From positions 48,162 through 112,161 of the forward strand of contig JBGSMD010000015.1 in assembly GCA_041740355.1 (NCBI GenBank): DNA of 64,000 nucleotides, read 5' to 3'. Positions 1-64,000 of this stretch are shown here, one piece after another. The translations under genes were made by a program, and so were the position numbers. The notes beneath the pieces are model-generated. The model ran no database searches, was not told where the DNA came from, and saw nothing but the letters and a program-made list of their open reading frames with translations. The stretch comes from Bdellovibrionota bacterium. Lineage in GTDB: Bacteria; Bdellovibrionota_C; UBA2361; CALJRW01. Every line of letters begins with the position of its first letter. The stretch's first letter is position 1.

Positions 1-44
1 CTGCCACAGTTATCCGCGCAAATCTTTTAATCTAAAAATTAATT

Positions 45-998
45 ATGACTATAACCTGGACTCTCTCTCAAGCCCAAGAAATTTTTAATTTGCCATTTAA
101 CGACCTGCTTTTCCAAGCCCAAACTGTCCATCGAGCAAATTTTAAGCCAAATTCTTTACAAATTAGCACGCTCCTTAGTATTAAAACCGGAAGTTGCCCT
201 GAAAACTGTTCCTATTGTCCGCAGTCGGCACATCATCAAACTGGTTTAAAAAAAGAACCATTAATAAAAATTGATGAGGTTATTGAAGCCGCCAAACGAG
301 CTAAAGCCGCTGGCAGTACTCGATTCTGTATGGGTGCTGCTTGGCGCGGACCTAAAGATCAGGACTTAGAAAAAGTCTGTGAAATGGTCAAAGAAGTTAA
401 AAGCCTTGGACTAGAAACATGCGTCACTCTTGGACTATTAAAAGATCATCAAGCTTCAATGCTAAAAGAGGCTGGATTAGATTTCTATAATCATAATATT
501 GATACATCCGAAGAGTATTACGAGAAGATTATTACAACCCGTACATTTGCGGATCGTTTACAAACGCTAGAAAATGTTCGCAACGCAAATCTAAAAGTTT
601 GTTGTGGGGGCATTCTGGGAATGGGAGAAACCAATGACGATCGTTTAAAAATGTTGTTAGAGTTGGCAAATCTAACTGAACAACCAGAATCAGTTCCTAT
701 AAACCAATTGATAAAAATTCCTGGCACACCGCTAGCAAATGTGGCGGATGTCGATCCTTTTGATTTTGTAAGAACAATTGCTTTGGCCAGAATTTTAATG
801 CCAAAATCCTATGTTCGCTTATCTGCGGGGCGAGAGCAAATGTCTGATGAACTTCAAGCACTCTGCTTTATGGCTGGTGCTAATTCCATTTTCTACGGCG
901 AGAAATTACTTACCGCTGACAATCCTGAACCCGAAGAAGACAATCGTCTACTCCAAAGACTTGGATTAGAAAGAGAATCTTTAAATTTGATTAATTAA
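45..998 (+). CDS. bioB: Biotin synthase (radical SAM)
   Basis: [11 protein letters not shown] radical-SAM motif, [14 protein letters not shown] and [13 protein letters not shown] motifs typical of BioB. Confidence 0.97.
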
Positions 999-1002
999 GC
1001 AT

Positions 1003-1040
1003 AAAAAAAGGTTCGAGAAAAATCTTTTCTCGAACCCCTT
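1003..1040 (-). terminator. Intrinsic terminator between convergent bioB and helicase genes, possibly bidirectional
   Basis: 12-bp perfect stem GGTTCGAGAAAA (1010-1021) / TTTTCTCGAACC (1025-1036); A-run 1003-1009 gives a U-tract on the minus strand. Confidence 0.75.
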
Positions 1041-1073
1041 CTTAAGAGCAATCAGTAGAACAATACGTTCTGG

Positions 1074-2345
1074 TTAGTAAGAACGATTTCTTCCACCACC
1101 TCCACCACCAGCGCGAGAGAATCTTCTTCCACCACCACGTCTAGCAGTTCCGGCTGGCCGCTTTTCAGCACCACGAGATTCACCTTGTCTATTAAACGGC
1201 AATGAATGCTCCGACATATCAAACTTAATTGATGTTAAGTTTTCAATTTTACGAATATCTCTAGATTGTTGGGGAGATGCAAAGGAAATTGCCCGACCAG
1301 ACTTACCAGCACGTCCAGTTCTACCAATACGGTGAACATAATCCTCGGCCGCTTGAGGTAAGTCATAATTTACAACTAATTCAATGTCCGAAACATCAAT
1401 TCCACGAGCAGCAATATCTGTTGCAATTAATACTTGATATTTACCTTGACGAAAACCATCAAGTGCCTGACGACGTTGAGCCATCGAACGGTCGGAATGC
1501 AATTCCGCCGTGTCAAAACCCATATCGTAAACCATACGAGCTAACTTCTTCGTTCCGATTTTAGTTTTTGCAAAGACAATAGTTTGTCCCGTTGAACCAT
1601 CAAGGATTTTTCCAAGCATGTTGGTCTTATCAGACTGAGCAACGACACAAAGTTCTTGACGAACAAGTTCCCCAGTAACTCCTTGTTTAGTAACTTCAAT
1701 TTGTACTGGATTTATCAGATGGCGATTAGACAAATCACGAATCTCTTCAGGCATTGTGGCCGAAAACAACATTGTCTGCCGATCTTTAGGAGCCAAATTT
1801 AAGATTTCTTTGATCTGTGGTGCAAATCCGATATCAAACATTCGATCAGCTTCATCTAAAACGATAGTTTTACAATTGTTTAAGTTAAAAGTACGACGAT
1901 TCAAATGATCTTGGAGTCGTCCAGGTGTTGCAATAATAATTCGTGGAGTTTTTTTAAAGCGCATTCTTTGTCTTTCCATTGGTACACCACCAATTAAGGT
2001 TACAGATGACAATTGAAATTTAAGATGGTCCGAAATATTACGGAAAGCTTCCTCAACCTGCCAAGCTAATTCTCTAGTCGGCACAATTACTAATGCTTGC
2101 TCAGAATTCATGGAAAGTTTTTGCATAATCGGCAAGGCAAAAGCTAATGTTTTACCAGTTCCAGTTTGAGCAATACCAATTAAGTCTTTTCCAGAAATCG
2201 CAACAGGGATTGCTTGCTCTTGAATTGCTGTTGGGATAGTAAAGTTTTTCTTAAGTAATACTTGGTTTAGTTCTGCTGAAACACCTAACGCGATAAACGC
2301 AGACGTATCAATAGGCTGTGGCACACAGCTCTCTTGCTGATTCAT
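1074..2345 (-). CDS. DEAD-box ATP-dependent RNA helicase
   Basis: AQTGTGKT, PTRELA, TPGRL, DEAD, SAT, HRIGRTGRAG motifs and RG-rich tail; start moved to ATG at 2345 behind a CAGGAGA RBS. Confidence 0.95.
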   Translation of the reverse strand: MNQQESCVPQPIDTSAFIALGVSAELNQVLLKKNFTIPTAIQEQAIPVAISGKDLIGIAQTGTGKTLAFALPIMQKLSMNSEQALVIVPTRELAWQVEEAFRNISDHLKFQLSSVTLIGGVPMERQRMRFKKTPRIIIATPGRLQDHLNRRTFNLNNCKTIVLDEADRMFDIGFAPQIKEILNLAPKDRQTMLFSATMPEEIRDLSNRHLINPVQIEVTKQGVTGELVRQELCVVAQSDKTNMLGKILDGSTGQTIVFAKTKIGTKKLARMVYDMGFDTAELHSDRSMAQRRQALDGFRQGKYQVLIATDIAARGIDVSDIELVVNYDLPQAAEDYVHRIGRTGRAGKSGRAISFASPQQSRDIRKIENLTSIKFDMSEHSLPFNRQGESRGAEKRPAGTARRGGGRRFSRAGGGGGGRNRSY

Positions 2346-2519
2346 TTTTTCTCCTGAGTAGCTAACCCAAAACAACTAATTCATTATGATTAATGCTTAG
2401 CGATGGGTATTCAATAGGGCAAAGCCGAATTGAAAAGTAAATAAACAATACTCTAGCTCTCAAAAGACAAAGGCAATTGTAAGATAGTGATTTGTTAGTA
2501 CGAACGCACTTGGCGTCCA

Positions 2520-2554
2520 GGCGCGGACTATACAGTAGATTCCTACATAGTCAA
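2520..2554 (-). promoter_or_regulatory. Sigma70-type promoter with GC-rich discriminator for the helicase
   Basis: Minus strand TTGACT-N16-TATAGT followed by CCGCGCC; implies a 5' UTR of roughly 175 nt. Confidence 0.5.
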
Positions 2555-2597
2555 CTGCAGATATGCTTGGCGACTAGTTTATGGGTTCAACTCTCAA

Positions 2598-2743
2598 ATA
2601 TAGTAAGTCCAGGAAGTACTTTCCAATAGGAATTACTTTCTGGGGCTTACTATCCCCCGCAAGCGTTATAAAATCATACGGTTATGACAAAAATCACAAA
2701 ACTAACTTTTGAATCTTCGGAAATTAGTTTTTGTCATAACTAT
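2598..2743 (+). repeat. Dispersed double-hairpin repeat, copy 1
   Basis: Hairpin A ATAGTAAG...CTTACTAT and hairpin B GTTATGACAAAAA...TTTTTGTCATAAC; close reverse complement at 13597-13743. Confidence 0.9.
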
Positions 2744-2839
2744 AAAATGCATATAAATCAATTACTACCAAAAAATTAAAGAATTTATTAGATTGGCCTA
2801 ATAATTCTTTAGTAAACTTAATGATAGCTTTAAAAATTT

Positions 2840-4159
2840 TTAACCTGACCCTAATCTTACCTTTTTCATACCAACAAAGACCATCTTTAGTAACATTAGA
2901 CCATGATAAAAGCGACGAATATTCGTCTTCCCATAGATTCGATTGCGATAATTAATAGGAAGATCTACTACCCCAAGGCCCAAAATAACTGCTGGAAAAA
3001 GTAAATTAAAGTCCCCAAAGGGATCGAATTCCCCAAAGTCTTGCCTCCACAATTGGAAACGCTGAAAGTCTGATTTTGTAAAAAGTTTTGTACCACAAAG
3101 TGAATCGCCAATTGGATATTCTAATACATGACTTAAGGCCTTAGCAAAAAAAACATTTCCAATTTGGTTTAAAAACATCATCGCCTTACCCTCCATCGGA
3201 TAAACCAAACGATTGCCATTTATAAAATCCCCATGTCCCTGACAATAAGCGGCAAAGAATCTTGGTAATAGTTCAGGTGGCATAGTTAGGTCGGCATCTA
3301 GGATTGCAATCAAATTAAATTCGGCTTGTAAAACTCCCTCTTCCACGGCATTGGCCTTGCCTTCACCAGATTGCTGCACAGCTTTAATTGTAATCTGGCT
3401 TCCATACAATTCTTTTACTCTTAAAATCTCTTCCCAAGTCCGATCTTGGGAATGACCCTCAACAAAAATAACCTCAGAACAATCAAAAGATAAGGCTAAT
3501 ACTCGCTTAATTCCATTTTCAATATTACCATATTCATTACGTGCAGGAATAATGATTGAAATTGCAGGAGGAGCTACTTCTTTAAGAATCGGTCTTAATA
3601 TTACAATCGAGAGAAATGATAACTTTTTTATAAATGGGATTGCAGGAAATAAGGAATTAACTAAAAAACTTATGCCAGGTATATTCACAGGCAGAAAAAC
3701 TGTATTTCGAGATCTAACTATTTCAAAACCAGCTAGTTGAGTGAAATTCCTTAAATTTGTCATCGTTAAAAAATTCATTTCTGGTATTGCTTGACGCAAA
3801 CCAAGCTTGCTTGCCAACTCAAAAAAGAATTTCAAGTATGGATTATAAAGAACTAAGGCCACCCGAGATTCACGATTCATTCTACTATAAATTTGACCCA
3901 ATAAGCCTAATAGATCCGAAGTGTGATTAGCATGCCCATTAAGTAGGATTAAATTTGATTCGGAGCTATTACAACAATCGAGATCGCTAATTTGACTTAA
4001 AGTGACTTTGTCTGGAGCCTCTAATTTTCCAAAAAGAATATTACTGTCGTTTGCGACGGGTGGAAGTTGAATTAAGCGTGAGACATACTTGGAGATTCTG
4101 CTAATCTCCTTTGCCACAACTCCATATAAATAATCTTTAGAGTATAAATTGATAATCAT
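2840..4159 (-). CDS. Family 2 glycosyltransferase (polyprenol-phosphate glycosyltransferase-like) with degenerate N-terminal methyltransferase-like region
   Basis: SIIIPARNE, FVEGHSQD, ILDADLT, DSLCGTK, DPFGDF motifs. Confidence 0.85.
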   Translation of the reverse strand: MIINLYSKDYLYGVVAKEISRISKYVSRLIQLPPVANDSNILFGKLEAPDKVTLSQISDLDCCNSSESNLILLNGHANHTSDLLGLLGQIYSRMNRESRVALVLYNPYLKFFFELASKLGLRQAIPEMNFLTMTNLRNFTQLAGFEIVRSRNTVFLPVNIPGISFLVNSLFPAIPFIKKLSFLSIVILRPILKEVAPPAISIIIPARNEYGNIENGIKRVLALSFDCSEVIFVEGHSQDRTWEEILRVKELYGSQITIKAVQQSGEGKANAVEEGVLQAEFNLIAILDADLTMPPELLPRFFAAYCQGHGDFINGNRLVYPMEGKAMMFLNQIGNVFFAKALSHVLEYPIGDSLCGTKLFTKSDFQRFQLWRQDFGEFDPFGDFNLLFPAVILGLGVVDLPINYRNRIYGKTNIRRFYHGLMLLKMVFVGMKKVRLGSG

Positions 4160-4254
4160 AAGAATTGCCGTGGAAAGTTTTTATTCCATTAAGTTTTGGT
4201 TTAGTCAGAGACAACAAACATCTAAGCACCTTTTATGATTTACAACTAAGAAGA

Positions 4255-5208
4255 TTAAATTTTATTATTCTCAATCGCCCAGCGATAGGATTCTTCTAAT
4301 CCAGCTTCTAATTCAATCTTTGGTTTCCAACCCAAATTACTAATTCGACTAATATCCAAAACCTTGCGTGGTGTTCCATCAGGTTTAGTTAAATCGAAGA
4401 CTACTTCTCCTTGATACCCAACCACCTTTTTTATTAACAATGCTAATTCTTTTATTTCAATATCAACGCCTGATCCAATATTAATAATAGAATGAAAGGC
4501 GGTATCAGGTATAAAGTTTTTAGTATCAGTTTTAAGTAACAAAATTAGCGCTTCAGCTAAATCATCAACATGTAAAAATTCACGCCGCGGAGCACCTGAA
4601 CCCCAAATTTCAACTTCGGGTAAATTATTAATCTTAGCATGATGTAAGCGATTTAATAAGCCTGGAATTACATGTGAATGTTCTGGGTGGTAATTATCTC
4701 CCGGTCCGTAAAGATTTGTTGGCATCACGGCAACAAAATCTTTTCCATACTGCAATCTAAATTTCTCGCAAAGTTTAAGTCCGGCGATCTTGGCAATTGC
4801 ATATCCTTCATTTGTCGGCTCTAGCGGGCCAGCTAAGAGACATTCCTCTTTTATCGGTTGCGGCGCATGTTTTGGATAAATACATGAGCTTCCTAAATAG
4901 ATTAATTTTTTAATATTAAATTCATGCGCAGCTTTGATCACATTCCCTGCGATCATCATGTTTTCATAGAGAAAGTCTGCTTGATACTGAGAATTATAAA
5001 GAATTCCGCCGACCTTGGCTGCTGCTAAAAATACATAATCTATCTGATTATTTGCAAAAAAGTCATTAACAGCCGATTGATTTATTAAATCTAATTCTTG
5101 ATGGGTACGCACTAGGAGATTATAGTCCCCTAGTCCCGTCAATCTTCTGATAAGTGCCGAGCCTACAAGGCCACGATGTCCAGTTACAAAAATTGTGGCA
5201 GTACTCAT
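4255..5208 (-). CDS. fcl: GDP-L-fucose synthase
   Basis: GHRGLVGSA, AAAKVGGI, LGSSCIYP, YAIAK, PDGTPRK motifs. Confidence 0.95.
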   Translation of the reverse strand: MSTATIFVTGHRGLVGSALIRRLTGLGDYNLLVRTHQELDLINQSAVNDFFANNQIDYVFLAAAKVGGILYNSQYQADFLYENMMIAGNVIKAAHEFNIKKLIYLGSSCIYPKHAPQPIKEECLLAGPLEPTNEGYAIAKIAGLKLCEKFRLQYGKDFVAVMPTNLYGPGDNYHPEHSHVIPGLLNRLHHAKINNLPEVEIWGSGAPRREFLHVDDLAEALILLLKTDTKNFIPDTAFHSIINIGSGVDIEIKELALLIKKVVGYQGEVVFDLTKPDGTPRKVLDISRISNLGWKPKIELEAGLEESYRWAIENNKI

Positions 5209-5460
5209 TGCTTAAATTGAAAAAAGATAAAAATAATTATTTTTCTGTTTGTGGTTATGACGAAGGGCGCAACTCACTTACTTAAAATCTTACTACTCAA
5301 GAATATAATATATACGATATTTATTGACGATAAAAGACTTTATTATACTTGTTTAGTTTCTGATATCTATTTGATACTAGGCGACATTGAAAAGTAACTT
5401 TATATAACTTGTCGCCTGCTATATGAAGCACAATGACTTAAGTGACAATTGGATCTTAAT

Positions 5461-6942
5461 TTAATAATTTATCGCCACATTCATGGATCTTTGATTATCA
5501 AAAAATTTTCTAAAATAGTTTTTATATTTTTTTAAAACATCAAATATATTGGAAATTAATATTCCTAGCAAAGTAAGATACAAAAAATCAATCTCGAAAC
5601 GATAGCGATTAAAATCGTCTGTAGATACACCTGCTGTAATAACTGTAACGTATAAAATATTAAAAATTATGAAGCATAAAGTCAGCCAACAAATCAGATT
5701 ATGGGGATCTTTTATATAAACATATAATGCTTTGATACTTCCAAATATGATTAATATGGGTAGGCCAAAAAGCAATGCCCAAGAAATATCTGAGGAGTCT
5801 GCTTTAAGTAGAAATAAACGATCATAGTGATCTGATAATATGCTAACAAAATTATTTTCATTAGCCTTTCTTGCATGAAAATCCTTACTAGCAGGATAAA
5901 AGTATTTTTTTGTTATTATGAAGCTCTTAAGATAAGCCATTGGGTAGTGTTTCATTACCTCAAAAAACCCATCCATAAATGAATCAGAAATTTCTAAATA
6001 TCCTAGATGATTAAAATTTTTTTTGCCCGTGCTTTTAAACTCTTGGTCTAAAGCCGGGATACCAGTTTTAGTTAGTAACATTTCGCTTGAATATCTTGAT
6101 ATCTCATAATGAGGGCTGTGAAAAAAAAATGAAGGCAAAACATTCAACTTCGATAAATTATCGCGCTCCTCTTTCGATAAAAATTTAACTACCCTAGATG
6201 GGATATTACGTCCTAGATATGAAGTGCTTGGATGTATCTTATCAAAAATGACATATTGTTTGATCGAATATAGCGTTAATATAATAAATGGCAGAATAAA
6301 TGTCTGTAAAATTATCTTTCGATCGTTCTTACACAATACTAGGAGAACTAAAAAGAAAAAACATAATATTTCCACTCTAAATGTAGCTCGAGTGAGAATT
6401 AATATTGTGAGCATAAAATAAAAGCCAAAAACATCTTTCCATTTTCTATATCTTAGAAAAACTACTAAATAGTATGCACTAGCACACAACAAAAAGGCAG
6501 CAGGATATGAATAAAAAAGCCAACTTTCATAGATTAATGTTGTTGGTGAAACAATAAAAATCACCGCCAAGCCAAGTGCTATATAGCGTTTAACGCCAAT
6601 TTGCTTCATCAACTGAAAAAGATAGAGTGAGAAAAATAGACCTAATAGGTGAAAGCTTAATTGGAAAGCAATAGCGTAATTGATGGGGAACAACTTTAAA
6701 ACTAATCCTAGGTAAAGATTAAATAAAGGAGGTTGCTGATGAAGGTAAAAGATACTGCGCAATAAATCTTCCCGTAAAAGTTTGGGGTCTAAATACTGCC
6801 AATAATAATCAATTGTTTGACTATCGAAATTAAGATTAAAGTAAATAGAATAGATAAACCGTGATAAAACAAAAATTAAAAAAATTAGAAACGTGTCTTT
6901 CTTTATTACCCTGTTATATGTCTGATGAAATAAAGTATGCAT
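5461..6942 (-). CDS. Polytopic membrane protein, probable GT-C-fold glycosyltransferase
   Basis: Many hydrophobic segments, HQQPPLFN first-loop motif, late RYRF motif. Confidence 0.6.
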   Translation of the reverse strand: MHTLFHQTYNRVIKKDTFLIFLIFVLSRFIYSIYFNLNFDSQTIDYYWQYLDPKLLREDLLRSIFYLHQQPPLFNLYLGLVLKLFPINYAIAFQLSFHLLGLFFSLYLFQLMKQIGVKRYIALGLAVIFIVSPTTLIYESWLFYSYPAAFLLCASAYYLVVFLRYRKWKDVFGFYFMLTILILTRATFRVEILCFFFLVLLVLCKNDRKIILQTFILPFIILTLYSIKQYVIFDKIHPSTSYLGRNIPSRVVKFLSKEERDNLSKLNVLPSFFFHSPHYEISRYSSEMLLTKTGIPALDQEFKSTGKKNFNHLGYLEISDSFMDGFFEVMKHYPMAYLKSFIITKKYFYPASKDFHARKANENNFVSILSDHYDRLFLLKADSSDISWALLFGLPILIIFGSIKALYVYIKDPHNLICWLTLCFIIFNILYVTVITAGVSTDDFNRYRFEIDFLYLTLLGILISNIFDVLKKYKNYFRKFFDNQRSMNVAINY

Positions 6943-6977
6943 ATTAATCCAGGGTTGATTAAATAATAAATCCTATC

Positions 6978-7432
6978 TGAGCTTGCCCCAAATTTTCACC
7001 ATTTGAGTTAATGTACAATTTGAGTTAATTTCTTAAATTCGTTGGGACCAATAGCTAATGTCAGAATGCATTCATTTTGCATTGTAGAATCTTTCTATCC
7101 ACTGCCTAATACTAACAGCGGCAGATAATCTTAATTTGTATCTGTTTCTATCAACAAGTTCAACCTATAAAGTATGGAAGAAACTTTCTGCTACTGCATT
7201 GTCATAGCAATTGCCGCTTCGACTCATACTAGGTTGAATACTATTTAAAATCATGACTAGCATAAATACTACCCCTGTCAGAATGATAAAATAGTTCTCT
7301 GGGTTGTTGTCTTCTCAGTAATACCATCCTAAAAACAGTAACTTCTAAAGTTGCATCATTACGATTACTAGAATAAAATCCAAAAAACTTTTTTGGGAAA
7401 ATTACATCATGAGATTACTGTAATTAAACCTA
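6978..7432 (-). pseudogene. Decayed IS3-family transposase OrfB with right terminal inverted repeat
   Basis: Minus strand reads SMSRSGNCYDNAVAESFFHTL*VEL, plus HSDR and WIERFYN pieces broken by stops and frameshifts; terminus TGAGCTTGCCCC at 6978 fits the IS3 TG...CA end. Confidence 0.85.
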
Positions 7433-7463
7433 ACCAAAAGCTTGAATGAAATATGCTTATGAA

Positions 7464-9023
7464 CTAGCCAGACCCATCAACAAATTTGAAACTAAAAACA
7501 AACAAATTCTTACTTACATCAATCCGGGAAAAGGAAATAGACTCAAGTGGCATTTCCCAAAACGTAGGGAAAAATGAACTCATCAGATAAGCATACCTTT
7601 TTCCAATAGCACTACTTCCTTCCGAATTAGCAAGTTGATCAATACAAATCTTTACTCCTTTTTTTGTACTTAGTTGGAAAAGATCTATTTGACAGTAAAA
7701 TTTGGGAATTTCTTGGTATAATTGGAAAAATTCTGGTGCAAGAAACTGATTCTTTTGGAAGAAATCTTCCATAAAAGTCGATGTAATTATTAAATCTATT
7801 GGAGGATTTTTAGCATTAATTAAATCTGATATCATACTAAAGCTTTGACTTGTAAGTCCCACCTCAAAAAAATCAGAATTTTTTATATTAAATTTTTCAG
7901 GATTGACAAACGAGATCCGAGGAGACTCCAAGTTGAAAAACAGAGCAATCATTAAGATTAGTGAAATCAGTTTTAGTAAAATTAAATCAAACTCCACAAA
8001 ACGCTTTATTGAGTAACAGATGATTATCAATAATATTATTGAAAAAAGCGCCGTATGCCTCCCTGGGTATAGTGGGTAGAGTTCAAATTGTGCCATCAAA
8101 ACGTAAGTAGTCAAAGGAATTAAAGCAAGCGCTAGGGTCCTCCACTCCTTTTTCCAAAAACTGAAAATTATACCAGAAACAAACAGGAACAAAATGACAA
8201 AGGGTGTATCGTAGGAATTGCTTAGATTCACTTGAAAAACACGTCCAGTAGTCTTAATCAGCGATTCCATATTCAGACTCAGGTAATCTCGTATATATGC
8301 CGAACTTTCTGGCCGATAATGAGATTTCTGATAGACTAAATAAATTTGAATTAAAAATAGACCTAGCTGAGCAATGCAAATTGATGCCCAGATCATGGCT
8401 GACTTTATCCTTCCACGATACAATAGCTGACAAAATCCAATCAGCGAAATACTAAGAACTATCCCAATCACTCCATAATCTGTAAAGAATAGGAGGAAGC
8501 CCGAAATTAAAAACATCAAGAAATCTCTATTGCGCTCGGATCTAATTATCGAGATCCAGTAGTAGAGATATAAAATCAAAATTATTGCTGCCAGCATATA
8601 GGGGCGGGTCCCCTGAGACGTAGAAATAAACAAATTACTGAATGTAATAATTGTAGCACCAGTGAGACCTGCAATCCTACTACTGTAAATATTTACAATA
8701 AAAAAATAGAAAGCTGGAATTAGAATAACACCTGGCAATAAAGCAATTAATCGCGAAAGGTAGATACTATCAGAGGATCTTAAAATAACATTCAGAATTA
8801 GGTTTCTAAGCGGAGGATGCGCATCAAAATAAGAATTTATAATAATGTTCCATGGGCTCCCTAATGACAGATCTATATGTCTGATGTCATCTAGTCCCAA
8901 ACCATAATCCTTAATCCCATAAATTCTTAGGTATGAACCAAGAATAATTAAAATAGCTAGTGCGAAAATAAAAAACTTAGAACTATGTGTTCGCAGAAAA
9001 CACTGGAGCATTTTAATTGTCAT
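7464..9023 (-). CDS. GT-C-fold (ArnT/PMT-like) membrane glycosyltransferase
   Basis: LRIYGI, acidic DD loop, DAHPPL, RPY motifs, many TM segments. Confidence 0.7.
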   Translation of the reverse strand: MTIKMLQCFLRTHSSKFFIFALAILIILGSYLRIYGIKDYGLGLDDIRHIDLSLGSPWNIIINSYFDAHPPLRNLILNVILRSSDSIYLSRLIALLPGVILIPAFYFFIVNIYSSRIAGLTGATIITFSNLFISTSQGTRPYMLAAIILILYLYYWISIIRSERNRDFLMFLISGFLLFFTDYGVIGIVLSISLIGFCQLLYRGRIKSAMIWASICIAQLGLFLIQIYLVYQKSHYRPESSAYIRDYLSLNMESLIKTTGRVFQVNLSNSYDTPFVILFLFVSGIIFSFWKKEWRTLALALIPLTTYVLMAQFELYPLYPGRHTALFSIILLIIICYSIKRFVEFDLILLKLISLILMIALFFNLESPRISFVNPEKFNIKNSDFFEVGLTSQSFSMISDLINAKNPPIDLIITSTFMEDFFQKNQFLAPEFFQLYQEIPKFYCQIDLFQLSTKKGVKICIDQLANSEGSSAIGKRYAYLMSSFFPTFWEMPLESISFSRIDVSKNLFVFSFKFVDGSG

Positions 9024-9181
9024 AACGAATCTGGAGAGTAACTAAACTGATATTAAACTTATCAAAAACAAGTTTAGTTGACTAGAACTTTAGGATGAGC
9101 ATAACTAAGAATCGACACCAACAACTGACCACGATTATATCTATCATTTAAACTTTTTCCAGTATATCTTGCGATCTATAA

Positions 9182-10090
9182 ATGAGTTACGGTTTATTAA
9201 TTACAAAATTTGGAGGAAATCTGGGTGACGATATCCAAAGCTTAGCGGCCATGCGTTATCTACCCAAAATTGATTTCTATATTCATCGTGATAAAATCTC
9301 ACAGGCTGTTGTTGCTCCACACACTCGCGTAATTATGAATGGTTGGTTTATGCATAACATGCGATTTTGGCCACCACACCAAAATATAGACCCGCTATTC
9401 CTTTCCTTTCATGCTAGAATAGCCAAAGCTAGTAACAAAATGGAGTGGCTCTCGGATCGACTCTTTGGTCCCGGTGCTGTGGGAAGTTGTTCTGATCAGA
9501 AATATGCCGAATATTATCAGCCCCATATTCCAATTGGGTGCCGCGACCAAACGACAAAAGAGGCATTCGATGCGATCGGAGTACCATCATATTTTTCAGG
9601 TTGTCTTACCTTAACCTTGCCTCAAAGCTCAAAACCTCGCACTGATGAGATTGTATTTGTTGATCCTTTTGGACCATTTCCCTTCACAAACTATCAACCT
9701 GATCTATGGTACAAAATACCAAAAGCTATCAGACGGAATGCCACAAGACTCACTCATCTTAATTGTTCTTCAAATCTTGAAAAACGCTTTACTATTGCTC
9801 GTAATAATCTATCGATTTATCAAACTGCTTCTTTAGTCATTACATCCAGATTACATGTCGCCTTACCATGTATAGCCTTTGGCACAGATGTAATTTTGAT
9901 CTCTACTAATCACAGAGATTATCGTTTAAAAGGCTATGAAAAGTTATTACAAGCTCACTCTATTGATGATTTTTTGATAGCCTCTAGAAATGGAAGATTT
10001 AAGGAACTAATTTCAAATGCGGATCAAGGTATTCTTCAGAATTTAAAAAATAAACTTGAGGAGTCTTGCCAAAAATTTATTAGCCAATAA
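9182..10090 (+). CDS. Polysaccharide pyruvyl transferase family protein
   Basis: NLGDDIQS, IGCRD, FSGCLTLT, TSRLH motifs. Confidence 0.8.
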   Translation: MSYGLLITKFGGNLGDDIQSLAAMRYLPKIDFYIHRDKISQAVVAPHTRVIMNGWFMHNMRFWPPHQNIDPLFLSFHARIAKASNKMEWLSDRLFGPGAVGSCSDQKYAEYYQPHIPIGCRDQTTKEAFDAIGVPSYFSGCLTLTLPQSSKPRTDEIVFVDPFGPFPFTNYQPDLWYKIPKAIRRNATRLTHLNCSSNLEKRFTIARNNLSIYQTASLVITSRLHVALPCIAFGTDVILISTNHRDYRLKGYEKLLQAHSIDDFLIASRNGRFKELISNADQGILQNLKNKLEESCQKFISQ

Positions 10091-10242
10091 CTTTCTTACA
10101 CAATTCAAATCAATATATATTAAAGAATATATTGTTTGCAATTTTTAGAGCGAGCCAATAAATTCAATTCGTTCTATAATAATTTTAACTACTATTAGAT
10201 AACTAAATTTTAAATAGTAATTTTAAATATCGCCAATTAAAG

Positions 10243-11796
10243 ATGAATAATCTTCATTTAAATAATAAGGCTAATCTCCGATGTCTTAATCAAATAAGCG
10301 TATTCTGTGTATTTTTAATTTCAGCTCTTTTTCTAATCAACATTTCAAACCTCCTCTCAAAAGGTTATGTATTAAGTGGAGACGAATTTCAATATGTTAC
10401 ACAAGCCGATCGCTTTTTAACAAATCAAATAGTCACTGAAAAAAAATATTACCTCCCAGAGATCGATTTCCATGCTTACAAGAACCATAATCATTTTGCC
10501 TCGAAATACCCTCCTGGTTTCTCTGCTTTTCTAGCTCTTGGTAAATTATTTGGCATAGAAACCTGGGTTAATCCCTTATTGGGAGCACTTACGGTAACAT
10601 TATTTTATTGCATTTTGAGGAGATTCATGTCCCTTCAGATGACTTTATTTTCTTCACTACTGCTACTATTAAATCCTATCTTTTGGGGCTATGCACAAAG
10701 CTACTATCCACACACACTAACGCAGGCAATTTTTCTATTAGTGATTTATCTCTTACTACACTGGATCTATAGAGAGAAATGTAATTTTTATAGTTTATTA
10801 ATTTTTGCATTTTGTATTTTAGTGTTAACTCGAATCACTGATTCAATCTGCTTACTGGTTATTGTTGTAATTATATCAATAATCTTTAAAGCTTGGAAAA
10901 TTTTAGCTTATTCTTTCTGCGGATTCATAATTGGTGGATTAATCCTCCTAAACTATAATCACTTAATTTCTGGTATTTATCAGCTTAGTCTATACGGCCA
11001 TAATGATTTTACATTATTAGGTCTATTAAAGGGAAAGTATGAACTACTAAGTTATTTAACTTGGTATTTAGAAGGTTTAAAATTACGAACTGGAGATTTA
11101 TTTCTCAATTGGTATATTGTCTTTAGTGGCTATATCTATCCATTACTTGGGATATTAGGATTGGTAATTGCATTCACTAAGCTTAAGCAATACAAAATTC
11201 TTGTACTTATACTTTGCTTATCTATTATTACGATCACAGTATTTCATAGCTTTGCTCCCTATATGGGCTGGCCATTTTTTGGGGTTCGATATCAATCATT
11301 CTGGGTAATAGCATTTGGTGGATTTGTGGCATTACCAATAATACATTTACCTTCCGGTATTATAAAAAAAATTGCTATTGTGTTTATTGTTTTTTGGCAA
11401 TTATTTGTCTCTTATCAGCAATTTTCTGGATATCGCTTAAGATATCAATACCTTGATGACTTATATGGAAGTATCGCAGAATCCTGTAATGAGAACAACT
11501 TTGCAATTTATAAACGTGACTATCTCTTGTTGCCCTATATGCTTAATTCTGAGCTTGGACGTGCCCCAATTCCTGGTTTAGAAATACCCGCCGTTCCTCT
11601 ATTTAATATCCAAAATAAAAGGATAGCAGTAATAAAAGTAAGAAGTAAAAATTCGGAACGATTTAAAAACCTCAAACAATGCTTCTGGTCGCGTCAAGAT
11701 ACCAAGACATTTATTGCAAAATTTCATAGTGCTCAACAATATTTTTTCGTACCTTTTAAAGGAGATAATAAATCATTTCCTCCACATAAAAAATGA
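10243..11796 (+). CDS. GT-C-fold membrane glycosyltransferase-like protein
   Basis: GDEFQY acidic loop, SKYPPG motif, GVRY late motif, many TM segments. Confidence 0.65.
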   Translation: MNNLHLNNKANLRCLNQISVFCVFLISALFLINISNLLSKGYVLSGDEFQYVTQADRFLTNQIVTEKKYYLPEIDFHAYKNHNHFASKYPPGFSAFLALGKLFGIETWVNPLLGALTVTLFYCILRRFMSLQMTLFSSLLLLLNPIFWGYAQSYYPHTLTQAIFLLVIYLLLHWIYREKCNFYSLLIFAFCILVLTRITDSICLLVIVVIISIIFKAWKILAYSFCGFIIGGLILLNYNHLISGIYQLSLYGHNDFTLLGLLKGKYELLSYLTWYLEGLKLRTGDLFLNWYIVFSGYIYPLLGILGLVIAFTKLKQYKILVLILCLSIITITVFHSFAPYMGWPFFGVRYQSFWVIAFGGFVALPIIHLPSGIIKKIAIVFIVFWQLFVSYQQFSGYRLRYQYLDDLYGSIAESCNENNFAIYKRDYLLLPYMLNSELGRAPIPGLEIPAVPLFNIQNKRIAVIKVRSKNSERFKNLKQCFWSRQDTKTFIAKFHSAQQYFFVPFKGDNKSFPPHKK

Positions 11797-11830
11797 ACAG
11801 GGATAATAATTTTCAAGCTAATTACTTGCT

Positions 11831-13558
11831 TCAGTCTCCCAGCTTTTCTAATTCCACCTTTAAGAAATCCATTAACTCACCAATATAAGTCTCACTAAAA
11901 TCAAACTTAATCCCAGCAGCTTGATAGATCTGAGGAATACTTTGCAATTGCCCTAAAGACAATGCTTTTAAGTATGCAGCTAAGCCTGATTTTTTATCTA
12001 CCTTATAGTTTCTCCAAACAGCAATTGCTCCTAATTGAGCCATTCCATATTCGATATAATAAAATGGAACCTCATATAAATGTAACTGTTTCTGCCAAAG
12101 GTAATTCTTTTGATCAGCTAAGCCGTCCCAATTGGTAATTGTATCACTAAATTCAGACAATATTCTTTCCCAATTCTGCTTACGCTCAATTAAGGAATGA
12201 TTTGGATTTTCATAAATCCAATGTTGATATTTATCGATCAATGCTACCCAAGGTAGTGTGTCAATTAAACTTTCTAAGTGTTCGCGTTTGGCACGCTTTA
12301 ATGTTTCTTGATCTTTAAAAAAGACATCCCAGTGATCCATGGAAATTAATTCCATAGCCATTGAAGCTAACTCGGCAACCTCCGATGGAGTGGATTTGAA
12401 ATCTTGCAATTCTAGATCCTTAGTAACAAAGCTGTGAATAGCATGCCCGCCTTCGTGCATAAACGTAACTAAATCCCGTAACGTCGACGTGGCATTCATA
12501 AAAATAAATGGCACGCCAATTTCAGCAAGAGGATAATTATATCCTCCAGGAGCCTTTCCTGGACGAGATTCCAAATCTAAATGACCGATTTCACGCATCG
12601 TGCCTAAACATTCACCTAAAAACGGATCTATTCTTTTAAAAACTTCAATCCCTTTGGTGGTTAAATCTTGGCCATCGGTAAACGCCTTTAAGGCCTCGCG
12701 TCCTTCTAGATCAACAATTTTATCCCATGGTCGCAACTCACTTAATCCTAATTTCTTTTGACGATTACTAGCAAAGAAATTTAAAAGTGGCACTACTCGG
12801 GTAGAAATCGCTTGGTGAAATTTAAAACAATCATCAGGGGTATAATCAAATCGTGCTAAAGCTTTAAATTTATAATCACGGAAGTTAGCAAAGCCAGCAT
12901 TTTCCGCAATCTGCTGACGAAGAGTAACTAACTTTGAAAATAGTAAATCTAATTCTTGTCGATCCACCAACCTCCGTTCTGAAATTTGCCTATAAACGTT
13001 CTCTCTCATTTCCCTATCAAGATCCATCAATAAGACACCCGCCTGAGGCATCGTCATAGTCTTTCCATCAATCTCCACTACCATTGCCCCAATCAATTGT
13101 CCGTATTTTTGAGCTTCCGTAGTTATATCAGTAAACAGAGGAATGTTTTTATCACGAAAAATTTCAATTTCATTTTTAATATTACGAACCAAAAGATCAT
13201 AGCCCGGAAATTTTGATAGCTGATCAATAAATTGGGATTCAACACATTTCTTATTTAAAGCATCTGAGTATGGGGCAATTTCTGGTTGTATCTGCTCTAC
13301 GAAATATTGATAACTTTCCCGATAAGCTTTATCTTCTGTGAAACAGGTCATCTTTATGTAACGCCAGGCAAAGTCTTCAGATATTACCGACTCTAGTTCA
13401 CTACGATCTTGAAACCATCTTCTTAACATTTCTAATGATGAAATTTCTCTTGTAGTTAAAAGATCAAAATATTGTTTTAATTCAACCCAGGTTGTAATCT
13501 TAAAATCTTTTGGCAAATATTTACGTTCCGGCGTTTTAATAGTTCTTTGGTCAGACAT
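11831..13558 (-). CDS. pepF: M3-family oligoendopeptidase F
   Basis: HEGGH zinc motif, GKAPGGY, EVAELAS, PFYYIEY. Confidence 0.9.
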   Translation of the reverse strand: MSDQRTIKTPERKYLPKDFKITTWVELKQYFDLLTTREISSLEMLRRWFQDRSELESVISEDFAWRYIKMTCFTEDKAYRESYQYFVEQIQPEIAPYSDALNKKCVESQFIDQLSKFPGYDLLVRNIKNEIEIFRDKNIPLFTDITTEAQKYGQLIGAMVVEIDGKTMTMPQAGVLLMDLDREMRENVYRQISERRLVDRQELDLLFSKLVTLRQQIAENAGFANFRDYKFKALARFDYTPDDCFKFHQAISTRVVPLLNFFASNRQKKLGLSELRPWDKIVDLEGREALKAFTDGQDLTTKGIEVFKRIDPFLGECLGTMREIGHLDLESRPGKAPGGYNYPLAEIGVPFIFMNATSTLRDLVTFMHEGGHAIHSFVTKDLELQDFKSTPSEVAELASMAMELISMDHWDVFFKDQETLKRAKREHLESLIDTLPWVALIDKYQHWIYENPNHSLIERKQNWERILSEFSDTITNWDGLADQKNYLWQKQLHLYEVPFYYIEYGMAQLGAIAVWRNYKVDKKSGLAAYLKALSLGQLQSIPQIYQAAGIKFDFSETYIGELMDFLKVELEKLGD

Positions 13559-13596
13559 AGAAAGTTCTTAAAAATTGAATTTAGCTTTGTGGAGAT

Positions 13597-13743
13597 TATA
13601 GTTATGACAAAAACTAATATCCGAATATTCAAAAGTTAGTTTTGTGATTTTTGTCATAACCGTATGATTTTATAACGCTTGTGGGGGATAGTAAGCCCCA
13701 GCAAGTAATTCCTATTGGAAATTACTTGCTGAACTTACTATAT
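13597..13743 (-). repeat. Dispersed double-hairpin repeat, copy 2 (inverted relative to copy 1)
   Basis: Reverse complement of 2598-2743 with scattered substitutions. Confidence 0.9.
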
Positions 13744-13936
13744 TATCAAATCTAATCACCGCAGATGCTAGCTGATTTTAATATTTTGCAAAAGCCAGCG
13801 AGATACATTAAGTGCCAAGCACTTAAGCAGACCTTAGGGGATCACGCAGGGGTAAATGTTAACTAAATAAGGACTGGCAGTCCAAAAAAAATATTTAGCT
13901 GCCCTAGAAAATATCATTCTTAAAAAACATTCAACT

Positions 13937-14869
13937 TTATTCTTTTTGCTTTCTGGAACGCCAGCCATAATCATCTACTGGCTCAACATGAATTAAAACC
14001 TTGGTAATTTGTGGTAATTTCCCCTGAATAGTATCGACAACATTGTGGGCAATTTCATGCCCTTTTCGGATAGAAAATTCTGGATCACAGAGGATATCTA
14101 AATCAACATAGTAGTCAAAGCCTACTTTTCGCACATAGCCCTGATCCGTTCCAAGAACATCTTCCACGGATTCTGCAATCTGGCGAATCTCAATTAAAAG
14201 TCGAGGGTCAGGTGCCGTATCGATCAATTCAAACAGTGCCGGTTTTAAAACTATGAAAGCGTTAATAGAAATAATACCAGCTGCTAATAATGCAGCAAAA
14301 TCATCCGCCATTTCGTAACCTGGCCCTCCAATAATTGCAATCGAAATTCCAATAAAAGCTGCCAGAGATGTAATCGCATCACTTCGATGATGCCAAGCAT
14401 CAGATTTAACCACTAAGCTCTCCATCTCGTTTCCGACTTTAATTACATAGCGAAATAATGTTTCTTTAATAGCAATTACCGCAACTAAGACAATCAAAGT
14501 AAATGATGCCGGTGATTGATGTGGAGTATTAATTGCCTGAATACTTTCAACTGCAATCAAGATAGCTGCGGCAATTAAACTTAAAGCAACTAGAACTGAA
14601 GCTAATGGTTCAATCTTACCATGACCATAGGGATGGTTCCGATCCGCTGGTTTAACAGCAAGAATTAAGCCAAGCAAAACAATCAGAGAACTAAACACGT
14701 CTGCTAGTGATTCAATAGCATCCGCAATCAAGGCATAGGAGTTTCCAAAAATACCTGCTAATGCTTTGACAAAAGCCAGACAGGCATTTACAGCTATTCC
14801 AATGAAGGTACTTTTTATTCCAGCCTTGGTGGCAAGTTGTGCTTTTGTCTTTGTGATTGGCTGATTCAT
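13937..14869 (-). CDS. Cation diffusion facilitator (FieF-like) transporter
   Basis: ALIADAIES, HPYGHGK, DAWHHRSD, IHVEP motifs. Confidence 0.92.
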   Translation of the reverse strand: MNQPITKTKAQLATKAGIKSTFIGIAVNACLAFVKALAGIFGNSYALIADAIESLADVFSSLIVLLGLILAVKPADRNHPYGHGKIEPLASVLVALSLIAAAILIAVESIQAINTPHQSPASFTLIVLVAVIAIKETLFRYVIKVGNEMESLVVKSDAWHHRSDAITSLAAFIGISIAIIGGPGYEMADDFAALLAAGIISINAFIVLKPALFELIDTAPDPRLLIEIRQIAESVEDVLGTDQGYVRKVGFDYYVDLDILCDPEFSIRKGHEIAHNVVDTIQGKLPQITKVLIHVEPVDDYGWRSRKQKE

Positions 14870-14905
14870 ATGAAGTTACTATACTGAAGAAAGGGACAAG
14901 TCGTC

Positions 14906-15087
14906 AAAAGTAATTTCCACAGGAAATTACTTTTTGTCATAATCATAATCATGGCGATTTTGCTTTCGATAGTAAATCTAAGACAGAATATTCGAAAAAA
15001 TTTTGAAAAGCCTGTTGGCTTAACTATAATAGTTTTTTTAGGAATTTGAACTGGATATCCGACACCGCTAAAGCTTTGGCGTGACAG
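14906..15087 (+). repeat. Degenerate composite of both repeat families
   Basis: AAAAGTAATTTCC-ACA-GGAAATTACTTTT hairpin core running into TTTTTGTCATAA, then a GATAGTAAA arm and the 30-bp REP-like TCCGACACCGCTAAAGCTTTGGCGTGACAG. Confidence 0.6.
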
Positions 15088-15162
15088 TATTTCAAGATTT
15101 AAGGTAAAGCTCGAGTCTCAAAAAATAATTCCCCTTAGGATAAACCTTGTTTAGATTCGCTA

Positions 15163-17424
15163 TTAATAAAATTGGAAAATTAGTTGATCTTCTTCACAGT
15201 CAATCTTAACTTCTCCGCCTTTTTTAAGTTTCCCAAAAAGTATCTCATCAGCTAGTGCATCCTTAATCTCTTTTTGAATTAAGCGACGCATTGGGCGAGC
15301 CCCAAGTTGTAGATCGAAACCTTTGCCCGCTAGGTACTTGCGAGCTTGGGCACTTAAATGTAATTTAATTTTCTTCTCAATTAATTTAATTGCCAAGTCC
15401 GCAACAAACTTATCCACAATATGTAAGACAACCTCTGTTGGTAAGGCTTGGAAGTAGATAGTTTCATCTAGTCTATTTCTAAATTCAGGACGAAACATTT
15501 GCTTTACGGCCTGTTCTCTTTTTGAATTAAATTGCGAATTACCAAAACCAAGAGCATTTGAACTTTCTGACCCAACATTGCTGGTCATAATTAAAATACA
15601 ATTTCTAAAATCAGCTTTGCGACCTTGCGCATCAGTTAATGTTGCATCATCCATAATTTGTAAGAGGATATTAAAGACATCATAATGTGCTTTTTCAATC
15701 TCATCTAATAAAATTACAGCGTATGGTTGTTTGCGGACCAAATCGGTTAATATCCCACCTTCATCATAACCAACATATCCCGGAGGAGCCCCAACAAGCC
15801 TAGCAACTGCATGCTTTTCCATGTATTCACTCATATCAAAACGCTGAAATGGAACTTTCAGAACATTTGCTAATTCTTTTGCTAATTCAGTTTTTCCGAC
15901 ACCTGTAGGTCCAGCAAACAAAAATGACCCGATTGGTTTGCGATCGTCTTGTAAACTTGCACGGCTCCGTTTTATTGCTTTACAAACTGCATCAACTGCA
16001 TCGTTTTGCCCAAAGACTCGTTCTTTTAAACAAATTTCAATATTAGCTAAATGATCAGAATCTTGATCGTCTGGAACATCAACTGGAACGCCAGCAATCA
16101 TCGAAACAACACTGGCAATTTCTTTTTCGCCAATAATTGCCCTACGTTTCTTCAGTGGTAACAAATTATTATTAGCGGCCGCTTCATCTAAAACATCAAT
16201 TGCCTTATCAGGTAAAAAACGATCATTAATATGTTTAGCAGAAAGTTTGGCTGCCGCTTCAATTGCTACCTCACTAAATCTTACATTATGATATTCCTCG
16301 AAATGCTTCTTCAGGCCCTTTAAAATCTCGACTGTTTCGGGAACACTGGGCTCCTTTAAATTAATCTTTGAAAATCTACGATTTAATGCTCGGTCTTTCT
16401 CGAAGCTTTTTTTAAACTCATCATGTGTAGTACTACCGATACATCGCAAAATACCCTTGGCTAAAGCAGGTTTTAATAAATTTGCAGCATCAAGTGAACC
16501 AGCGCCAGTTGAACCAGCGCCAACTAAAGTATGAATTTCATCAATAAATAGAATCGGGTTTGGTAGCTCGGACAGATCTTTTAAGATCATCTGCAATCGC
16601 TCTTCTAATTCCCCACGAAATTTTGTCCCGGCAATTAAAGTTCCAACTTCTAAAACAAAAAGCTCTGACTTTTTCAAAACATCAGGAACCTCACCGCGAA
16701 TAATTTTCTGCGCTAATCCCGCCGCCATGGCAGTTTTGCCAACACCAGGGTCTCCGATTAAAACTGGATTGTTTTTTTGCCTACGGCTTAGAATTTGAAT
16801 CATTCGTTGAATTTCTGAATCTCTTCCGATTACCGGATCCAATTCACCTTTCTTTGCTGCATCAGTTAGGTTCTCGGTGTAAAGTTGCAAATACTTACCT
16901 GCTGATTTTTCTTGTTTCTTATTTTTTTCCCGCACGATCAACTGCTTATCAGAATTATCAAATAATGGCAGTTTACTAATTCCATGAGTAATATAATGGA
17001 TTAAAGCAATCTTAGTTAATCCTTGTTTCTTTAAATAATATGCCGCATGTGAATCTGGCTCATCTAAAATTTGAACAAGTACTTCTTTCTCGGTAACTAA
17101 AGTTTTTCCGGCAGCCCGCATTTGGATAATTGCCCGCTCTAAAACATTCTGTACTGCTGTTGTTTGAATTGGAGCAATCTCCTCAACTTCTAATTCTTTT
17201 AGATCATTTCCAATAATTACAGTTTCAATGTTTTCATCAAAATATTTTTCTAAATCTGCTTTTAAGCTATCTACATCCCCACCTGCTTGAATAATAATAT
17301 CACGTACATTATCATTGTGAATCAGGGCAAACAAAATATGCTCTAAACAAAAGTACTGGTGCTTTCGACTGGAAGCCTCCTTGTAGGCTGCTTCTAACAA
17401 GTATGCAAATTCAGTACTAAACAT
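15163..17424 (-). CDS. clpA: ATP-dependent Clp protease ATP-binding subunit ClpA
   Basis: Two AAA+ modules (GDPGVGKT, GPTGVGKT), no ClpB middle domain, LGF loop, directly downstream of clpS. Confidence 0.95.
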   Translation of the reverse strand: MFSTEFAYLLEAAYKEASSRKHQYFCLEHILFALIHNDNVRDIIIQAGGDVDSLKADLEKYFDENIETVIIGNDLKELEVEEIAPIQTTAVQNVLERAIIQMRAAGKTLVTEKEVLVQILDEPDSHAAYYLKKQGLTKIALIHYITHGISKLPLFDNSDKQLIVREKNKKQEKSAGKYLQLYTENLTDAAKKGELDPVIGRDSEIQRMIQILSRRQKNNPVLIGDPGVGKTAMAAGLAQKIIRGEVPDVLKKSELFVLEVGTLIAGTKFRGELEERLQMILKDLSELPNPILFIDEIHTLVGAGSTGAGSLDAANLLKPALAKGILRCIGSTTHDEFKKSFEKDRALNRRFSKINLKEPSVPETVEILKGLKKHFEEYHNVRFSEVAIEAAAKLSAKHINDRFLPDKAIDVLDEAAANNNLLPLKKRRAIIGEKEIASVVSMIAGVPVDVPDDQDSDHLANIEICLKERVFGQNDAVDAVCKAIKRSRASLQDDRKPIGSFLFAGPTGVGKTELAKELANVLKVPFQRFDMSEYMEKHAVARLVGAPPGYVGYDEGGILTDLVRKQPYAVILLDEIEKAHYDVFNILLQIMDDATLTDAQGRKADFRNCILIMTSNVGSESSNALGFGNSQFNSKREQAVKQMFRPEFRNRLDETIYFQALPTEVVLHIVDKFVADLAIKLIEKKIKLHLSAQARKYLAGKGFDLQLGARPMRRLIQKEIKDALADEILFGKLKKGGEVKIDCEEDQLIFQFY

Positions 17425-17748
17425 TTAAACTTCCTCCATTTTTGCTTTTAAAGGATAATCATGTGCCTCAGCCATGAAGTGTACTTGGCGAACTTTTGTA
17501 TCGGCAATCTCTCTAGCATAAATCCCACAGAGCCCCTGCCCCTCTTTGTGAATTTTCATCATAATTTGAACAGCTTCAGACGGATTCTTATTAAAAATTG
17601 TTTCTAAAACATCCACTACAAAATCCATGCTGGTATAGTCGTCGTTTAATAATAAAACCTTAAACATTTTTGGCTCTACCAAGTCAATTTTGTCAATGAC
17701 GGCAACCTCACCATCAAAGTCAGTCTTTGTTTTTGTCTTATTTCCCAT
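17425..17748 (-). CDS. clpS: Clp protease adaptor ClpS
   Basis: LLNDDYTSMDFV, IMMKIHKEG, YPLK motifs. Confidence 0.96.
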   Translation of the reverse strand: MGNKTKTKTDFDGEVAVIDKIDLVEPKMFKVLLLNDDYTSMDFVVDVLETIFNKNPSEAVQIMMKIHKEGQGLCGIYAREIADTKVRQVHFMAEAHDYPLKAKMEEV

Positions 17749-17912
17749 TTTTCCTATTCTAAGAGAGTCGGCGTTCGAGCGAAAGCCCTTTGCTAGTTTA
17801 GCTGTATCATATCTGACTAGGATAATTTACACTTAAGCTTATTAATACTATCATAATTTACAAAATATTTGAATCAAGTATTCCAATAACATTAACAATT
17901 AAACCCTAAGAT

Positions 17913-18548
17913 ATGTCTTGTTTGCAATGTGGAATGGAATCCCTACCAGGCTCCAAGATATGTTTAAATTGTGCGGAAGCGAGCATTAAAAATTATCAAC
18001 TTTCTAATAGCTCAATTAAACTCGCAACTATTGGCCAGCGTGCCTCGGCACTAACGGTGGAAAGTTTAATTTGGATGGTAATCATCGGAATTGTGGTTTA
18101 CTTTGTACTCTCTATAAATCTCAGTCCGCATCTACCGATGCTGGAACAACTTGGAAATCTAATTTTAACACCCAAAAAGGATCTATTAATTAAAATTGCA
18201 ATTCAACTAGTAGTTGGTATTAATCTTTTATCTATTATTTACATAGGTTTAATGTTTCAATATTTTGGAACAACTATTGGTAAACTTTGTCTTGGAATTA
18301 CAATTATTAATCAAAAATCTGGTAAAAAACTAAATCTTCTTAATGGCATATTGCGTGATTGGGTCTGTAAATCTGGCTTAAACTTATTAGCCATGATTGC
18401 TACCTTTTATGCTTCTGCCTCAATTTCATCTTCCCTCTCCATATTAGTTACGCTAATTTCGATTGTGCAATACCTAACACCATTTATTGATCCTGACAAA
18501 AAAGCATTACATGATTATGTTGCAGGAACAATTGTTATCGAAAACTAA
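17913..18548 (+). CDS. RDD-family membrane protein with N-terminal zinc ribbon
   Basis: CxxC...CxxC, then ATIGQRA, TIGK, LHDYVAGT. Confidence 0.8.
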   Translation: MSCLQCGMESLPGSKICLNCAEASIKNYQLSNSSIKLATIGQRASALTVESLIWMVIIGIVVYFVLSINLSPHLPMLEQLGNLILTPKKDLLIKIAIQLVVGINLLSIIYIGLMFQYFGTTIGKLCLGITIINQKSGKKLNLLNGILRDWVCKSGLNLLAMIATFYASASISSSLSILVTLISIVQYLTPFIDPDKKALHDYVAGTIVIEN

Positions 18549-18568
18549 GGGAAGTAATTAATGAATTC

Positions 18569-18704
18569 GATAGTAAACCTATATAGTTTAATACTATTTT
18601 AAATTTCGCTTAGGTTTACCATCTCTATTTTTTTATAGGCATTTAACCTGGACGCCTCTTTTCCGACTTATTCGCCGTAATTTCAGCGAAGGTGGAAATC
18701 CAGG
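18569..18704. repeat. Degenerate palindromic repeat module
   Basis: GATAGTAAACCTA / TAGGTTTACCATC inverted arms plus the 30-bp REP-like unit at 18667-18696 on the minus strand. Confidence 0.55.
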
Positions 18705-18728
18705 ATTTGAAAAGCCCATCAACTTACT

Positions 18729-19361
18729 ATGGCTATTATCGCATTTCCGCCGCTAGAAACTGCTGACGAGCATGGGCTCTTAGCATTTGGTGGCGACCTA
18801 GAGATCGAATCCCTTTTGCTTGCCTATCAAAGTGGAATCTTCCCCTGGCCCCATGATCAGTTTGAACTTCTCTGGTTTGCTCCACCAATTCGGGCAATAT
18901 TAGAAGTGGAAAATTTTCATATTAGTAAAAGCTTGTGCCGAGTTATCAACAAACAGAATTATCAGTTTTATAAAAACAAAGACTTTGCTTCTGTGATTAG
19001 TAACTGCGCCAGAGTCCCTCGTGCCGGGCAACCTGGAACCTGGATTACAAAACGAATGATCAAAGCTTACATTGATTTACATTTAGCAGGCTATGCTGAT
19101 TCTTTTGAGATTTATCAAGACTCAAAACTTGTGGGCGGAGTCTATGGTGTCCGAATCAAAAATTATTTTGCTGCGGAATCTATGTTTCACCTGACTGACA
19201 ATGCTTCTAAATTAGCCCTATATCATTTAGTAGCAGATTTAAAATCCCATCAAATACCTTGGTTTGATTGCCAAGTTCAAAATCCGTTTTTGGAAAAAAT
19301 GGGAGTTACAGAATTGTTACGTGACGATTTTTTAGTTAAACTTTGCCAACAACTTCGTTAA
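18729..19361 (+). CDS. aat: Leucyl/phenylalanyl-tRNA--protein transferase
   Basis: GLLAFGGDL, AYQSGIFPW, TWIT, GGVYGV, ESMFH, NASK, DCQ. Confidence 0.95.
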   Translation: MAIIAFPPLETADEHGLLAFGGDLEIESLLLAYQSGIFPWPHDQFELLWFAPPIRAILEVENFHISKSLCRVINKQNYQFYKNKDFASVISNCARVPRAGQPGTWITKRMIKAYIDLHLAGYADSFEIYQDSKLVGGVYGVRIKNYFAAESMFHLTDNASKLALYHLVADLKSHQIPWFDCQVQNPFLEKMGVTELLRDDFLVKLCQQLR

Positions 19362-20171
19362 TTATTTGGGAATCGGATTAGCGATGGACACCAGTCTTTG
19401 TGCGACTGGGATGGTAATACCATTCTTATCAAAACTTGTTTTCACTTTCTCCACTAAATCAAAATAGAAATCCCAATAATCTCCATTTAAAACCCAAGTA
19501 CGTACATGAATGTTAACCGCACTTTCCGAAAGTTGCCCGACTATTATTTGATTGTTTAGATCTTTGATAACACGCGAATCACTACTAACTAACTCCTGCA
19601 AAAGATTCTTAGCAATACTAATATCATCTTGATATGAGATACTAAATGTTAGATCTACACGTCTGGTGTCCTGCGTAGTAAAATTTACCAAAGCTTGATT
19701 TGATAATTGCGCATTGGGAATAACAACTGTTTTATTATCGGGAGTAGTTAAAATTGTATTAAAAATCTGAATCTCCCTCACGGTACCACCTAAAGCTTGA
19801 GCTTCAATGTAATCACCGACCTTAAATGGCTTAAACGCTAGGATCACTAATCCACCAGCAAAGTTCTGCAAAGTTCCCGAGAGCGCCATACCAATTGCTA
19901 CACCTGCACCTCCAAGCAACGCCACTAAGGAAGTCATTTCAACTCCTAATGTTCCAACTGCGATTAGAACCAACATCCCCTTAAGTCCAAAGTCAGAGAG
20001 ATTAAGTAAGAAGCCTTTAAGCGAAGGTTCTAATTTGGACCGATCAAAAAACTTAGCAAATACTTTATTTACAACCTTAATTACTTGCCAACCAATTAGC
20101 AGGATTAAGAGAGTAAAAAATGTTCGTAAAAGGTAAGGGGTTATTATTGTTGTAATCTGATCTAAATTCAT
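19362..20171 (-). CDS. mscS: Small-conductance mechanosensitive channel
   Basis: GVAIGMALSGTLQNFAGG, PFKVGD, IPN motifs. Confidence 0.93.
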   Translation of the reverse strand: MNLDQITTIITPYLLRTFFTLLILLIGWQVIKVVNKVFAKFFDRSKLEPSLKGFLLNLSDFGLKGMLVLIAVGTLGVEMTSLVALLGGAGVAIGMALSGTLQNFAGGLVILAFKPFKVGDYIEAQALGGTVREIQIFNTILTTPDNKTVVIPNAQLSNQALVNFTTQDTRRVDLTFSISYQDDISIAKNLLQELVSSDSRVIKDLNNQIIVGQLSESAVNIHVRTWVLNGDYWDFYFDLVEKVKTSFDKNGITIPVAQRLVSIANPIPK

Positions 20172-20270
20172 GGAAGTTATTAAAGTAAGTCTTAGGAATC
20201 TTATTCTACAATACTTAACTGGTATACTTATTTTCTTACTTTGTCTCTATTTTTATTGGACTTTGCACAT

Positions 20271-20299
20271 TTGCATTAATTCTCAACATATTTTAAATT
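20271..20299 (+). promoter_or_regulatory. Putative sigma70 promoter for tRNA-Ala
   Basis: TTGCAT-N17-TAAATT ending 17 bp before the tRNA. Confidence 0.4.
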
Positions 20300-20316
20300 C
20301 GCATTCCAAATGTTTT

Positions 20317-20389
<73 letters not shown>

Positions 20390-20471
20390 TTCGACTCGCG
20401 CAAAAGCGCTCGCTCATGGCAAGCCATGTTTACGAGGAGAATGCCCTGAGCGACCAAAGGGAGTCGAAGGG
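20390..20471. repeat. GC-rich REP-like imperfect palindrome directly after the tRNA
   Basis: TTCGACTC...GAGTCGAA and TCGCTCATGGCA...TGCCCTGAGCGA arms. Confidence 0.7.
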
Positions 20472-20481
20472 CAATATAAAT

Positions 20482-20748
20482 CTAACTATTCTTTAACCGC
20501 CTCAAATCTCCAACAATCAAAGCATCTTTTTTCTTCCTCGACCATCTTTTAAGTTGCGCTTCTCTCTTTAAGGCTTCTAACTTTGTAGAAAACATTTCAA
20601 CGTATACAACTTCCCAAGGTTTATAACGAAAGGTATGGTTTGACTTCCCAGAATTATGCTCCACCATCCTCCTTCGCAAATCTTTTGTTAATCCAACATA
20701 GATTTGAGACGGGTCTGAAATACTTCTTAAAATATAAACATAAGTCAC
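20482..20748 (-). CDS. Small GIY-YIG nuclease (UPF0213-like)
   Basis: YVYIL...YVGLT..L..R...HN.G and ALKREAQLKRWSRKKK. Confidence 0.9.
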   Translation of the reverse strand: MTYVYILRSISDPSQIYVGLTKDLRRRMVEHNSGKSNHTFRYKPWEVVYVEMFSTKLEALKREAQLKRWSRKKKDALIVGDLRRLKNS

Positions 20749-20878
20749 CTGAACTTATCGATGAAGAACAAGAATTGTTGTGTATTGTATAACCTTAGAT
20801 AATTTGTAAAGTTTCCCTACACTTTCTATAGATTCATTTAATAAAATTATCCTATAATATATCAAAAAGAGACTAGCA

Positions 20879-22435
20879 CTAAAGGGAAAAAGAGGTCAGC
20901 GGTTCGAACCCTCTTAGCTCCACTCTTACATTATTGTGATCTCCAAAACCCTGAAATACTTTATAACTTAAAGTAGTTAAGACGGTTCCAAATCCACTTT
21001 CTTTGCTAAAGGATAGTTTGTCAGCGAAAATTAATTTTAAGATTAATCTCTTTGCTTTGAAGTCTCCTTTTTCCCATATTTTATCAGGGTTCCCGATATA
21101 GTTTGCTATTTTCTTTAGTACGGTTCCAACATCTAATCTATTAGTATCGGTTACTTGCAAATCTGCTTCCAATTTAACTTTCTCATTATTTAAATCCAGT
21201 ATTTTCTTCTCATACATTGAGATTACAGTTGAATTTGAACAATTAGTCATTTGGTTAAAGATTAACTCTATCTTACAATCAAGCTCTTTTAGAGATTGTT
21301 CTTTAACCTTATTTTCTTTTGAGATTTCGACAATCTTTTTTTGCCACACCTCTTTCATTACTTCTTGTGCCAAGTCACAAATTCCCTTTTTTGGCTTTAG
21401 GAAGCTTAACAGTGAATAGAATTTCTCTTCTAATTCAAATCTTTTAATACTTTTACCATAAACAGTGCATTCTTTATTTCGACAATGATAATACGGATGT
21501 AAGCAATTTCTCCCCTTACTCCAACTAGCGGTCAAAGAAGTTCGACAACAGCTACAAGAAATAAAGCCTCTCAAGACAAAATCCTCATTAATATCTGCTC
21601 TCTTTGGTAAATGACTTTTTTGCTTTAGCTTTGCTTGGGCTTTGAAGAATATATTTGGTGACACAATGGCTTGATGTTCCCCTTTTTGCATTTTGATACC
21701 CCAATCAGGTTTATGGATAAATCCCGCATAAAGTGGATTGCTAAGCAATTTTCCAGTGAATTGATGATAGATAGTACCCTTGGAATTCTTGGGGAAATTA
21801 GGATTTTTAATTAAGAAATTTTGAACATCTGATATGCTTTCAAAGCGTCCAGAAACTAGTCCCTCAAAGGCCTCCTTGATTACATCGCTACTTGGTAGAA
21901 CTGGAACTATTATTTTATGTTTCTTCTCGTTTACAATCCTCTTATATCCTAATGGAATAGGAAGCACCCAATGACCTTGCTCCATTCTAGCCTGCATTCT
22001 ACTTTTAACTTGAATTGCATTCATCTCTCGTTGAAACTGAGCAATTATCACTTGTACACCTTCTGTGAGGTGGTTTATTGGCGTATCCTCAAGTTCTAAA
22101 GATACACTCTCTAGCCTACCACTAAATGAGACTATTATGTTTTTAAATTGATAGTGGAGTACGGTTCGCCTTGCAAGTCTACTAACATCATCTACGATTA
22201 CAACAACAGAAATTTTTTGCCTATGATAGGAAGCAATGCAGGATAATAGCTCTTGGAATCCCTTTCTTATCTCTGTTTTTCCAGAGACTGCTCCATCTCG
22301 AAAGACACCCACTACTTCATAATTTTTTGATTGTGCATATTTCCGACAACTCTGTTCTTGAGAACTAAGACCATTTCCTTCTTGGACTTGTTTTTGGCTC
22401 GAAACTCTACAATAAATTATCGCCTTTTGAATCAT
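20879..22435 (-). CDS. Large serine recombinase / integrase
   Basis: IYCRVSS catalytic motif, DDVSRLAR, recombinase domain, LRGFISCSCC...YYHC zinc ribbon, coiled coil. Confidence 0.93.
   Translation of the reverse strand: MIQKAIIYCRVSSQKQVQEGNGLSSQEQSCRKYAQSKNYEVVGVFRDGAVSGKTEIRKGFQELLSCIASYHRQKISVVVIVDDVSRLARRTVLHYQFKNIIVSFSGRLESVSLELEDTPINHLTEGVQVIIAQFQREMNAIQVKSRMQARMEQGHWVLPIPLGYKRIVNEKKHKIIVPVLPSSDVIKEAFEGLVSGRFESISDVQNFLIKNPNFPKNSKGTIYHQFTGKLLSNPLYAGFIHKPDWGIKMQKGEHQAIVSPNIFFKAQAKLKQKSHLPKRADINEDFVLRGFISCSCCRTSLTASWSKGRNCLHPYYHCRNKECTVYGKSIKRFELEEKFYSLLSFLKPKKGICDLAQEVMKEVWQKKIVEISKENKVKEQSLKELDCKIELIFNQMTNCSNSTVISMYEKKILDLNNEKVKLEADLQVTDTNRLDVGTVLKKIANYIGNPDKIWEKGDFKAKRLILKLIFADKLSFSKESGFGTVLTTLSYKVFQGFGDHNNVRVELRGFEPLTSFSL
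20890..20922 (+). repeat. Diverged copy of the tRNA-Ala 3' end (att-like)
   Basis: AAGAGGTCAGCGGTTCGAACCCTCTTAGCTCCA matches 20357-20389 at 29 of 33 positions, first 18 identical. Confidence 0.85.
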
Positions 22436-22571
22436 CGTCTCTATTCTCCGCCTTTAAGTTTGAAAAATAATCATCGATGATCTGTTCAGCAATAGTTTTT
22501 AATGAGCATACTAGTAATTCTAGTTCACTTTCATTAATACTTAAATTTTTACAATATTTTTCTTTATCCAA
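22407..22571 (-). CDS. Unlisted 54-aa ORF overlapping the recombinase start
   Basis: TTG start; MDKEKYCKNLSINESELELLVCSLKTIAEQIIDDYFSNLKAENRDDDSKGDNLL. Confidence 0.4.
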   Translation of the reverse strand: MDKEKYCKNLSINESELELLVCSLKTIAEQIIDDYFSNLKAENRDDDSKGDNLL

Positions 22572-22700
22572 AGCCACGACACTACGCCTTTAAAAGCAAT
22601 ATGCCTGACTTTGGTGCTTCCAATCATCAGTTATCTAAATACATTCATTACTAAATAATTTTCTTACTGTGGGATCTCCACTCATAAAAAAATCGTTCTA

Positions 22701-23537
22701 TTAAAATTTTTTTGTTTTAGTAACCTCTAAATAAGTTAATACTCCATCATTTAACTTACCTTCAAAACTACCGTGAGAAAAATTAGCAATTGTTTTGGCT
22801 AATTTTTGTAATTCTCTCAAATCTTTGGGCTTTTCTGTTGTCTTAATTTGAGCAATCTCTCCATTCTTTTTTACAATATTAATATCCTTTATCTTTGGAT
22901 CTCTTAGGTTTGCCAACAGTTCCATTTCAGATGCTTTCATTTTAACTGAGTACATTTCAGATTCTGTTTGTGGATAACTATTTATATCAAAGTATTGAGA
23001 AACAATATTTCGTAAATCTAGAAGGATAAATGAGGGCTGAGAATGAGTATTGAAAATGAAATAATAATTAGAAAGACAAGTACGAGAAATTGGCTGACAA
23101 TACCCATCAGAAAAAACTAATATGTAAACTGGCCTATTTAACATAGCCAGAGTCACAGTAGCTTCAAACTGGGGAAAATCTGTATTTCCATTTGGAGCAA
23201 TGTGCATACTTGAATAACTTCTCTGTAGCTTGCTTACTGATAGTCCATAAAGCCTTAACTCTGAAACTATATCAATCCAAAGAATATCCAACATTGTGAA
23301 TGTTCGCCAACCCTTGTCATTAGCACTTTTGTTATTGGCAATTATTCCACAATCTGCCCAACTTGATAGAACTCGTGCACTCTGTTTTGTACACTTTAAA
23401 TTTTTAGTTTTACTAGCAAGGATTGATTTGTTTTGTGAGTGACTAACCTTGGAGTAATAAATTTGAAGTGCATTCTCAAACTCCTCAGATATTGGAATGA
23501 AATTTGTTGGATATGAATATTGATTTATTTCGGCCAT
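22701..23537 (-). CDS. Hypothetical protein with MerR-like HTH region
   Basis: SARVLSSWADCGII...GWRTFTMLDI resembles a MerR-type winged HTH. Confidence 0.55.
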   Translation of the reverse strand: MAEINQYSYPTNFIPISEEFENALQIYYSKVSHSQNKSILASKTKNLKCTKQSARVLSSWADCGIIANNKSANDKGWRTFTMLDILWIDIVSELRLYGLSVSKLQRSYSSMHIAPNGNTDFPQFEATVTLAMLNRPVYILVFSDGYCQPISRTCLSNYYFIFNTHSQPSFILLDLRNIVSQYFDINSYPQTESEMYSVKMKASEMELLANLRDPKIKDINIVKKNGEIAQIKTTEKPKDLRELQKLAKTIANFSHGSFEGKLNDGVLTYLEVTKTKKF

Positions 23538-23605
23538 TCCCTTATATTACATACTAGTAATCATTTTGCAATGACTAGTTACTCATATGTAATAGTTTTA
23601 ATCAA

Positions 23606-23848
23606 CTATTTGTTTTTATTATATTTTTTTAGGTTATTAATTAATGTATTTGGGGAAAGGCCTAAGCATTCAGCTATTAGTATAAATTCAATCACATCTA
23701 ATCTTCTTTCCCCAGATTCAAATTTCGAGACATAGGACTGGGGTTTGTCTAACTTTTTGGCAAGCTGAGCCTGAGTAATACCCTTCGCCCTTCTTGATTC
23801 TGCGAGAAGAGTAATAAAGTTTTTGTATAGTTCCCTATGCTGTTGCAT
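23606..23848 (-). CDS. XRE-family HTH transcriptional regulator
   Basis: RRAKGITQAQLAKKLDKPQSYVSKFESGERRLD. Confidence 0.9.
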   Translation of the reverse strand: MQQHRELYKNFITLLAESRRAKGITQAQLAKKLDKPQSYVSKFESGERRLDVIEFILIAECLGLSPNTLINNLKKYNKNK

Positions 23849-23873
23849 AGAGAATTATTGACTCAATCACATT

Positions 23874-23908
23874 AATATCCCAAAATAGGATATTCTATTT
23901 TGGGATAT
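23874..23908. promoter_or_regulatory. Operator between divergent XRE and zinc-ribbon genes
   Basis: Perfect 14-bp inverted repeat ATATCCCAAAATAG-N6-CTATTTTGGGATAT. Confidence 0.7.
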
Positions 23909-23911
23909 AGT

Positions 23912-24418
23912 ATGTTTTGTTCTTCTTGTGGAAATAAACTTCTGGATAATAGCCAATTTTGTAGTAAATGTGGCACCGATCTACAGACTACTGATAAGCC
24001 AGAACCAAAGAAAAAGCTTCTTCAACAACCCCTTTCTGAGCTTAAAATGCATAAAGGATTAATTGTTGTTCTTGTTTTTGTAGTATTCTTTATTGTCTTT
24101 AAAGCCTGTTCTCCTGGACAACCAGTAGTAATTGATGAAAATACTAAGATTGAAAATGCTTGCAAAAAGAAAACAATTGAAGCCAAGGTAATGGCAGAAA
24201 GCTTTTTAAAAGATAAGCTTGTTTCTCCTAGTACGGCTGAATTTTCAGGGATTTTAGATACAAAGATTGCCCCAATCGAGGACTGCTCATACAAAGTTAT
24301 TGGATTTGTTGATTCTCAGAATAGTTTTGGTGGCCAAATCAGAAGCAGTTACATTGCCATTGTTCAATACAATTTAGAAAAAGATTCTTGGAACTTAAAA
24401 GATAGTTTGATCAAATAG
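23912..24418 (+). CDS. Zinc-ribbon, single-TM protein of mobile-element type
   Basis: MFCSSCG...FCSKCG, one TM helix, LVSPSTAEF and VDSQNSFG in the extracytoplasmic domain. Confidence 0.7.
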   Translation: MFCSSCGNKLLDNSQFCSKCGTDLQTTDKPEPKKKLLQQPLSELKMHKGLIVVLVFVVFFIVFKACSPGQPVVIDENTKIENACKKKTIEAKVMAESFLKDKLVSPSTAEFSGILDTKIAPIEDCSYKVIGFVDSQNSFGGQIRSSYIAIVQYNLEKDSWNLKDSLIK

Positions 24419-24419
24419 T

Positions 24420-24923
24420 TCAATGCAAATTACGAATTTTGATCGCTTCTTCTACGGCTGAGGAAAGATATTTTGCTATCCAATCATATCTTTCCTTACT
24501 AGTATAACCTTGAGGATCATAACATTTAACTACATCAGATAATTTTATTGGGCTTTTTCCACCATCAAAACTAAGGAGCTCAAAGGGATTTTCACCCTTA
24601 ACTGATACATTTCCTTGTTTATCTTTAAGCCCGTGTATGTGTATGCCAACTACACCCTTCTTTCTATGCCAAGATTTTTTTATCTCCTCAAGAACCCAAG
24701 GCCTTTGGGAAGTTTCTGAACCAATCAAAACGACAGTGCACGAACAGCCTAACATTTGATTATCAATCCAATTTGAGATGGAACTCTTGCCTCCTCTTTT
24801 TACCTCCTCCCAATCATTATCAAACAGGAGTGCACTTCTATCGACTGAGCCAATATTTCGAATCTGTGCCACTCTCCAATTATCGAGATTATAATGAAAA
24901 CTGTAAAAACATTTCCGCTTCAC
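24420..24923 (-). CDS. TIR-domain protein (ThsB / MTH538-like)
   Basis: KCFYSFHY..DNWR, SCTVVLIGSET..RPWVLEEI with the putative catalytic Glu; probable GTG start at 24923 after AGGAAG. Confidence 0.88.
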   Translation of the reverse strand: MKRKCFYSFHYNLDNWRVAQIRNIGSVDRSALLFDNDWEEVKRGGKSSISNWIDNQMLGCSCTVVLIGSETSQRPWVLEEIKKSWHRKKGVVGIHIHGLKDKQGNVSVKGENPFELLSFDGGKSPIKLSDVVKCYDPQGYTSKERYDWIAKYLSSAVEEAIKIRNLH

Positions 24924-24933
24924 GCCATTCTTC

Positions 24934-25326
24934 CTATGTACTAAATATAATTGCAATTAGACCAATGGACACAATCAAGATGCCGTGAAAGATCATTAAT
25001 GTCTTTGAGAAGATAGAAGCAAATAGATGAGTTTTTAAATCACTGGCATTCATACAAAAATCAATTTCATCGGGGTTCTTTGTTCTTACACGATTATAAT
25101 GTTTGCGATACGCCCGCTCTAATGAAAGGAAATAACCATCAAGCCCCCAAAAGACAATGGCAGGAATCAAGGCAAGTAATACAATTGAATTACTTGCACC
25201 CTTTTCCATTAATGCAATTAATGCCGAAATGATTACAACACTCCAACCTTTCAGTAAAAATGAATTGGTAGAAAGACGATTTACTACTCCTTGAATAAAT
25301 TCTAAATGTTTAATTTTACTATCCAT
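24934..25326 (-). CDS. Small 3-TM membrane protein, candidate effector
   Basis: KHLEFIQGVVNRLSTNSFLLKGWS, FWGLDGYFL.LER.YR, three hydrophobic stretches. Confidence 0.75.
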   Translation of the reverse strand: MDSKIKHLEFIQGVVNRLSTNSFLLKGWSVVIISALIALMEKGASNSIVLLALIPAIVFWGLDGYFLSLERAYRKHYNRVRTKNPDEIDFCMNASDLKTHLFASIFSKTLMIFHGILIVSIGLIAIIFST

Positions 25327-25328
25327 AG

Positions 25329-25853
25329 CTAGTACTCAGCATTTAAAATTTCAAGTATTTCCTCTTTTGTGAATTCCATCGCCGTATTTTTAAATTTATG
25401 TAATCTTCTGTAAGTATCAACCATTGCTTTATATTTTTCTCTCATCTCACTGTGACTATTTAAATCAACATTTGGAGTCTGGCCAAACAAAGCTTTGTAT
25501 TTCTTTTGAGTATTGATTACGAATTCGACAAAGCGGTAATGATCCGTCTCGTTATTACCATCATAACCTTGAAATTTTGCATTGTAATGTTTTGTTACTT
25601 CCTGATCAGCAGGATTCTCCCTAATATGATTGTCAATAACTTGAAATACTGTAAGTGTATCAAAAACCTCTTTAGAAACATCAAGGCTTAGGGTAGGTAA
25701 TAACTCATAACCAACTGATTCGTAATAGACCTCATACCCATCTGATAATATTTCAATATCTTGGTCATATTTTTCGGAATTCTTAGGATCTAGTGTTTTA
25801 AGAATTAAAAATTGGTTAATTAGTATTTTACGCTCTTGATCTGAATAGGACAT
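25329..25853 (-). CDS. yfbU: YfbU-family protein
   Basis: ERKILINQF.IL..LDP, GYE..Y, FQGYDGNNE, NSHSEM..KY..M match the YfbU family pattern. Confidence 0.8.
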   Translation of the reverse strand: MSYSDQERKILINQFLILKTLDPKNSEKYDQDIEILSDGYEVYYESVGYELLPTLSLDVSKEVFDTLTVFQVIDNHIRENPADQEVTKHYNAKFQGYDGNNETDHYRFVEFVINTQKKYKALFGQTPNVDLNSHSEMREKYKAMVDTYRRLHKFKNTAMEFTKEEILEILNAEY

Positions 25854-26104
25854 TTGATAATTTTTTAAAAAACAAAAGATGAATTTTTGAAGTAATCATC
25901 ATCTTGAACATTTTCAAGTCCTTCAAATCATTAATTTTAAGAATATTGTTAAAAGTTTTGAATTTAGTAAATTTTGATTACTATCGGAAACTAGCATTAG
26001 ATTAGATGTAGCGGTGTCAGGGCACTGACCTTAGAGATTTTACACCCCCCTCTCTTTAAATCTGGTAAATTAACTATTTAAATATAGAAAATCCTAGTTT
26101 ATTT

Positions 26105-27019
26105 TTGAATTTTTGGAGATTAATCATAATATTTGTGATAATCACTAGATTTGAATTTTTAAAAATCACCCCCGTACCCAACATTATGTGCTTCTTTACT
26201 CCAGTTACAACTATCTTATCTAACTCTGATTTAATCGAAATAATTGCCATATTTGTTGGAATTATTATCGTTATTTACCAAGTTGATAAGGGTTTTAAAG
26301 ACAACCGTACTCTCCAAAATCAACAGTTTCAAAAACAAATTCAAATTGATCTACATAAGATCCTAGGTGAGTTAATTTCCCTTTCCTCCAGTAGTTTATC
26401 TGAACTTAATGCCAAACTTTGGTTTCTACCTGTCAATATTAAGAAATATGCGAATGATATCAAGGGCAATCAAAATGCTTTATTGCCCGATTTAAGCCCA
26501 CATCAACTTAATGAACTTTATTATGAAGCAATCAGAACAACTAGCCGTGTTGCGGATCTACTTGATGGGCATCAACTTACTAACAGTGCATATCCTGTCT
26601 TTAAAAAAATAATTTATATCAAAATAGATGAGGTAAGAAAATTTTACGCTAAATATTCCTCTGCTATCTTTGACTTTCTTCCATTTGATAAGACTATAGC
26701 GACGCCCACTGGAGAACTTGAGTCCATCAAGATAGTAAAAAACCACGCTAACGAGGTGCAATGCGAAAACATTGAGAAATTAACTAATGAGTTTATCCAC
26801 CTAGTATTTGATTTACTAGGATACTTGTCGGATATTCAAATTGAATCACAAAATATTGCACTTGGTGACCTTTTTGATCAATCCAAACTTGAATCTAGAA
26901 TACCTAGTGACCCTTCGATATTAGTTCTCAAATCGGATCCTAAAACTTTACAGGAACTCAGTGACTATATAACTAAAGTCCAAGAAGAGCGAAAAGTAAA
27001 AAAGAACTCCCACACTTAA
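26105..27019 (+). CDS. Hypothetical protein with N-terminal TM helix
   Basis: Long ORF, hydrophobic IIAIFVGIIIVIY followed by helical domain; start uncertain. Confidence 0.6.
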   Translation: MNFWRLIIIFVIITRFEFLKITPVPNIMCFFTPVTTILSNSDLIEIIAIFVGIIIVIYQVDKGFKDNRTLQNQQFQKQIQIDLHKILGELISLSSSSLSELNAKLWFLPVNIKKYANDIKGNQNALLPDLSPHQLNELYYEAIRTTSRVADLLDGHQLTNSAYPVFKKIIYIKIDEVRKFYAKYSSAIFDFLPFDKTIATPTGELESIKIVKNHANEVQCENIEKLTNEFIHLVFDLLGYLSDIQIESQNIALGDLFDQSKLESRIPSDPSILVLKSDPKTLQELSDYITKVQEERKVKKNSHT

Positions 27020-27215
27020 TTCGCCCGCATATTCTTTCACTATCTTAGTGTTTAATAATGTTATGGTGTGATAATTTACTAATCTTTAATCGGCTAACTA
27101 TATATAATCTCAGGCTTATTTTCTTTGTCCATAATATTTTCATAACTAATAATTAGATTATAAAATTCTAAAATCTCATTTTCGTATTGATTCCAACTTT
27201 CTAAGCTATAGTCCA

Positions 27216-28109
27216 CTATTTATGTCCTTCTAACCACCGCAGCAAACTCCATATTTGCCTAGTCAATCTACCTATAAATAATCCAAGGAAACCTAGCTTG
27301 GGCGTTGTCGTCGTTTCAATGATACATTCCAATGCTGCTTTTAGATCGCTTAGATACTCAGGTCTTAATAGCGAACCACCTAATCGAGGATTTATTTCAA
27401 AAATAACTATCTCACCCTGATCATTAAATTTATAATCAATATTACAGGGACCAGAAAACAATAAAGGCTCAAGAAATCTTCTAGCTACTTTTAAAAAATT
27501 ATCGGAGGTAGCAACCTTAAGCAATGTTTTCGGACTCTGCATATTATTTTTGTCCACAAGCTGATACTTATAAGTAACATCCCAAAGAATCTTACCATTC
27601 TTACAGATGCAATGTGTCACATACTCAATATTTCCAGGAACAAATTTCTGTAAAATGAAAGGATGATTCAGAAAGGTTACATCCTTCAACTCCGTAGATA
27701 GATCTTCACTGGAAGAAACTAAACGAATTCCATACCCTGCATTTAAATTGGTACGTTTTAAAACACAAGGAAATTCTACTGCATTAAGATCTTTGTATTT
27801 TAGGGGACAATAACTTGTAAGCTTTTGGCGTTCGACATAATTCGAAAATTGCAACTTGTCTCTTAAAATAGCCAATGCTCTTTCGCTTGGAATTAAGCAA
27901 AGGGATTTTTTTGGACAATCAAAGATATGATCTTCTAGTAAAGGAATTACAATTGTATTTTGATTAATCAAAGGAAATTCTTCTTTGCTAACAACGTGGA
28001 CAACAGATTTATCCTTTTGCAGCAATTTCCACACTTCGGCATCAGCACCTAAAGCCTCCATCCAGTCTTGGCTATGCTTGCCAAATATAATTATGCTATT
28101 TAAATACAA
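27216..28109 (-). CDS. ATP-grasp domain protein
   Basis: DK, FPCVLKR...AGYG, ILQKFVPG.EY, NIDYK, FEINPRLGGS. Confidence 0.8.
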   Translation of the reverse strand: MYLNSIIIFGKHSQDWMEALGADAEVWKLLQKDKSVVHVVSKEEFPLINQNTIVIPLLEDHIFDCPKKSLCLIPSERALAILRDKLQFSNYVERQKLTSYCPLKYKDLNAVEFPCVLKRTNLNAGYGIRLVSSSEDLSTELKDVTFLNHPFILQKFVPGNIEYVTHCICKNGKILWDVTYKYQLVDKNNMQSPKTLLKVATSDNFLKVARRFLEPLLFSGPCNIDYKFNDQGEIVIFEINPRLGGSLLRPEYLSDLKAALECIIETTTTPKLGFLGLFIGRLTRQIWSLLRWLEGHK

Positions 28110-28432
28110 ATTAGTCCTTCAGTAAATATTGAGAGTCCAAAAACAATTTATCCTATTTAATTTTTACTAAATTTATTTTTTGTCATCACTAGATACTCCC
28201 TGAGAATGTCAAATACATACAAGTGGAGCAAGTATAAAAAGCTTTTTACGAATTGTAATCAAATTGATAACAAGGATTTTAGCTTTGAATAAATTCAAAC
28301 ATTTCCTGAGTATCTTTAGATAGATTTATATTATTTTAGAGTTGAAATAAAGAAATTATCTTAGGACAGGATTAATCAGATTTTCCTAAATTAAATAATA
28401 ATCTTTAGTCCAAGCATCTTGATCTAAATCAA

Positions 28433-31400
28433 TTACTTATTACTTATATGGTTATCCCACATATCTCTGACGAAAAATTCAATACCGTTACCGTCCCCTG
28501 AGTAGGGTCCATTTAAGTTTGGAGCAGGTCTATACTTTGGATAATACCTTTCGATAAAATATCTAAAATATGCCTCATGATTAACTTGGGCCCTTCCTCC
28601 CATCAATAAGATAGTTGCGACAGTTCCCGCGCCGCCTGCGCCATTAATAAATCTATAACCACTTCCACCTTCCCAAGCTGAAGAATTATCAGGATGTCCC
28701 GACCAACCATACTCCGGAAGTCCAATCATCTCATCAGTATATGGAACACGACCTGGAGATCGAGCAGTATCAACGTCTTTTTTACTTATGAAAAAATGAA
28801 AAGTTAGATCTTGAAATGGAGACCCATTTTTTGCCTTGTTGTTAAGATCTGAATCATTTAGCAATCTTCCAGCGATGAACAATGGAAGTAATCTTCCAAG
28901 ATTATGCCCACCATTAGGTGCCCAAACCATACCGTTTTGTAATAGTCCGTAGATGTCTATGCCCCACTGAACCATGTGAATAGCTAATTTTTCTTTTTGT
29001 TTATTAGATAAATTAGAGTTCAACATTAATCCAGCACCGCCCACTATCTGACCTACCTCACGCCCATAAGTTCGACGAGTATAACCACCAGACTTAGTTT
29101 CAGCCCATGCCGCTTTAAAGTTAGAATTAACATGCCCAGCCGCCACTTCAATCAATGGCCGTTTCGTTGCTTTCTCCAACCAAGACATTGAAGGTGCATT
29201 TGAGGGAACAGGAATAGTAAGGCTACGCAATGCTGAATAATGAAGTTCTGAAACTTTCCAATTAGGTTTTATAGTTTTATCAGAGCCTGCATATGGCGGA
29301 CGGAAACTACCAGCTGCTGGAGCAGAACCAAGAACTGTCAGAACAGCAGTTTCTTTAAACCAGGTCTTCTCTGCCTCTGGATCTAAGACATAGTTTCCAT
29401 CTTTATTTACATGACCTTTCCAAGTATGAGGATTATTCATGGTAGAATACACAGAACTTCCTGATGCTACTTTAATTGGTAACTGTAATGATATATTTTT
29501 GGTTAGATCATATTTTGGTAGATTTTCAGGATTTTTATCATCTCCATTCAGATAAAGTCCCTGAGTTTCTGCCGGCATAAAATTTATCATAGATCCATTG
29601 CTGTAGTTGACCCCACCATCTCCAGTTTTTGGATCAATGTTGGTTATTTTTACTTTATTCTCATTCACTCCCTGTATTGGAGTCACCCAGTAGTCACCGT
29701 TCGCGAAGCGTCCGCAAGGATAAGCTCTGTCAAAATACCATGTAATTCCGTACTGTGTAATTTTATCTGTAGTACCTGAGGGACAATAGTTCACTCCGCC
29801 ATCAGGCTCACAGAAATCAAATTGATAAGTGCCACTCCAGTTTGTAAAGTTACCATTACTACAGCTTCTAGTTTGCTGCTCTGATTGACATGACTGCCCA
29901 GTAGGAACCTCAGATGTCAGATTCATAATCCTTCTCTCAATTGTACCATTTGGCACAAGACCACATGATCCAACAGGAACTCTAGAAGCAGAACAGTTAG
30001 TGCTTGTTCCACCATCATTTCCATTACAGCTCCAAGAAACTGATTGTCCAGCCGCAGGAAAATTTACTGAGACTGGCGATGCTGTCCCTTTGGCACAGAA
30101 GTTTCCACTAAATTGATTTTCTGTAGTTAAATATACTTTAGCATTTGTTCCACACGCTCCATTAATGGCACTGTTTGCTTGAGCAGTAAAAGAAATCAAT
30201 GCCTGAGCACTGTAACTAGTGCCTACACTGTAATCAAAGCTACTTTTTTTTGCATGCACCCAAAATTCATATTTATGAGCATCTGTAATTGGAAACTTAA
30301 AGCTTGGACTTGAAGCTGAGTAATAAGTATCCCGAGATGTCGGATAGGCATCCACATAAACATAGTGTCCATTGGCACTGTAGCCATTATAAATAGCAGA
30401 CGGCTGTGTTAAATCTTTAACTCGGATTAAATATCCAGCGGCTCCCTCAACAGCCGACCATTTAATTTCTACTTTCTGATCAAGATCAGATTTGTATGAA
30501 AACGACTGAATCACAGGAGCGGCAATTCCTCCAGCAATACTAAAATTGGCTACTACCTCTTTGGTTCTGTTGACCTGAATCGAACAACTGAGCCCAGAGC
30601 AAGCTCCACCCCAACCTGAGAAAACCCAACCACTTGCGGGCTGAGCAATCAAGTTGACTGTAGTTGTCGAAGTAAAAGTTTCAGAACAATCAGCACCGCA
30701 ATTAATACCTGTCCCACTAACTGTTCCATTTCCCTGTTTCTTGATATTCAAGGTTAAATTAGTTCCATTACAACCTTCTGCATAATATCCATTGCAACTT
30801 GCCGGTGGAGTTGGAGTCGCAGGGGGTGGTAATGTTGGGGATGATGTAGGAGTTAAAGTTGGAGTCGGAGTTGGAGTTGGAGAAGCATGGGCGTCAAAAA
30901 TCACATCACTAACTTCGCTAAAGGTACTATTATCATTGCGATCATAAGTAGCTTTTCTAGCTCTGACCCAGAATCTATATTTTTTTGCGTCAGAAACGCT
31001 TAAATCGTAAGTAGTGTTTGTATAATTTTCTTCATATAGAAGATCTAGATCCTTGGCAGGATTAGTCTGATCAACAGCACCAATTAAATAACCGCTAGCT
31101 CCAGTTACATTTGCCCATTCAACCCTAATCTTTCCATTTACAATTCTAGTGTTTGGATTTTTAATATTTGGAGCAGCTAGCCGACCTGTTTGAGTAAAAT
31201 TAGCTACAACTGTCTTGTTAGAATTTAATATGATACTACAGCTATTACCACTACAATCTCCGCCCCAACCAGAAAATAGATATCCTTCACTGGCAAATGC
31301 ACTTAATACAACGCTCGTTCCCTTTACATAACTCTTGCTGCATTCAGTACCACAGCTAATCCCATTTCCACTTACTTTTCCAGATCCCTTTTTACTAACA

Positions 31401-32134
31401 GTGAGCTTATAGCTTAAAATATTGGTATCGGGTGTTGGTAGTGGCTTCACTGGCGATTCGGTATTTACCGAAGTATCTACGACTCTAAACTTAAAACTAA
31501 TCTCTCTACCAGGGAAACCTAAACCTTTATCCTTGGTGTATGGAGTTAATTTAATTTCATATTCTCCAATTGGTAATTTTCCGAGCACTACTTCATATGG
31601 AGACGCATCTAAGAGATAAACTCCTTTATTCAGTTCAATTTTTATACTACCAATCTTAATCGGATACTTAACTACTAACTTTAAATCATTGCGATTAACG
31701 GAAACCGAGGTCCCTTCGCTTAGCACTTTAATAATTTGACTATTAGCTACATCAACTAAACTGAAGATGCTTTCATTTTTATTTTCTGCTTCGACCTTAG
31801 CAGTTTTACATAATTGCTCTATTAAGTTCTTCTCTTTCTGAATCTTTTTGGCCTGCTTTACGTTGCCTTTGTTCTTTTGTATTTCAACTCTCTTGGTATA
31901 TTGTTTACTTAAAGAATTAAACACATATCCTATTTCTTTTTCTTGTAAATTTCCAAAATGGATTTTTTCATTAATTTCATAACAATCATAATTCTTATCT
32001 TTAAAAATGATTGAGTACGTTTCATTTAGGACTTTTTCGTTGCTAATTACATAGTCCCTGCTAGGTATGCCTATCATTGCAAAGACATAGACAAAAAATA
32101 GTATAGATAAGATTAATTTTCTTGAATTTTTCAA
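28433..32134 (-). CDS. Large secreted mosaic surface protein
   Basis: Signal-like N-terminus, two InlB-B-repeat-like domains (FSGWGG.C) each followed by an FN3-like domain, PT linker, Cys-rich modules, C-terminal domain starting ITWYFD...GRFANGDYWV. Confidence 0.75.
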   Translation of the reverse strand: MKNSRKLILSILFFVYVFAMIGIPSRDYVISNEKVLNETYSIIFKDKNYDCYEINEKIHFGNLQEKEIGYVFNSLSKQYTKRVEIQKNKGNVKQAKKIQKEKNLIEQLCKTAKVEAENKNESIFSLVDVANSQIIKVLSEGTSVSVNRNDLKLVVKYPIKIGSIKIELNKGVYLLDASPYEVVLGKLPIGEYEIKLTPYTKDKGLGFPGREISFKFRVVDTSVNTESPVKPLPTPDTNILSYKLTVSKKGSGKVSGNGISCGTECSKSYVKGTSVVLSAFASEGYLFSGWGGDCSGNSCSIILNSNKTVVANFTQTGRLAAPNIKNPNTRIVNGKIRVEWANVTGASGYLIGAVDQTNPAKDLDLLYEENYTNTTYDLSVSDAKKYRFWVRARKATYDRNDNSTFSEVSDVIFDAHASPTPTPTPTLTPTSSPTLPPPATPTPPASCNGYYAEGCNGTNLTLNIKKQGNGTVSGTGINCGADCSETFTSTTTVNLIAQPASGWVFSGWGGACSGLSCSIQVNRTKEVVANFSIAGGIAAPVIQSFSYKSDLDQKVEIKWSAVEGAAGYLIRVKDLTQPSAIYNGYSANGHYVYVDAYPTSRDTYYSASSPSFKFPITDAHKYEFWVHAKKSSFDYSVGTSYSAQALISFTAQANSAINGACGTNAKVYLTTENQFSGNFCAKGTASPVSVNFPAAGQSVSWSCNGNDGGTSTNCSASRVPVGSCGLVPNGTIERRIMNLTSEVPTGQSCQSEQQTRSCSNGNFTNWSGTYQFDFCEPDGGVNYCPSGTTDKITQYGITWYFDRAYPCGRFANGDYWVTPIQGVNENKVKITNIDPKTGDGGVNYSNGSMINFMPAETQGLYLNGDDKNPENLPKYDLTKNISLQLPIKVASGSSVYSTMNNPHTWKGHVNKDGNYVLDPEAEKTWFKETAVLTVLGSAPAAGSFRPPYAGSDKTIKPNWKVSELHYSALRSLTIPVPSNAPSMSWLEKATKRPLIEVAAGHVNSNFKAAWAETKSGGYTRRTYGREVGQIVGGAGLMLNSNLSNKQKEKLAIHMVQWGIDIYGLLQNGMVWAPNGGHNLGRLLPLFIAGRLLNDSDLNNKAKNGSPFQDLTFHFFISKKDVDTARSPGRVPYTDEMIGLPEYGWSGHPDNSSAWEGGSGYRFINGAGGAGTVATILLMGGRAQVNHEAYFRYFIERYYPKYRPAPNLNGPYSGDGNGIEFFVRDMWDNHISNK

Positions 32135-32373
32135 AACGCGTCATCCTGAAGATAGATGTAAACTTTAAGATGAACTAATGTTAATAAAAGTTTCAAGTAT
32201 ACAATCAAAGCCAGCAAAAGGAGAATCTAACCTAATTTGAATTCATATTTCGAGAAAATTATAAGAGCACACTCAGAATTACTGACCCAAAAAGGGGGTT
32301 TTCTATTTTAAAGCGAATAAATTAAATTTATAGGTAGAAATTAGATCAATTCAAGATTAAAGGAATAAACATG

Positions 32374-32910
32374 CTATTTCCCCCTAACTTTCTCTAACAC
32401 CATGGCTTCTCCATCAGGAGTAGTGATTAATCCAGCATTAACAAAACCAGCTTTTTGATATGATTTAATCGCACTTAAGTTTTTAGGCGATGGATCCGTA
32501 ATAATTTTTTTGACACCTTTTTGTTCTAATAACCAATCAGTAAATACAACTAAGTATGAAGCACCAAGACCTTTGCCTAATAAAGACTCCTCACCAATCA
32601 GCAGATCAACACCAAGAGTCCCATCCTCTTCTTCTTCCCACCAAGCACCGCCAACCTTATTGGCAATATAAACGCTAATGTAACCAATAAAATCTTGCTG
32701 CTGTTTTACAAAATATGCTCTTTCAGTATTTAAATGAATTTTATGATCATATTTACCAATCACTTCCGACATAGAAACAGCTCCGTCCCAGAACTTCGCT
32801 ACATGCGGAGTATTTAACCATCGATGCAATAGCTGATAATGTTCAGGACGAACAACATGGAACTCATATTGGGATGTTATAATTTTATCTGGAAATAATT
32901 TAGTTGACAT
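32374..32910 (-). CDS. GNAT acetyltransferase, AAC(6')-Ib/II-like
   Basis: WLN.PHV..FW, WWEEE, GKGLG, TDPSP.N..AI..Y.KAGF, TTPDG. Confidence 0.75.
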   Translation of the reverse strand: MSTKLFPDKIITSQYEFHVVRPEHYQLLHRWLNTPHVAKFWDGAVSMSEVIGKYDHKIHLNTERAYFVKQQQDFIGYISVYIANKVGGAWWEEEEDGTLGVDLLIGEESLLGKGLGASYLVVFTDWLLEQKGVKKIITDPSPKNLSAIKSYQKAGFVNAGLITTPDGEAMVLEKVRGK

Positions 32911-33189
32911 ATGTTTTAACCATTTGCTTCATACTACTACTTTTTTGAAACAATAGTCGAAAAGTATGAGTTATTGCCAACTTAAATAGCTTTAATTAAG
33001 GATTAATTAGAATAAAAGTAAATTGTGATCATCAGTAGAAAGGGCTGCTACTCACTTAGGCACTCTTCACTCTTGTTCGTGATAAGCTTGAAACCATTAA
33101 AGATTTTAAGTCTGTCTATCTTGGATCCTACTGAAGTATTTAATTATAAAAAAATGAAATTGCTAAATTGAAGCGATCTAAAAGTTTAA

Positions 33190-33705
33190 TTAGATTTCTT
33201 CTAATTTACCATTTTCAAATTGAAAAAAAGTAGTTTCATCGATTTCATCAAGATTATTATCTAACCCATGAAACCTTCTGCTGCAAAGTAATTTGCCATC
33301 CTTACCGATCTCAGCTTTCCAATCATGACGATATTCTGCCCAAAGGCCTTCGCGCTGGAAAACCTTTGTGAAATTAATACCATTAGAATGAAGTTGGCTT
33401 AATAAACTTGCTAATAGGGCACCTGATTGATTTCCATTTAGGCTAGCGACAGCCTCTAGCGCAGCTGCTCTTGCTGTCACTATTGCGATTGGAATATCTA
33501 TATTCATATGGCGTTGTGGAAAGTTAATCGCTCTTTCATCTTTTGTCGCAACTATTGAAGCTATGCTCACCTCTTGAGGTAACAAGGCAACATGAGTTAC
33601 TTCCTTTCCTTGTTCGCGAGAAGTTGCAATTACTAGTTTGCCTGCTTCAACTGGATATGTTTCGGTAGCAATTATTTGGATGCCCCGCTCGGATGTGACT
33701 GACAT
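33190..33705 (-). CDS. Hypothetical protein
   Basis: 171-aa ORF filling the gap; no motif recognised. Confidence 0.55.
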   Translation of the reverse strand: MSVTSERGIQIIATETYPVEAGKLVIATSREQGKEVTHVALLPQEVSIASIVATKDERAINFPQRHMNIDIPIAIVTARAAALEAVASLNGNQSGALLASLLSQLHSNGINFTKVFQREGLWAEYRHDWKAEIGKDGKLLCSRRFHGLDNNLDEIDETTFFQFENGKLEEI

Positions 33706-33872
33706 AAATTATAATTAAAAAATAAATTTCTAAAGTTATGACGATCAAAAGCTGAAGATAGATTCAAAAAATTAAAGGAACTCTATTCTATTAATTAGAG
33801 CAAATTCTTAATAGTTAAGTATCTGTAAATACTGTTTTTGTTTAGAAATATCATTTAGGTTATATTGGCCAA

Positions 33873-34883
33873 ATGTCAGCACAACGTTTTATTCCAACAG
33901 CTAGTTCAGAGATTCTCCACTCAACATCATTGCCTACTCATGATTTAGCAAAAGAAGCCCAGCGTCTTAATACAATCGCGCAAGACATTATTACTCCCGA
34001 GGAGCGGCTAATTCAATTAGCAAGCTTAGCTGACCGGACGATATTATTAACTTCAGGGGGGCGTAATGCCCCTCAAAGTATTGCATATTTAGCTAAGGCA
34101 ATTCAAAACTCACCCAAAGTAATAGCGGAACAACTAATTCAAATACCAATTGTTTTTTTAGATTTACAAAATCATCCTGTCGAAACCTATAAACTTTTAT
34201 TAGATTTAAAACTTCGCTATCCTGATTTAAATTTTAGACGATTTACCTATGACTTTGAGAATGATTCGGAATTAAAACAAGCTATTAATTTTCAAGTCGG
34301 TAGTCAGGTCATAATTCAGAACACAGAAGATCCCAGAAAAGGATTAAAAGAAAATCTGATTTCAGCCTTTTTTCAGCAAACAAAAATTCCTTTAATTTAT
34401 AGTTTATTAATAGATGCTAATGTTGGACTTCCTAAAGCAGAATACATCATCGGCGGAAACAGGAGATCGCAATCTAAAAGTCGCAATACTTTACCGTTTG
34501 CCCAAGAAAGTTTTTATAAAGATCGTGGATTTATTCATGTTTATCCACTATTTGATCAAACTAATGCGCAAGTAACTCAACATGAGTCTCAAGCCATGCT
34601 ACCTGTTCACCAACTTGATGCTAATAAATATCCTTCTGTTGGGATTTGGTATGAAATGTTTTCCGTTGATGAAGTTGATTTAGCTCAAAAAGCCTTAACA
34701 AAATCTAACCGTCCCGATGAATGTGGAATTCATCGTCCCCAGACTGAAATTCAACATATTCCAATCCGCGAAGTCACTGACTGGAGCGAAGAATTAAATA
34801 TCGCCAAACGTTATCCAAATACTCATCAGTGGATGTTGGAAGAATTAGCTAAAATTGGTAGATACAATGATTTCCAAATTTAA
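33873..34883 (+). CDS. Divergent PAPS-reductase (CysH)-family protein
   Basis: TSGG, VFLD, G.RRSQS.SR, YPL, YPSVG and ECGIH motifs. Confidence 0.65.
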   Translation: MSAQRFIPTASSEILHSTSLPTHDLAKEAQRLNTIAQDIITPEERLIQLASLADRTILLTSGGRNAPQSIAYLAKAIQNSPKVIAEQLIQIPIVFLDLQNHPVETYKLLLDLKLRYPDLNFRRFTYDFENDSELKQAINFQVGSQVIIQNTEDPRKGLKENLISAFFQQTKIPLIYSLLIDANVGLPKAEYIIGGNRRSQSKSRNTLPFAQESFYKDRGFIHVYPLFDQTNAQVTQHESQAMLPVHQLDANKYPSVGIWYEMFSVDEVDLAQKALTKSNRPDECGIHRPQTEIQHIPIREVTDWSEELNIAKRYPNTHQWMLEELAKIGRYNDFQI

Positions 34884-34894
34884 GTTCGAGAATA

Positions 34895-35428
34895 TTATTC
34901 GATATCTCGACCCATAACTGTTTTACGACCAGCCAACTCTGCCTTCTTAATTCCTTTTAAACATTCTTCGATGACTTTCTTTGTGAGTCGATCGATACAA
35001 CACTGACTAGTATTAAAATCAGCTTGATCACTTACCAGTTTTTTTACCTTAGACACAACTACTAAACAGTCGGTCTGAATACCATTAGCTTGAAATGCGA
35101 TTGGTTTATCAAAATTAGCATTACCAGAATTTTCTGAGCTGCGCATCTCACCAACTATTTTTCTAACGGGAGCTCTTTCGCTATTTTCAACTAAGATTTT
35201 TGCAGATTCAAAAGCAGGCGACTTAGTCTCAATGGCATAAGTTTCACTACGATGAGTTACATATCCTAAATGAGCATCCCAACAAATAGAAGAACAAAAC
35301 CGCATCCCAGTCCGCTCATTGCGACAAGTGCTTATATTGCAAAGATAGTAAAGACTGCTATACCCAATCGGTTTTTTACAAATACTACATTTTTTCCAGA
35401 ACTCGGAAGGATTATCAGAACTAGTCAT
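34895..35428 (-). CDS. Bacterial histone with N-terminal zinc finger (ZZ-histone-like)
   Basis: C-terminal LVVVSKVKKL...NTS...ID.L...CLKG...A...GRKTVMGRDI histone fold; N-terminal CxxC, CxxxxC, CxxxC, H, H. Confidence 0.85.
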   Translation of the reverse strand: MTSSDNPSEFWKKCSICKKPIGYSSLYYLCNISTCRNERTGMRFCSSICWDAHLGYVTHRSETYAIETKSPAFESAKILVENSERAPVRKIVGEMRSSENSGNANFDKPIAFQANGIQTDCLVVVSKVKKLVSDQADFNTSQCCIDRLTKKVIEECLKGIKKAELAGRKTVMGRDIE

Positions 35429-35574
35429 ATTTATTTCAATTGCAAACGGGTTCAAATTAACCTAGCTGATCGTCAAACTCAAGCTATAATCATGAATAAA
35501 TTAATTTCAGATAATTTATTTGACTAAGAACCTATCCCTTCGTATCTTCATATTGAATTATTTACACTTAAATT

Positions 35575-36267
35575 ATGTCTCAATTAAGAGTAGCTAAGGA
35601 CGATCACAATCTCCTACAAAATGATCTTAGTAGAGATTCAAAAAGATTAATTCGCCTAGATTTATTCTCACAGATCCCAGAACCCCTAATCTTTCAGGAT
35701 AAAGTAATTGGATTATTAGAACTAAAAAGATTAGCAGCCGTCATCGATCAATCTATTCCGATGAGAGGTAGAGTTACTGACAATGATCTAATGCTACTTA
35801 AAATTTCCACAATGTTAGAAGTAGGTGATTTAGGAATCTTCTCTCGGGAAATGCAACTTCATCCAAAGATTTTTCAAAAATATCCAAAAGTGGAAAGAAC
35901 AATTACTAAACTTTTTGGTGCAATTGAAAAAATAGCGGATCAATTAGCAACAATCGCTGATTTCGATCAAAGACTTTTAAAGGCAGAGCCAGAATACCTT
36001 TTAGCCATCTCCCAAGAACTTCAAAGAAGAAACAAAGAATATGGGGCTAAAAGTATTTCTAATTCAGCTGCACCAAACAATAATGCTTGTTACTGTATTT
36101 CACAATTATCAGCTGCGCTTGAAAAGGGAGATTTACGTCATGCTATTGTTATTAGACTTTGCGAGGGGGATAAAATGCGAGGCAAAGGTCAACTTACTGA
36201 ATATATAGAAAATATATTTGGCACTGGTTTTAGATTAGAAAGGGCTTGGGCCAAGCTTGATACCTAA
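35575..36267 (+). CDS. Hypothetical protein
   Basis: 230-aa ORF; no motif recognised. Confidence 0.55.
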   Translation: MSQLRVAKDDHNLLQNDLSRDSKRLIRLDLFSQIPEPLIFQDKVIGLLELKRLAAVIDQSIPMRGRVTDNDLMLLKISTMLEVGDLGIFSREMQLHPKIFQKYPKVERTITKLFGAIEKIADQLATIADFDQRLLKAEPEYLLAISQELQRRNKEYGAKSISNSAAPNNNACYCISQLSAALEKGDLRHAIVIRLCEGDKMRGKGQLTEYIENIFGTGFRLERAWAKLDT

Positions 36268-36285
36268 AGATACCTAGTTTCATAC

Positions 36286-37578
36286 TTAACGATTTCCACT
36301 ATTTCGATTTGTCCGTTGCGCTGAATGACTTTGATTGCGATCACGAGAGTTTCTACCTCTAAAGCCACCACCGCGAGAATTATTGCCACCACCAAAATTT
36401 CTGGAAGCTACAGTAGCAGGATTTGTGGATGGATCAGAAATATCTTTTTCATAAGTGAACCCCTGCAGTTCTCTTCTTTGCAATGGTTCTCCAAGTAATT
36501 TTTCTATTGCCTTAATCATCTTGGCGTCTTCATTACCAACTAAGGTATAGGCTTCGCCACTACGAGATGCTCGACCAGTTCTGCCAATTCGGTGAGTGTA
36601 AGTTTCTGGAGTACCGGGAATATCATAATTAATTACATGAGAGATTGAAGAAATATCAATTCCTCTAGCCGCGATATCTGTTGCTACTAAGATTTTATAT
36701 TTCCCTTCCTTGAAACCATTCATGGCTTCCACCCTTCTATTTTGTGAAAGATTGCCTTGAAGGGAAGTCACAGAAAAACCAGAGCTAACTAAATGTTCGG
36801 CTAGTCTTTTAGCGCGATGCTTAGTACGCGTGAAAATTAACATCGACTGAATTTCAATTTGATTACAAAGTGCTTTCAAGAAATCATTCTTTTGATGTGG
36901 GGCTACTGGGTAAAGCGCATGATCAATAGTTTGTGGCGGTGCAATTCGGCCAACCTCTACAGTTACCGGCTTAGTTAATACTTCACTAGCAAGTGCCCGA
37001 ATGTCATTTGGCATAGTTGCGGAAAACAACATAGTCTGTCGAGTAGTGGGTAGCGATTTTATAATTTGTCGGATATTTGGAAGAAATCCCATATCAAACA
37101 TTTGATCGGCTTCATCTAGCACTAACATTTCAATTGCAGATAAATTAATTGTTTTTCTTTCGATATGATCTAGTAATCTTCCCGGACAGGCAACAACAAC
37201 ATCAACTCCACGATCTAGCGCTTTGATTTGTGGTCCGATATTAACCCCACCAAAAATCAGCGCACTTTTAATATCTAGTTGGCTACCAAGTTCTCTTAGT
37301 ACTTCGTCAATTTGAATTGCTAACTCACGTGTTGGAGCAATGATTAATGCCCGAACTTTACCATGAACATTCCCTTTGGCACGTTGCATTAATCTCTCTA
37401 AAATTGGCAATACAAATGCTGCCGTTTTTCCAGTCCCAGTTTGAGCAATGCCAAGTAAATCTTTTTTAGCAATTAAATGCGGAATGGCTTGCTCTTGAAT
37501 CGGAGTGGGAGTTGTAAAATTTAAGGCTTTTATGCCTGCTGAAATTTTAGGATGGAAATTAAAGGAATCAAAATTCAT
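36286..37578 (-). CDS. rhlE: DEAD-box RNA helicase (RhlE-like)
   Basis: All DEAD-box motifs, GNLSQNRR, HRIGRTGRA, RGG-rich tail. Confidence 0.9.
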   Translation of the reverse strand: MNFDSFNFHPKISAGIKALNFTTPTPIQEQAIPHLIAKKDLLGIAQTGTGKTAAFVLPILERLMQRAKGNVHGKVRALIIAPTRELAIQIDEVLRELGSQLDIKSALIFGGVNIGPQIKALDRGVDVVVACPGRLLDHIERKTINLSAIEMLVLDEADQMFDMGFLPNIRQIIKSLPTTRQTMLFSATMPNDIRALASEVLTKPVTVEVGRIAPPQTIDHALYPVAPHQKNDFLKALCNQIEIQSMLIFTRTKHRAKRLAEHLVSSGFSVTSLQGNLSQNRRVEAMNGFKEGKYKILVATDIAARGIDISSISHVINYDIPGTPETYTHRIGRTGRASRSGEAYTLVGNEDAKMIKAIEKLLGEPLQRRELQGFTYEKDISDPSTNPATVASRNFGGGNNSRGGGFRGRNSRDRNQSHSAQRTNRNSGNR

Positions 37579-37662
37579 ATTGTACTAAATGGTAAACGTG
37601 ACTTATCACGGGCGCAGTGTAGTACAATATGAGAATTAAGCCAGTCGGCACTATAATTACTT

Positions 37663-39498
37663 CTAATAAAGAAATAATGGTACATTTCCCGCACTTGATG
37701 GAAATTCATTATCCCCAACACTATTTGTATTACCGTATCCAAGTTGACCAGCTGAGCCATAACCCCAACAGCGAACCTGACCAGTCGTTAATACTGCGCA
37801 AGTATGCGAACCTCCGGCAGAAATTTTACTAACTTCCCCTCCAACGTTTACGGTTCCTGCAAAGTTTGGAAACTGACTATCAGAAAAGGTTGTCTCATTA
37901 CCATATCCTAATTTTCCATCAGATCCATCACCCCAACAGATAACATCATTTCCAGCTATTCTTGCACATGTGTGCTGTGAACCAGCCGAAACGCTAAGTG
38001 CACTGTTCCCAAGATTGATAAAATTCACCACAGCTGGAACTTCGTCGTCTCCAATGTCGCTAATATTGGCATAACCTAAGCGGCCATTTTGGCCTCGACC
38101 CCAACAATATATCTGATTAGAGCCTTCCATTAAGGCACAGGAGTGTTGAATCCCCGATGTGATTTGAGAAGCTACTCCATTATTTAAGTTAAGAGTTCCA
38201 ACGTCAGATGGCAAATTAGATAACCCCACAGAGGAGCTATTGCCATACCCTAAAATGCCTAAGCCTCCATCACCCCAACACTTAACTCCACCAGTTACTA
38301 ATCTAGCGCAAGTGAAATAGCGCCCAGCAGAAATTTCAGCTACTTCGGCTCCAATACTAACGTCCCCTGCTGTAGCTGGATCTTCATCATCTCCAATACT
38401 ATTACCATTTCCATATCCAAGATATCCAAAACCCCAACAACGCACATTGCCATTTGTGAGCAGCGCACAAGTATGAAACTGTCCGGCGGCAACTTGCTTA
38501 ACAGTGCTGCCAACATTCACATCACCTATACTAGCTGGTGTTTCGTTATCTCCGATTAAATTGGTATTTGAGTACCCAAGTTGTCCAAAATCATTGTATC
38601 CCCAACAGCGAACATTTCCAGTATCCATAAGGGCACAAGCATGAATGCCTCCTGCAGCAATAGAAATTTGGACCGCTTTACCTCCCAGCGGAACATTGCC
38701 GACGCTTGCTGGAGTTTCGTCATCACCGATTATCTCAGTATTCCCATAACCTAACTGTCCATAGGTGTTACTTCCCCAACAACGGACTGCCCCAGATTCC
38801 AGAAGTGCACACGAAAAATCTGTACCTGTCTGGACATCAACGGCAAGATCTCGAAGACATTGATTGCAGTCTAAATTGTCATCACACTCTTCGCCGGAAT
38901 CGACAATTCCATCTCCACAAACAGGGACAACACAATTGTTTCGACAAGAATCAGTGTTAATAGAATTACTATCGTCGCACTCATCCCCTGCATCAACAAT
39001 TCCATCTCCACAAAGTGGAATCACACAAGTATTCCGACAAGCGTCCGAATTATTCGTATTGCCGTCGTCACAGGCTTCCCCCGGATTTGTAACCCCATCT
39101 CCACAAAACGGCTGCAATAAACAGGCGACGCTACAAGAATCAGCATCACTTAAATTACCATCATCACAGGCTTCTCCCGTATCAATGACTGCATTCCCAC
39201 AAAATGACTTACAAGCGAGCTTGCCTTTCTTTTTTAAACGAATAAATTTTGTAGCGAGACGGCTAAACTTGGCATCACCGGTCTCTTCAAATTTCTTTTT
39301 ATTTGCTTTAACTAGTTTTTGAAAAAAAATAAAATTGGATTTCTTATCAACTTTACCTGCCATCCAAACTTGGCGAGGTGTCTTGGAACATTTATAGGTT
39401 TTATTCTGATAATTAACTTCGAAAATCTGAGCAACTAAGACGTGCGGAATAAGTAATATCAAGATTGAAGCTAGAGCTAATTTTTGTAATCTTTTCAT
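37663..39498 (-). CDS. Secreted protein with Myxococcus-type Cys-rich repeats and RCC1 repeats
   Basis: Signal peptide, four CG[DN]...GE.CDD repeats, repeated HTCA...V.CWG....GQLGYG. Confidence 0.88.
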   Translation of the reverse strand: MKRLQKLALASILILLIPHVLVAQIFEVNYQNKTYKCSKTPRQVWMAGKVDKKSNFIFFQKLVKANKKKFEETGDAKFSRLATKFIRLKKKGKLACKSFCGNAVIDTGEACDDGNLSDADSCSVACLLQPFCGDGVTNPGEACDDGNTNNSDACRNTCVIPLCGDGIVDAGDECDDSNSINTDSCRNNCVVPVCGDGIVDSGEECDDNLDCNQCLRDLAVDVQTGTDFSCALLESGAVRCWGSNTYGQLGYGNTEIIGDDETPASVGNVPLGGKAVQISIAAGGIHACALMDTGNVRCWGYNDFGQLGYSNTNLIGDNETPASIGDVNVGSTVKQVAAGQFHTCALLTNGNVRCWGFGYLGYGNGNSIGDDEDPATAGDVSIGAEVAEISAGRYFTCARLVTGGVKCWGDGGLGILGYGNSSSVGLSNLPSDVGTLNLNNGVASQITSGIQHSCALMEGSNQIYCWGRGQNGRLGYANISDIGDDEVPAVVNFINLGNSALSVSAGSQHTCARIAGNDVICWGDGSDGKLGYGNETTFSDSQFPNFAGTVNVGGEVSKISAGGSHTCAVLTTGQVRCWGYGSAGQLGYGNTNSVGDNEFPSSAGNVPLFLY

Positions 39499-39690
39499 TA
39501 GTTTTAAGTTAAAGTTTAATTTAATCTAAATAAATTAATATCTTTTATCTAGTTAAGAAGCTAGCAAAAAATTAGTTAAATAATGATAATTGACTAAAAT
39601 CTCAGTTTTAAAAGCTCTAGATTATACCTCTCCACATCAATTTGAAAACTGTCATAATATGAGAACCTCCGCTTTTTTAAAGATCCGCTA

Positions 39691-40608
39691 CTAGTGTTCT
39701 TTGGGTTCATTCTTTTTCAATGTTACAACTAGGACACCTGATAAAACTAGAATTGTCCCAAGAAGCTGAAGCAAGCCAAATGATTCTCCCAAGAAAATAT
39801 AAGCAAGTATAATTGTTGAAATGGGGCCAACACTAGCCACGATTGAAGCTTGACCAGCTCCTAATATACGAACTCCCTCTGCTATAAAAAAAGTTGGAAT
39901 AACTGTTGCAATGATTGCCATATAGAATGCCAGCCACAAGATATCGGAAGAGACAAATAGGCTAGAAATATTTTTAAAACATAAAAAATGTATAAAAACT
40001 GCAACCGAAGAAATCACCATTGCTAATGCCGTAAAGTTAATAGAACCAAATTTGGGAATTAACTCTCCGGAACCTATTTGATAGAAGGCATATGCTAGGG
40101 CTGCACTAAAAACAAAGAAGGTCCCAATCCAAATATTAGCTTGCGTAGCAATCGAATTTTCAAAGAAGACAATAATAATTCCAATATATGTTAATCCCAA
40201 AGAGAGACATTCAATTGAAGAAATTTTTTTCTTTAAAAAAATTGCCGACAGAACAACAACCAAAGTTGGATATATAAATAAGATCAATCGCTCCAAACTT
40301 GCTGTAATATATTGTAAGCCAATGAAATCGAAAATACTTGCAAGGTAGTAACCAACAAAACCCATAATCAGGATATTAAACCAGTCTTTACTGGCTAGGG
40401 ATCCGCTGACAATCTTTAATCTGCGACGATTCAAGTAGAGAACGAATAGGTAAATCGGAAGAGCAAAAAGCATTCGTAAAGTTAGAATTGTAATCGCATC
40501 AACAGATCCGAGATAGGACAATTTAACTAAAACTGCCTTAGAGGAAAAACCAATTGCACCAATAAAGACTAAGATTGCTCCTTTTAAATTCTTCATCCTT
40601 TCTACCAT
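39691..40608 (-). CDS. DMT/EamA-family transporter
   Basis: About 10 TM segments in two EamA repeats, FLGE motif. Confidence 0.88.
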   Translation of the reverse strand: MVERMKNLKGAILVFIGAIGFSSKAVLVKLSYLGSVDAITILTLRMLFALPIYLFVLYLNRRRLKIVSGSLASKDWFNILIMGFVGYYLASIFDFIGLQYITASLERLILFIYPTLVVVLSAIFLKKKISSIECLSLGLTYIGIIIVFFENSIATQANIWIGTFFVFSAALAYAFYQIGSGELIPKFGSINFTALAMVISSVAVFIHFLCFKNISSLFVSSDILWLAFYMAIIATVIPTFFIAEGVRILGAGQASIVASVGPISTIILAYIFLGESFGLLQLLGTILVLSGVLVVTLKKNEPKEH

Positions 40609-40744
40609 AAACTACTACCACCAAATTCAGTCATTTGACCTAAATGTTTTTGGAAATTTTATCAGCAATTACCAGGCATAAATTCTAATAGTTCTAGTGT
40701 CATATTAACAAGGTTGGTCAATAATATAAAAAATAGAAATTAGA

Positions 40745-42397
40745 TTAATTATTTCGCCTCCAATAACCCCAACGGGTCGGAGTATAATTCTGTTGAATAT
40801 AATTTTTAGCTTCCTTCGACATAACTTTAAATAATCCAGCTCTAGTATGCAGCGTTGGTGCAGATTTTCCGTTAATTAAATTATCCTCATATTTTTTAAT
40901 ATCATCTTTAGATAACATCCTAAGTATTGCTCCATGAGTACACCAATAATAGGAGGTATGTTTGCGAAATACTCCGTACATAGGCCAGTCGTCAACTACA
41001 GAATCTTGAACAGAGGTATTTTTCATCAGCCATTCAATTTTATCTAACGCACGCTTATTTGTTGCAACTTTAGATAAATGCAAACTATTTAATATCGGTG
41101 TCTGATAATAAACTAAGCAGCATTGTAGTATTGCCACAATAGTAAGTACTTCTGCAGCTTGAAACTTAATAATTAATTTGTTGGAAGACCTTAACGCCAA
41201 AATATAGTTAAGCGTATTTAGGATTACATGAACGATACTGTAAATAACTGTAGTTATTAAAGTTGCTGCAAAAAGTGCAATAAAAGGTAAGAAATATTGG
41301 TAGGATTGCAAATAGGGTTCTGGATTAAGCCAAATGCTGGCAAAAGCACTGCCTGCAATCAGCAAAAGTAGTGCATCTCTGCGTTGTCTTGCTAGGTTAG
41401 TCGCACAGAAAATCCACAAAATAATATATCCAATCGCAGCCAAAATAACAGTAACATTACTATTTTCCCATAGTCCCTTTAAATAATTATAAGGATAAAA
41501 CTTTGTTTGCCAATTAAAGTTAAAAGTTAAATTATAATAATAAAATTCAAAGAGTGCGTTATGATAAGCAAAGTATGCCGAGATTAAAATTATCGGGACG
41601 AAGAATCCAAAAGCTATAGAACAAAACTGCAATATTCTTTTTTTATAGTTTAGCCCCCAGCGAGGATCTGATACATACCATATCCAGAACAAAGCCATTC
41701 CAGGCCCGACAAATAAAATCTTTTGTGTATGAAGAACTGCTATCGAAATAAGGAAGCCAGCTAAAAATAGTATTATTAGACTAGATTTGAATTTATTATG
41801 TTTATTTTTATGTTTATTTTTAATATTAAAACTAGTTTTCAGTCCAATTAAGAACAATAAAATTGCTGCTAGATAAAAAGTTACCGCGGGCACGTCTGGT
41901 CGAATCTCAATCATTTTACTCCAGAAGTACTCCATATTTGCTAACATTGCAGCAGCACTAACTCCTACTAAAAGACCTCGTCTTCCACCAATCCAAACCC
42001 AGCCTATTGTGATCACTAATATAAAAATACAGGCTACCCAAATTGACATTAGCTGTCGCAATAATAAAAATGTTGATTTAGCAGCTTCAAAGGAAATTTC
42101 TGGCTTTAAATAAGATAAGATAGGAGCGAGCTGAAAATATAACAAAGGTGTGTGGTGCTCAAAATAGTCGCGATATGGCAAATGACCTTTTGATAAATAC
42201 CAAGCAATATGAGTATGCTGAAATTCATCCGGATTAAAATCTCTTATTTTTAAAATATTTCTACTTTGTAACCAAGGCTGAGTGACTCTTTGATACAATA
42301 AAAATGTAAGTGACAATATTAATACTATTGTTAATAAAGATTTAATTTTAGTATTCATGAAGTCAAGAGTCGTAGTCGTGCGTTTTGGAGGTAGCAC
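40745..42397 (-). CDS. GT-C-fold membrane glycosyltransferase-like protein
   Basis: PDEFQH, PYRDYFEHHTPL, EIRPD motifs, many TMs; start may be ATG at 42358. Confidence 0.7.
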   Translation of the reverse strand: MLPPKRTTTTLDFMNTKIKSLLTIVLILSLTFLLYQRVTQPWLQSRNILKIRDFNPDEFQHTHIAWYLSKGHLPYRDYFEHHTPLLYFQLAPILSYLKPEISFEAAKSTFLLLRQLMSIWVACIFILVITIGWVWIGGRRGLLVGVSAAAMLANMEYFWSKMIEIRPDVPAVTFYLAAILLFLIGLKTSFNIKNKHKNKHNKFKSSLIILFLAGFLISIAVLHTQKILFVGPGMALFWIWYVSDPRWGLNYKKRILQFCSIAFGFFVPIILISAYFAYHNALFEFYYYNLTFNFNWQTKFYPYNYLKGLWENSNVTVILAAIGYIILWIFCATNLARQRRDALLLLIAGSAFASIWLNPEPYLQSYQYFLPFIALFAATLITTVIYSIVHVILNTLNYILALRSSNKLIIKFQAAEVLTIVAILQCCLVYYQTPILNSLHLSKVATNKRALDKIEWLMKNTSVQDSVVDDWPMYGVFRKHTSYYWCTHGAILRMLSKDDIKKYEDNLINGKSAPTLHTRAGLFKVMSKEAKNYIQQNYTPTRWGYWRRNN

Positions 42398-42445
42398 TAA
42401 TATACTAAAAACGATTAAAATTTACGGAGCTGCTTTGAAAAAACT

Positions 42446-42474
42446 TCCACCTGCGTAAAGCTTCGCCGGACAAG
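42446..42474 (+). repeat. 30-bp REP-like unit
   Basis: TCCACCTGCGTAAAGCTTCGCCGGACAAG resembles 15058-15087 and the reverse complement of 18667-18696. Confidence 0.55.
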
Positions 42475-42672
42475 TACTGCTTTTTTCGTACATCAGGTTT
42501 TAGTATATTTGTTTTCCCTAGTATTAAACCTAACTTTATAAGGGTTAATACCTTTGTGCCCCCCCTTGGGTCGCACCAAGTGCTTTGAACTTGATATAAT
42601 ATATTTTTCATATATCAATCCACACAAAGAAACTTCTACCATAAAATTTAGTTTCATCTTATAAGTACAATT

Positions 42673-44139
42673 ATGACTAATTACTATAGAAAAAGTTTTA
42701 AATCACTTCAAAACGAAGCAGCGGATCAAGGGGATAGAACTTTAAAACGCTCGCTAGGTGCATTCAATCTTGTCTTCCTCGGAATTGGAGTTATTATTGG
42801 CGCAGGGCTGTTTTCCCTTACTGGTATTGCCGCTGCCGAAAATGCTGGGCCAGCAGTAAGCATCTCCTTTATGATGGCGGCTGTAGCCTGTGCCTTTGCT
42901 GGAATTTGCTATTCCGAATTTGCTTCCATCATTCCAGTTGCAGGAAGTGCTTATACTTATACTTATGCTACGATGGGTGAATTCCTCGCCTGGATTATTG
43001 GTTGGGACTTAGTTTTGGAATACGCCTTAGGTGCAGCAACTGTTTCGGTTAGTTGGTCGAGGTATCTATTAGAATTTTTAACCAAATTTGGCATCGAACT
43101 CCCCCACAGCTTAATCGTTTCTCCTTGGGAAACATTAAAATTAAGTAATGGTGTTGTTATTGAAGGAGGAATTATTAACCTTCCAGCAGTATTTATTGTT
43201 ATCTGTACCTCTCTCCTATTAATTAAGGGGACAAAAGAATCGGTAATTCTCAATAACATTCTAGTAATTTTAAAATTAATTGTCGTGGCAACTTTTATTA
43301 TTATCGGTTGGGGATATATCGATCCTGCTAACCACATTCCTTACATTCCAGAAAACACTGGCGTTTATGAGCATTTTGGTTGGACTGGTATTGCCACGGG
43401 TGCTGCTGTGGTTTTCTTTGCTTATGTCGGATTTGATGCAGTGTCTACTGCTGCCCAAGAATCCAAGAACCCCCAACGAGATATGCCAATCGGAATTTTA
43501 GGTTCACTAGTTATTTGCACAATTTTATATGTTCTTTTTTCTCACGTAATGACTGGCTTAGTTCATTACTCAGAATTTGAAGGCAATGCAAAACCAGTCG
43601 CTACAGCATTTGCCGTTACTGGATATACTAAACTACAAGACTTGCTTGTACTCGCAATTCTTGCCGGTTATACCTCAGTGATCATGGTACTACTCATGGG
43701 ACAATCACGCGTATTTTACGCTATGGCTAAGGATGGTTTATTACCAAAAGTATTTTCTGAAATACATCCAAAATTTAGAACTCCTTGGAAGACTAATTTC
43801 TTTTTTATGATTTTTGTATCTGCTTTTGCCGGACTAGTGCCAGTATCTGATTTAGGTCATATGGTTAGCATTGGAACACTCTTTGCGTTTCTCTTGGTCT
43901 GTATTGCCGTAATCGTGCTTAGAAAAACAATGCCAGATTTACATCGTCCGTTTAAGACACCTTTTGTTCCAGTTGTTCCAATCTTAGGAGTGCTTTCTTG
44001 TTTATACTTAATGTATTCTCTGCCAATTGAGAGTTGGTATAGATTAGCTATCTGGATGGCACTTGGAGTCTTCTTGTATTTTGTTTATGGAATTAAAAAT
44101 TCTGTGGTAAGAAAACAGGCAGCTGCTTCTAAAGAATAA
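42673..44139 (+). CDS. APC-family amino acid permease
   Basis: GIGVIIGAGLF, YSEFAS, GSAYTY, FFAYVGFD. Confidence 0.93.
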   Translation: MTNYYRKSFKSLQNEAADQGDRTLKRSLGAFNLVFLGIGVIIGAGLFSLTGIAAAENAGPAVSISFMMAAVACAFAGICYSEFASIIPVAGSAYTYTYATMGEFLAWIIGWDLVLEYALGAATVSVSWSRYLLEFLTKFGIELPHSLIVSPWETLKLSNGVVIEGGIINLPAVFIVICTSLLLIKGTKESVILNNILVILKLIVVATFIIIGWGYIDPANHIPYIPENTGVYEHFGWTGIATGAAVVFFAYVGFDAVSTAAQESKNPQRDMPIGILGSLVICTILYVLFSHVMTGLVHYSEFEGNAKPVATAFAVTGYTKLQDLLVLAILAGYTSVIMVLLMGQSRVFYAMAKDGLLPKVFSEIHPKFRTPWKTNFFFMIFVSAFAGLVPVSDLGHMVSIGTLFAFLLVCIAVIVLRKTMPDLHRPFKTPFVPVVPILGVLSCLYLMYSLPIESWYRLAIWMALGVFLYFVYGIKNSVVRKQAAASKE

Positions 44140-44288
44140 GCATAGTGTCATAAGCGGTTTATTGTTTGATTTCAAAATTTCTTGCCGTAAATGCCTTGCC
44201 TAATCTATCAAACAACTTCTAGATGTTTGCCTAATTATTTTTAGAGCAATTGTCAGATGATGGTAGGGGGGATTAAATTGTAGCTAAG

Positions 44289-45575
44289 ATGAAAAGTAAA
44301 TTTCTAAATTTCTGGTTTCTCTGGCCCTTAGCTCACCTATTCCATTTCCAATGGGGCTACTACTTTCACGTTAATCAGGATTATTCCGTATTTTTCTTGG
44401 CAATCCTAATAAATTTTACAGCTATGCTTTGCCTCCTAAAGCCTAGCAAAGCAGCCCTGTTATCCCTAGCCTCCTTTCAATTAGCACAAGTATTAATTCT
44501 TCTTCCCGATGTTCCCAATCACTGGCTATTGATTAGTCTGATCAATTTGAATCTCCTTTTTAATTTTACTCTAGCTAAGTTAAAAAAAGAAACAGAGCTA
44601 ACTTTCTGGGAAAACTTTCGCCAAAGCACCTGCTGGTCTGTAATAATTTTTTACTCCTGGGCTATGTTTTGGAAACTGAATCATGGATTTACAAACTATG
44701 AAACAAGCTGTGCGGTAAAATTTGCCTTAATGGGCTTAACTATCCCCACCTCACTGCAAAAAATCATCCCACATTTAGTTCTACTGGTGGAATTACTTAT
44801 TCCCCTAACTCTATTAGTTTCGAGGTTTAGAAAAGTTGGGGTGCTCTTAGCAATCCTTTTTCATGCCGCTCTATTACTACCTGCTGAAAAATTTTTCCTC
44901 AATTTTTCATTTACAATGATGGCCTTAGTATTATTGTTTATTAATCAGAATCACTTAAAATTCTTCCATACTGATTACGAAAAATACTCTAAGTCATCAT
45001 TAATTATCATCTCGATCTTTCTAGTGATTATAATTACTGCTACAAATCAAACGGGAAGTTGGTTCTACTTAAGACAACTATTTGCCTTAATTCTATATTC
45101 TGCTGCCATTTTTCATTTTCTAAGATCATTTCGCTCAATTACCACCACTCAACTAAAATTGCCCCAATTAAGCTTGGTCTTGGTTCCCGCAATTGTACTA
45201 ATCAATGGCCTAAGCCCAATTGTTGGATTAAAATCCTCTTCGGCTTGGCAGATGTATAGCAATTTAAATTTATCAGAGAAATCATCGAACCATTACTTAA
45301 TTAGTCGCAGTCTGGGGATAGGTGGATATCTTGAAGACCGCATCAAAATTATCTCTAGTAGAGATCTTAATCCAAGCGAAGAATACCCTTATTTTTTATT
45401 AACAAAGTATTGTCATCAAAATAAATGCCATAATTTAAACTATGACAGGAATGGGGTCAGAATTCAAACAAATGGTGAAGCCGAAAAAAAAGATTACTTA
45501 TCACGAAGCATTCTTGAAAAAAAACTCCTTACCTTTAATACCTTTAATGTTTCCGGAAAAGATTGTCGGTGGTAG
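44289..45575 (+). CDS. HTTM-like (gamma-carboxylase-like) membrane protein
   Basis: NH, WKLN.GF, E...P, FH and W.MYSNL motifs with many TMs. Confidence 0.55.
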   Translation: MKSKFLNFWFLWPLAHLFHFQWGYYFHVNQDYSVFFLAILINFTAMLCLLKPSKAALLSLASFQLAQVLILLPDVPNHWLLISLINLNLLFNFTLAKLKKETELTFWENFRQSTCWSVIIFYSWAMFWKLNHGFTNYETSCAVKFALMGLTIPTSLQKIIPHLVLLVELLIPLTLLVSRFRKVGVLLAILFHAALLLPAEKFFLNFSFTMMALVLLFINQNHLKFFHTDYEKYSKSSLIIISIFLVIIITATNQTGSWFYLRQLFALILYSAAIFHFLRSFRSITTTQLKLPQLSLVLVPAIVLINGLSPIVGLKSSSAWQMYSNLNLSEKSSNHYLISRSLGIGGYLEDRIKIISSRDLNPSEEYPYFLLTKYCHQNKCHNLNYDRNGVRIQTNGEAEKKDYLSRSILEKKLLTFNTFNVSGKDCRW

Positions 45576-45589
45576 CTAGGAAATTAAAG

Positions 45590-46270
45590 TTACTTAACTT
45601 TGTTCAAAATACTATCCCCTAGAATCCGCATTGTGGCTTCTAGGTATAATTTTGATTCTATCTCACTTAAACGACTACTATTAGACAAATTTGCTTGGTG
45701 AACTTGTGACAAATCTCCAAAATCTCCTCCCAGATCAAACCAAGCCTTCATTGTTTGAACTCGAAGTTCTACAGTTCCATTAGTTGCAGCAAAGCGAAAA
45801 AAATGTCCTCCAATTTGACTAGAAGCAACTTGATAACTTGGCGCAAGTTGCTCTAAAAATTTTTGGTAGAACTGGGACCACTCTTTGGGAACATTAATTA
45901 AATTTTGCCGAGTCTCATCAGTTAGTAAAAATTTATATAAAGTTGGATTATTTTTCGGATCCATCAGTAAAACCTGAAAAGCAGCAAATTTTTCATTACT
46001 ACCTGCTGTTGTAGAATGTAAAATTTTAAGATGATCAATCACAGGTAAGGTTGACTCAAGGAAGGAAGAAACAACAGGTAATGGTTTGGAAATATCAGGT
46101 AATACGATGTTATTAGAACTAAGACTCAGAGACTTGGAATTCGAGCCGCTTCCTGAAAGCTTTTCCTGCGTTTCGGTATTAACAAGAAGCAAGCCTAAAG
46201 ATGCGAGGCCAACCCCTAAATTTCTGAATCTGAATTTACTAATACTACTACCATCTTGAACAATCGGCAT
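45590..46270 (-). CDS. Hypothetical protein
   Basis: 226-aa ORF with one N-proximal hydrophobic stretch. Confidence 0.5.
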   Translation of the reverse strand: MPIVQDGSSISKFRFRNLGVGLASLGLLLVNTETQEKLSGSGSNSKSLSLSSNNIVLPDISKPLPVVSSFLESTLPVIDHLKILHSTTAGSNEKFAAFQVLLMDPKNNPTLYKFLLTDETRQNLINVPKEWSQFYQKFLEQLAPSYQVASSQIGGHFFRFAATNGTVELRVQTMKAWFDLGGDFGDLSQVHQANLSNSSRLSEIESKLYLEATMRILGDSILNKVK

Positions 46271-46590
46271 ATACTCAATAATCTAAAAACAAAGATGTTG
46301 AATGATCAGGTAAGATCATTTTAATCAAATTAAAAATTTAATCCAGAACTATTTTAATATTAATCACATTGAAATAGTGAAGTCCTGTTAAATGAGATTT
46401 CTACAAATTTCTTAGAAAGTAGCTTCTGCTAGTCGACCTTCTAATTTTATCACTTTCGCTGCCTGCTTCGCAAAAACAAAGTATAGTTTGGACTATTTGT
46501 TTTAACTCACCTTTTATATATCAGATAAGTGTTCATCAGAACTTCCTCCTTGCGCCTGATTTAAGGCAAAGGTCATACTTAGAATTTAGC

Positions 46591-47097
46591 TTAGTCTACG
46601 ACTTCTATTAGCCAGTAATATCGCCCCTCCGTTCGCGTAGAAGTTTTACAAGACGTTAACTCGGAGAGAAGTTCTTGAGAATCTTTGCTGTAATAAGCCA
46701 AGCAATAGTTTTCAGAACGATAATGAACTCCATATACCCGATAGCGTTTATTTACCGCTAGCTCTGGGAAAATTGGTTTAATCTCTGAACAATACCATTT
46801 ATCTATCGGGAAACTTATTTGCGTCGGCTCATGTTGCCGCTCGCCCTTAATCCACTTTTCGATGTTTAATCTGGCAGTTTTTTGCTTCGCAATTTGCGAA
46901 CCCCCTTTGCCATAATCTGGAACAATCACATCTACCTCATCAAGATATGTAACAAGAACCTCAAAAACAAAATCAGATTTGGCGGAACATTCCTGACTTT
47001 TTATACAAGGATTGGGATAATCATCACAGACTGTAGCGCTTGCTATACTGGCTAGTGTTAGAGATATAAGTAGCGTGGACAGGATCTGTTTAAGCAT
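46591..47097 (-). CDS. Hypothetical secreted Cys-containing protein
   Basis: Signal peptide MLKQILSTLLISLTLASIASA from the internal Met. Confidence 0.55.
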   Translation of the reverse strand: MLKQILSTLLISLTLASIASATVCDDYPNPCIKSQECSAKSDFVFEVLVTYLDEVDVIVPDYGKGGSQIAKQKTARLNIEKWIKGERQHEPTQISFPIDKWYCSEIKPIFPELAVNKRYRVYGVHYRSENYCLAYYSKDSQELLSELTSCKTSTRTEGRYYWLIEVVD

Positions 47098-47252
47098 ATA
47101 CTGATTTAGCTTACTAAATAGGACTCGGATTGCAAAGATTGTTTCCTTCACCAACTTGTATAGCTCGCTTATTCTGCTATTCTAGCTTTACTTTAAGGCT
47201 GTTCAATACAACTATTTGTGGTGAATATAACCACTTACGTGACGAAAAATTA

Positions 47253-49226
47253 ATGAAACACATCATATACACTCTAATTACTTGGAGCATCTTACTTCAA
47301 CCCATTCACGCTCAAGTAATTTTCACTTCTCCAGAACAAATTAGTACCTCAGCTACTGGAATTAGCGGCTCAGAAACCAGTACACGCTGTCAATTGAATA
47401 GTGATGGAAACCTTGTTGTTTTTGATTCGCTGGCAACAAACCTTCGACCGATAACACCAAGTAATGTTAACCAAGTATATTTAAAGAATCGTGCAACCCA
47501 AGCGATTGAACTACTCAGTTCTAACCCTCTTACAAGTTTACCGGGAGATGGTAACAGTGAATTTGCAAATCTTTCTGATGATGGCCGTTTTGTAGTTTAT
47601 CATTCTGCTGCAACAAACTTAGTTACGGCTGATACCAATAGTAAAATTGATGTATTCATTTACGATCGAGAATCTCCCACCACAATTAAAAAAGTGAGCC
47701 TCGGGGCTGAAAATATTAGTTTTGCTCAGGGGGATAACGACTCCTATTATCCAGATATCTCTGATAATGGACAAAGGATTGTATTTCTCTCTCTAGCATC
47801 GAACTTAATTACTACAGATAGCGATGTTTACTCGGATATTTATTTAAGAGATACACAAACAGACTCAATCGTTAGAATAACAAATTCTAGTACAGGAGGA
47901 TCCCCGAATGGTCACAGCTTCGTTGGCAGTCCCGCTATTTCTGGAAATGGTGAATTTGTTGTCTTTGGATCTTATGCCTCCAATTTAATCGCCAATGATC
48001 TTAATGATAGTGCTGATGTCTTCGTTCAGGAGATTGACACGGGGACTAGGGAGATTATTAATATCGCTCCTTCCGGTGAGAGCTTTGCCAGCACGGATGT
48101 GCCAATTGCGATGGGCCCAAATTCTATTTCTGTAGATGGACGCTATGTTGGATTTGGATTAGATACTGATTTTGATAGTCTGCCTGATAAACTATACTTA
48201 AGAGATCGACAAGAACAAGTCACAATTTTAGTTTCCAAGAACCCCGCCGGAGAAAGTGCTAATAATTATGCTGATTATTTACAAATTAGCGGTGATGCTA
48301 ATTCAATTCTTTTTTATTCACCAGCTAGTAATCTCTTGGCCACTTCGCCCAACGGCGGAACTTTTATCTTCGATCGAGACACCAATGAAATTAATTTAAT
48401 TGCAAGTGAATTAAGTGATGAGCCCTGCCTTAGTCCGAATGGAGAAAGTGTCGCTTATAGTTTGCCCGACAATAATGCTTTTTATCAAGTCTTTGCGACA
48501 AGCAAAGACCGTTGCCAAGAAGATCCTTTAAAGGTAATCCCAGGGGTATGTGGCTGTGGAACTTCTGATAACGATCAAGATCTTGATGGCACACCGGATT
48601 GCCTTGATTTATGTTCATCAGATCCTGAAAAAAATGCTCCGCTATTGTGTGGTTGTGGAACACCTGACATAGATTTAGATCTAGATGGTACGCCTGATTG
48701 TAATGATCAGTGTTCTACAGATCCTGGCAAAGAAGCTCCACTAACTTGTGGTTGTGGAACGGCGGACATTGATACCGATATCGATGGGACTTTTGACTGT
48801 TTCGATACATGCCCGAATGATGCTAATAAAATTACAGCTGGACTTTGTGGTTGTGGAATTTTAGACCAAGATCAGTCCTCTGATAAAATCCCAGACTGCT
48901 TCGCTAAGAATGGACCAGCATCTCTGCCTGCGCCAGTTATAACTATCGGCAAAAGAAATCTGATTCTTAGCCTTTTAGCATTGCAAGGAGAGAAGCCAAA
49001 ATTTAAAATTATAATTACTAATATTAAAACAAAAGAAAAAATAGTTTTTATTACTAAAAATATAAATAGTAGAATCAGAGGATTACTAAAAGGAAAATAC
49101 AAACTTCGTTATCAATTGGTAAATCTAAAAAAGGGAACAAAAAGTAAACTAAGTCTTGCTATCAGCTTTTCAATAGAGCGAAATCCTAAGTTTAATGTAA
49201 TCCCAAACATTAAGGGAGTGCTATAA
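47253..49226 (+). CDS. Secreted TolB-like beta-propeller protein with Cys/Asp-rich (thrombospondin-3-like) repeats
   Basis: Signal peptide from MKHII, repeated S.DG..V.F.S.A.NL, four C..D..K.....CGCG..D.D.D repeats, basic C-terminal beta domain. Confidence 0.8.
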   Translation: MKHIIYTLITWSILLQPIHAQVIFTSPEQISTSATGISGSETSTRCQLNSDGNLVVFDSLATNLRPITPSNVNQVYLKNRATQAIELLSSNPLTSLPGDGNSEFANLSDDGRFVVYHSAATNLVTADTNSKIDVFIYDRESPTTIKKVSLGAENISFAQGDNDSYYPDISDNGQRIVFLSLASNLITTDSDVYSDIYLRDTQTDSIVRITNSSTGGSPNGHSFVGSPAISGNGEFVVFGSYASNLIANDLNDSADVFVQEIDTGTREIINIAPSGESFASTDVPIAMGPNSISVDGRYVGFGLDTDFDSLPDKLYLRDRQEQVTILVSKNPAGESANNYADYLQISGDANSILFYSPASNLLATSPNGGTFIFDRDTNEINLIASELSDEPCLSPNGESVAYSLPDNNAFYQVFATSKDRCQEDPLKVIPGVCGCGTSDNDQDLDGTPDCLDLCSSDPEKNAPLLCGCGTPDIDLDLDGTPDCNDQCSTDPGKEAPLTCGCGTADIDTDIDGTFDCFDTCPNDANKITAGLCGCGILDQDQSSDKIPDCFAKNGPASLPAPVITIGKRNLILSLLALQGEKPKFKIIITNIKTKEKIVFITKNINSRIRGLLKGKYKLRYQLVNLKKGTKSKLSLAISFSIERNPKFNVIPNIKGVL

Positions 49227-49228
49227 TA

Positions 49229-50302
49229 ATGAATAACGTAGGCTTAGATCAAGCAAATATCCCACTGCCTCCTACTACAAAAATAAGTGGCAATACTTTG
49301 CCAGAGAGAAATGAAGTTTCTGATTTGCTGAAAAAAACAATGTCGCTGGTGGGTATAATGTTATCTAGTAATGAAGTTTCTGATTTGCTGAAAAAAACAA
49401 TGGCGCTGGTGGGTATAATGTTATCTAGTGCAGTATACGAACATATTGCGAGTGGTGCGGAGGTTAATATCGCGTGGGACCCAAATCCAAGTAGTACAAA
49501 TATAAACGCAAATACCACTGGGTACAAAGTGCAGTGGGGAACTTCTATCGGGAACTACCCAAACACGATTGATGTTGGTAATAAGACAGATTATAAACTT
49601 ACAAACTTGCCTGATGGAGCATTATTACACCTAATAGTCACTGCCTATAATGCCTCAGGGGTAAATGGCGTGCCTTCAGTCAATCTACCAGTTCAAACTC
49701 CTTATCTAGTGCCAAATATTCCGACAGGACTTGGCATTCAAAGCCAAAACCAAGGAGAAGTAACCATTAATTGGACACCTGTTCCTAATTACGTCACAAG
49801 AATTTACGTCGGAACTCAATTGGGCCAAGGTATACAAAGATATGATTCACCTTCCTCCGATGGTTCAATTAATATCTTGGGATTGGCTAAACGTACCACT
49901 GTCAAATATTATTTTTCAATTTCACAAATAGATCCTAACACCGGACTTGAAAGCGCCTTGACTTACCTGCCAGGACTATCGGCCATGGGTGTTATCGGAA
50001 CATCTCCACTTCTAAAAAGAGGCTTGAGAAGCGTCTCGCTTTCTAATTTTAGTACTACTTCAACTACATTAAACACCTCTGGCCCGCTAACTACTTCGAT
50101 GCAATATGATCCAAATGCTAAACTTCCGATCCTAACAATCTCTGGTCCCCAAGGTAAAAAGTTTACCATAGAAAGCAGTGATGACAATTTAGCAACTTGG
50201 GAGAGAGTTTTTACTAGCTATATGACTGATAAAAATTATATTTACTTCGACTCACGACAGCAAGTTGGTAGTAGATTCTATCGTGTGCTCTATGAAAAAT
50301 AA
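49229..50302 (+). CDS. Fibronectin type III domain protein
   Basis: IAWDPN...GYKVQWGT..G.Y...IDVGN.T...VTAYN. Confidence 0.75.
   Translation: MNNVGLDQANIPLPPTTKISGNTLPERNEVSDLLKKTMSLVGIMLSSNEVSDLLKKTMALVGIMLSSAVYEHIASGAEVNIAWDPNPSSTNINANTTGYKVQWGTSIGNYPNTIDVGNKTDYKLTNLPDGALLHLIVTAYNASGVNGVPSVNLPVQTPYLVPNIPTGLGIQSQNQGEVTINWTPVPNYVTRIYVGTQLGQGIQRYDSPSSDGSINILGLAKRTTVKYYFSISQIDPNTGLESALTYLPGLSAMGVIGTSPLLKRGLRSVSLSNFSTTSTTLNTSGPLTTSMQYDPNAKLPILTISGPQGKKFTIESSDDNLATWERVFTSYMTDKNYIYFDSRQQVGSRFYRVLYEK
49310..49429 (+). repeat. In-frame 60-bp tandem duplication
   Basis: 49310-49369 and 49370-49429 differ at one base; encode NEVSDLLKKTM[S/A]LVGIMLSS twice. Confidence 0.95.
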
Positions 50303-50327
50303 TCTTAGATAAAGATTCACTGCGAAT

Positions 50328-50972
50328 TTAAAAAATACTAACTAAATTCTTTTCCAGTTTTGAATTTAAAATTTCTTCAATCTCCTCATCTGTTAAATCA
50401 AAACCTGCTCCTAGCATGATGTTTAAATGTTGATATAAATCTTTACTTTTGGCAACGCTAAGTGAAAGATCACTATCTAAAACTGAATCAAAAGACTCAA
50501 TTAGTTCTGCAGAATACTCCTCATAAATATTCTCTAACGGATTGGGCAAATGCTGGAATCTTTTATAGATCTCCATTGCATTTAGAATAAGCTTTTCGGT
50601 ACTAGGATAACCAGAGGCCATTAAATTCCAAGGATCCCCTCCTTCAATTTGATCTCCAGCCGCTCGAAAATCTGTTCTCAAAATCACACAGGGAATATTT
50701 AGCATCTTAGCGATCATAAATTCAACAACAGTTCCAGAATCTAAATCAACTCCATCAAAATTGAATAATGCCAAGTCACACTCGACTAGCAAACGAATGT
50801 CATTGTTTCTGATATCCGTCGATCTACCTGACGATTGCTCAAGCTCTTGGGGCAAGACTAACTCAAACCGTCCTTTAGATTGCTTTTCAATCGCCCGTGC
50901 AAGCATTAAATTTCCTGCCAGATGTTTATGGTCAAATAAATCCCCGGCTAAATAGATAGTGTAAGTATTCAA
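50328..50972 (-). CDS. Nucleoside 2-deoxyribosyltransferase family protein
   Basis: IYLAG.LF, LPQ, D...L..CD, DSGTVVEF, RTDFR. Confidence 0.8.
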   Translation of the reverse strand: MNTYTIYLAGDLFDHKHLAGNLMLARAIEKQSKGRFELVLPQELEQSSGRSTDIRNNDIRLLVECDLALFNFDGVDLDSGTVVEFMIAKMLNIPCVILRTDFRAAGDQIEGGDPWNLMASGYPSTEKLILNAMEIYKRFQHLPNPLENIYEEYSAELIESFDSVLDSDLSLSVAKSKDLYQHLNIMLGAGFDLTDEEIEEILNSKLEKNLVSIF

Positions 50973-51150
50973 TTTGTTTATAATTAATAAAATTTATATT
51001 CTAAAAACCAACTATTCAAAAAAATGCCTTAATGTCTGCAATCGCCTTAGTCCAGCGGTAAGCAAAGGTAGAAATATTTTTCAATCAGTTTGTTAGATGA
51101 CTATGGTTTTAAGTATACTAATCCAAACTTCTAAAAGCTACTTTGACAAA

Positions 51151-51681
51151 TTATGACATCTTTAATTCTAAAATATCATATTCGTGTTTAGATCCAGTAG
51201 ATTTAGCAGTCAATTGATCGTTGGCTCTATGTTTTTGCTGAAAACCTAATTTTTGAACTAATGCTCGAGAGGCTTTGTTTTCAACAAAAATATTTAACGT
51301 TAATATTTCTAAGTAAAGTTTCTGAAAGGCATACTGAATGATAGCCTGACCAGCTTCGAAACCGTAACCCATTCTCCAGTAATCCTCTCCCAGCCAATAA
51401 CCCAGTTGTGCCCGCTTATGCTCCAATTGTAAGTTCATCAAATCGATTCCACCGATTAATTTTTGATCGATATTTCTAATAATTACAAAATGAATCCGAT
51501 CATTGGATTCAGACTTGAGGCAATGCTCAATCCACCACTCGGCATCTTCCTTAGTGTAAGGATAAGGTACGTTAGACATTAAGCGACTAACATTTATATT
51601 ATTAATTTGTTGGATTATTTGGGTGGCGTCGTCCGATTTAACTTTTCTAAGCGTTAAACGTTCTGTTAAAATTGTTTGCAT
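51151..51681 (-). CDS. RimJ/RimL-type GNAT acetyltransferase
   Basis: TERLTLR, PYPY, LGYWLG..YW..GY, N.AS....KLGF. Confidence 0.88.
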   Translation of the reverse strand: MQTILTERLTLRKVKSDDATQIIQQINNINVSRLMSNVPYPYTKEDAEWWIEHCLKSESNDRIHFVIIRNIDQKLIGGIDLMNLQLEHKRAQLGYWLGEDYWRMGYGFEAGQAIIQYAFQKLYLEILTLNIFVENKASRALVQKLGFQQKHRANDQLTAKSTGSKHEYDILELKMS

Positions 51682-51755
51682 TTAAGGAAATTATCATGGA
51701 ACTAGATCTAATTTCAATCTAATTTTTTTTAAGGATTGGTAAGAAAATAGCTTAT

Positions 51756-52391
51756 TTACTGACCACGGACTTTTCTGAATGCAACATTATAAAGAAATTT
51801 CATCAAATAAACGGCATCTGTTCTAATCGGAGCTCGTTCATAACGATACATGTATAAACGTTCATTTCGGATCATTTCACTTACAGATTTATATGGATCG
51901 GCGTAGGCAATACTAATGCAGCCTGGTTTAAAAGTAGATCGTCGTTTTACAAATTTACTTGGCAAAACTTCTGCCGTTGCTCTAGGGAGAGCCCTGGGAC
52001 CAATTAATTTTACATGACCACGTGCTAAGTTAATAACTTGTGGAAGTTCATCAAGCCAATATCTTCTTAGAAATTTTCCTTTTTTAGTAATTCTAGGATT
52101 TTCAGTTGGTATGACTTCAAAAGAAGCAAAAGTTGACGTTGCAAGGTCGTCACGCATCGTAGTAAATTTCAAAATCCCAAAAGGTATGCCATTCTTTCCC
52201 TGCCTTTGTTGCTCCACAATCAAGCCCTTAGCAAGTTTTCTTAGATCTGGTGCAAAGTTAGCTGCAATAAAAAACTGCTGATCAAGATCCTCTGTAAATA
52301 TTCTTGCGTAGCAGCCGCCACATTCTGGGGCTCGGTAGCCTCTTCTCTTTTCTTCCTGCAAATTATTTTGTACAACTTTCATGGCTTGCAT
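51756..52391 (-). CDS. Bacterial sugar transferase (phosphoglycosyl transferase domain), divergent
   Basis: RQGKNG.PF.ILKFTTM, RITKKGKFLRRYWLDELPQ, IGPR, KPG. Confidence 0.75.
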   Translation of the reverse strand: MQAMKVVQNNLQEEKRRGYRAPECGGCYARIFTEDLDQQFFIAANFAPDLRKLAKGLIVEQQRQGKNGIPFGILKFTTMRDDLATSTFASFEVIPTENPRITKKGKFLRRYWLDELPQVINLARGHVKLIGPRALPRATAEVLPSKFVKRRSTFKPGCISIAYADPYKSVSEMIRNERLYMYRYERAPIRTDAVYLMKFLYNVAFRKVRGQ

Positions 52392-52641
52392 ATAGCATAA
52401 ATTTAATTGATAAGATAGGAAAGATACCGAAAATATAGAAAATGAAATGCCAAACGATAAGTAAAATTGATTCAGCTAAGTACTTTGAACCATCTAGTAT
52501 TGCTTTAAAAACTTCAGGTGATTCACCAATAGAGCTGCTGATATTTCAACAAACTGCATTTTTGTAGTAAAGATAATTTTTGATAGAAATTGGTACCAAT
52601 CTGTAGTTTAATAGGAGTTATTCTAACTCTTTTAGATCGCT

Positions 52642-53073
52642 ATGAATCAACTTCGTCAATCTTCCGATCAACCAGATCCTGCGGATCATATTATAGTTCG
52701 ACATGCGATTGCGATTTCAGCAATTAATCCAAGTTTAGTTATTGATTATTTTCTTGACGACAAGTTGCCAGAAATTCTGCTTTCGTTAGACGACGAAGTT
52801 CAAGTTTACACTGAGGCCGAAGTACTAAAATCATTCAAAGCAAATATTGCTTTGGAGGACTATGAAATTAAATTTTACGATTTTCTTTGTAAGACATTTA
52901 ATGTTGATGAAATATCCAAGTTACGTGAAATCATAGAACATCCAGAGCAAGACAAATCACTTAGAATGCTTGTATCAACCCTTCTTTTAGGAAACAAGGA
53001 ATTAATCGAACTAGTTGATGAGATTTTTGAACAAGCAATCGATGACACCAAAGAGTATTTTTCTAAGGGCTAA
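52642..53073 (+). CDS. Hypothetical acidic protein
   Basis: 143-aa ORF; no motif recognised. Confidence 0.5.
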   Translation: MNQLRQSSDQPDPADHIIVRHAIAISAINPSLVIDYFLDDKLPEILLSLDDEVQVYTEAEVLKSFKANIALEDYEIKFYDFLCKTFNVDEISKLREIIEHPEQDKSLRMLVSTLLLGNKELIELVDEIFEQAIDDTKEYFSKG

Positions 53074-53145
53074 ATCTTATAAAAATTATTATAACAAAAG
53101 TAACTTTTAATATAATAAAGTAAAAAATAATGTAGGGTCAAGATC

Positions 53146-53982
53146 TTGCCTGCCTCCAGTGGATATCATATATTCTATGGCATGAAATATTTCAGATATC
53201 AGGAAGATCAGACACCGACACTTATTATTACTACCCTATTCTTATTGGACCTCGCAGTCTTTTTCTTTATCAATAATATTTGGTTAGTTATTGCTTGGAT
53301 GATTTTGATGATTGCTCCAAAGGCCTGTATTTGTTCCTGGAATCATCATCACCAACATTTGCCTACTTTTAAACAAAACTTTCTTAATCGTTTACTTGAG
53401 TTGGTATACGCCTTTCACACTGGTATAACTACGAATGCTTGGGTGCTACATCATGTCCTTGGACATCATTTAAATTATCTCGATCAAGATAAAGATGAGT
53501 CTGCTTGGAAAGGAAAAGACGGAAATCTCATGGGTGTGGCTGAATATACGATTCAGGTAGCAGCTACTGGATACACTCGTGCTTATCGGGTTGGAAAAAA
53601 CCACCCTAAACATCAAAAAATATTTTTAAGCATGGGAACTCTTGTTATCGCTCTCCTAATATTAATGTTTTTATACAACTGGAAAAATGCCTTAGTTATA
53701 TTTTTAATTCCAATGCTCGTAGGTTTAATTATTACTGTTTGGCATACCTACTATCACCATGCTGGACTGGATACTGACGATCATCACTTAGCTTCCTATA
53801 ACATCATCCACAAATGGTATAATATTCTTACTGGCAATTTAGGTTTTCATACAGCGCACCATATGAAGATGGGTTTACATTGGTCAAAACTACCAGAATA
53901 TCATGAGAGCATAAAGGAACAAATTCCCGAGGCACTTTACCGTCAGCCCTCAATTCCTTTTAAGTGGATGCCAAGTAGTTGA
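53146..53982 (+). CDS. Membrane fatty acid desaturase family protein
   Basis: His boxes HHHQH, HHVLGHH, HTAHH; start may be ATG at 53182. Confidence 0.85.
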   Translation: MPASSGYHIFYGMKYFRYQEDQTPTLIITTLFLLDLAVFFFINNIWLVIAWMILMIAPKACICSWNHHHQHLPTFKQNFLNRLLELVYAFHTGITTNAWVLHHVLGHHLNYLDQDKDESAWKGKDGNLMGVAEYTIQVAATGYTRAYRVGKNHPKHQKIFLSMGTLVIALLILMFLYNWKNALVIFLIPMLVGLIITVWHTYYHHAGLDTDDHHLASYNIIHKWYNILTGNLGFHTAHHMKMGLHWSKLPEYHESIKEQIPEALYRQPSIPFKWMPSS

Positions 53983-54191
53983 TGAAAATCACGGCAACAT
54001 TTTTGCTTTAAAGAAATATTAATTTATTTTATCACATTCGAGCAGCAAAGAAGCTGCTTGCCACTGAGATCTTTCTCATAACGGTTCCAAATAAATGACA
54101 ATATTATTCGTATGATGCACGTCATAACTTTTTTGGCCTCAAACCATTAATCTAACTCTAGTTTTTAATTAAAAAGTTAAAGCGAGAGACC

Positions 54192-54695
54192 ATGAATAAG
54201 AAAAAAAACGATGAAGTTGATGATTTTGAAAAATTACAAAAATTAGGTTTTGAGTTTGATAATCCTCAGGATGAATTTAGCTATCAGCCAGACTCCGGTG
54301 GAGTAGCTTCAGGACTTATTGGAAAACAAGAATACGGAATTGATTCTGACCTTGATGCTGCAGGTAGCAGTAAGATTTTGGATGAGAACATTCTTGACGA
54401 TCCCTCCATTGAAGTTCCCGGTGAGTCAGAGTGGAGTCAAAGTAATAGAATCCTAGATGAGAACCTAGCAGTTGATATAAATAATGAAAGTGATGACAAT
54501 TTATTTTTTATGATTTACGAACAAATTGACCAACATCCCGATCTAAGTGGACTGGATCTAACAGTTGAAGTTACTGACGGGCAGGTAGTCTTAACAGGTG
54601 AAGTTAACAGCGAAGATATTAAATCTCTAGTTACGGAAGTAATAGCAGAGATTCCTGGCATTACTGACCTTACAAATAATTTAATTATTAGCTAG
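54192..54695 (+). CDS. BON-domain protein with acidic N-terminus
   Basis: VEVTDGQVVLTGEV...IPGITDLTNNL. Confidence 0.75.
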   Translation: MNKKKNDEVDDFEKLQKLGFEFDNPQDEFSYQPDSGGVASGLIGKQEYGIDSDLDAAGSSKILDENILDDPSIEVPGESEWSQSNRILDENLAVDINNESDDNLFFMIYEQIDQHPDLSGLDLTVEVTDGQVVLTGEVNSEDIKSLVTEVIAEIPGITDLTNNLIIS

Positions 54696-54765
54696 TTAGA
54701 GGGGTTCTCATATCAATTGAACTTACTGAGAGCCAATCCTAAATCTTCACATGAAACTGTTAGAG

Positions 54766-56001
54766 TTAGCTAAGGTTTTCGATCAAAACTAAAGTTGCAT
54801 GTAGAATCAGTCCAACTAAGCCTCCAACTATTGTGCCATTTATTCTGATAAACTGTAAGTCGCGACCTACCTCAGATTCTATTTTCTCGCTTAGAACTTT
54901 CGAATCCCAGGAACTCATAGTTTCTTCAATAAAACTACTAGCCTTTGTGCCGTAATCTCGAACTGCTCGTAGGGCAATTTGTTGTAATGCCTGATCCAGT
55001 TTATCCAGAATCAATTTATTTTCACTAACTGCGTTCGCTAGAACAATAATTATATTCGCAAAATTTTCGATAATTAATCCAGAACTATCTTGCTGAGTCT
55101 TAGTAAGTAAGGAAAATTGCACGTTAGCCAAATAATCCAATAAAGATTGTTTTTGTGCAGCTTCCTCCAGTAAGGTTTGAAGTCTTAATTCCCACTCCTC
55201 ACTATTTCTTAATTCAACGACCGCTTGATTAAAAAGATGCCAAAGTTGTTTTCTAAGTATGTGATTTTTATCGGCTCGCATCTCAATAATTGTATTAGCA
55301 ATCCCGTCAAATACTTGTTTGTATAAATAATCACGAACGACTGCTGGAACATACCAAGGTAATTCTTTATGGATCAAACCTCCAACAATTTGATTGTGCC
55401 TGGTAAGTAGCTTTTCTCCTAATTTTAAAAGTTCATCAAAAAACTTTCCATCTTTATCACTCTCTCCAAGGGATGATAAAAACTCTGCCAGTAATGGCGC
55501 TAATTTAATCTCCTTAGCAATTGCACTAATCGTCTTGGCAATGAAATTACTAATTTCCTGATCATTAAACGATCCTAAAGCACTGGTCATGAAATCCTTT
55601 AATTGTCTGGCAACAGTTTTAGCAATTGCCGGAGTTACTAATAAATCAGTCAATCGTACAGCTAATTTGGCAGAACTTAATTTTGGTGCGAGGGATTCTG
55701 GATCTAAGAAATTTTCCTGCACAAAGCGACTAAGCGCTTGTGAAATTCTTTCCTGACTGTTGGGAATAATTGCAGTATGCGGAATCGGAATTCCTAATGG
55801 ATGTCGAAAAAGAGCAGTTACCGCAAACCAATCTGCCAATGCGCCGACCATCGAAGCTTCACTTAGCGCTTGAAGCCAGGGCCAGATAGGGTGACTATTT
55901 TCAAAAACTTTAGAAACTATAAATAAAATCATGCTTGCAAAGAATAATCCTGTAGCCCAGAATTTTACCTGCGAAGACTTTCGATTAGATACTAAACTCA
56001 T
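54766..56001 (-). CDS. DUF445 (YjiN-like) membrane protein
   Basis: EASMVGALADWFAVTALFRHP, DLQFIRINGTIVGG. Confidence 0.9.
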   Translation of the reverse strand: MSLVSNRKSSQVKFWATGLFFASMILFIVSKVFENSHPIWPWLQALSEASMVGALADWFAVTALFRHPLGIPIPHTAIIPNSQERISQALSRFVQENFLDPESLAPKLSSAKLAVRLTDLLVTPAIAKTVARQLKDFMTSALGSFNDQEISNFIAKTISAIAKEIKLAPLLAEFLSSLGESDKDGKFFDELLKLGEKLLTRHNQIVGGLIHKELPWYVPAVVRDYLYKQVFDGIANTIIEMRADKNHILRKQLWHLFNQAVVELRNSEEWELRLQTLLEEAAQKQSLLDYLANVQFSLLTKTQQDSSGLIIENFANIIIVLANAVSENKLILDKLDQALQQIALRAVRDYGTKASSFIEETMSSWDSKVLSEKIESEVGRDLQFIRINGTIVGGLVGLILHATLVLIENLS

Positions 56002-56158
56002 TTAAAAACATTACTCTCTAAGAGTATAATGTGCAAAGCTATTTATGCTTGCGTCGAATATTCATTAACCTTGAAAGCATACAAAGCATTTCTTAAGATA
56101 CTAGTGTTCAGCTCTTAACGCGACTCGTAGAAACATCCGTAGAGAATGTTTCTATTGT

Positions 56159-56347
56159 TTAAACTCTGCTAATAATAGCATCCTTCTCACGAGGAGGTGC
56201 CTGCAACGGTGGGTTCACAGTTGGGCTTGGAGGAATGATATTGGGAATTTCTGGCTCATTAATTTCAACGGGTTCTTTGATTTCAGGACCTCTAGGTACA
56301 TCAATCCCGATATCTTGATCTTTTTTATCTTCATTTAAAATTTTCAT
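56159..56347 (-). CDS. Small Pro-rich hypothetical protein
   Basis: 62-aa ORF alone in an intergenic gap. Confidence 0.35.
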   Translation of the reverse strand: MKILNEDKKDQDIGIDVPRGPEIKEPVEINEPEIPNIIPPSPTVNPPLQAPPREKDAIISRV

Positions 56348-56510
56348 GTTTAAAAGATATCAAATAATTCTCTCCCGTCGTATGATTCAGATCAATAAAA
56401 TTATGAATTTGATGGAAATCGATTCTTTTCTGCAGTACAATTGTAATTAAATGTATCTTGATAATAATTAGCATTATTAGAAAAATCTAAGTCGCTAAAA
56501 TATAGTACTA

Positions 56511-56655
56511 ATATATTAAGTCCAAAAAGTAATTTTTGTAGGGAATTACTTTTTGGGGCTTACTATCCTCCTGTAGGACAAAATATCATATAATGATGAC
56601 AAAAATCACTAAAATGACTTTTAAATATTTGAAAACTACTTTCTGTCATAACTAT
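56511..56655 (+). repeat. Dispersed double-hairpin repeat, copy 3 (diverged)
   Basis: TAAGTCCAAAAAGTAATT...AATTACTTTTTGGGGCTTACTATCC, then ATGACAAAAATCAC...TGTCATAACTAT, collinear with copy 1. Confidence 0.8.
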
Positions 56656-56686
56656 TGTAGTGCTGCTTTAACACTGAATTATACTC

Positions 56687-57574
56687 ATGGAATTTAAAGA
56701 CTACTATTCAACATTAGATCTTAAGAAGGATGCTTCGCAAAAAGAGATACTTAAAGCTTACCGAAAGATGGCCAGAAAGTATCATCCCGATTTAAATCCA
56801 AATGACCTTAATGCCAAACGGCATTTTCAAGATGTGACCGAAGCAAATGAAGTTCTGAGTGATCCCGTTAAACGTAAGAAGTATGACGAATATGGAAAAA
56901 ACTGGAAGCATGCCGAGCAATTTGAAAACGCCAAATCGTCTCGAGCTCGTGAGTCAAACAGAGGTTCAACTGAAACATTTGTTAATCCTGACTCAGACTT
57001 TTCAAGTTTCTTTGAATCACTGTTTGGTAATGCCTCAAGCCAAGGTTCTAAAACAAAATTTCGAGGTCAAGATCTAGCAGCTAATTTAACACTTCATCTC
57101 ACAGATGTTTATAAAAACAACCTTCAAACCTTAACTATTAATAATAAGAAAGTAAGGATTACAATTCCTGCTGGGGTGGAGGATGGACAAACCCTAAAAA
57201 TTACCGGACATGGTAGTTCCGGAGTAAATGGAGGTCCTAACGGCGATCTACTAGTAACCTTTTCAATTATTAATAATACAAAATTTAAACGCGATGGTAG
57301 TAATCTTTACTATGAAGTTACTGTCGATTTATTTACTGCCTTACTTGGTGGAGAGATTACAATTGATACCTTCGATTCTAAAGTTAAACTAACTGTAAAA
57401 CCTGAGATTCAAAATGGAACAAAAGTAAGATTGAAAGGAAAAGGCTTTCCGATTTTCAAGAATGACAACCAGTTTGGTGATTTAATAATTAGTTATAAAA
57501 TATTAATTCCTACAAATTTGTCCGAGCAAGAAAAAGATTTATACAAACAGCTTTCTTTACTAAGGAAAAATTAA
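56687..57574 (+). CDS. cbpA: DnaJ-class chaperone CbpA
   Basis: J domain with HPD, no zinc finger, DnaJ C-terminal domains, followed by cbpM. Confidence 0.9.
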   Translation: MEFKDYYSTLDLKKDASQKEILKAYRKMARKYHPDLNPNDLNAKRHFQDVTEANEVLSDPVKRKKYDEYGKNWKHAEQFENAKSSRARESNRGSTETFVNPDSDFSSFFESLFGNASSQGSKTKFRGQDLAANLTLHLTDVYKNNLQTLTINNKKVRITIPAGVEDGQTLKITGHGSSGVNGGPNGDLLVTFSIINNTKFKRDGSNLYYEVTVDLFTALLGGEITIDTFDSKVKLTVKPEIQNGTKVRLKGKGFPIFKNDNQFGDLIISYKILIPTNLSEQEKDLYKQLSLLRKN

Positions 57575-57575
57575 A

Positions 57576-57899
57576 ATGACTAATTTGATTCTCCTAAACC
57601 AGCTTTGCGATAACCATCGAGTAGATATTGCCTTTCTCTATTCATTAAATGAACTTGGACTCTTTGAGATTAAGACAATTCAACAGATCGAATACGTGGA
57701 GGAAGAAAAAGTAGTTGATCTTGAGAAAATGATTCGAATGCACTTAGAACTTAATTTAAATATCGAAGCCATTGGGACAATTTTCAATCTTACGCAAAAA
57801 ATAGAGTCGCTTCAAATGGAAATTAACACCTTAAATAATCGCATAAAATGCTACGAAGAAGTAATTTATGATGGATCAATCGAAAATATTGAGCCATAA
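57576..57899 (+). CDS. cbpM: Chaperone modulator CbpM
   Basis: MerR-like fold pattern, L.LN.EAI, 1 bp after cbpA. Confidence 0.8.
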   Translation: MTNLILLNQLCDNHRVDIAFLYSLNELGLFEIKTIQQIEYVEEEKVVDLEKMIRMHLELNLNIEAIGTIFNLTQKIESLQMEINTLNNRIKCYEEVIYDGSIENIEP

Positions 57900-58016
57900 G
57901 TTTTGCCCTACCGAATTGAGTATATAATATCGTTAATTATAATTAGGCTGATCAAGATCATAGATGATTTTTCGTTGATGTTTATAATGTCTTTATTATT
58001 TAATTTAAGGAGACTC

Positions 58017-58250
58017 ATGAACGAAGATACAATCAAAGGTAACTGGAAAATCTTAAAAGGAAAAGTAAAGGAAACTTGGGGAGATTTAACAGACGATGAT
58101 ATTACACAACTTTCGGGGCATAAAGATCAACTTGTTGGTACAGTTCAAAAGAAATATGGGATTGCCCGTGCTGAAGCCGAAAAACAAGTTGACTCCTGGG
58201 CGAAAAAACATGAACAAAGCAAGAAGGATAGCTGTAATACCTGTAACTAG
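58017..58250 (+). CDS. csbD: CsbD-family stress protein
   Basis: MNEDTIKGNWK..KG..KE.WG.LTDDD; AAGGAG RBS before ATG 58017. Confidence 0.9.
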   Translation: MNEDTIKGNWKILKGKVKETWGDLTDDDITQLSGHKDQLVGTVQKKYGIARAEAEKQVDSWAKKHEQSKKDSCNTCN

Positions 58251-58274
58251 TTAATTACATGCTACTCGAGAGCA

Positions 58275-58319
58275 GAAGCAACCCAGCTTTTGATATATTT
58301 TGGGTTGCTTCCATTTTTT
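58275..58319 (+). terminator. Intrinsic terminator after csbD
   Basis: GAAGCAACCCA / TGGGTTGCTTC stem followed by a T-run. Confidence 0.7.
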
Positions 58320-58437
58320 AAGGATGTTCCTCGAAACTTGAGAACTTATTTTTATCAATTTAGTTTCGCAAGGAGGACATTGAATTAATATTTCGAAGAT
58401 TTAGAACTAGAATCTTGCAATAACTGAAAGTATCTTA

Positions 58438-59439
58438 TTAAACCCTAGGAGGTTTAACTTGATTTATGCAATCCAGACCTTCATCTAAAGTTTGAATATT
58501 TAGTAATGTTGTGGTCGCGATATTTTCCAGAGCTTCCTGGGTAAAAAATGCTTGATGTCCTGTCACTAATACATTGGAGAAAGTCATCAGTCTTGCAAAA
58601 ACATCATCGTGTAGCACTTTTCCGGAGAGATCCTCGAAAAACAAATCACTTTCTTCTTCGTACACATCTAAACCTAAATATCCAATATGTTCAGATTTTA
58701 AACCTTCAATTAATGCTTGGGCATCGACTAACGCTCCCCGACTTGTATTAATGATCATAACTCCTTTTTTCATATGAGCAATGGCTTCTTGATTAATCAG
58801 GTGATAAGTCTCTGGAGTTAAGGGACAATGTAAGCTAATGATATCTGACTTTTCGAACAATTGTTTCAGGTTTGCATACTCTACACCAAGGTCTAGACAG
58901 GTTTGGTTTTGAAAACAATCATAAGCCAGCACCTGACATCCAAAACCTTGCATGATCTTGGCAAAAATAGCTCCAATTTTTCCTGTACCAATTACTCCTA
59001 CAACTGAGCCATTTAAATCAAATCCAAGTAAGCCTTCCAAAGAAAAATTATTTTCGCGAACACGATTGTGTGCACGATGAATTTTACGATTTAATGCCAG
59101 AATTAATGCCAATGCATGTTCTGCTACTGCATAAGGTGAATATGAGGGGACACGAACAACTTTTATTCCTAAGTTTTCAGCAGTTACCAGATCTACATTA
59201 TTAAAACCTGCGCATCGTAGGGCAATAACCTTAGTTCCTCCTTCAGATAATTTCTCTAAGGTCACTTGATCTAAAACATCATTCACAAAAACGCAGACTA
59301 CCGGATAACCTTTAGCTAGAGTTACAGTCTCAGAATTTAAACGTGCTTCAAAATAACATAGCTCCTGTTGAAAACCTTTATTAACTTCATCCAAGCTCCG
59401 ACGATCATAAACTTTTGTACTAAATACTGCGACTTTCAT
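58438..59439 (-). CDS. ldhA: D-lactate dehydrogenase (2-hydroxyacid dehydrogenase)
   Basis: [44 protein letters not shown]. Confidence 0.93.
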
Positions 59440-59759
59440 ATGACAATTAATTGTAGAATTTGGCTAAATCATACTATGAAGAAAACAAGCAAGCAATTTT
59501 AACTTCAATCTAAGTTGCTTCATTCGATTTTTGCTAGGTAACTTTTTAATCTGCCGTCTTACTATTTACTAAAGAACGGAGCTCTTACTTGCCTTAACTC
59601 TACCAGCATTATGCGAACCATGAATTTCTTTACTCTGAGGAATTAAGCTCGATCCTTATTCCTTTGTGATATCTAGTAGTTAGGAATCTGATTGATATTT
59701 GCAACAGATTTAAGATTTATTCCATAACTATCTTAAGCTTAGATCACTAATTTCCTAGG

Positions 59760-60527
59760 ATGTTTAAACCGGATCATTTAAAACCTGAAGATATGCCTGT
59801 TGGCTATAGAAGCCGAACAGAACTAAACCTTTCTGAATTCTCGATAGGTGCGCAATATACACTAACAAAAACATATCATGAGCCATCGACTAGCTCAAAA
59901 CTCAGAAGAAAAATTATTGCGAGCCTAATTGATCACGATTTCATTCCTATGTCCCCAGAAGATAGTATTCATCACGAAGTTAGTCGCTTAAGGGATTTTG
60001 CCGCAAAGGGAATTCTAGTACCGGAAATTTACCAACAGACAGAAAGATCATACACCATGGAGTTCATCCCCCATAGAACAGCCGAACAACATCTTGCTGA
60101 TGGAAAGTTAGAAGTTATTGACAATATTCTCTTAACAGCTAACCAGCTTCACATGAATGGACTTACTCACGGAGACCTCTTTCCTGCAAATATTATTCCA
60201 CTCGATGATACTAGATCTATTGTTCTTGATCCCGGAGTTAAATATGCTGATCAAGATACTATAACTGCACGCTTTCGAGATCTAACCCAAGCTCTATTCC
60301 GAATTGGACATTTTGTTCCGGAGATGGCCCCTGTCCTTCAGACTCTTAAAACACTTTATCATAAACCTGAAGAGCTTCATCACTTTTATCATTATGTAAT
60401 TCAAACAAGCATTCCTCAAGAAATAATTACAAATATTGTTTTTAAAGATATTGATATTTTTAGTAGAATGAAACGTGCGATGAAGTCAGTTTTTGCAAAA
60501 CCTTCAAACAAAGAATACTACTATTAA
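59760..60527 (+). CDS. Divergent protein-kinase-like (RIO/Bud32/Kdo-type) protein
   Basis: VPEI, MEFI, HGDLFPANII catalytic loop, LDPG. Confidence 0.6.
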   Translation: MFKPDHLKPEDMPVGYRSRTELNLSEFSIGAQYTLTKTYHEPSTSSKLRRKIIASLIDHDFIPMSPEDSIHHEVSRLRDFAAKGILVPEIYQQTERSYTMEFIPHRTAEQHLADGKLEVIDNILLTANQLHMNGLTHGDLFPANIIPLDDTRSIVLDPGVKYADQDTITARFRDLTQALFRIGHFVPEMAPVLQTLKTLYHKPEELHHFYHYVIQTSIPQEIITNIVFKDIDIFSRMKRAMKSVFAKPSNKEYYY

Positions 60528-60749
60528 ATTATTTATTATCAGACGTTTATTGACTGAGTTTTGATATCCCAAGATCTTCAAGATTTTTGCAAATAAAGAA
60601 TATTCGAATTAGTTTATTCTTATTTAGATAGCTTGTCTTAACTTCAGTATAACTAATTAAATTAAAACATCATCTACATTAGTTTTTTCTTCCTAAATCG
60701 ACTATTTAAGTCTACTTATTAACTGACTATGTGTTACTTGAATGATAAA

Positions 60750-61976
60750 TTACGGGGTGCCAACTTGAAAAAATTCCAACTTAGTCAAAATTCCGATTAG
60801 CAAATTATTAGGCAAATCGATCAACGCGGCCCCGACAAGTGAGGTTAGTAGTATGGCTCGCGGAGCAGGTCCATAATTATGGACGACTGTTTTTACTGTC
60901 GCCATCGCAACAGCGACTGAACTTAATCCAAACCCGATTACACCTCCAGAAAGTACGGCCGCATTATAATCTTTCCCCATTACACGAAAAATTATCTCCG
61001 TTGAAAAAAATACAGTCAGGATAATCTGAAAAACCAGAATTATTAAGATCGGAAATAAATATTCTGAAAGACCTGAAACTGCCATGCCAATAAGACTAAG
61101 AATAATAAAAGTATTAAAACTTAAATCACTAACATTATCGATTGCCTTTGCCGGAAGACTTAATGATTTACGAAGCAAGCTATTAGTAAGAAAGATGGCA
61201 ACTAGCATCGCAGTTAAAAATCTTGGCAGATCTATTCCCACACTCTTTAGGATTGGTTGGAGTAGATCTCCAAGATAGACCGAAACTCCAATTGCGATCA
61301 GTACTTTTAAAACAGCTAAAGTCCCGTTAGCGTATCCGCAAGACTTAATTTCTTCCAATTCCTCCGTTAGTAGAACTCCATTTTGTCCCAGATGCACATT
61401 CGGTATCTTGATATCTTTGCGTTTTAATAACCAGGCCACAGCTGGTCCAGCAAATAAACCTCCAAAAATTAATCCAAAAGTTGAGCATGCAAAACCAATT
61501 TCTAATGCGAGTTTAAGTCCCTGCTCAGAATAATGACTGCCCCATGCTAAAGAACTACCAAATCCGCCAACGTAACTTATGCTACCAGCAAGCAGGCCAT
61601 AAGCGGGATGATTTCCAAAAAAGATCATAATCAAAACAGAAAGAACATTCTGCAAAACTACTAAGGCAAATGAAAGTAGACAGATCATTACTAAGGGTTT
61701 ACCGCCTTTTATGGTGGCTTTAAATTGGACTGCTAAACCCATAGTACAAAAGAATATTACCAAGAGGGCATCTCGCAGCTCTCCCGGAATTTTAAGCTCT
61801 ATTCCTAGAAGATATTCAGTGATTCTGAGGAAGGGTAAGAAAACAAAAGCTCCAATCACAGGTACTGGAAGATTTAATTTTTTTATATTTGGGAAAAACT
61901 TCAAAAATTTTAGCCCAATCAAAAAGACCGTGCCAGATAATAATAAAAATCCAAAATTTAATAATGAAAATAACAT
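60750..61976 (-). CDS. gltS: Sodium/glutamate symporter
   Basis: P.PVIG, GSISYVGGFG, G..CSTFGLIFGG, MGKDYNAAV, YGPAP. Confidence 0.85.
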   Translation of the reverse strand: MLFSLLNFGFLLLSGTVFLIGLKFLKFFPNIKKLNLPVPVIGAFVFLPFLRITEYLLGIELKIPGELRDALLVIFFCTMGLAVQFKATIKGGKPLVMICLLSFALVVLQNVLSVLIMIFFGNHPAYGLLAGSISYVGGFGSSLAWGSHYSEQGLKLALEIGFACSTFGLIFGGLFAGPAVAWLLKRKDIKIPNVHLGQNGVLLTEELEEIKSCGYANGTLAVLKVLIAIGVSVYLGDLLQPILKSVGIDLPRFLTAMLVAIFLTNSLLRKSLSLPAKAIDNVSDLSFNTFIILSLIGMAVSGLSEYLFPILIILVFQIILTVFFSTEIIFRVMGKDYNAAVLSGGVIGFGLSSVAVAMATVKTVVHNYGPAPRAILLTSLVGAALIDLPNNLLIGILTKLEFFQVGTP

Positions 61977-62572
61977 TAATTATTTTTCTAAAAGTCGATC
62001 AATTTCTACAAAACTATTTTGTAAATAAGCATTAGAAACTCTACTATTCATTACATGATAATAATACTAATAATATTTATTTAAACTTTTCCTTGTTTAG
62101 CTTAACTAGCATTCATTGAATACTGCATTTGGGGTAAAGAAATAATATTATGATTATAAACTTATTCTTGTTAAATAAAAGATTTCAAAATATGATTTGT
62201 TTTTTGTCCCCCCTTCAATTTATAAATATTGATCTCTAGGATTAGAAACGTCCTCAGAGACAATAGCCATAAACCTTCAATAAAGATAATGCCAATAATA
62301 AAAGAAATCTTAAAGTTAATATTGATTGTAATATTTATGATTTCCAACTTTTAGGATTAGATTCACTACTGATTTAATATTTCCCAAATATGCCTTTTAG
62401 CAAATCTAGTCATGACTACTCCACTCTGAAGCGTTCCACGGTTTTCATATGAATTTTCTCAACTTAATATTTTACTTCTACTTCGCTAATAATTAAAATG
62501 AGTATCCAAAGTGAGGTACTAGATTAAATTTTAATCTGTTGATTATTTGTTTGATAAAATTAATAATTAGTT

Positions 62573-63892
62573 GTGCAATATTTTATGCTGGCACTATTTA
62601 GAATGAGAAACATAAATTTAATACTAAGTATTTTATTTTTTACTTTCGCAGTAGCCAAATCTTTTAGCTATCAAATTCGCTCGCCTGGTGTCGACTTCTA
62701 TGTGCCTTGGGGACTCAGTCAAATAAATAATAATAATCCTCACCTTCAAGGCTTAGTATACTCTGACAACACTTCTCAACAAAAACTCTTTGAACATATT
62801 TTAGTAAGAAGCCTAAATGAAAACATTGAGTCTAACCAAGTGACATTATCTTACTGGATAAGAAGTATCAAAGAAAATGAAAAAATCCCTAGTCATACCC
62901 CAGTAAATGTTTTTACGGGAACACCTGCATTCTATAGCTTGTTTTTGCTTGTAAAAAACTTGAGTTTTGCTGACGCCTTAATCTTTTATCAAGTATTTTC
63001 AACTTTAGCACTAATTCTTGCATGTTATCTTTTTAGCATTAGATATAATTTGACGAAGCTAAGTTTTCTTTTAGTAACTGGCTTAATTTTATTTGCTTTC
63101 CTACCACTATACTCGGAGTATGCTGTTGCAAATTTTAATCGTATACAAGTTGCAGTTTTAGCTTGTTTATATTTTCTATCTACTTCTAAACTAACTCAAA
63201 TAAAAATATTATTAATTTCTATCATTGCAACTTTCTTTTTGATGGTGAAACCAAATACTCTTTTTTTAGTACTTGCAATTCTAATGCCACTTCTTTGCTT
63301 CAAGCGATTCAGACTAATATTATTCTGTGGCAACTTATTAGGAATAGCTCTTGCGGTTGCTTCTTCTATGCTTATGTTTCAAGACATAAATGTCTGGGAA
63401 ATTTGGTTTGATCAAGCTTTTAGCACTAGCAAGTTAACATATATTATTAATGATAATGGTAATTTCTCATTACTTCCAAAGATTCAATCAAATACTATTT
63501 TCATAGTAATATTTAGCATTTCAACACTGATAGTAATTGCAAATTGGCTTATTAAATGTTTTTATTCTAGCTTGGAAATTAAAGATAAGATTACCTCTAC
63601 ATTAGAACAAGCCTCAGCCCTAACTTGTTTACTTGCACCTTTGGTATGGTATCATTACTACTTAATCTTAATTATCCCATTATTTGGCTTTGCTAGAAAA
63701 ATTCAGGAAAATATAGTTTTCAATAGAGACTTTTTTCTAATTTTTTCAATTTTAGCATGGTTGTTTCTTTTTATTCATCCATACCTCAACATTACAATAG
63801 AGTTGAAACAACTATTCTGTCAGCTTGCTTGCCTGCTACTATTCACATCCTCTTTATTTAATTTCAAAAGAAAAGAGAAGGTTTTCCGTTAG
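62573..63892 (+). CDS. GT87-like (GT-C) membrane glycosyltransferase
   Basis: DFY early loop, KP motif, N.SL, PLVWYHYY, many TMs. Confidence 0.65.
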   Translation: MQYFMLALFRMRNINLILSILFFTFAVAKSFSYQIRSPGVDFYVPWGLSQINNNNPHLQGLVYSDNTSQQKLFEHILVRSLNENIESNQVTLSYWIRSIKENEKIPSHTPVNVFTGTPAFYSLFLLVKNLSFADALIFYQVFSTLALILACYLFSIRYNLTKLSFLLVTGLILFAFLPLYSEYAVANFNRIQVAVLACLYFLSTSKLTQIKILLISIIATFFLMVKPNTLFLVLAILMPLLCFKRFRLILFCGNLLGIALAVASSMLMFQDINVWEIWFDQAFSTSKLTYIINDNGNFSLLPKIQSNTIFIVIFSISTLIVIANWLIKCFYSSLEIKDKITSTLEQASALTCLLAPLVWYHYYLILIIPLFGFARKIQENIVFNRDFFLIFSILAWLFLFIHPYLNITIELKQLFCQLACLLLFTSSLFNFKRKEKVFR

Positions 63893-64000
63893 AGCCACTT
63901 TTTTTACTTACTCTGCCTTTTGATAAAGTAACTGACTCATCAAAGTAATTAATTTCATATTTTGAATTTAAATAGACTTGGGGGGGGGGGGGGGGGGGGT

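Follow-up and report, generated by a model that had tools for sequence, protein, structure and literature searches.

The window, a stretch of 64,000 nucleotides from a Bdellovibrionota genome, carries three co-oriented genes on the minus strand at positions 25853-24420, in the order yfbU, a gene for a small membrane protein and a gene for a ThsB-type TIR protein. These genes and the features surrounding them are listed below (+ and - mark the strand).

20316..20390, +, tRNA-Ala(GGC), left edge of the variable island (ARAGORN)
20482..20748, -, gene with a GIY-YIG nuclease domain, on the island (Pfam PF01541, 3.3e-21)
20879..22435, -, large serine recombinase, 518 aa, presumed island integrase (Pfam Resolvase, 5.1e-23)
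23606..23848, -, XRE-type HTH regulator, 80 aa, on the island (Pfam HTH_3, 2.3e-14)
23900..24418, +, zinc-ribbon protein, 172 aa, with one hydrophobic helix (Pfam Zn_Ribbon_1, 1.6e-09)
24420..24923, -, ThsB-type TIR protein, 167 aa, ThsB1/PDC-M50B (GTG 24923, TGA 24422-24420; Pfam, PADLOC)
24934..25326, -, three-helix membrane protein, 130 aa, PDC-M50A (ATG 25326, TAG 24936-24934; PADLOC)
25329..25853, -, yfbU, protein of the YfbU family, 174 aa (ATG 25853, TAG 25331-25329; Pfam PF03887)
25854..26104, -, AT-rich non-coding stretch 5' of yfbU, presumed promoter region (inferred from the sequence)

The stop codon of yfbU and the start of the membrane gene are separated by 2 bp (25328-25327), and the membrane and TIR genes by 10 bp (24933-24924), with an AGGAAG sequence overlapping the stop codon of the membrane gene. 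All three reading frames are intact and keep the catalytic and family-invariant residues; judged by their homology, they are real genes and not chance ORFs. A sequence scan found no clear internal promoter or terminator-like site between the genes, and the region 25854..26104 is the only sizeable non-coding stretch before them. Promoter-like hexamers are found on the minus strand at 25962-25934 and 26109-26081, and the number of such hexamers in this region (18) is within the expectation from shuffled sequences (12.9 +/- 4.2), so that the count provides no functional evidence. Because the two gaps are this short, the three genes are probably transcribed together here as one transcript, and a functional link confined to this locus is conceivable.

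Comparison with a genome of the same genus (G041, C7) showed that synteny reaches approximately window position 20389 and breaks at the tRNA, where that genome carries a 67-79% similar serine recombinase without the cargo. The yfbU, membrane and TIR genes all belong to the island cargo that is missing from G041. On the right side of the island no further synteny with G041 was found, nor was any direct repeat of at least 14 bp of the tRNA region that could mark the border. The window recombinase also matches Recombinase (19.7 bits, with the Pfam cut-off at 21.1) and Zn_ribbon_recom (22.4 bits, with the cut-off at 25.3), both below the required score. The zinc-ribbon gene is convergent with the TIR gene, their stop codons lying 1 bp apart, and its product has no PADLOC match. 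In the likely source run, a single 6358-base DNA contig spans window positions 20408-26765, and a second run yielded identical pieces at low depth. None of the three runs compared, all of DNA contigs from the same study, showed a version without yfbU. The three-gene layout, the gaps and the island with its tRNA and recombinase, as described in an earlier sequence-only reading of this DNA, were all found in the sequence.

The TIR protein matches the Pfam family ThsB_TIR (PF08937, 6.4e-24), and its best PADLOC model is ThsB1 (PDLC00433, 2.7e-64). It also matches PDC-M50B (PDLC04688, 1.4e-57), with residues 13-175 of the longer, TTG-initiated ORF aligned to positions 2-159 of the 162-position profile. 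A TTG start at 24956 was rejected, because the PADLOC family models begin only at residue 13 of that ORF. The closest solved TIR is PDB 8wcf (5.6e-34), for which nothing relevant was found in the literature, and the ThsB1 structures 9b7d/6lhy were matched at 2.8e-20. In the numbering from the GTG codon, the protein contains the motif W76-V77-L78-E79-E80-I81, whose E80 aligns with the glutamate of WVRYEI in the solved Bacillus cereus ThsB (9b7d/6lhy), which we take to be the catalytic residue. A glutamate occupies this position in 85 of the 88 aligned TIRs, the other three having gaps, and the WVxxEI glutamate previously noted from the sequence is indeed kept.

The 130-aa membrane protein matches four PDC-M50A models of PADLOC (PDLC04686, 3.2e-45; PDLC04685, 8e-43; PDLC04687, 3.2e-21; PDLC04684, 3.6e-16), and the match is full-length, with residues 1-127 aligned to positions 1-131 of a 134-position profile. 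No Pfam (E<=0.01) or NCBIfam (E<=1) family was found for it. Hydrophobic segments on the Kyte-Doolittle scale cover residues 22-44, 43-64 and 105-130, and the AF2 model (mean pLDDT of 85) contains helices at 3-41, 53-82 and 108-129. A Foldseek search of the PDB with the AF2 monomer gave no match at E<=0.001, the best rows being channel subunits with E values of 0.66-0.8. A predicted homo-oligomer of four copies scored 0.27 against a mark of 0.42, which speaks neither for nor against self-association.

The family of this membrane protein comprises 4947 representatives (50%-identity clusters) at E<=1e-3. Alignment of 22 sequences, the named ones of which come from different phyla, revealed 45 invariant columns. 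Two polar stretches are conserved: the N-terminal amphipathic helix (K/H/Q/R17/S22/K26) and a basic helix following the second membrane span (E70-R71-x-Y-R74-x-x-Y77-x-x-V-R). In two 48%-identical representatives (P0146, 1.7e-15, and P0129), a SLOG-cluster-2 domain is fused to the membrane module; one locus contains TIR_2, SLOG-cluster-3 and the membrane gene side by side, and one representative (P0268) has 8xMP, on which we found nothing relevant in the literature, fused to the membrane module. In the ESM Atlas the 30 nearest clusters are unnamed and the nearest named one is the RipA/8xMP family at 0.85, which we treat as a lead only. Copies of the family are also present on Klebsiella and Escherichia coli plasmids, and among 62 pattern matches on viral contigs, three contigs carry a relative of the membrane protein.

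Together, the membrane gene and the TIR gene constitute the candidate system PDC-M50 of PADLOC-DB v2.0.0, with A followed by B, adjacent and co-oriented; adjacency is a usual requirement of PADLOC system rules. Nothing structural sets the window pair apart from this candidate, to which the window adds yfbU 2 bp upstream. We found no paper that names or tests PDC-M50, and in the literature searched the only name for the membrane family is that of the PADLOC candidate. To describe the neighborhood of the membrane gene, we retained 80 genome loci from 170 membrane-protein relatives and 80 metagenome loci from 241. In the genome loci, a ThsB-type TIR gene occupies the +1 position in 49 of 80; an adjacent TIR gene is present in 53, and a TIR gene no more than three genes away in 58. 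In 20 of the 22 remaining genome loci, the 40 immediate neighbors include five TIR_2, three ThsB_TIR and two SEFIR genes. About 12-22 of the 80 have no TIR neighbor. One genome locus has a TIR-NB-ARC-WD40 gene with the membrane gene. In the metagenome loci, a TIR is present in 65 of 80, and it lies directly downstream in 56 of the 67 that have at least 450 bp of downstream sequence.

The pair is a two-gene cassette that recurs in many phyla and on plasmids. As annotated, the cassette was found in three of the four plasmid contexts inspected, namely K. pneumoniae pCuAs, Desulforapulum pHRM2a and a Ligilactobacillus plasmid. Restriction-modification genes often adjoin the pair. Some branches of the membrane family are TIR-less, with divergent relatives in nine genomes of one genus, and a DUF3617 gene lies beside the membrane gene in both of the two loci inspected out of nine. 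The window copy tops the TIR-linked branch with 150.9 bits, versus 57.9-104 bits for the other copies from the phylum. By sequence, the TIR and membrane pair is thus a widespread and already catalogued candidate. The sequence-only reading had left it open whether the trio was undescribed and had proposed PADLOC and gene-neighborhood comparisons; comparisons of both kinds place the pair in PDC-M50 (A, 3e-45; B, 1e-57) and show that the link between the membrane gene and the TIR recurs.

The yfbU product matches Pfam YfbU (PF03887, 3e-35) over residues 1-172 of 174, NCBIfam NF003936 (at 112 bits, above the cut-off of 90) and the E. coli YfbU structure (PDB 4lr3/1wpb, 2.5e-10), and has no match to any PADLOC model. 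Among 124 genomes of the phylum, only the window genome contains YfbU, the other 123 being without it. The protein is a divergent, orphan-like member of its family: a word search returned a single relative, which covers 45% of the query at 39% identity, the best of 176 plasmid matches was 36.8% identical, and no close relatives were found in the metagenome scan. Lactococcus is outside the ten most frequent genera of these 176 matches. YfbU was found beside the PDC-M50 pair in none of the 80 genome loci (phmmer and HMM searches) and none of the 80 metagenome loci (HMM search). Conversely, neither a TIR nor PDC-M50A was found beside YfbU in the seven other contexts inspected (four plasmids, two genomes of another phylum and E. 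coli K-12). The two chromosomal genes from the other phylum sit among metabolic genes. In E. coli K-12, a co-oriented small membrane-protein gene adjoins yfbU (yfbV-yfbU), and on a Photobacterium plasmid yfbU is followed by an overlapping, co-oriented gene for a 160-aa protein with a hydrophobic N-terminus.

The idea that YfbU serves a three-gene system as its sensor or second effector, which the sequence-only reading had considered, finds no backing in these 160 pair loci and seven YfbU contexts. Its alternative suggestion, an adjacent stand-alone defence gene, agrees with the description of Kamadhenu as a single 180-aa YfbU-domain antiphage protein with an abortive-infection phenotype, encoded on the Lactococcus plasmid pUCCL624_130 (available text of Nucleic Acids Res 2024, PMC11381338). 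According to the same text, Kamadhenu resembles the window gene in being a single PF03887 protein of similar length (180 versus 174 aa) on mobile DNA near other defence genes. The window yfbU differs in that it abuts another operon, and the proposed kinship between the two is at the level of the shared Pfam family. Two of the outcomes that the earlier reading had named as contrary to its own proposal were thus obtained at least in part, namely a catalogued pair and no recurring linkage to YfbU.

We compared the pair with the known Thoeris types. The window shares with types I, II and IV a ThsB-type TIR with the conserved glutamate, but none of the effectors of these types adjoins the window TIR. 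No SIR2 or SLOG gene (type I) is present among the ten island genes. The genome, 97.27% complete, contains no Macro domain (PF01661; type II), a search that gave matches in 8 of 14 genomes used as a control, no Peptidase_C14 (type IV; a single Pfam family taken as a proxy for caspase-like proteins) and no DUF2270 (type V). Its sole SIR2 (SIR2_2) lies on another contig, C51, next to a type I restriction gene; this protein corresponds to generic SIR2 models, and its 17 PADLOC matches include no ThsA model. The earlier remark that no SIR2-SLOG, TM-macrodomain or caspase-like gene lies nearby holds locally and can be extended to the 97%-complete assembly, with one generic SIR2 elsewhere.

The pair is analogous to type V Thoeris, a validated architecture which is described in the available part of a survey as a TIR (ThsB) with a three-helix membrane effector, ThsF, activated by 3'cADPR (bioRxiv 10.64898/2025.12.03.692087). 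According to the same source, ThsF belongs to DUF2270 (PF10028). A ring-shaped homo-oligomer with basic pockets between protomers is a further characteristic of ThsF. Both systems consist of two genes, for a TIR and a small three-helix membrane protein; as far as that description goes, they also share a TIR from a group that serves type I systems and a cytoplasmic face with positive charge, where the ligand pockets are presumed to lie. A local motif after the second helix is shared, reading ER-x-YR-x-x-YD...VR in the window protein and EARRYRFYD...RVR in DUF2270, and the aligned DUF2270 proteins have about 210-310 aa versus 130 aa. The window protein has no match to Pfam PF10028, which one of 22 relatives matches at E 0.15. 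Profile-profile comparison (hhalign) of DUF2270 with the membrane family gave probabilities of 4% to 14.8%, and cross-HMM searches gave weak matches (2.9e-5 as the best of 268 sequences and 1e-3 as the best of 107), which in both directions cover the same 52-53 columns.

SLATT effectors (ThsH of type VII Thoeris, and CBASS) are likewise small membrane effectors that work with nucleotide-signal enzymes and have SLOG fusions elsewhere, but the window protein has three hydrophobic segments and not two. Membership in SLATT, whose models are included in NCBIfam, was rejected, as the window protein matched no NCBIfam (E<=1) or Pfam (E<=0.01) family and only one of 22 relatives matched SLATT_5, at E 0.12. 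The available part of the Thoeris survey reports 29 effector classes, 18 of them experimentally untried (bioRxiv 10.64898/2025.12.03.692087), and the membrane family may well be among these 29. Of the E. coli systems TIR-I to TIR-IX, one new system is described as having a transmembrane partner (PMC11350192).

The reading that we favor, with a probability of about 0.68, is that the locus comprises two independent anti-phage modules placed back to back as cargo of the tRNA-Ala island, a TIR/membrane signalling pair and a stand-alone yfbU of the Kamadhenu type. In this favored reading, the proximity of the three genes is island packing and not a functional trio. The defence mechanism that we infer for the first module is that of a two-gene Thoeris-like signalling system (PDC-M50). 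The TIR would sense infection and, through E80, convert NAD+ to a small ADP-ribose-derived signal, likeliest a cyclic ADPR isomer because the TIR falls within the ThsB1 group. The 130-aa protein would act as receptor and effector in one, with both conserved polar stretches placed in the cytoplasm, where they would bind the signal; this placement is suggested by the hydrophobic segments and the positive-inside rule rather than by a topology predictor. Upon binding, the membrane protein would oligomerise or open as a pore, membrane integrity would collapse and the infection would be aborted. The second module, the divergent yfbU, would function by itself in single-gene abortive infection.

The SLOG fusions and the analogy with type V Thoeris support the membrane protein's putative role as signal-gated effector. 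That the same membrane protein is associated with several unrelated TIR families, and with SLOG domains fused to it without a TIR in the same protein, would fit an output module responding to a diffusible ligand. The sequence-only reading had proposed a membrane effector gated by a TIR product; the tie to a signalling TIR stood, given the conserved link, the several TIR families and the SLOG fusions, and the gating by the TIR product is what we propose. Tentatively, and as a possibility that has the odds against it, PDC-M50A may form a separate family of Thoeris effectors, distinct from DUF2270/ThsF, in which 130 residues suffice for a receptor and membrane-breaching effector of a TIR-made nucleotide, with the ligand site formed by the N-terminal amphipathic helix and the ER-x-YR-x-x-Y-x-x-VR helix. 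The signal to which it responds possibly differs from 3'cADPR. In the window genome alone, PDC-M50A may have been brought into one transcription unit with a YfbU gene of the Kamadhenu type.

The TIR could instead be an NAD+-depleting effector, and the membrane protein its anchor, inhibitor or a sensor of envelope damage, not a signal-gated pore. Many bacterial TIRs deplete NAD+ as effectors, according to the available part of the Thoeris survey (bioRxiv 10.64898/2025.12.03.692087), the catalytic glutamate is kept, and the constant position of the membrane gene 5' of the TIR gene, with near-overlapping spacing, would also suit a stoichiometric partner. This arrangement is nevertheless unlikely, since the membrane module occurs with several unrelated TIR families and in SLOG fusions that have no TIR in the same protein, and since the window TIR groups with the signal-producing ThsB1 models. 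We consider it quite unlikely that the three genes form one integrated system, with YfbU sensing phages, regulating the response or acting as a second effector of cell death together with the TIR signal and the membrane protein. The genes do share a strand, are separated by only 2 and 10 bp with no terminator-like site between them, and are all cargo missing from the same-genus genome. YfbU also has small membrane-protein genes next to it in E. coli K-12 and on the Photobacterium plasmid, and accessory genes are described in some Thoeris operons (available part of bioRxiv 10.64898/2025.12.03.692087). However, YfbU was absent from all 160 pair loci and was without an adjoining TIR or PDC-M50A in all seven other contexts, plasmid annotations show the pair standing by itself as a two-gene cassette, and in Lactococcus a YfbU-domain protein is reported to defend alone (available text of PMC11381338).

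It is very unlikely that the genes are non-defensive here, as decaying or neutral island cargo or in a housekeeping function such as the TIR-less membrane relatives may have. The divergent TIR-less relatives in nine genomes of one genus, whose two inspected loci are non-defence contexts, and the two chromosomal YfbU genes among metabolic genes in another phylum would agree with such a function. Set against this are the three intact frames with their conserved catalytic and family-invariant residues, the top score of the window membrane copy in the TIR-linked branch (150.9 versus 57.9-104 bits) and the location on an integrase island at a tRNA.

With two independent modules, what had been proposed as a new three-gene system becomes two recognisable ones, and the main claim of novelty is removed. 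The divergent YfbU of the window would be a far-flung addition to the YfbU family of single-gene defence. The remaining interest lies in the membrane family, which is without a Pfam or NCBIfam model, very large, unusually conserved for a membrane protein of 130 aa, tied to TIRs across many phyla and present on clinically common enterobacterial plasmids. If the protein is a receptor and pore for a TIR signal, it would offer a minimal model of how nucleotide signals gate membrane effectors, and if PDC-M50A is an effector family of its own, it would be among the smallest signal-gated immune effectors known and among the most widespread.

Three closely packed minus-strand genes of the window follow one another in the order yfbU, a gene for a 130-aa membrane protein and a ThsB-type TIR gene:

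25853-25329, minus strand: yfbU, 174 aa (Pfam YfbU, 3e-35; NCBIfam YfbU, 112 bits, cut-off 90)
25326-24934, minus strand: 130-aa membrane protein gene (PADLOC PDC-M50A, 3.2e-45)
24923 (GTG) to 24420, minus strand: TIR gene, 167 aa (Pfam ThsB_TIR, 6.4e-24)

The first two genes are separated by 2 bp, and the second and third by 10 bp that include AGGAAG. A longer TIR ORF beginning at TTG was considered, and the GTG was preferred because the family models begin at residue 13 of that ORF. The sequence-only reading, which had described three co-oriented genes with gaps of about 2 and 10 bp and a GTG start for the TIR, was borne out on these points. The 130-aa protein is without a Pfam family, and neither it nor the TIR had an NCBIfam match. 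In GC content (0.32-0.38) the three genes are unremarkable compared with the window (0.355).

The cluster is preceded by the following features:

20316-20390: tRNA-Ala(GGC)
23848-23606: XRE regulator gene, divergent from the zinc-ribbon gene
23900-24418: zinc-ribbon gene, divergent from the XRE regulator gene

A GIY-YIG gene and a 518-aa serine recombinase gene lie between the tRNA and the XRE regulator. Genome G041, from the same genus, is syntenic with the window at the DNA level up to the tRNA-Ala, after which synteny breaks; at that tRNA-Ala it carries a related recombinase and none of the cargo found in the window. The two recombinase regions (window 20879-22435 and G041:C7:129108-130264) share 67-79% DNA identity over parts, with different cargo; the tRNA-Ala is a reused integration spot. 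The right border of the island was not found. A 15-pair inverted repeat (ATATCCCAAAATAGGATAT...) at 23875-23908, in the 51-bp gap between the XRE and zinc-ribbon genes, looks like an operator for the XRE regulator. Two further island ORFs, 26105-27019 (304 aa, hydrophobic N-terminus) and 22701-23537 (278 aa, Pfam matches below cut-off only), had no significant Pfam, NCBIfam or PADLOC match. The minus-strand ORF 28433-32134 encodes 1233 aa, hydrophobic at the N-terminus, in which repeated modules are joined by linkers rich in proline and threonine (PTPTPTPT, PPPATPTPP); its product is probably large and either secreted or located at the surface. At about 42400-42600, some 100-200 bp match dozens of sites on many G041 contigs at 71-79% identity and represent a dispersed repeat of the lineage.

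In PADLOC-DB v2.0.0 the TIR matched ThsB1 best (2.7e-64), and it also matched PDC-M50B (1.4e-57). It keeps the glutamate of the WVxxEI motif, as the sequence-only reading had it, in the form W76-V-L-E-E80-I. In the alignment to the B. cereus ThsB structure, E80 falls on the Glu of WVRYEI, which we take to be catalytic. Among 88 aligned TIRs (that of the window and the 87 matches at E<1e-20 out of 128 phmmer hits) this position is Glu in 85 and a gap in three.

The association of the membrane protein with a TIR was surveyed in species-representative genomes, which yielded 170 relatives; the best 80 loci were analysed. In these best 80 of 170, a ThsB-type TIR was the next gene downstream at 49 loci, a TIR from one or other of two sequence clusters was adjacent at 53, and a TIR lay within three genes at 58. 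The 40 immediate neighbours at 20 of the 22 remaining loci included five TIR_2, three ThsB_TIR and two SEFIR genes, and one further locus had a TIR-NB-ARC-WD40 gene. In metagenomes, a TIR was present at 65 of the best 80 contig loci (out of 241 relatives), and directly downstream in 56 of the 67 with at least 450 bp of downstream sequence. Relatives also occur in 144 plasmid records (42 Klebsiella, 36 Escherichia); three of four inspected list a "hypothetical protein" followed by a "TIR domain-containing protein", a free-standing cassette as annotated, and the fourth, with an incomplete gene table, lists no TIR. Restriction-modification genes are frequent neighbours of the pair. The possible novelty raised by the sequence-only reading did not hold: the pair is the already catalogued PADLOC candidate PDC-M50, and its architecture is one already validated in a similar family (type V Thoeris). 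No mention of PDC-M50 by name was found in the literature.

YfbU, which had been proposed as a sensor, second effector or adjacent stand-alone defence gene, was absent from the vicinity of the pair at all 80 genome loci in a phmmer search, and at all 80 genome and all 80 metagenome loci (59 of the latter with at least 600 bp upstream) when the query was an HMM made from six YfbU sequences. The protein had no PADLOC-DB v2.0.0 match. Of the 124 genomes of the phylum, that of the window alone has a YfbU; in another phylum, two of the 401 genomes sampled have one. The window's copy is very divergent, with one relative in a word search (39% identity over 45% of the query) and no close relative in the metagenome scan. 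YfbU genes were detected on 176 plasmids, 141 of them from Enterococcus (best identity 36.8%, tblastn); in four plasmid contexts inspected no TIR or PDC-M50A gene lay beside them, and their neighbours were IS elements, a recombinase, a gene of the Abi family, a DUF2971 gene or a RES toxin pair, and in two chromosomal contexts YfbU stood alone among unrelated genes. In the available parts of the published accounts (PMC11381338; review PMC13064643), Kamadhenu, encoded on a Lactococcus plasmid, consists of one YfbU-domain protein of 180 aa, validated as antiphage with an abortive-infection phenotype and co-localised with other defence genes; the window's protein resembles it in domain and length.

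A local functional link of YfbU to the pair would fit the 2-bp spacing and the finding of no convincing promoter or terminator between the three genes (scan counts were within chance), as well as two cases in which YfbU adjoins a small membrane-protein gene. In E. coli K-12 (2412100-2413132), yfbV is co-oriented and lies 82 bp upstream of yfbU, and on Photobacterium damselae plasmid pPDD-Na-1-3 (L095:4977-5980) a co-oriented 160-aa gene, its product with a hydrophobic N-terminus, starts at or overlaps the yfbU stop. Neither protein showed kinship to PDC-M50A in the scans done. We assign such a link a small probability; YfbU is best read as lying outside the pair, as a neighbouring Kamadhenu-type single-gene module.

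For all three genes we infer function. The likely role of the membrane protein is that of effector, because TIRs of several different families have it as their constant partner, and because SLOG fusions and a locus combining TIR_2, an SLOG-cluster-3 gene and the membrane gene exist. Comparative genomics gives good support to this part of the earlier interpretation, a putative TIR-linked membrane effector. The genome of the window (97.27% complete) has no Macro, Peptidase_C14 or DUF2270 match, and its only SIR2 matches generic SIR2 models, not ThsA, and lies on another contig; the TIR is therefore left with no other candidate partner. That SIR2 gene (406 aa) directly follows a type I restriction-enzyme-like gene, and this is a second, separate defence locus (C51:31903-33970, L083:1264-3331).

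A preprint of December 2025 (bioRxiv 10.64898/2025.12.03.692087), in its available part, describes 29 putative Thoeris configurations, with types V-XI validated. Type V comprises a TIR and ThsF, which belongs to DUF2270 (PF10028) and has three membrane helices; 3'cADPR activates ThsF, and the model of it is a heptameric ring that contains basic pockets. One TIR cluster is common to types V, I and IV, with which the best match of the window's TIR, ThsB1, agrees. The pair resembles type V as described there in combining a TIR with a three-helix membrane protein, but the latter falls outside Pfam DUF2270: hmmscan gave no match, and only one of 22 relatives had one (E 0.15). Profile-profile comparison with DUF2270 gave 4%, and 14.8% when the alignments were enlarged to 268 and 107 sequences. 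Cross-HMM searches gave weak reciprocal matches (best 2.9e-5 and 1e-3, within small sets), all on the same 52-53 columns, which cover the first two helices and an ER-x-YR-x-x-YD...VR motif. The protein may be either a short, distant ThsF-like branch or a member of an analogous family.

The 130-aa protein has hydrophobic segments at 22-44, 43-64 and 105-130 and is predicted to fold into three long helices (mean pLDDT 85). Its conserved polar residues gather in an N-terminal amphipathic helix and in a basic helix that follows the second span. The positive-inside rule would put both in the cytoplasm, the compartment in which a nucleotide signal would be encountered. The SLOG fold, used by ThsA too, senses nucleotide ligands. 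In two relatives with 48% mutual identity (P0129 and P0146) an N-terminal SLOG-cluster-2 domain is fused to the membrane module (1.7e-15 for P0146), and in P0268 an 8xMP/RipA-type octameric membrane protein domain (PF24838, 1.6e-27) takes that position. PDC-M50A relatives occur in 11 of 124 genomes of the phylum. Nine genomes of one genus in the phylum (G074-G107, loci L086-L094) carry divergent relatives (PADLOC model, E 1e-15 to 1e-23) with no detectable TIR; at two loci inspected the membrane gene directly follows a DUF3617 gene, beside a peptidase M3 or acyltransferase gene, and the set is possibly a branch outside defence. Of 2851 candidates in a word-indexed search, 2814 proteins reached E<=0.001, and a full HMMER pass gave 4947 representatives at 50% identity (E<=0.001); 45 columns are invariant over 22 sequences, of which the named ones span different phyla. 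What remains of interest is this unnamed, very large and very conserved family of likely membrane effectors.
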